Assembly (NCBI GenBank): GCA_016866475.1
Contig: VGMF01000003.1
Span: 13,442-77,441, forward strand
Length of the DNA: 64,000 nucleotides
Source: Chlamydiota bacterium
Lineage (GTDB): Bacteria; Chlamydiota; Chlamydiia; Chlamydiales; RGXB01
Direction of reading: 5' to 3'
Shown: in pieces, positions 1 to 64,000 of the stretch
How the letters are laid out: each line of letters begins with the position of its first letter
How positions within the stretch are numbered: position 1 is the stretch's first letter
Made by a program: the position numbers and the translations under genes
The notes under the pieces: generated by a model
Databases searched by the model: none
What the model was told of the DNA's origin: nothing
What the model saw: only the letters and a program-made list of their open reading frames with translations

Positions 1-331
1 TTCCCCCGTTGATCTCCGGTAGAATCAATCGATTCCGATCCCTAAATGCCGAGCTGCTTGAGATAACAAGGGACGTTTCACCCCATAAGGGTTCCATAAT
101 AAGCGCCGTTTGCGTATCCAAGCAGGAGAAAACCAGCTCCACTCCTAACTGCTTAGCTTTATAAATATCCTCAACGTTTTCCAGCCCCAAACCGTCCAAT
201 GAGTCGCCGATTTTTTGTTTGGAAGCGCTCATGAAGCGTACTTGAAAGTGAGGATGAAAAGACAACAGCTTTCGGTACATTTCGCCAATTGCCCCTGTCG
301 CCCCTAGAATGCCAACGCTAATTTTCCCCAT
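1..331 (-). CDS. asd: aspartate-semialdehyde dehydrogenase, N-terminal part (gene runs off window start)
   Basis: Not in the ORF track. Minus-strand ATG at 331-329 gives MGKISVGILGATGAIGEMYRKLL...SSSSAFRDRNRLILPEINGG. It has a GATGAxG Rossmann motif and an LPE(I/V)N motif typical of Asd. It overlaps the dapA 3' end by 28 nt and sits next to dapA/dapB. Confidence 0.8.
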   Translation of the reverse strand, partial: MGKISVGILGATGAIGEMYRKLLSFHPHFQVRFMSASKQKIGDSLDGLGLENVEDIYKAKQLGVELVFSCLDTQTALIMEPLWGETSLVISSSSAFRDRNRLILPEINGG

Positions 332-1128
332 GCTTCCTCAAGAACCGCATCAATTTTTAATTTTTCATCCTCTTGCAATGCACCTATTTCAGCTTTAACG
401 CGATCAGTCGAAAAAAGATGGTTTTTGTGTAAAATGTATTGAATTGAAAGAGGATTGACACTGACAAAAACTCTTTTCAATAAACTTAAGAGGTCCTCCG
501 AGAACGGATCAAGACACATAGCTTTTTTTACTGTCTCTACAAAAACGTTGGATAAAACGGATATTGCCCCGATAGAACCCTGTTTTTTATAGGAGACAAT
601 CCATTCGTCGTCGCCGCAAAATACAGGAATGTTTATCCCTTTCAATAGGCTTTTCCCTTGCGATTCTTTCACGCCCAAGAGATTTTTATGACCCTTTAAA
701 CTTTTATAAACCGACGTTTCGATAGCAACACCTACCCTGGAAGGGTTGTTGTATAAAATAACAGGGCAAGGTGCTTTTTCTAAAACCGTAGTGTAAAAAG
801 TAAGGATTGCCTGCTGCGTAGGTCTAACAAAAAAAGGGGGAGTCACTAGAAGGTATTGCACATCTTGCCTCTCTGCAAGATCCATATTTTTTAAAACACG
901 GTCCAGGGAAAGGTCACTCACACAAAGTCCTCTCGAGAACGGATAATCCCTTGTCGCCTGGAGCAAAATGGATTTTTCCTGATCTGTGAGTAAAGTACCT
1001 TGTCCGGTCGTCCCGGCGACAATGACCCCATCAGCCCCTTTTTTTTGATGCTGGAGAAGTTTGTGAAAAGACTTTATATCTAATCTGCCTTCGCTATCCA
1101 AGGGTGTCGCCAAAGCGGTAATCAACAT
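304..1128 (-). CDS. dapA: 4-hydroxy-tetrahydrodipicolinate synthase
   Basis: 274 aa. DapA/NAL-family pattern: VAGTTGQG, ILYNNPSR, catalytic-Lys context LLGVKESQG. Overlaps dapB by 7 nt. Confidence 0.85.
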   Translation of the reverse strand: MLITALATPLDSEGRLDIKSFHKLLQHQKKGADGVIVAGTTGQGTLLTDQEKSILLQATRDYPFSRGLCVSDLSLDRVLKNMDLAERQDVQYLLVTPPFFVRPTQQAILTFYTTVLEKAPCPVILYNNPSRVGVAIETSVYKSLKGHKNLLGVKESQGKSLLKGINIPVFCGDDEWIVSYKKQGSIGAISVLSNVFVETVKKAMCLDPFSEDLLSLLKRVFVSVNPLSIQYILHKNHLFSTDRVKAEIGALQEDEKLKIDAVLEEAWGKLALAF

Positions 1129-1727
1129 AACAACTCTCTTAAATGCACAAAACCTTTCCGTCCTGAAATCATGGGCAAAATCTGAAGAATTCCTTGTGCA
1201 AAAACTCCCCTGTCTGTAGCTTCATGTTCCAAAGTGATCTGCTCATACCCATTTTTGAAGACAATTTTGTGTTTGCCAATCGTCTCACCCTCTCTTATGG
1301 ATGAGATAGAAACCTCCCCTAAAGCCTCTTTTAGCTGAAGCGCGGTTCCGGAGGGGCTGTCTTTTTTTTCTACGTGGTGGGTCTCTTCTATAGAAATTTG
1401 CAAACCTTCTGATTTGAATTGCGGTGCTATTTGTATCATTTTTTGGACAAGCGGTGAAAAATTTGGGGAATAAAGGCAAAAGCCTCCGTTCGATTCCACT
1501 AGTTTTTGGGCCTCTTCAAGCTGATCATACCAACCGGTAGTTGCCACAACAATCGGTTTTTTTTGACTCATTGCGTACCGGATGTTTTGAAGCACACTGT
1601 CTTTAAAAGTCGCATCAATCAAAATATCTGCCATCGGAAGATCGACGACCTGATAGGAAAAAGAGGGAGCTAGGCGCAAAACCTCTTTCCCTAGCTTTCC
1701 AATTCCAAATAGACCTATTTTAATCAT
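1122..1727 (-). CDS. dapB: 4-hydroxy-tetrahydrodipicolinate reductase (short form, 201 aa)
   Basis: N-terminal GLFGIGKLG dinucleotide-binding motif and the DapB signature EETHHVEKKDSPSGTA. The N-terminal domain is shorter than in typical 250-270 aa DapB proteins. Confidence 0.8.
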   Translation of the reverse strand: MIKIGLFGIGKLGKEVLRLAPSFSYQVVDLPMADILIDATFKDSVLQNIRYAMSQKKPIVVATTGWYDQLEEAQKLVESNGGFCLYSPNFSPLVQKMIQIAPQFKSEGLQISIEETHHVEKKDSPSGTALQLKEALGEVSISSIREGETIGKHKIVFKNGYEQITLEHEATDRGVFAQGILQILPMISGRKGFVHLRELLC

Positions 1728-1799
1728 AATTGATAAAACATTACAGCGGGGCGAAGCAAAAACTCAAGCTTTAATTTTATCCTTAGTGTACACTCCGAA

Positions 1800-2324
1800 G
1801 TGTTTATGCAGACATGGATCAGACGATTAGAAAAATTAGAAATCCTCCTCACTTTACCGACTCCTATTTTAGAGGCTTTCGAAACGGCTCAAGTGGCTTT
1901 AAGCATCCCTAATTCCCAAAAAGAAAAAATGGTTCTTTTTCTTCCTCTCCTCACTTTTCCAATTGTTGATTTTGCGTCCGGGGCCCTCTCTATTCTTTTT
2001 TATTTTCTCATCCTTCTACTTAGCCCAAAAAAATCTCCCGCAACCCTTTTGGTCGAGATAGCCCTTCTTATAAGTTTTGCAACAATTTATCCTGCCTATG
2101 CCCCGTTTGCTTATATTTTCATGGTATCGAGCTGGATTTTGATGCACACGCCGATGTTGACCCCAATAAGTCACCCGGTGCACAGATTTTTTTGGGTTGT
2201 CCCCTTTTTAGTGTACCCCCCCCTTCTTCAAGTTTTGGCACCTGTTTTAGGATGTATCAGCTTAAGCTTCGGGATTCACAAAAAGTTTTTTGTATGGGCG
2301 GAAAATAAGCTTGGTGAGCAATAG
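1800..2324 (+). CDS. hypothetical polytopic membrane protein (about 5 hydrophobic segments)
   Basis: 174-aa ORF, very hydrophobic (L/F/P-rich) with paired TM-like segments. GTG start, with ATG alternatives at 1806 and 1815. Its 3' end overlaps the convergent 2262..3401 gene by 63 nt. No recognisable family. Confidence 0.45.
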   Translation: MFMQTWIRRLEKLEILLTLPTPILEAFETAQVALSIPNSQKEKMVLFLPLLTFPIVDFASGALSILFYFLILLLSPKKSPATLLVEIALLISFATIYPAYAPFAYIFMVSSWILMHTPMLTPISHPVHRFFWVVPFLVYPPLLQVLAPVLGCISLSFGIHKKFFVWAENKLGEQ

Positions 2325-3401
2325 ACGGTTAAACTGCTGAACTATAACCCGCAAAACGCCCTCTTCAGATGCACAAAAATCGAGTATAGTCCCCATCGTA
2401 GGGGAAAAAAGAATCTTTGCGTTATGGTTCACTATGCTTTCAGCATAAATACAATTGTTATGTAGACCAATAATGTGCTCCTGAACTCGGATTATTTTTT
2501 CAAAACACATCTTGTTCATTATATTTGTGATCGTTTCCTGTATGTGATCCAAAAGAACAAGAGAACTACCCTCATATGTTTCAACTGTAAAGAAGGACTC
2601 TAGTGAGTTTGAACTGACTGCTTTAAACCTAGCTATATGAGAAAAGGAATTTTTCGAGGAAATTGTGAGATGCTTTATAACACCCTCTTGATCGAGCTCA
2701 AGGATTGCATTCGATGTATCCTGGTAGAAAAGACGGGAGCGACCATTTAAATTTAAAATTGCCCGTACCTTTTTTTCCGTTTGGATCTCAGACACAACTC
2801 CTAAATTCGACCATAAGAGCACTTTTAGACAATTATTCGAATCAAACAAAAAAACGAAAGGGACCTCCTCACCGACCGTTTGGAGCACCTCTATGTTCGA
2901 TCCAAAATAGATCGAGGCCGTACGCCCTAACCTGAGGTTATATTTCTCCAAAAAGCCATTTTCGGTGAAAACGAGCGCATCTTCTTGTCGAAAGGAGATG
3001 ATCTGAGAAACCGTTTGTTCGAGAGGGAAGATCGCATCCCAAGCAGGCGGGGTTAAAATCACCATCTCTTTATGCTGCGATGAAAAGGGGCTTTTAAGAG
3101 AGACCACGCAAGAATTTTGCGTTTGCAGAACAGCCGTCACATTCCCAAGCTTGGCATAGGCTTCGATTGGCTCTACTACAGGCTGAAAGGATCTTTTGAG
3201 CAACTCATGAGCGTGACTTTTGTCTGTTATCGCTCCCCCAAACGAGCGCACAAGCCGTTTTCCTGCTACAAAATTTGCAATCTTGTGCAAATCGGTAGAA
3301 ACCTGAGACAATTTACACAATGATTCGGGTGATGTTCTCCCGGCTAAGTCCTCTTGGAAATCCCTTGGAAGAACAATCAGATTTAAATCAATTCCAGACA
3401 A
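2262..3401 (-). CDS. F-box-like domain protein (putative eukaryote-targeting effector)
   Basis: 379 aa. N-terminal LPRDFQEDLAGRTSPESLCKLSQVSTDLHKIA fits the F-box pattern LPxE...L...L.P.(D/E)L..L..VS(K)x(W). The remainder is beta-rich and repetitive, propeller-like. Its start overlaps the rlmD stop by 19 nt. Confidence 0.55.
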   Translation of the reverse strand: MSGIDLNLIVLPRDFQEDLAGRTSPESLCKLSQVSTDLHKIANFVAGKRLVRSFGGAITDKSHAHELLKRSFQPVVEPIEAYAKLGNVTAVLQTQNSCVVSLKSPFSSQHKEMVILTPPAWDAIFPLEQTVSQIISFRQEDALVFTENGFLEKYNLRLGRTASIYFGSNIEVLQTVGEEVPFVFLFDSNNCLKVLLWSNLGVVSEIQTEKKVRAILNLNGRSRLFYQDTSNAILELDQEGVIKHLTISSKNSFSHIARFKAVSSNSLESFFTVETYEGSSLVLLDHIQETITNIMNKMCFEKIIRVQEHIIGLHNNCIYAESIVNHNAKILFSPTMGTILDFCASEEGVLRVIVQQFNRLLLTKLIFRPYKKLFVNPEA

Positions 3402-4651
3402 CCTACAGTCTCCACATGTACCGTTTGAGGAAATAAATCGAAAGGTTGTACAGATTTGAGCTTATAGACACTTTTCAAAATTTTACAGTCCCTTGCAAAT
3501 GTAGCAGGGTCGCACGAAACGTAGACGATTTTTTTCACCCTCTGCTTTTTTAGAACTTCTAAAACCGAGCTTTCGCACCCCTTTCTAGGAGGGTTAAGGA
3601 TCACTTTATCGAAATAGCCCAGCTCCCCGATCTTTTCTTCTGCTTTGGCTAAATAGAATTGGGCATTTTGAATCAGGTTGAGTGCGCAATTTTTTTTTGC
3701 ACTCTCAATAGAACTTGCGACACACTCAATCCCGATAGCCTCTTGGCAACTCCTTGCAGCTAAAAGTGTCATAGTCCCCACTCCGCAAAATGCATCGAGA
3801 ACCCTGTCACGGCATGTCAGATCCAAAAGATCCATAACATGTTGGTATAAGAGCGGCACTTGAAAAGGATTTACCTGGTAAAAAGCATCTTTATAAATTG
3901 CAAATTTCAACCCGAGTAGGTTGTCCTCGATCAACTCCTCACCTGCTAAAAGGGTGAATTTTTTTCCAAAAACATAATTAGAATCCTGCTCTCTTTGGGT
4001 GAAGTAAATCCCCTTGACCCTTTTTTTCTCGTCTACTATTTTTTTTGCAAACCCTACTAAGGATTTACTTAGTGGTGCGTAGCTGGAGAAAATAATCAAA
4101 ATGGAATCTGTAGAAAATGCAGTTTTCATCACGAGGGTGTCCAGCTCTTTCGGGATATCCATCAAAGATATCTCTTCCAGTACTGTTTGCGAGCTCTTAA
4201 GATGCAGATGGCAATGATCTATCGGTACGAAATCTTGGCTATTTGCAGCAAAAAAGCCCAACTTGCCTCCCCTGACCGGAAGTTGCACCTTATTTCTGTA
4301 TGCAAATTCAACCGAGGGTTTCACAGCAGCGACTGTTACATCTTTTATGTCTGCAATTCTCTCGAGCGCATCCTGAATCCTTTTTTGTTTCGTCTTCAAC
4401 TGGCCTTCGTATGAAAGATGTTGCAGCTGGCACCCGCCACATTTTTCAAAGTGAGGGCAACGGGGAATCACCCTGTCGGGGGACTGCTTAAGAATCGCAT
4501 CAAGTTCCGCTTCAATCACTGAAGAGCCTATTCTTGTAGGGGTAACCGACACCCTTTCATGGGGTAAAGCTCCCTTTACAAAAAGGATTTTTTTGTCTTT
4601 GCGCCCCACTCCGAGGCCTTTGGAACTAATATCATTTATGTCGACTTCCAT
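3383..4651 (-). CDS. rlmD: 23S rRNA (uracil-5-)-methyltransferase RlmD/RumA family
   Basis: 422 aa. TRAM-like N-terminus, Fe-S Cys cluster CPHFEKCGGCQLQH, SAM motif LDAFCGVGT, catalytic region YVSCDPATFARD. Confidence 0.88.
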   Translation of the reverse strand: MEVDINDISSKGLGVGRKDKKILFVKGALPHERVSVTPTRIGSSVIEAELDAILKQSPDRVIPRCPHFEKCGGCQLQHLSYEGQLKTKQKRIQDALERIADIKDVTVAAVKPSVEFAYRNKVQLPVRGGKLGFFAANSQDFVPIDHCHLHLKSSQTVLEEISLMDIPKELDTLVMKTAFSTDSILIIFSSYAPLSKSLVGFAKKIVDEKKRVKGIYFTQREQDSNYVFGKKFTLLAGEELIEDNLLGLKFAIYKDAFYQVNPFQVPLLYQHVMDLLDLTCRDRVLDAFCGVGTMTLLAARSCQEAIGIECVASSIESAKKNCALNLIQNAQFYLAKAEEKIGELGYFDKVILNPPRKGCESSVLEVLKKQRVKKIVYVSCDPATFARDCKILKSVYKLKSVQPFDLFPQTVHVETVGCLELI

Positions 4652-4792
4652 GGATACTTTTTATTGTATAATAAGATCCTCTAAAGGTCTAACAAAGAAT
4701 GCAGGAGGCCGAAAGAACTAAAATTTAAACTAGACTATCGATCGAGTTTTGAGTTAGATTAGAGGCACTTAAGGTTTTTTAAAATTTTTTAT

Positions 4793-5368
4793 ATGATTAA
4801 ATTTTTTCTACTTCTCTCCCTGCCTCTTTTTGGGAAAGTCACCTTCGATTTTTCCCAAGATACCCCTAAGGTTCTCAGGTCGGTTTATCCTGCCATCAAA
4901 GCGGCCGAAATGCCACATGAAAAAAAAATATACACAAAAGAGATCATCCAGCACACCCACATCGCTACAGGTTTGCAATACGAGAGCCCCTCAACCGAAA
5001 ATATGGTGGATATCTCTATGAACCTAGGGATGAGCAAAAAACCTTTAGGGGTGAAGGAATCGATTTTTTACTTTTCATTTCCAAAGGTGATGATGTATAA
5101 AAAAATTGCGGCAAAGGAGAGTTTTCCGACCACCTTTTTTGGTGCAGGTTTAAGCTACGACGGGATTATAAACGATTTTTCGTCAGAGAATGCGAGATCC
5201 CTGCAAGCCGGCCTCTCTATGGGGATGGAGATAGAATCCAAAAATAAAACAAAACACCTGGTTCAGCTAGATTTGTCTAAATCTATTAGGGAGAAAGCTC
5301 TGGAACCCCAATCGGGATTAGCTCTCCCGAAAGCGGGACTTGAGCTTAGCTATGGAGCAAATTTTTAG
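4793..5368 (+). CDS. putative small outer-membrane beta-barrel protein
   Basis: 191 aa. Signal peptide MIKFFLLLSLPLFG. The C-terminus has alternating hydrophobic residues and ends in Phe (LELSYGANF), a beta-barrel OMP signature. Confidence 0.55.
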   Translation: MIKFFLLLSLPLFGKVTFDFSQDTPKVLRSVYPAIKAAEMPHEKKIYTKEIIQHTHIATGLQYESPSTENMVDISMNLGMSKKPLGVKESIFYFSFPKVMMYKKIAAKESFPTTFFGAGLSYDGIINDFSSENARSLQAGLSMGMEIESKNKTKHLVQLDLSKSIREKALEPQSGLALPKAGLELSYGANF

Positions 5369-6061
5369 ATGAGGTCTATTTTCGGTTGGTGTTTTCCACT
5401 GTATCTAAGTGCGCTTTCAATCAGCATCGACCCTTATGTTCAAGATACAAATCTTGTGCTGGAAGAAGATGTTCTTGGTTTTAATGGGCAATCGCAAGGG
5501 CTGTTTTTAAGTCTATTTGAAAAAGAGATACTCCGCCCCTATTTTAGCGGGACTGTCAATGTGTCCAAAGGGAAACTTTTTCACTATGGAGAGCCCAAGG
5601 CCCCTTTCACACAATCTATTTTAGAAGGGCAAACCGGTTACTCCTTTCCCATCAACCGTCAAGACGTATTCCGTTTTACCCCATTTTTAGGTCTTGGTGT
5701 GTACTACCAAAAGCTCTTAGGTTGGGATAGGACGGTAAGCTTTTATTGTCCTATAGGAATTGGGATCGATTACCATATCGGCGACTATTTTTCTTTGAGC
5801 TCTCTATTGACAATTCTCCCTCAAATACAAACCTTCAGACAGATGTCCGGTAGCACGTTTCAAAAAATACCCTCCTCTATCGGCTACAAAATTGAATTTC
5901 CCGTAAGTTTAGCCCTTGACCCCTATAAATATGTAGCGATTTCTATCACCCCCTTTTACAACTACTATCCTTTTGGAGCCCCGGCATTTAGTCCCCTTCT
6001 ACACAGTAAGACCGAATTGCAACAGATTGGTTTAAGGGTTGGTGTCGATGCACAATTTTAA
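5369..6061 (+). CDS. putative outer-membrane beta-barrel protein
   Basis: 230 aa. Hydrophobic N-terminus, aromatic-rich beta-strand pattern, C-terminal IGLRVGVDAQF ending in Phe. The start codon directly abuts the upstream stop. Confidence 0.55.
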   Translation: MRSIFGWCFPLYLSALSISIDPYVQDTNLVLEEDVLGFNGQSQGLFLSLFEKEILRPYFSGTVNVSKGKLFHYGEPKAPFTQSILEGQTGYSFPINRQDVFRFTPFLGLGVYYQKLLGWDRTVSFYCPIGIGIDYHIGDYFSLSSLLTILPQIQTFRQMSGSTFQKIPSSIGYKIEFPVSLALDPYKYVAISITPFYNYYPFGAPAFSPLLHSKTELQQIGLRVGVDAQF

Positions 6062-6788
6062 AGAAGATCTTAAAGAGCTATTTCTAGAGGGGATCCTGGT
6101 TGGAGAGAAAGAGAATCCGGATAGTTTTCTAAAAAGGGTACAAAAATTAAAAAAATTGCCTCTTAACAAGTTTAAGAATCCGGTTTTTGGGGTACAAACT
6201 GTCTATGTAACTGTTGAGACAAAAAAGGCTTTCATCCCCTGGTTTGCCGCCTATACAAAATTTGAATATGAGGACGGGATTGTTATTCCGAAAATTGAGA
6301 TTAGCCCATTTGCTCCGAAAGAGACAATTGACCACGAACTTGTTCATGCGGTCAAGGCTTGCCATGAAGATTCGATTTTTGAGGAATTTCTAGCTTTTGA
6401 AACCTCAACAGGGCTTCGCAGGCTTTTAGGCCCCCTTTTTTTTGACCCATGGGAGGCTAATATCCTTGCCATCACGATACTTTTAGGTTTTTTTGTCCCC
6501 TTTCTTTACATCGCCACAGTAGGGCTTTCTTTATTTTTTGCTTTGAGGCTTTGGCGGACAAGAAGGCTCTTTAATAAAGCTCTTGAGGAAATATCAAGGC
6601 TTTTCAACGCCAAAAATCCGCTCCCCTTCGCTTTGCTGTTGTCTGAACGGGAGATGAAGCTATTTGGATCAGGCCAGGGTGAATTAGCTTTGAAAGAGAC
6701 GGAAACCCAAGATACCTTAAGATACCGACAAATTTTAGCACTAAGTGCGATCAAAATTCCAGTTACATACTCCAAAAATGCCTCTTAG
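6039..6788 (+). CDS. hypothetical membrane protein with HExxH zinc-metalloprotease motif
   Basis: 249 aa. HELVHAVKACHEDSIFEEF (HExxH plus downstream acidic residues) is followed by a TM hairpin (ILAITILLGFFVPFLYIATVGLSLFFALRLW). GTG start at 6039 overlaps the upstream gene; ATG at 6048 is an alternative. Confidence 0.5.
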   Translation: MVSMHNFKEDLKELFLEGILVGEKENPDSFLKRVQKLKKLPLNKFKNPVFGVQTVYVTVETKKAFIPWFAAYTKFEYEDGIVIPKIEISPFAPKETIDHELVHAVKACHEDSIFEEFLAFETSTGLRRLLGPLFFDPWEANILAITILLGFFVPFLYIATVGLSLFFALRLWRTRRLFNKALEEISRLFNAKNPLPFALLLSEREMKLFGSGQGELALKETETQDTLRYRQILALSAIKIPVTYSKNAS

Positions 6789-6973
6789 CCCTCTTTAATT
6801 TTTTTAATAGTTGAACCTCTCTCCTTAAAAAAGGGGTATATCATCTCTAAACTCAGGTATTTTGACCTAGAAAAATATGGTCTTATTAGCAAGGTCTGTG
6901 GTACACTTATACTAGTTTCTTTAATTAAAATTTAATGATCCTTCTCAACAACAGTTTATTTTTCATTTAAAAT

Positions 6974-7276
6974 ATGGCAATTCGTATCAGCCTTAAAGGG
7001 CGTATTCAACTTAAAGTCTTGATCCCTGAAGCCTGGACCTTCTCCGAACTCATCGCCTTTTTGCCGGAGGTGACAGCACTATCCCAGTCATTGATCCTTT
7101 TTCGAAATCATCGTATTTATGATCTCGATTCCACCGATTTTATAAAAAACCACTTAGGGGAAACCTTCGACTGCCATTTTTTAGAGGATAAGTGCATTTT
7201 TCGATTAAAATTCGAAAAGCTGATTTCTACCGACGATACTATTCTTCTCCCGCTGAGTTTAAATGGAACCCTCTAA
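6974..7276 (+). CDS. hypothetical protein (100 aa)
   Basis: ORF with no recognisable motif. Its stop overlaps the start of the downstream transporter-like gene by 14 nt, which suggests co-translation and supports it being real. Confidence 0.4.
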   Translation: MAIRISLKGRIQLKVLIPEAWTFSELIAFLPEVTALSQSLILFRNHRIYDLDSTDFIKNHLGETFDCHFLEDKCIFRLKFEKLISTDDTILLPLSLNGTL

Positions 7277-8456
7277 GCCCCCCCGTTTCATCCTCTTAAT
7301 TCTATTTTTCAACGGTCTGGAGCATTTTTTGACCTCTCTAAAAATTATCTACACCCCTTTGCTCCCTTTTTTGTTTTTTTCTGACACCCCCTACTTGGAA
7401 AACATCAGTTTTTTGTTTCAAATCTATCCGGTGGGAATTTTAGCTAAACCAATCGGAACGCTTTTTTTCCAATATATAGAGCGCTATTTTTCTCTACTCA
7501 CGACTCTAAGGATCTCTTACCTTGGGACAGGAATTTCATCTGTTTTTTTAGGGGCTCTCTCTTACTTTTTTCCTGAATTTCTGAAACAGGGCCTCACCCT
7601 TATGTACTTTTTCCAAACTTTTTTTACCTCCAACGAGATAGTGGGAGCGACCAAGATCGTGTTTGATTTGAACCTTGAGGATACGATAAAAAAAAGGCTG
7701 AGCGGGTGGATTTCTACCTCTTCGGCTCTTGGGATCTGGTTTTCATTCGGTTTTGTCCTATTTTTTCAAGAGATCGGTCTTTTGAAAATTTCGTTTTTTG
7801 CAGCTCATATGATGGGTCTGATTTTGATTTTAGGTATGTTCTTTCTTCCTAAAAAACAGTTAAACTCCCCCCCAATCCCCAAAAATACCCCCAAAATCGG
7901 AATTGCCCCCAAGGCTCTTATCTTCCTGTTAACCGGCTTCTCGGCCTTTTGCTACAGCACAGCATTCCATGTAATCCCAAGCTATTTTTTTGAAAAAAAT
8001 CCTCTAGATTCCCAATTTCTCCTTATTTCTTTAGACGTACTGCTTTTGTGGATTTTTGGGCGGATCCTCCGCTATCAAGAGAAAGAAACACTAATAAAAG
8101 GGGCGTTGTGGTGCGGGCTTTTAGGCCCACTTCCATTTATCTTCGGGTTTTTAGAGCCCTCAAGCCGTAGCCTTCAACTCGAAATTATTCTCTTGGGTAC
8201 TCTTTTTAGCGCCCCGCTTTATCCCTTTCTATATGAGGTAAGCGGCGCTAAAAGCAGATATGGGACCCTTTCCTGGTGCTATCTTTTGGGTTCACAATTC
8301 TTCGGAGCCATGACACCTTTAGTCTTACTTCATTTCTCTAGAGGATTTTCTATGGAAAAAGGGATTTTAATTTCCACTTCCCTTTTAAGCTTCGTAACCC
8401 TTTTTGCCCTTAATGAAGTAAGACGAGATTTAGAATCTGCAAAGATCGAAACCTAA
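7263..8456 (+). CDS. putative MFS-type / polytopic transporter
   Basis: 397 aa, about 10-12 TM segments arranged as two halves around a central loop (PKKQLNSPPIPKNTPK). No diagnostic motif recognised. Confidence 0.5.
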   Translation: MEPSKPPRFILLILFFNGLEHFLTSLKIIYTPLLPFLFFSDTPYLENISFLFQIYPVGILAKPIGTLFFQYIERYFSLLTTLRISYLGTGISSVFLGALSYFFPEFLKQGLTLMYFFQTFFTSNEIVGATKIVFDLNLEDTIKKRLSGWISTSSALGIWFSFGFVLFFQEIGLLKISFFAAHMMGLILILGMFFLPKKQLNSPPIPKNTPKIGIAPKALIFLLTGFSAFCYSTAFHVIPSYFFEKNPLDSQFLLISLDVLLLWIFGRILRYQEKETLIKGALWCGLLGPLPFIFGFLEPSSRSLQLEIILLGTLFSAPLYPFLYEVSGAKSRYGTLSWCYLLGSQFFGAMTPLVLLHFSRGFSMEKGILISTSLLSFVTLFALNEVRRDLESAKIET

Positions 8457-9478
8457 AAAAGCTGAGTATAGGATAGAAGTCCCGATACATAGCTAGAACT
8501 GTTACGGCCTGCGACAGAAAACCAGACGCCCCCGATGAAACCACCCGAATCGCCAAAATTATATTCGATAGCAGGAGCTAAAGAAAAATTATCCGATGAA
8601 GGATAGCCAATTTGAAAAAGTCTTCCGGCCCCGCTCGTCCCCGGATACCCCCCGTACAAATATGCTTTACCCGACAGGGTATAGACAAAATCCAAAGCAA
8701 AAACCCATTTTTGTGTTAGCGACAACTCATAGCCAACGTCGAGATTGAATGTGGATCCGACCTTTACGGTGCAATTCGTATCGGTTCCCCCTCCGTAAGA
8801 ATTTAAGCCGTACACCCTGGCCTTGTCTGTTGGAATCTGCACGTTTGTTGCAAGCCTTAAACGCATAGGATGCACGGGAAACCACCACAGGGTCTTCCCC
8901 ATGTTGAGCCCCATGACACTCTTAAAAACACCTGACCCACTTGCATCCAAAGGAGATAACAGCCTGTCATAGGTCCCGGTTGGGATCACCTCAGTGTAAA
9001 GCAGCCGCACTGAGGGGATGTAAGGGGTTTCATTGACTAATTGAAATCCCAATACTATATTTAAATCATTGAATCCGCCCCCGCTATCACCCTGGAAAAA
9101 GTTGAAAGTTCCCTGAGGCACCAAGGTGAAATCGAGCCAATTTGTTATCCCTGCCTGAAACAACAGAAAAGGGTTTACAGAAAACTCACTCGGAGTGCTG
9201 ACGTATTTGCGGTTATTGTTATATATACCGTACGAGGTCTTGAATGTGAGGTAGGGCTGTAGGTTGATCCTACCCTTTTGAACATTCTTGGCCGAACCTG
9301 TGATCAAAGGACCGGTATACCATGGAATGAACATTTTTTCTGCTATTTCAAAATCCCTTTGAGCTTGATCGATCTCCTCTTGGATTTGCTGAGGGGATTT
9401 TACTGGTGCTGCCGGTAAAGAAACCGCGCTAGCAAGAAATAAACCTAGAATGAATGTCTTATAGAACATATTGCCCAA
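8453..9478 (-). CDS. putative outer-membrane beta-barrel protein / porin
   Basis: 341 aa. Signal peptide MGNMFYKTFILGLFLASAVSLPAAP. Gly/Tyr/Asn-rich amphipathic strands. C-terminal LLSYTQLF ending in Phe. Confidence 0.6.
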   Translation of the reverse strand: MGNMFYKTFILGLFLASAVSLPAAPVKSPQQIQEEIDQAQRDFEIAEKMFIPWYTGPLITGSAKNVQKGRINLQPYLTFKTSYGIYNNNRKYVSTPSEFSVNPFLLFQAGITNWLDFTLVPQGTFNFFQGDSGGGFNDLNIVLGFQLVNETPYIPSVRLLYTEVIPTGTYDRLLSPLDASGSGVFKSVMGLNMGKTLWWFPVHPMRLRLATNVQIPTDKARVYGLNSYGGGTDTNCTVKVGSTFNLDVGYELSLTQKWVFALDFVYTLSGKAYLYGGYPGTSGAGRLFQIGYPSSDNFSLAPAIEYNFGDSGGFIGGVWFSVAGRNSSSYVSGLLSYTQLF

Positions 9479-9529
9479 ATTTTTTTTCCATGATATTTAA
9501 AAATTAATTATCAAGAAAGAGAAAAATAA

Positions 9530-9844
9530 ATGGAAATTCAGCCCAATCAACCACAGCAGCCTACTTACAAACAAGAGTTTAAAGAAAGTGTAGATATTTT
9601 CGATAAAAGTCTTCAAGGGGCCGCCCAATCCAATTTTGAACCCCAAAAGCAGCAATATTACAAGGCCATGAAAGAATCTCTAGAAGCCATGCAGGATTCT
9701 GCAAACGGGATGGTGAATCAGCACCTATTGGATTTGAAACAAAAACTCGCAAAAGATACACAAGACTACATCCGGAATCCTTCCGATGAAAAACAAAAGC
9801 TTCTCGAGTCTGACATCAAACAAATCCGAAATTCTGCAGGCTAG
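9530..9844 (+). CDS. hypothetical small Gln/Lys/Glu-rich helical protein
   Basis: 104-aa ORF, no signal peptide, predicted all-helical by composition. Family not recognised. Confidence 0.4.
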   Translation: MEIQPNQPQQPTYKQEFKESVDIFDKSLQGAAQSNFEPQKQQYYKAMKESLEAMQDSANGMVNQHLLDLKQKLAKDTQDYIRNPSDEKQKLLESDIKQIRNSAG

Positions 9845-9919
9845 AGGGCCTTTTTTGCCATGCCAAACTCTAGAGTTGATGCTTTTGAATTCCTTTATCC
9901 CTAAAGCCTATAGCCATCT

Positions 9920-10921
9920 ATGAAAATTCTTATAGGTACAGATACCACGCCGGATCTTTTTTCGGGAGCTACCACCCAATTGAATGCTACAGTTGAAGGA
10001 CTCTTGAGCGCAGGCCATGAGATCCTGATTATCAGTCCTTCCGATTTTTATAGTTTTACCTCCAAAAAAATCCACGAAGGTTTTCATTTTGCTCTATGGC
10101 CTAAAAAAGAGTTAAAGAAAAAAATGTTAGAATTTAACCCCGATGCGATCCATATTTATACCGAGTGCAGGGTGGGCCTATACCTCCGCCATTTTTGTAA
10201 AAAACGGAAATTGAAATTCAGCACCTCTTACTTGACTCGCCTGGACGTTATTTTAGAAAAAAGGTTCAAAATACCGCCTTTTTTTATAAACAAATATATG
10301 AAGTGGTTTCATCAAGGGGATGCGACGATGACCGTCTCCAAAGGGATTCAAACCTATTTGTTGCATATTGGCTGTAGGCCACCGATAAAAATTTGGCACC
10401 CTGGAGTCCATACAGAACGGTTTCATTTTGATCCCAATAAAAGATTGAATCAAACGGACCCTGTATTTGTCTATTTTGGGCGCATAGACAAAGAAAAGAA
10501 CCTCGAGGCCTTTCTTGATCTGGATCTTACTGGAGAAAAATGGGTTATTGGCAGTGGCGGTGAGTTTGAGCATCTACGAGAAAAATATCAAAATAGATCC
10601 CGTTTTTTTGAAGTCCATTCGCAAAATGAAATTAACCACCTTTTACAAAAATGCGATGTTCTTGTTTTTCCCAGCCGTTTCGACACGTTCGGAATTGTAA
10701 TTGTAGAGGCTTTAGCCGCAGGCCTGCCATGTGCAGCTTTTCCGGAATATGGTCCAAAAGAAATTCTCACCCAGGGTATCTCAGGGTTCATGGATCAAGA
10801 CCTCAAAAAAGCGTGTCTTGAGGCTCTAAAGTTACAACCTCGTGATTGTCATTTAGAAGCAGAAAGATTTTCAATCTCTTCAAGCGTAAGAAAATTTTTA
10901 TCTAATTTGGTTCTTATCTAA
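9920..10921 (+). CDS. glycosyltransferase, GT4 (GT-B fold) family
   Basis: 333 aa. N-terminal MKILIGTD...GHEILIISP and a C-terminal donor-binding region (FPSRFDTFGIVIVEALAAGLPCAAF) typical of GT4 enzymes. Confidence 0.75.
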   Translation: MKILIGTDTTPDLFSGATTQLNATVEGLLSAGHEILIISPSDFYSFTSKKIHEGFHFALWPKKELKKKMLEFNPDAIHIYTECRVGLYLRHFCKKRKLKFSTSYLTRLDVILEKRFKIPPFFINKYMKWFHQGDATMTVSKGIQTYLLHIGCRPPIKIWHPGVHTERFHFDPNKRLNQTDPVFVYFGRIDKEKNLEAFLDLDLTGEKWVIGSGGEFEHLREKYQNRSRFFEVHSQNEINHLLQKCDVLVFPSRFDTFGIVIVEALAAGLPCAAFPEYGPKEILTQGISGFMDQDLKKACLEALKLQPRDCHLEAERFSISSSVRKFLSNLVLI

Positions 10922-10987
10922 AAAAGATCGAACGCATTTCTTTATTTTGCTACAATTGACCAATCTTTTTTTAAAACCGATCGTTTT

Positions 10988-12298
10988 ATGGCAACTGCAA
11001 CTTTTTTTCCGAAATTAAGTTTTCTATCCCTTTATGAGCCTAGGGATCCCCAAAAGCCACTCTTAAGCCGTTCTGTTGCAGAGGAGCCTGTTACACACGC
11101 ACCACCGGCTTTTCCAAGCAAATCCTTTTTTTTAACTCGAACATTTGCGCCGAGTTTTTTTTCCTTAAGGCTTCACCCTGCCTTTACTCAACAAAGCCAC
11201 GCCTCTTTTTTTTACCAATGGGCAGTCGCCATGACCTTTTGTGCAAGAAGGTATCATCTGCTTACACTCGATGCATTTTTGAAGCTGGATCGCGATCAAG
11301 AGCGCACGGTCTTTTTTAAAGCGCTTAAAAAGGTTGTCGGCTGCAACGCTTCCCTTCATCGAATCATCGGCCGGGATCTTTGCACATATCTTTCAAAAGG
11401 ATATCACGGACTTTCACAATCAAGATTTTCTTGTCTTCACCCCTCAATCAATCCCGAGTTTATCATTACACCCCTTATTGACTCGAAATTATCTTTGGAA
11501 AACCGTATCCCGTTTAAATTTCATTTGAAACAGCTTGGTGTAGAAAAAGGGAAGTTCGCTGATCTTCTATATCTCCCTTCAGCAGTTTGCCAGAGCTCCC
11601 AAAAACCTCCTTTCAAAATGGAAGTAGCTCTTTTGATGGAATATATCTACTACATTGTAAAAAAAGATCCTAAATTACTGGACGATGTAAAAAAAAGGGG
11701 CTTTTTAGTCCAAACGATCCTAGATCACCCGGAAATTGCGAGCTACTTGAAGAACCGAGGTCTGTATAATTTAGTAGTTTTAAACCAAATAGCAAATCAT
11801 CTGGAATCTTCACTTCTAGATTGGAACCAGTACTGCTACAAAATCCTCAAGGATTCGGGTTCTAATTTTTTTCAAAAAATTGAAGATTATGATTTTAATA
11901 AGCTTATAGAATCTATCCGGCATAAAATTCGGGATTTAAGGCTTAGCCCTCAATCCAAAGATATTATTGCTCTGGAAGAACTAAAAAAAATCTACGAACT
12001 CAATCTAAAAGACGATGATGACCGGGGCAGTTTGCAAATGGTCTTTTATCAATTTCACACAAAGGAACCCGACCCCCGCTTGATCGCTTGGATGGAAGGG
12101 AAAAGCCCCTTAAATGCTGAACATACCAACGTGATCCTGGAAGAATTGGATATTTATTTAGCCAATGTACCCACTCTCACACCTGAATTAAGAACGCTTG
12201 TACTACAAATGTTATGTAACTCTCTTTATGATTGGGATAAATTTGTCGCAAAGACTTTAAATATCGCTAACCTTGTCGCTTCCTTAGACCCTGTTTAA
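10988..12298 (+). CDS. hypothetical protein (436 aa, orphan)
   Basis: Long ORF with coding-like composition. No TM segment or signal peptide and no recognisable motif. Confidence 0.5.
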   Translation: MATATFFPKLSFLSLYEPRDPQKPLLSRSVAEEPVTHAPPAFPSKSFFLTRTFAPSFFSLRLHPAFTQQSHASFFYQWAVAMTFCARRYHLLTLDAFLKLDRDQERTVFFKALKKVVGCNASLHRIIGRDLCTYLSKGYHGLSQSRFSCLHPSINPEFIITPLIDSKLSLENRIPFKFHLKQLGVEKGKFADLLYLPSAVCQSSQKPPFKMEVALLMEYIYYIVKKDPKLLDDVKKRGFLVQTILDHPEIASYLKNRGLYNLVVLNQIANHLESSLLDWNQYCYKILKDSGSNFFQKIEDYDFNKLIESIRHKIRDLRLSPQSKDIIALEELKKIYELNLKDDDDRGSLQMVFYQFHTKEPDPRLIAWMEGKSPLNAEHTNVILEELDIYLANVPTLTPELRTLVLQMLCNSLYDWDKFVAKTLNIANLVASLDPV

Positions 12299-12311
12299 GA
12301 TTTATAAAATA

Positions 12312-12334
12312 AAGGAGGCCTTAAGGGCCTCCTT
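12312..12334. terminator. hairpin between convergent genes (AAGGAGGCC-ttaag-GGCCTCCTT)
   Basis: 9-bp GC-rich perfect stem. On the minus strand it is followed by TATTTTATAAA, so it fits best as the terminator of the 12375..12959 gene. It could also stop the plus-strand gene. Confidence 0.55.
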
Positions 12335-12374
12335 AGCGTTGTCATTACGGTCGACTCCTAAGGATCCCGGGAAT

Positions 12375-12959
12375 CTATTCTACTCTCGCTACAAGAATAT
12401 TTTCTTTATACCGCCCATCTAAACCCCCGTCAATAAATGTGATCGAATATTTGGGATTGATTTCTAAAATCTTTTGTTTGATCTGATCTAATGAGACATA
12501 ATCAAAAAGATAGCCGCCACATAGATCTAGATCATCGATCAAAATTGTGTGATTCTTAATAGAATGAAGTTTGATTTGTTCTAATTCAGCCATTAAAGGG
12601 GAGTTTTTGATCCACGGCATTTCCCGATTATCGTAGACATTATGTGCATCCAACCAAAAAGTTATCGGTTCGTTGTATTTTTCTATCAAACCTCTCAAGG
12701 CGTAGGCAGAATCTCCATGATAAATTTTTACACTTTTTAGCTTCGAGAATTTGCGTTTTGAAAAATCAAAAAAAGGGAAGTAATTATCTATGGAGACAAT
12801 CTCAGAAAAACCTGCCTCTATAGCCCGCATGATCCCCTCGCCCTTATACGTCCCGGTTTCTACAAACACACGATTTTTATATGGTTGGAAACCTTCCGGC
12901 CCGACAGCTGAATACAGAGAGGATAACACCAGGCAGCCCACTATTACGAAATAAGACAA
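12375..12959 (-). CDS. class I SAM-dependent methyltransferase-like protein with hydrophobic N-terminus
   Basis: 194 aa. VETGTYKGEG (E/DxGxxxG SAM motif I), then HGDS and WLDAH...ILIDD motifs resembling small polysaccharide-cluster methyltransferases. TTG start; the N-terminal 18 aa are hydrophobic. Confidence 0.55.
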   Translation of the reverse strand: MSYFVIVGCLVLSSLYSAVGPEGFQPYKNRVFVETGTYKGEGIMRAIEAGFSEIVSIDNYFPFFDFSKRKFSKLKSVKIYHGDSAYALRGLIEKYNEPITFWLDAHNVYDNREMPWIKNSPLMAELEQIKLHSIKNHTILIDDLDLCGGYLFDYVSLDQIKQKILEINPKYSITFIDGGLDGRYKENILVARVE

Positions 12960-13143
12960 ATCAAACCTCCAAACTCAAGATTGCGTTTTTAAGTGCATTA
13001 CTTAGAAAAAATAATGCAATAAGATGTTTTTATTTGTAATAGAAATTTTACTTTATTGCTTTGTATGAATACAGATAGTTTACTTTAAACTAAAAGTTTA
13101 TTGTTAAGAAAAGGAAGGAAAATTAGTTGGAAGAAAAAAAATT

Positions 13144-13225
13144 TGGGGAGGGTGGGACTCGAACCCACGGAGACCAAGGTCGACGGATTTACAGTCCATT
13201 GCAATTGCCACTATGCGACCTCCCC
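13144..13225 (-). tRNA. tRNA-Tyr (anticodon GTA), class II long variable arm
   Basis: Cloverleaf drawn by hand. Acceptor GGGGAGG/CCTCCCC, anticodon loop CTGTAAA, T-arm GTGGG-TTCGAGT-CCCAC, long variable arm. No encoded CCA. Confidence 0.88.
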
Positions 13226-13233
13226 GGAAAGTG

Positions 13234-13306
13234 TGCCGCCGAAAGGAATTGAACCCTCAACCATCCGATTACAAGTCGGGCGCTCTACCAATTGAGCTAC
13301 AGCGGC
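13234..13306 (-). tRNA. tRNA-Thr (anticodon TGT)
   Basis: 73 nt. Acceptor GCCGCTG/CGGCGGC, D-arm GCTC..GAGC, anticodon loop CTTGTAA, T-loop TTCAATT (T-stem has two G-U pairs). Confidence 0.85.
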
Positions 13307-13327
13307 AAAATATACCTATAAAGACTA

Positions 13328-13540
13328 TCACGAATCCGAATTTTCAGACAACCCTTTTTCTTTAAGATTCTTAGGTTTGGCTAAAGATTGGATTCTTCCC
13401 GCTATAGAGGCTATTTTGCTTTCCTGAACGATTACCTCAGCCTTGTACTTTTGCATCCCGGTCTTGAGTGCACAACATTTTTTAAATTTCAACCCCGAAC
13501 CGCATGGGCAGGGATCGTTCCGTCCGACTTTTTGATTCAT
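13328..13540 (-). CDS. SEC-C motif (zinc-binding) small protein
   Basis: 70 aa. N-terminal [17 protein letters not shown] is the SecA C-terminal-type metal-binding motif. The stop lies 21 nt upstream of tRNA-Thr on the same strand. Confidence 0.7.
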
Positions 13541-13676
13541 GCTTGCTATCTACTATATAAAAAAGTTATAATGATTCAAAATATTTTGTTTTTTTTCCCC
13601 GATTAAGGATAAATCAGGAAGCTTAAGATAAAATATATTAAAATTTTCTGTTAAGATTACAAATTTCAAGAGTTTA

Positions 13677-14471
13677 ATGCAACGGACGATTCCCACCCCC
13701 CCCTGGACACAAACAGGACGGCAGATTGAGAGCCTGGTACGAAAAGCTATTCTGAAATTCGATCTTTTTAAAAAAGATCAAAAAAAAATAGGGATAGCAC
13801 TTAGTGGGGGTAAAGACTCCATGACCCTTCTTTATATGTTAAAAGCGATTAGCGGACGGGGTATTCTCCCGTTTGAAATCGAAGCCTTTCACGTAAGCGG
13901 AGCTTTTTCCTGCGGAGCCTCTCTGGCCGAAAAAATTTTACAAAAGGCTTGCGATGAGATCGAAGTCCCCCTGCACATCCTCCAATCGACTCAGACATTA
14001 GAAACTCTTGAATGCTACAGCTGCTCCAGAGAAAGACGAAAGCTCCTTTTTACCAAAGCTTTGGAAAGGGGAATTTCCACATTAGCTTTTGGCCATCATA
14101 AAGAGGACAACGTAGAAACCCTTTTCATGAATCTTTTGCACACGGCCTCTTTTGAAGGGATGTTGGCTAAAGTCCCCATGTTACGCTACGGCGTTACGAT
14201 TATCCGCCCTCTGATTTTAGTTGATGAAGCCTCCATTTTGAATTTTTCAGAACAGTATGGATTCTTACGCGTCATGTGTCAGTGTCCGGTTGGGCAAAAA
14301 TCAAGGCGCAGAACGGTTAAGGAGATCCTTAAAGACCTATCCCAGGAGTTTCCCAACGCGATCAACAACTTGAGCGAGGCCTCTTTTAAATTCGGGACGT
14401 CAAAAGCCCTCTCCCCCGATCTCAATCAGCCCCTATCCCCCGTAGGGATGATATCTGAAAACCCCTTTTAA
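13677..14471 (+). CDS. ttcA: tRNA 2-thiocytidine(32) synthetase TtcA-like PP-loop ATPase
   Basis: 264 aa. PP-loop ALSGGKDSMTLL, CxxC CYSCSRERRKLLF, and a second Cys pair CQCP, as in TtcA/YdaO. Confidence 0.8.
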   Translation: MQRTIPTPPWTQTGRQIESLVRKAILKFDLFKKDQKKIGIALSGGKDSMTLLYMLKAISGRGILPFEIEAFHVSGAFSCGASLAEKILQKACDEIEVPLHILQSTQTLETLECYSCSRERRKLLFTKALERGISTLAFGHHKEDNVETLFMNLLHTASFEGMLAKVPMLRYGVTIIRPLILVDEASILNFSEQYGFLRVMCQCPVGQKSRRRTVKEILKDLSQEFPNAINNLSEASFKFGTSKALSPDLNQPLSPVGMISENPF

Positions 14472-14525
14472 ATTTTACCCTAAACAAATTCTACTGCCTT
14501 AAAAATTTTTGAATCCTTTAATATC

Positions 14526-15956
14526 TTGTCATCTATGGATCTATTTTCACTAGAAGTACTGGCTCTTGCTCTTTACCTGATTGCACTTTTTGCCGTTGCA
14601 ATTTTTGCCTATAAAAAGTCCCAAAATTCTGCCGACTTTATTATCGGGGGGAGAAAAATGCATTTCTTCGTTACCGCATTGGCGGCCCATGCAAGCGATA
14701 TGAGCAGCTGGATATTTTTAGGCTACCCTGCACAGGTGTACACCTATGGATTAAAGAGTTCCTGGGTAGCAATCGGGCTTATTTTTTTCATGTACCTGAA
14801 CTGGCAATTCATTGCCCAAAAACTCCGCCAGGAGACGGCCCGGTTTGAAAGCCTTACCCTGTTCTCTTTTTTTGAAAGCGTTTGCAAAGATACAACGGGA
14901 TTTACCAGAGTTCTAACGGGAATTATGTCTTTGGTTTTTTATTCCGTCTATATTTCTGCAGGCCTTATGGGTTTGGGGCTACTTTTACAAAATCTTGCCG
15001 CTATCCCCTACACTGTCGCAATCATTTTCGGAATGCTTATTGTGATACCCTTTCTTCTACTAGGCGGTTTTGTAACGCTTGCCTGGACCGATCTTGTCCA
15101 AGGTTTATTTTTGCTTTTTGTGATCATCTTGGTCCCCTTTTTGAGTTGGTTGCAGCTGTCGGCATCTGTCTCTATGGATACCATTTTTCAGGACCTATCG
15201 GGTTTTATCCCCACCACACCAGCGGGGGCTCTTGCCGCCTTTCTATTGATGGCAAGCTGGGGGCTAGGTTATTTTGGTCAGCCCCACATCCTCACCAAAT
15301 TCATGGGAATTAACGATCCGAAAGAGATTCCTAAATCGATGGCAGTCGGTATGACGTGGCAAACGATCACCCTTACTGCTGCAACTATGATTGGACTTGT
15401 AGGCGGCCTGACTTTTACAAACCTCTCCAATCCGGAACTTTTGTTCATAGAGCTGTCTAAAAAAACGCTCGAACCTTTCCTTCTGGGGCTTGTTCTGTCA
15501 GCTATCATTGGGGTCACCATCACCTCGATGGGTGCGCAAATCCTTGTTGTAATCTCTACTCTTGCCGAGGACTTTTACAAAAAGTTTTTTCACAAGGAAG
15601 CGACTAACAGACAAGTGCTTGTCGTTTCCAGAATTTCCACACTCTTTGTCGCTTTGATTGCGATCACAATAGCCTCCTTTAAACCCTCTTCCCTTTTTAA
15701 TCTTGTCTCTTATGCCTGGTTTGGACTGGGAGCGTCTTTTGGACCCCTTGTGATTGCCTGCCTGGTTAGAAAAAACCTGCACCGATATAGCGCATGGGCA
15801 GGGATACTTACTGGAGGTTTTGCGAGCGGAACTTTCCCCGCCTGTAATCTGCTGCTCAAAACCTCTATCCCACCCCTTATTCCCGGTTTTATTCTTAGCA
15901 TGCTTGCGATTACGTTAGCAGAATATTTAACAAAAAAAAAGCGACTTTGTCCCTAG
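14526..15956 (+). CDS. sodium:solute symporter family transporter (PutP/PanF-like)
   Basis: 476 aa, 12-13 TM segments. SSF-type motif GLGYFGQPHILTKFMG. TTG start at 14526; ATG at 14535 is an alternative. Confidence 0.8.
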   Translation: MSSMDLFSLEVLALALYLIALFAVAIFAYKKSQNSADFIIGGRKMHFFVTALAAHASDMSSWIFLGYPAQVYTYGLKSSWVAIGLIFFMYLNWQFIAQKLRQETARFESLTLFSFFESVCKDTTGFTRVLTGIMSLVFYSVYISAGLMGLGLLLQNLAAIPYTVAIIFGMLIVIPFLLLGGFVTLAWTDLVQGLFLLFVIILVPFLSWLQLSASVSMDTIFQDLSGFIPTTPAGALAAFLLMASWGLGYFGQPHILTKFMGINDPKEIPKSMAVGMTWQTITLTAATMIGLVGGLTFTNLSNPELLFIELSKKTLEPFLLGLVLSAIIGVTITSMGAQILVVISTLAEDFYKKFFHKEATNRQVLVVSRISTLFVALIAITIASFKPSSLFNLVSYAWFGLGASFGPLVIACLVRKNLHRYSAWAGILTGGFASGTFPACNLLLKTSIPPLIPGFILSMLAITLAEYLTKKKRLCP

Positions 15957-15969
15957 AGCAGCTTTAGTT

Positions 15970-16410
15970 TTATCGTCTAACGCGCATAGACTTCTTTTCA
16001 AAGCCTAAAAAGGGATCTATGCGCTGAAGTTTTCTATCATAGGCATCTAGGTGGTGAAGCCCCTCTTTTTGCATAGATTCTAAAATCTCTTTACAACCTT
16101 GAATTTCTTGGACTCTTTGGGTCTCTTCTTGCATTTTTTGTAAAAACACAAGACCTAAAGAAAAAACTTTATCGTAACCCTGCTGTCTTCTGCTTTTATC
16201 CGCATCACACAGGCAAACGATAAATTGATGAAACAAATTTTTAAGCTTTTCCTTTCTCTCTAAAAGTGTATCTTTACTTTCTACCTGTGCAAGCTCGTGG
16301 ACAATCTGTGACGCCACCCTATCCACTTTTAAAGCGTCTTTTTGCCAGTCCTGTTTAGTGCAGGAAAAAAAGGAGAGCAAAACAAATAAAAAATGAAAAA
16401 ACGATCGCAT
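15970..16410 (-). CDS. hypothetical secreted protein / lipoprotein, helical
   Basis: 146 aa. Signal-like N-terminus MRSFFHFLFVLLSFFSC with a near-lipobox Cys. The rest is charged and helical. Confidence 0.5.
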   Translation of the reverse strand: MRSFFHFLFVLLSFFSCTKQDWQKDALKVDRVASQIVHELAQVESKDTLLERKEKLKNLFHQFIVCLCDADKSRRQQGYDKVFSLGLVFLQKMQEETQRVQEIQGCKEILESMQKEGLHHLDAYDRKLQRIDPFLGFEKKSMRVRR

Positions 16411-16585
16411 AAAACACCAATTCAGAAAAATAGTCTAAAATGGGGTTTTTTGCAAAGTCTACTACGACACAAAATGGATATCTTAACCTATTCAAAATAA
16501 ATGAGATATAGGTGTCTTTAATGTGGAGCTTTAAGAGAGCTTTTTTGTTAAAATTTGTGGTCGCGTCTAAAAATGCGGTAAATCC

Positions 16586-16614
16586 TTGATTGTAATTCAC
16601 AAAGGTGCTACATT
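16586..16614 (+). promoter_or_regulatory. candidate sigma-70-type promoter for the tRNA-Val/tRNA-Asp(/yitT) transcript
   Basis: TTGATT-N17-TACATT, with the -10 element ending 17 nt before the tRNA-Val 5' end. Hexamer match by eye only. Confidence 0.3.
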
Positions 16615-16631
16615 ACTCACATTCCAAATGG

Positions 16632-16704
16632 GGGCACATAGCTCAGTTGGTAGAGCGCTTGCCTTACAAGCAAGTGGTCGTAGGTTCGAGTCCTGCTGTG
16701 CCCA
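16632..16704 (+). tRNA. tRNA-Val (anticodon TAC)
   Basis: 73 nt. Acceptor GGGCACA/TGTGCCC, D-arm GCTC-AGTTGGTA-GAGC, anticodon arm CTTGC-CTTACAA-GCAAG, T-loop TTCGAGT. Confidence 0.92.
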
Positions 16705-16715
16705 ATACCCATTAT

Positions 16716-16789
16716 GGGGGAGTAGTTCAATCGGTTAGAGCACTTGCCTGTCACGCAAGAAGTTGCGGGTTCGAGTCCCGTCTCTCCCG
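16716..16789 (+). tRNA. tRNA-Asp (anticodon GTC)
   Basis: 74 nt. Acceptor GGGGGAG/CTCTCCC, anticodon arm CTTGC-CTGTCAC-GCAAG, T-arm GCGGG-TTCGAGT-CCCGT, discriminator G. Confidence 0.92.
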
Positions 16790-16797
16790 TTATATTT

Positions 16798-17709
16798 ATG
16801 GCTGTAGCAACGATCAAATCAAGATCCTTTTACCAGCTTGCCATCAGCGCGTTAATGATGGTGATAGGCGCCTTTATAGCAGCCTTTGCGATCCAGGTAT
16901 TCCTAGTCCCCGCTCATCTTATTGATGGAGGCGTCATAGGAATCGCTTTGATTCTCGGTCGCCTATTCAATGAATCGCTGATTCCCCTTTACATCATCTT
17001 ACTGAACGCTCCGTTTGTTTACCTTGCATCCAAATTCATACGCCGGACCTTTGTCATACAGATGATCGTTGCTGTTTTGCTATTTGCCTTTTTTCTGATC
17101 TTATGCAACAACTTTCCCCCTTTTACTGCTGATGCTCTTGAAATTATTGTTGTCGGCGGTGCTCTTTTAGGAATAGGAGCTGGGTTGATTATCAGAAGCG
17201 GCAGTTGCACCGACGGAACCGAAATTCTCGGGATCATCATCAATAAGAAAATGGGCTTCACCGTAGGTCAGGTCGTACTTTTCATCAATTTTTTTGTGTT
17301 TGCGGCTTATGGGCTGATTTTTCAAGATTGGCATATCGCCCTTCGCTCCCTTCTTACCTACGTTGTGGCGTTCAAGATGATCGATCTTGTGATCACAGGC
17401 CTTGATGAATTAAAACAAGTGATGATTATTTCCTCTAAACCACAGGAGATCTGCGATACGATCTTAAAAGAGCTGGGGCTTGGGCTCACAGTCCTCTACG
17501 GGCGGGGTGGATTCTCAAAAACTAATCGTGAACTTCTTTTAGTTGTTGTAGAGCGCCTAGACCTTGCGGATCTGAAAGAATTGATTATGAGCATCGATCC
17601 CGAAGCTATTCTGACGATTCAAGACCTTCATGAGTTTGTGTCGGGACGTTCCCCAAAGAAGATCAAATCTAAAAACCAGAACAAGCTCAACATCCTTAAC
17701 CACGATTAG
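16798..17709 (+). CDS. YitT-family membrane protein (DUF161/DUF2179 architecture)
   Basis: The track ORF 16744..17709 begins inside tRNA-Asp. The first ATG after the tRNA (16798) gives MAVATIKSRSFYQLAISALMMVIGAF..LVPAHLIDGGVIGIALIL, typical of YitT, with a C-terminal soluble domain (LYGRGGFSKTNRELLLVVV). Confidence 0.75.
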   Translation: MAVATIKSRSFYQLAISALMMVIGAFIAAFAIQVFLVPAHLIDGGVIGIALILGRLFNESLIPLYIILLNAPFVYLASKFIRRTFVIQMIVAVLLFAFFLILCNNFPPFTADALEIIVVGGALLGIGAGLIIRSGSCTDGTEILGIIINKKMGFTVGQVVLFINFFVFAAYGLIFQDWHIALRSLLTYVVAFKMIDLVITGLDELKQVMIISSKPQEICDTILKELGLGLTVLYGRGGFSKTNRELLLVVVERLDLADLKELIMSIDPEAILTIQDLHEFVSGRSPKKIKSKNQNKLNILNHD

Positions 17710-17713
17710 AAAG

Positions 17714-17883
17714 TTTATCTACACCAAAACTCTTTATAAATAATCCAAGATTTATCAAGAATCTCAAGTAGATATCAAATCTGCTTTAAAACTCTTTATA
17801 AATAATCCAAGATTTATCAAGAACCACTAAGAGAGATTTTATCTACACCAAAACTCTTTAAAAATTATGTAAGATTTGTCTAG
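17714..17883. repeat. intergenic tandem repeat, period about 62 bp, about 2.7 copies
   Basis: A 36-nt block is identical at 17726-17761 and 17788-17823 (AAAACTCTTTATAAATAATCCAAGATTTATCAAGAA). A 23-nt block is identical at 17714-17736 and 17838-17860 (TTTATCTACACCAAAACTCTTTA). The third unit diverges after that. Confidence 0.9.
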
Positions 17884-17906
17884 TCTTGGCGTAAATATAG
17901 GAATAG

Positions 17907-17927
17907 AGGGGATGAAGTTTATCCCCT
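17907..17927 (-). terminator. hairpin at the accC stop (AGGGGAT-n7-ATCCCCT)
   Basis: 7-bp stem overlapping the accC stop codon. On the minus strand it is followed by the pyrimidine/T-rich CTATTCCTATATTTAC. Confidence 0.4.
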
Positions 17928-19299
17928 AAACGAGCGCAGTGACTTTATTGCTTAAAAGCCCCTCTTCTATCCATTTGTCAATCGAATTTATGGTAAGGGT
18001 ATTGTCGGTAAAATCCTGGTGACAAATAAGATATTTATGAAAAGGAATTGTCGTTTTGATGGGCCCCACGAAAAACTCATCCAAAGCTCGTGATGCCGTT
18101 TTAAGCACTTCCTCGCGATTTTTACCTTTTACAATCAATTTTGCAATCATCGAGTCATAAAATGGGGGAATAGTGTAGCCATTAAACGCGTGGGTATCGA
18201 TTCTGATATTTGGACCTAGGGGTGGTTGAAATAGATCCATTTTGCCCGGGGAAGGTAAAAAGTTCCTCTCCGGATCCTCGGCATTGATCCTAAATTCCAT
18301 CACAGCCCCCCGCATCTCGATGTCTTCTTGAGCGATAGTTAGTTTTTCTCCCATAGAGACCTTGATTTGCTCTTTAATCAAATCTATCCCCGTCAACTCC
18401 TCCGAAACGCAATGCTCAACCTGGATCCTCGTGTTGACCTCCATGAAATAAAAGGTCCGATCTTGGTCAAAAAGAAATTCTACTGTCCCAGCAGAATTAT
18501 AGCCTGCCTTTTTGCACAATCGTACCGCTGATTGTGTGACATAATTTCTTTCTTGTGACGTTAGAACTGGTGAAGGGGCCTCCTCAATTAATTTTTGTCG
18601 GCGTCTTTGGGAGGTGCAGTCTCTTTCAAAAAGATGCAGTACCGTGCCATGTTTATCAGCAAGAATTTGCACTTCGATGTGCCGGGGGTTCTGAATAAAC
18701 TTTTCGACATACAAAGCATCGTCTCCGAAAGACTTTTTTGCCTCCTGTTGCGCTTGATAAAATCTTTCAACAAAAAGCTCTTCGGACATTAGAATATAAA
18801 TCCCTTTGCCTCCACCACCACTCCGTGCTTTTAAAACAACCGGATATCCAATCTGCCTCGCCTCTTCTATAGCTTCCATCGGATCAAAAAAAGCGTGGAT
18901 TCTGCCTGGAACTACGGGAGCTTTTGCTTCAAGTGCTATTTTTTTTGCCTGAATTTTATCTCCCAATCGGTCAATCGCATCAGATGAGGGACCTATGAAT
19001 GTCACTGAAGCTTTCTCGCACAGCCTTGCAAAAGAGGCGTTCTCAGAAAGAAATCCATAACCCGGATGTACAGCGTCTGCACCGCTAATTTCGATGGCAC
19101 TCAAAATCCTTGGGATATTGATGTAAGACTCCGGAGTTGGGCCTGGCCCGATACAGACAGCAGAGTCGGCTAAGAAAACGTGCAAAGAATCCTTATCCGC
19201 AGTTGAGTAGACAGCAACCGTTTCCAGACCGAGCTCTTTGCAGGCTCGTATTATTCTTACGGCAATCTCCCCGCGATTTGCAATTAAAACTCGTTTCAT
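17926..19299 (-). CDS. accC: acetyl-CoA carboxylase, biotin carboxylase subunit
   Basis: 457 aa. MKRVLIANRGEIAVRIIRAC, ATP-grasp region GGGGKGI, and the remainder colinear with AccC. Confidence 0.95.
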   Translation of the reverse strand: MKRVLIANRGEIAVRIIRACKELGLETVAVYSTADKDSLHVFLADSAVCIGPGPTPESYINIPRILSAIEISGADAVHPGYGFLSENASFARLCEKASVTFIGPSSDAIDRLGDKIQAKKIALEAKAPVVPGRIHAFFDPMEAIEEARQIGYPVVLKARSGGGGKGIYILMSEELFVERFYQAQQEAKKSFGDDALYVEKFIQNPRHIEVQILADKHGTVLHLFERDCTSQRRRQKLIEEAPSPVLTSQERNYVTQSAVRLCKKAGYNSAGTVEFLFDQDRTFYFMEVNTRIQVEHCVSEELTGIDLIKEQIKVSMGEKLTIAQEDIEMRGAVMEFRINAEDPERNFLPSPGKMDLFQPPLGPNIRIDTHAFNGYTIPPFYDSMIAKLIVKGKNREEVLKTASRALDEFFVGPIKTTIPFHKYLICHQDFTDNTLTINSIDKWIEEGLLSNKVTALV

Positions 19300-19328
19300 T
19301 GGTATCCTTACAGAATAAAAATTATCCT

Positions 19329-19751
19329 CTATACGACTGAGAACAGGGCCATTCCAAAATCTACAGCCTCTCTATCCTCAACGTGCACCATCTCAACTGT
19401 ACCGTCTAAAGTCGACTTCACTTCAAAATAGGTTTTCATAGCTTCAATTAAACAAAGGGTCTGCCCCTTATGAACTTTTGTCCCGACCTCAACAAATTTG
19501 GGCTTATCAGGAGCAACAGATAAATAGACAGTCCCTACCATTTCCGCTTTAATCGCCTCTTTTAGAGGACGAGACTCCCTTTTTTTAATTGAAGCTTGGG
19601 GGAGCTCCTCTACCGATAATCCTAACGCGCTCTCTTCGGCTTCAGAAAATTCCAAGGCTAGCTCTTGTCCATCGGACTCTTTAACTGAAAAATTCTTGAC
19701 GCCATTTTTTTTTAGAACATCAATCAAATCCTGAATTATTTTAAGATCCAT
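19329..19751 (-). CDS. accB: acetyl-CoA carboxylase biotin carboxyl carrier protein
   Basis: 140 aa. Biotinyl-lysine motif CLIEAMKTYFEV. Immediately upstream of accC. Confidence 0.92.
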   Translation of the reverse strand: MDLKIIQDLIDVLKKNGVKNFSVKESDGQELALEFSEAEESALGLSVEELPQASIKKRESRPLKEAIKAEMVGTVYLSVAPDKPKFVEVGTKVHKGQTLCLIEAMKTYFEVKSTLDGTVEMVHVEDREAVDFGMALFSVV

Positions 19752-20308
19752 TAGACCCTCTGAATGTAAAGATTCTGTATCGTATCTACTTTGATAATAT
19801 CCCCTACCTCTATGAACATAGGAACCTCAACTTCGGCGTTCGTCTCAAGAGATGCAATTTTAGAACCTCCGACTAAACCACCTCCCTGATCCTTGACGCT
19901 GACGACAAGAAGCTCTAGAAATTGGGGAAGCTCTACTGAAAAAACGGTATCTCCATAAAAAAGGGCACGTACATCCACACCCTCTTTGAGAAAATTGGCT
20001 TTATCTTTGATAATTTCCTGGGGTACCAAAACCTGCTCCAGATTATCAATATCCAAAAAGAGATGTTCACTCCCCTCCAAATAAAGATATTCCAGTCTCC
20101 TTTTAGAGATTTTTACCTCTTCAATCTCCTGGTCCGGCTTAAAATTCCTTTCAAAAATTTCACTTGTAACGGGATCTTTGAGTGTTGCTTTAAAAAACGG
20201 GGGTCCCTTAGGTAGGGTTACCTTAATGATTTGCTCCAATAAGAGGATTCTCCCCTCAAAGCGAATGGTCGTTCCGGGAACGAGTTGCTGCACTAGTACG
20301 GTTAACAT
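19751..20308 (-). CDS. efp: elongation factor P (divergent-loop paralogue)
   Basis: 185 aa. C-terminal EVPMFIEVGDIIKVDTIQNLYIQRV is typical EF-P. The loop region reads TLPKGPPFFKATL instead of the canonical KPGKG. accB-adjacent, as I recall for chlamydial efp. Confidence 0.88.
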   Translation of the reverse strand: MLTVLVQQLVPGTTIRFEGRILLLEQIIKVTLPKGPPFFKATLKDPVTSEIFERNFKPDQEIEEVKISKRRLEYLYLEGSEHLFLDIDNLEQVLVPQEIIKDKANFLKEGVDVRALFYGDTVFSVELPQFLELLVVSVKDQGGGLVGGSKIASLETNAEVEVPMFIEVGDIIKVDTIQNLYIQRV

Positions 20309-20967
20309 CTTTCCTCCACTATCGGATATAGCTGAGCCATATTTTCAATCACATAATCAACACATAAGTCGGGCAAAATGCTAAAACGATTGCGGGCAGC
20401 ACGATAAAGCACGGTGATCATCCCCAGCTCTTTGGCCGGGACTAGATCGGCATCTATTCGATCTGCTACTACAATCACCCGATTCGGTGGCATCTTGAAT
20501 TCTTTCAAAATGTTTTCATAACACCCCTTCTTTGAAGAACGGGTGACTTCGATTTTACTAAATAGGGTATATGGAAGACCAGATTTTTTCACTTTTGCAA
20601 GCTGAAAAATCTCCTCACCCCTTGTAACAAGAATAAGATTGGCCAAGCTTTTAAGGTCGTAAAGAATTTTTTCAGAGCCTAGTACCGGCTCGGGGTTTAA
20701 ATCATTGAGTTCCGGATCGGATATGGTTCGCATCGCAACTTCTATAAACTTTGCACCACCCCCATAGAGAAGGACAAATTCTTTGATAGCGTCGATGGAG
20801 CTTGTAGCGGTTCGATTCAACCGCTCCAAAGTTTCTAGCGCCTGATCCCGGTCCAAAATTTCGATGCCAGCTCCTATCATTTCTTCAAGAGCTCTATCTA
20901 ACCTTGGTTCGATGATTGTTGCCGTCGTCTCTATAAGTGTGTCGTCAAGATCGAACAAAACTAGCAT
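20302..20967 (-). CDS. HAD-superfamily hydrolase
   Basis: 221 aa. Motif I MLVLFDLDDTLIETT, later LVTRG and VVADRIDAD resembling HAD motifs II-IV. Confidence 0.7.
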   Translation of the reverse strand: MLVLFDLDDTLIETTATIIEPRLDRALEEMIGAGIEILDRDQALETLERLNRTATSSIDAIKEFVLLYGGGAKFIEVAMRTISDPELNDLNPEPVLGSEKILYDLKSLANLILVTRGEEIFQLAKVKKSGLPYTLFSKIEVTRSSKKGCYENILKEFKMPPNRVIVVADRIDADLVPAKELGMITVLYRAARNRFSILPDLCVDYVIENMAQLYPIVEERC

Positions 20968-21934
20968 TCTTTTTAGCTTCTTCTATAATGTGAATCAAAA
21001 TGCGGGCTAAACGGTCCGAATCGTGGCGAATCAAATTTCTTTTTAAAAGATCTCTTTTGTTCGCCTTATCTATAGGCCCAAGTAAGGGCGTTTGAATAAC
21101 ACGCCCGTCAAAAAGATCACATTCCACCAAATCCCCCTCTTCCGCATAGCGATCAATCAGCTCTTTTGGGGGTGTTTGAGAGTTCACAACTATATAGTCA
21201 ATGACACCTTCGCCCAAGTAGAGTTCAACCTGGCGAACGTAATCGCTCACCTTGAAGCCGGTAGTCTGCCCTTTTTTATTCATCAAATTTACAACGAATA
21301 TTTTTATTGCACGGGAATTTTTAAGGGTCTCTACAACACCGTCAACAAGCAAATTGGAAATCACCGACGTGTAGAGCCCTCCAGGCCCGATGATCACCGC
21401 GTCCGCCTCTTGAATACGCTTTACGGCTTCAGGATTGGCTTTTGGATAAGGATCTAAAAAGAAGCCGCTATAGCCTTGGTCTATCTCGTCATTTAGATAA
21501 ATTTCTTTTTCGCTTTCCAGTATTTTGCGGTTGTTGAGAATCATTTTGAGCCGCACATGCTGTGTCGTAACGGGAACCACCTTCCCTTTGATGTTGAGCA
21601 CACGACTCACCTCTTCGATAGCCGTTTCAAAGCTTCCGGTTACTTTTTCGAGCGCCGATAGGAAAATATTCCCGAACGTATGCCCTGATAGAAAACTCTC
21701 ATCAAATCGGTAATTCATCAAATTCCGCATCAATTCAGACGATTCGCTAAGGGCCACAATACATTGGCGCACATCACCTGCAGGCAAAACTCCGAGTTCG
21801 TCTCGTAAAATACCTGTGCTACCCCCATCGTCGGACATGGTTACGATTGCTGTGAGATCTACAGGGTATTCCTTTAAGCCTCTCAAGACAACGTAGTTTC
21901 CTGTGCCTCCGCCGAGTGTGGTAATCCGTTTCAC
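20945..21934 (-). CDS. YvcK/CofD-family protein (UPF0052, gluconeogenesis-factor-like)
   Basis: 329 aa. N-terminal ITTLGGGTGNYVVLRGLK, MSDDGGSTG, and IGPGGLYTS motifs of the YvcK/CofD fold. GTG start abuts the rpe stop. Confidence 0.75.
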   Translation of the reverse strand: MKRITTLGGGTGNYVVLRGLKEYPVDLTAIVTMSDDGGSTGILRDELGVLPAGDVRQCIVALSESSELMRNLMNYRFDESFLSGHTFGNIFLSALEKVTGSFETAIEEVSRVLNIKGKVVPVTTQHVRLKMILNNRKILESEKEIYLNDEIDQGYSGFFLDPYPKANPEAVKRIQEADAVIIGPGGLYTSVISNLLVDGVVETLKNSRAIKIFVVNLMNKKGQTTGFKVSDYVRQVELYLGEGVIDYIVVNSQTPPKELIDRYAEEGDLVECDLFDGRVIQTPLLGPIDKANKRDLLKRNLIRHDSDRLARILIHIIEEAKKNASFVRS

Positions 21935-22594
21935 TTATACACCCTGTAGCTGGTTTACGATGTGGCGCATAGATTGCCCTTTTTGAAATAAAGCACTTGC
22001 GGATACTAGAATGTCAGCGCCGGCGCCAATGCACTTCTTCGCATTGTTGATCCCTACACCCCCATCGATAGAAATTTCAAATTTCAATTCGGGATGATTT
22101 TTTTTCATCGTTTTTAGGAATTCGACTCTATCCAGCATCTCTTCCATGAACTTCTGACCGGCAAAGCCTGGGTGCACAGTCATAACAATCACCTGATCGA
22201 CTTTTGCCAAATGGGGAAGTAAAAGTTCGGGATTTGTCTCCGGTGAGATCGCTAAACCTACCTGCATGTTGCATGTCTTGATAAATTTGATCGTGTCATC
22301 GATATACTCCGTGGCTTCAACTTGAAACGTCAATCTGTCGGCACCCGCCTTCTTAAAACGCTCCACATAGTCATAAACCCGGTAGATCATCAAATGCACG
22401 TCGAAAAACATTTTTGATCGTGATCTTAGCCCTAGGACGGTGTCGGGCCCAAACGTAATATTATCTACAAAATTTCCGTCCATGACATCGAGATGCAGCA
22501 TATCCGCACCGCTTTCTTCCACTTTTTTCAATTCGTCAGCTAGACAGCACATGTCTCCGCCTATAATCGACGCAGATATCTTCACTTTGTTCAT
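21935..22594 (-). CDS. rpe: ribulose-phosphate 3-epimerase
   Basis: 219 aa. SIIGGDM, LHLDVMDGNFV, MTVHPGFAGQKF, IDGG motifs. Confidence 0.93.
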   Translation of the reverse strand: MNKVKISASIIGGDMCCLADELKKVEESGADMLHLDVMDGNFVDNITFGPDTVLGLRSRSKMFFDVHLMIYRVYDYVERFKKAGADRLTFQVEATEYIDDTIKFIKTCNMQVGLAISPETNPELLLPHLAKVDQVIVMTVHPGFAGQKFMEEMLDRVEFLKTMKKNHPELKFEISIDGGVGINNAKKCIGAGADILVSASALFQKGQSMRHIVNQLQGV

Positions 22595-22599
22595 CGTGT

Positions 22600-24426
22600 C
22601 TATGTAATCACACCTCTGTCTATCCGCTCAAGAAAAATTTCGTTCATCATCTTGTCGAACTTTTGCATGGTATCAAGTTGCGGCTGATAAAGATAAAATA
22701 AATGGAAACTTTTACCCCAAATCAAAACATTGGCTCTGATCCACTCAAATTTTGTTTTGACACATGCTTTTGCCGCCGCATCAATTTTAGAAGCAATGTT
22801 CAAGGAGGCTAAAATCAGGACACCATCGTTCCCTTTTTTAATTAGGTGCTCCCCCGTAAGTTGCTTAGATCCCGACATAAAAAAATGGAACATCTCTAAA
22901 AGGGGGTCGAGTTTGGCGAGGTACTGGATCTCTACGGGCTGTAAAGAGAGAAAAAAATTTTCCAGATACGTTTCATCATGGTCTTTCAAAAGACCCTTAA
23001 ATAACCTAAGATTATCAATCTGTTTAGAAATCATCCCCCCATTATAATCTCTAAAATTTGGGAATATTTTTTTTAAAAAATCAGTTATGTGGGCCCGCAC
23101 TTTAAGCGAATCTATCGAGTGGTCAGCTCGTATAAAACCCTTGAGATCTATATCGATACGCACCGTTGAGGCTTCTATTTCTACAAGCTTTTGGTAAAAC
23201 CTCCTTGTCGCCTCAAGGTGAACACCGATCCCCTGCTTTCGGATTGCAGTTAATCTTTCAATTGGAGTTGTATCGTAAGGTTTAACAATCAAAACGAGGT
23301 AGCTCAAATAACTCTCATACTGTCTTTCAAAATGGATGGCAACCTGTGGAATATCCTCTTTAGAGCTGATTTCGTTGCACAAGGTAACAATCCGCCGCAT
23401 CACATCTTCCTCGTTGCGCGGCATAAATACCTGGTGGACGTACCGCTCAATGGAAGAGGTAAGTGTGAATCTCAGACCCCTCTCAATCTCAAAGCGTTCG
23501 AGGTGGGTCTTTATCTCAACAAGAAAGATGGAGTCATGGTGCAAACGGACAAAACTGGATTCGTCCACATCTATAGACGGATGGATCAACTGCAATGATT
23601 TTTTTAAATGCTTCAATTCAAAAACTTCGTTAGGTGCCAGCGGAAGATAGAGAGCAAGCCCTAGGGTTTTCCTATCTTCTTTAGCCCCTATAAAAAAGAC
23701 CTGGACTTTGTGCTCTTTTTCCACTGCAGGCCCCTCTTCAAAGTTGCGGATCTGCTTTTGTAGAAAGACGTATCTTACAAACCATTTTTTCCACTTTTTT
23801 TCAAGTGGAGCGCCCTCAATTCTCTCATTGAACTCCACCCAAAATCTTCTTAAAAATTTTTCCATCAGATGGGAACTGAATGAAAATCGGTTTTTTAAAG
23901 GCTCCAGAAGGTCTTGCAAAAGAAGATACACCCGGTTCGCCCCTCCCCGCTTTCTTTCTAAGATACGCTCCAAGACATCCTGTTTTTCGCAGCCTCGCCT
24001 AACCTCTTCCATGAAACGGTCCAAATTTTCATTAAAAAGGACAAAAGCGCTTTGAGTTTGGAAGACCACATACGCTTCAATAAGAGTCAAAGCACCATCA
24101 AACCCTTCAAGCCTGACATTTGAGGAAAAAAACCGCTCCAATGGGGTGATATGACCGGGTAAAAGAGCTGTCGAGCACTGGGTAAAAAAGTAATGAGATA
24201 GACCGTCTCTCTCCTTAGATAAAAGGTACATACTCACACCCAAAGGGTGTTCCTGCGCTCTTTCGACATAGAAAAGAGGCAGTTTTGAACGCAAAAGCGC
24301 GGGCCGGTCAACAAACTCTTTACTGCACTCGCAATTAGAAAAAATTTGCTGCATGATTCGCTCTTTTGTAGAGCGATAAAAATCCAACACCTTCGGAGAA
24401 GAGGAGCCTGGATGGGGTTTTGCCAT
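22600..24426 (-). CDS. hypothetical protein (608 aa), first gene of the rpe-...-accC gene string
   Basis: Long uninterrupted ORF ending 5 nt upstream of rpe. No TM segment or signal peptide and no motif recognised. Confidence 0.55.
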   Translation of the reverse strand: MAKPHPGSSSPKVLDFYRSTKERIMQQIFSNCECSKEFVDRPALLRSKLPLFYVERAQEHPLGVSMYLLSKERDGLSHYFFTQCSTALLPGHITPLERFFSSNVRLEGFDGALTLIEAYVVFQTQSAFVLFNENLDRFMEEVRRGCEKQDVLERILERKRGGANRVYLLLQDLLEPLKNRFSFSSHLMEKFLRRFWVEFNERIEGAPLEKKWKKWFVRYVFLQKQIRNFEEGPAVEKEHKVQVFFIGAKEDRKTLGLALYLPLAPNEVFELKHLKKSLQLIHPSIDVDESSFVRLHHDSIFLVEIKTHLERFEIERGLRFTLTSSIERYVHQVFMPRNEEDVMRRIVTLCNEISSKEDIPQVAIHFERQYESYLSYLVLIVKPYDTTPIERLTAIRKQGIGVHLEATRRFYQKLVEIEASTVRIDIDLKGFIRADHSIDSLKVRAHITDFLKKIFPNFRDYNGGMISKQIDNLRLFKGLLKDHDETYLENFFLSLQPVEIQYLAKLDPLLEMFHFFMSGSKQLTGEHLIKKGNDGVLILASLNIASKIDAAAKACVKTKFEWIRANVLIWGKSFHLFYLYQPQLDTMQKFDKMMNEIFLERIDRGVIT

Positions 24427-24580
24427 GCTTTTTAAAACGCTTTATTTTTATTACCTCTTATCTGCCGATGGATTTTTAGACATGCCGTATCCAAGAGGCC
24501 AGAGGAATTTCTAGCACATATAGCAGTTCTAGTTTTTTTTTGAAAATAATTCGTACGCCTAAAAGCAAAAAGTTATAAGA

Positions 24581-24619
24581 AAAACCGCTGCAAGTCTATT
24601 TAAAGGGTCGCAGCGTTTT
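24581..24619 (-). terminator. possible terminator hairpin directly after the aspartokinase-like gene
   Basis: On the minus strand, AAAACGCTGC-n18-GCAGCGGTTTT (one bulge) is followed by TCTTATAACTTTTTGCTTTT. The large loop lowers confidence. Confidence 0.35.
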
Positions 24620-25470
24620 CATCGATATGGGTTAGGTGTCTGTATACTTGAAAGCGCTTCACTATCCTCAATAGTAGCTAAGGATGCGTCCATCGGCAGT
24701 CCTGAAACAATCACAGTTCCCGGAATATACATTTTTTTTGAAGCGCTCGTAGAGAAAATTTCGAGAGGAACATAGTACTTTTTTGCCAAAGCCAGCGCCC
24801 TTAAATGGAGCAAAGGGCGAGCCTCGTTTTCCAAAAGCCTTAAAGCACCGTCATAATCGATAAAATCGATCGGTGCGGCAGATGAGTCTCTATAGGGATT
24901 CACTGTGTAAAGTGCACCTACGTCTTTAAAAAAACAGGCTTTTGAAGCTCTTAAAGCATGGCAAAGCGCGACCGCAGTTGTATCGGACCCCCCCCTCCCA
25001 AGTGTTGTCACCTCTTTATCAATGGAAACTCCTTGAAAACCTGCCACAACAGCGACATGGCCCCTTCCGAGGGCCGCCTCTATTCTTGAAGGCCGCACCT
25101 CAAGGATTCTTGCATCGGTAAAGGCTGTGGAAGTTATAATACCCGATTGGCTTCCTGTAAATGAGACCGCCTGGTGGCCTGCATCGACCAGTGAAATGGT
25201 CAATAGAGTCATACTAATCCTTTCCCCAACAGACACCAGAAGATCTAGCTCCCTTTTTGGGGGGGCTTTTGAGATAGACTGCGCTAAGCTCAAAAGCTGA
25301 TCTGTTGTGTTTCCCATAGCGCTCACAACAGCGATGACATCAAATCCACTTTTTTTATAATGTATAATTATTTCTTTAATATCATGGATTTTATCCACTG
25401 AGCTAAGGGATTTTCCCCCAAATTTAAGGACGATTCTAGGGCGCATACTAAACCTTTTAAAGGGTAGCAA
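24619..25470 (-). CDS. lysC: aspartokinase-like amino-acid kinase lacking ACT regulatory domains
   Basis: 283 aa. KFGGKSL, VVSAMGNTTDQLL, LGRGGSDTTAVAL match the aspartokinase catalytic domain. The protein ends about 26 aa after GTVIV, with no room for ACT domains. The TDVDG/DPR motifs are degenerate (KDVGA/NPY). The likely true start is the internal MRPRIVLKFGG. Confidence 0.7.
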   Translation of the reverse strand: MLPFKRFSMRPRIVLKFGGKSLSSVDKIHDIKEIIIHYKKSGFDVIAVVSAMGNTTDQLLSLAQSISKAPPKRELDLLVSVGERISMTLLTISLVDAGHQAVSFTGSQSGIITSTAFTDARILEVRPSRIEAALGRGHVAVVAGFQGVSIDKEVTTLGRGGSDTTAVALCHALRASKACFFKDVGALYTVNPYRDSSAAPIDFIDYDGALRLLENEARPLLHLRALALAKKYYVPLEIFSTSASKKMYIPGTVIVSGLPMDASLATIEDSEALSSIQTPNPYR

Positions 25471-25544
25471 ATGTGTTGATTTTTAATACAGCGCCTTGAT
25501 AGACTTCTTAACAAAACGTAAAAACCCTAGGAGAACCCTTTAAC

Positions 25545-64000: not shown

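Follow-up and report, generated by a model that had tools for sequence, protein, structure and literature searches.

The window analysed here, a stretch of 64,000 nucleotides, carries near its start three genes whose ends overlap. The first, rlmD (3383–4651, minus strand), encodes a 23S rRNA (uracil1939-C5)-methyltransferase, matching TIGR00479 with 357 bits (E 1.3e-106, cut-off 183.55) and the Pfam families tRNA_U5-meth_tr and TRAM. Downstream of it, in the same direction, lies the gene of interest, here called X (2262–3401, minus strand), a 379-residue open reading frame with a TTG start and a TAA stop, whose product combines a putative F-box with a predicted β-propeller. A convergent frame on the plus strand (1800–2324) encodes a hydrophobic, membrane-type protein of 174 residues, for which no Pfam or NCBIfam family was found.

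The sequence-only reading had called this context unusual, with the start of X overlapping the stop of a housekeeping gene by 19 nt and its 3′ end running 63 nt into a membrane gene. The frame and the N-terminal residues quoted in that reading are present, and both overlaps are borne out. The rlmD stop (TAA, 3385–3383) lies inside the reading frame that opens at the X start (TTG at 3401), giving 19 shared nucleotides (3383–3401, minus strand), with the identity of rlmD secured by TIGR00479; the 3′ ends of X and the membrane gene share positions 2262–2324, and both genes are real. The peculiarity of the setting is itself conserved across X-bearing relatives (loci numbered L001 onwards): the rlmD/X overlap is again 19 nt in L001, L003, L004 and L010, and a 4-nt ATGA in L007 and L008, the L007-type N terminus being shorter than that of the window protein.

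We take the assigned start of X as real because L001 and L003 (~50% identical to X) have ATG where X has TTG, share with it the N terminus MSG(I/V)(D/N)L and keep the 19-nt overlap, and because a GGAG lies 8 nt 5′ of the TTG within the rlmD coding sequence (3410–3413, minus strand). The corresponding motif reads GTGGAGA in L001, L003 and L004, and the GGAG at 3413–3410 would plausibly serve as a Shine–Dalgarno element. Promoter-like sites on the minus strand near the gene pair occur only at 4695–4663, upstream of rlmD; site counts in the promoter and terminator scan, these sites included, are not above chance. The composition of X (GC 0.415, GC3 0.424) is similar to that of adjoining genes, leaving a recent horizontal transfer unsupported. 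With dN/dS values of 0.167 (window against L004) and 0.124 (L007 against L008), X is a real gene on which purifying selection acts, and its N-terminal 70–75 codons are constrained like the remainder.

Distribution and the relationship to rlmD

The relatives derive from uncultured chlamydiae represented by MAGs, several of which were recovered in metagenome surveys. Searching 5.8 billion proteins recovered nine homologues, all traced ones belonging to one uncultured chlamydiae clade, and a search of 1.84 billion proteins gave four representatives; neither search found a sequence relative outside that clade. X is single-copy and always sits between rlmD and the membrane gene, a position it occupies in seven further loci, and no paralogue was found within the window. 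Two sister genomes, L009 and L012, have an rlmD 66% identical to that of the window and identical neighbours, with neither X nor a remnant of it; other chlamydiae (L011 and L013) carry rlmD without X, followed by different genes. X is lineage-specific and dispensable. In a neighbour-joining tree of rlmD the X-bearing lineages are monophyletic in 28 of 100 bootstraps, which does not separate gain from loss. One copy, a fixed position and native GC together amount to stable, core-type behaviour.

This context argues for operon-style co-expression with rlmD and not for a functional link, because the two sister genomes keep rlmD and all of its neighbours without X. X would be co-transcribed with rlmD, its translation probably coupled through the overlapping stop and start. 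Propellers do partner methyltransferases elsewhere (WDR4/Trm82 with METTL1/Trm8, MEP50 with PRMT5), and X could be likened to these: a bacterial-internal, cytoplasmic propeller subunit working with RlmD, in which the F-box-like helices serve some non-SCF role. We regard this as improbable, and its narrower form, in which X stays unexported and is co-translated with RlmD as a propeller partner of this enzyme or of ribosome assembly, as more improbable still. The stop–start overlap (19 or 4 nt) kept in every X-bearing genome, the native GC and the lack of a demonstrable secretion signal would fit such a subunit; the X-less sister genomes, with their otherwise unaltered surroundings, and the different genes following rlmD in other chlamydiae would not. 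An obligate partnership is rejected by the presence of rlmD without X in L009, L012, L011 and L013, and no partner is known to be required by RlmD. Were X internal after all, the F-box fold would gain a prokaryotic, Skp1-independent function.

The F-box-like amino terminus

An F-box had been proposed for the first 45 or so residues of X, with Pfam searches suggested as a check. Scanned as an N-terminal fragment, X matches the F-box families PF00646 and PF12937 and nothing else in Pfam, in register and sub-threshold: residues 11–43 align to positions 4–36 of PF00646 with 13.9 bits (E 0.05), below the cut-off (gathering score) of 20.5 bits. Signals in the X subclade lie at 12–15 bits. Of four diverged relatives whose N-terminal fragments were scanned, three likewise match only the F-box in Pfam, in register. 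Two orthologues pass the cut-off at full length, P0007 with 21.8 and P0008 with 21.3 bits (E ~2e-4), rising to 23.2 and 22.2 bits as N-terminal fragments; in P0005 and in the orthologue from L003, the Pfam scan recognized no F-box. Full-length X has no F-box match in Pfam or NCBIfam; all it matched there was a DUF1854/CphA-associated family (E 0.008–0.1), which was judged spurious.

In a profile–profile comparison by hhalign with four Pfam-verified F-boxes, the family N terminus reaches probabilities of 68–75% (E 2.5e-5 to 4.6e-5); its score of 26.5 compares with a mean of 8.1 (sd 1.7, maximum 13.8) over 300 shuffles (z ~11), placing the F-box-like spacing noted from the sequence beyond chance, and when the 52 proteins of the window are compared with the F-box reference, X takes first place. 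A home-made HMM of four F-box sequences, run on all window ORFs, gave X 4 bits and did not single it out; this HMM is non-discriminating, and the profile-profile comparison was required. When PDB chains were searched by sequence and by profile, F-box proteins were not retrieved. The matches were set aside as motif-level coincidences: in CroV Crov588, ten FNIP-repeat matches to a short P.SL..L, none of them significant by itself, were summed, and a mitochondrial ribosome-recycling factor matched over a single 38-residue stretch.

Could the likeness be accidental, and X a lineage-specific propeller such as a BamB-like envelope protein? We think this very unlikely. The sub-threshold single-sequence HMM evidence and the 4 bits from the crude four-sequence HMM would fit a chance resemblance, but the two orthologues above the Pfam cut-off and the shuffle control would not, nor would the placing of F-box proteins first in two independent structure libraries (see below). 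The N terminus of X (MSGIDLNLIVLPRDFQEDLAGR) has no hydrophobic signal peptide and no lipobox cysteine, or indeed any cysteine, and for want of the signal peptide a BamB-like lipoprotein was rejected.

The F-box-like core, supported by PF00646, hhalign and predicted helices, spans residues 11–43 (LPRDFQEDLAGRTSPESLCKLSQVSTDLHKIAN; 3273–3371, minus strand). Its hhalign register to the Skp2 core pairs L11, P12, F15, L19, A20, L28, L31, V34, L38, I41 and A42; the family retains an [LIV]-P motif, in which P12 is invariant. The position of the F-box consensus tryptophan is L/I in the X subclade and T/S in the other. A helical linker follows (residues 44–85; 3147–3272, minus strand), containing the invariant RL.RSF.G..T (columns R49, L50, R52, S53, F54, G56 and T59 of the family alignment) and the start of a conserved EAYAKLG block.

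This pattern bears on whether the F-box still functions as one. There is perhaps a modest chance that it is degenerate, such that X is exported and its propeller binds or sequesters a host target, or uses some other partner, with no Skp1/SCF ubiquitination involved. The weak signal of the X subclade and the unconserved tryptophan position would be in keeping with decay, as would the location of the strongest N-terminal conservation (the invariant G21–R22 and RL.RSF.G) outside the F-box consensus. Against this, the LP and the core hydrophobics are retained across relatives of 37–92% identity, selection constrains the N-terminal part and the remainder alike (dN/dS 0.12–0.17) and structural matches favour Skp1-bound F-box proteins. 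Judged by these alignments and profiles, F-box homology holds for the family; the X sequence by itself is weakly F-box-like.

Predicted fold and structural relatives

An AlphaFold2 model from five sequences was unusable (mean pLDDT 54, N terminus below 50) and was redone with ten; the resulting model, built on only those 10 sequences, has a mean pLDDT of 72.7. Ahead of the propeller it places three helices (13–21, 25–31 and 36–54; pLDDT 70–86 over residues 10–70), the N-terminal helical bundle that the sequence-only reading had anticipated. Of the two outcomes which that reading had named as refuting an F-box, lack of an F-box HMM hit and lack of the three-helix fold, neither came about. The third helix runs into the linker, where a further helix (63–70) precedes a low-confidence stretch (73–85); the linker as a whole is placed like the helical linker of the Fbw7/Cdc4-type proteins that head the Foldseek matches.

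The predicted β-propeller (residues 86–368; 2298–3146, minus strand) comprises ~25 strands grouped by four over residues 87–366 (pLDDT 70–91 over 90–300), consistent with six to seven blades. Its last blades are the most conserved (FEK.IR.QE..GL..N..Y.E, DFC.SEEG and QQ..R); among the conserved residues are R305, Q307, E308, D341, E346–G348, Q355, Q356 and R359. Foldseek matches the model to propellers with a probability of 1.00. The earlier description of a β-rich region with propeller-like repeats therefore stands as to the fold and falls as to the repeats: in blade-versus-blade hhalign comparisons every probability is below 2%, with no sequence repeats found. The family has no WD40 match in Pfam up to E 10, and X no Kelch or RCC1 match either.

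The top eight Foldseek matches in the PDB are Skp1-bound Fbw7, β-TrCP, Cdc4 and FBXW11, aligned over 380–470 columns compared with ~300 for propeller-only matches; TM-scores of the model to FBXW structures are low (0.35–0.44). That these chains are Skp1-bound shows a resemblance of the modelled X to them, not binding. BamB appears at rank 9 and recurs lower in the list, an argument for a chance likeness, with a match at propeller level only (~315 aligned columns). MEP50 and WDR4, at ranks 15 and 30, lend something to the idea of an RlmD subunit, but F-box proteins rank above such methyltransferase partners in both structure libraries. In the second of these, the viral library BFVD, SCF sconB-like and F-box proteins of giant viruses rank highest.

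The FBXW-type receptors (Fbw7, Cdc4, β-TrCP, FBXW11 and FBXW8) have the layout of X, running from an F-box at the N terminus through a helical linker to a C-terminal β-propeller, and are its best PDB structural matches (E 2.6e-10 to 3e-9) in nearly full-length alignments, at a sequence identity of only 8–12%. Unlike them, X has no WD40 signature, no inter-blade similarity, no dimerization domain and no conserved F-box tryptophan, and is a bacterial gene; it is also shorter, with a propeller of ~285 residues and probably 6–7 blades rather than 7–8. Lacking WD40 repeats, X is therefore an architectural analogue of the FBXW proteins and not a member. The same two-domain architecture is found in giant-virus proteins (Hyperionvirus ‘SCF subunit sconB’, a Harvfovirus F-box protein and Pithovirus F-box/RCC1 proteins), likewise from parasites of protists. 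These are the best viral-library matches (E 6.5e-11 to 1e-8, against predicted structures only), with ~9–10% identity to X and no detectable sequence homology.

A candidate effector in a housekeeping operon

Eukaryotic F-box/propeller adaptors select targets for ubiquitin tagging. Given the resemblance of X to these adaptors, its probable role is to redirect host protein degradation after injection into the host cell, and we favour, with some confidence, a reading in which X mimics a eukaryotic SCF substrate receptor that is exported, docks on Skp1 and has a host target ubiquitinated. The F-box of X (11–54) would then be a diverged one, joined by a short helical stretch to a propeller of six to seven blades and of sequence-orphan type. 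The chlamydial type III secretion system would export it to the host cytosol, where the F-box would dock on host Skp1 within Skp1–Cul1–Rbx1 and the conserved propeller face would recruit a host protein, to be polyubiquitinated. A delivery route exists, since the type III secretion components SctU (34280–35356) and SctV (35353–37482) are encoded on the same DNA, both scoring above curated cut-offs; for X itself, we infer that it is exported, binds Skp1 and leads to the ubiquitination of a host protein.

Precedents come from several intracellular bacteria. Legionella pneumophila AnkB and Coxiella CpeC are F-box proteins shown experimentally to bind host Skp1 (PMC7542358, PMC5703456), the action that by analogy would be that of X; they differ from X in type IV delivery and in their target-binding domains (ankyrin repeats in AnkB). 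Closer to home, NEX1a and NEX2 of Neochlamydia, and with them the wider F-box superfamily of the Parachlamydiaceae (Domman et al. 2014, PMC4209131), resemble X in bearing a chlamydial N-terminal F-box. Such families are read as type III effectors that hijack host ubiquitination; tested members have functional type III secretion signals, located in the first 20 codons (PMC4209131). They combine the F-box with LRR or TPR partners, number tens to hundreds of copies and undergo rapid birth and death (PMC4209131). X, in contrast, has a propeller partner (a Pfam scan gave no LRR or TPR match), a single copy, a fixed site between housekeeping genes and steady purifying selection. Its stability, set against the turnover of the known chlamydial families, counts against the effector reading.

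F-box proteins are a recognized route by which intracellular bacteria seize host ubiquitination, and the chlamydial ones described so far are huge, fast-turnover LRR/TPR families in amoeba symbionts. X is a candidate bacterial F-box effector, a familiar bacterial strategy taken up by a new protein family, that would add a different type: FBXW-like in architecture, sequence-orphan, single-copy, stably inherited and expressed within a housekeeping operon. The accepted view of how such effectors work is left unchanged. If X does bind Skp1, its propeller would offer a handle on the host target of an uncultured lineage and, indirectly, on its host. Comparative tests would be possible because X is cleanly present or absent relative to sister genomes.

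The membrane protein is conserved in all relatives, with 26 invariant columns across six loci, and in the X-less L009 it still has IH.KF.VW. Its overlap with X spans 57–66 nt in all X-bearing relatives. X may have been wedged into an intergenic space of ~60 nt, now sharing 57–66 nt of antisense dual-coding sequence with the older membrane gene, which would make the locus a tractable case of a eukaryote-like effector gene fixed within a housekeeping operon. Within the overlap, the 12 nt at 2286–2297 are read as PYKK in X and, in codon alignment on the opposite strand, as the invariant FFVW of the membrane protein; dS is 0.068 inside the overlap against 0.227 gene-wide, on small numbers.

Locus layout and conservation of ORF X

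The F-box candidate X is a 379-aa ORF with a TTG start (2262–3401 (−)), lying next after the rRNA methyltransferase gene rlmD (3383–4651 (−); TIGR00479, E 1.3e-106, above cut-off) at the left end of the window, which has a G+C content of ~43%. The rlmD stop (3385–3383) sits 19 nt inside X, and the 3′ ends of X and a convergent hydrophobic 174-aa membrane ORF (1800–2324 (+)) share 63 nt; the sequence-only reading had the coordinates, the quoted peptide and both overlaps right. Beyond the membrane ORF lie dapB (1122–1727 (−)) and then dapA (304–1128 (−)). DapB has just 201 aa, the longest ORF possible (201–216 aa in relatives), and its DapB_N profile match begins at position 67 of 124. Judged from its sequence, the N-terminal domain of this DapB appears shortened.

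X is a genuine gene with its start placed correctly. In two ~50% identical chlamydial loci (L001 and L003), an ATG stands at the exact position of the window TTG; all three share the N-terminus MSG[IV][DN]L and a GGAG 8 nt upstream of the start. dN/dS is 0.167 (window versus L004) and 0.124 (L007 versus L008), and the first 70–75 codons are under the same constraint as the remainder. Among 5.8 billion proteins searched, nine were relatives (36–93% identity), and a profile run against 1.84 billion cluster representatives gave four, no more; the genome and contig matches bearing names are MAGs designated Chlamydiae or Chlamydiia. GC and GC3 of X fit those of neighbouring genes, giving no indication of recent transfer.

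The 3′ overlap measures 57–66 nt in all X-bearing loci. Within it, 12 nt (2286–2297) are read in both directions, as PYKK in X and, with codons aligned on the complementary strand, as FFVW, which is invariant in the membrane protein. That protein retains IH.KF.VW in L009, a locus without X; therefore, the disordered tail of X is probably conserved through constraint on the membrane gene.

Evidence for an F-box and a propeller

X very probably combines an F-box with a propeller. Scanned at full length, X has no Pfam match, and neither the orthologue P0005 nor that of L003 matches an F-box in Pfam. No F-box protein came out of sequence or profile searches of the PDB; what matched there (a sum of weak FNIP-repeat matches and a short mitochondrial RRF match) was judged motif-level coincidence. 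When cut to the N-terminal 73–76 residues, X and two 50%-identical relatives match F-box-type families only (PF00646, PF12937 and PF15966, among 24,736 Pfam models), residues 11–43 aligning with profile positions 4–36 at sub-threshold scores (12–15 bits, E 0.025–0.2). In the more distant subclade, clearly orthologous over its full length at 37–38% identity, P0007 and P0008 exceed the PF00646 gathering score of 20.5 both as fragments (23.2 and 22.2 bits) and full-length (21.8 and 21.3 bits, E ~2e-4), and a further orthologue, P0010, reaches 17–19.6 bits. The F-box proposed from sequence is hence recognized by HMM in these two orthologues, while window X alone stays below threshold.

An F-box HMM built from four sequences was crude and uninformative. 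As reference we took the F-boxes of Skp2, Fbw7, β-TrCP and Cdc4 (Pfam-verified at E 1e-11 to 1e-18). Aligned with these four by hhalign, the family N-terminus gives a probability of 68–75% (E 2.5e-5 to 4.6e-5, 35 columns); its score of 26.5 compares with a mean of 8.1 (sd 1.7, maximum 13.8) for 300 column shuffles and 7.9 for the reversed family profile. Compared singly with the same four-F-box reference, X leads the 52 plausible window proteins, though weakly (19.3; next 15.9). The aligned register retains the LP motif (its P12 never varies) and the majority of the hydrophobic core positions of the F-box; the consensus Trp is L/I in the window's subclade and T/S in the other. That the F-box is degenerate and the propeller acts without SCF is unlikely.

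An AlphaFold2 model from five sequences was unusable (pLDDT 54); one from ten sequences reached a mean pLDDT of 72.7, with residues 10–70 at 70–86. Helices are predicted at residues 13–21, 25–31, 36–54 and 63–70, followed by ~25 β strands, grouped by four, across residues 87–366. Against 350,542 PDB chains, Foldseek places Skp1-bound F-box/WD40 receptors (Fbw7, β-TrCP, Cdc4 and FBXW11) at ranks 1–8 (E 2.6e-10 to 2e-9) and FBXW8 at rank 10; the model has the anticipated order of N-terminal helices then propeller. Aligned spans are 380–470 columns with the Skp1-bound receptors versus ~300 with the propeller-only BamB, MEP50 and designed Tako8; we regard a BamB-like protein, or an F-box resemblance arising by chance, as very improbable. 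The best matches in a viral library are a Hyperionvirus 'SCF subunit sconB', a Harvfovirus F-box protein and Pithovirus F-box/RCC1 proteins. TM-scores of the structural matches are modest (0.35–0.44), and the model supports the predicted F-box and propeller architecture, but neither its details nor the blade number. No WD40, Kelch or RCC1 signature was found in the propeller, which on this basis is not a WD40 family member. The earlier description as 'beta-rich with propeller-like repeats' holds for the fold, by model and Foldseek, and fails for sequence-level repeats, no similarity between blades being detectable.

Presence and absence of X

Every X-bearing locus has the order three opposite-strand small ORFs, rlmD, X, convergent membrane gene, dapB, dapA, asd, aminotransferase and Na/Ala symporter, with rlmD and X overlapping by 19 nt in the window's subclade and by 4 nt (ATGA) in the L007/L008 subclade. 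Two loci with 66% identical rlmD (L009:5001–6849 and L012:5001–6836, corresponding to window 1800–4651) have an identical neighbourhood without X or a remnant, ~60 nt separating the stops of rlmD and the membrane gene. In more distant chlamydiae, the genes downstream of rlmD differ. An rlmD NJ tree, with the whole clade in 100/100 bootstraps and X-bearing lineages monophyletic in 28/100, does not separate one gain of X from loss in L009/L012; under gain or loss alike, X is dispensable, with no tie to RlmD function. An internal propeller associated with RlmD is improbable, weakened by these sister genomes without X.

The three consecutive small ORFs divergent from rlmD (4793–5368, 5369–6061 and 6039–6788 (+); 191, 230 and 249 aa) keep their synteny in every relative examined and have no Pfam or NCBIfam match. 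The C-termini of the first two, ...ANF and ...AQF, resemble those of outer-membrane β-barrels (weak OMP_b-brl match, E 0.07). L009 (GCA_013558295.1, contig JACCDN011123169.1) belongs to a WGS project with contig numbers above 1.1 million, probably a eukaryote assembly or very large metagenome, and a possible clue to a host of this clade.

Putative SCF mimicry and delivery

We lean towards X being a secreted protein that mimics an SCF substrate receptor. X would be co-expressed with rlmD and secreted into the host, where its diverged F-box would dock on host Skp1 and its propeller would hold a host protein for ubiquitination. The window encodes the type III secretion export apparatus proteins SctU (34280–35356 (+)) and SctV (35353–37482 (+)), both above curated NCBIfam cut-offs; their genes directly follow ychF, truB and rbfA. 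Domman et al. (PMC4209131) showed that the first 20 codons of chlamydial proteins with an F-box at the N-terminus hold functional type III secretion signals, and that Parachlamydiaceae are rich in F-box proteins, which there are combined with LRR or TPR repeats and subject to birth-and-death evolution. Two translocated F-box proteins, Legionella AnkB and Coxiella CpeC, bind Skp1 (PMC7542358, PMC5703456). X adds to these already well-known bacterial and chlamydial effector candidates; for an uncultured lineage it is a useful lead, though one that will not surprise specialists. Unlike the described chlamydial families with their LRR or TPR partners, it has a sequence-orphan propeller in an FBXW-like architecture, is single-copy and stably inherited, and is tightly inserted between housekeeping genes, overlapped at both ends.

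Elsewhere in the 64-kb window, IF-2 (28537–32040 (+), 1167 aa) has an N-terminal extension of ~580 residues; long ORFs in several further frames over 29174–30070 suggest biased composition or repeats there. Two MiaB/RimO-type radical-SAM methylthiotransferase paralogues (48198–49556 (+) and 54517–55860 (−)) and two PP-loop (TilS-like) proteins (13677–14471 (+) and 42717–43895 (−)) are also encoded.
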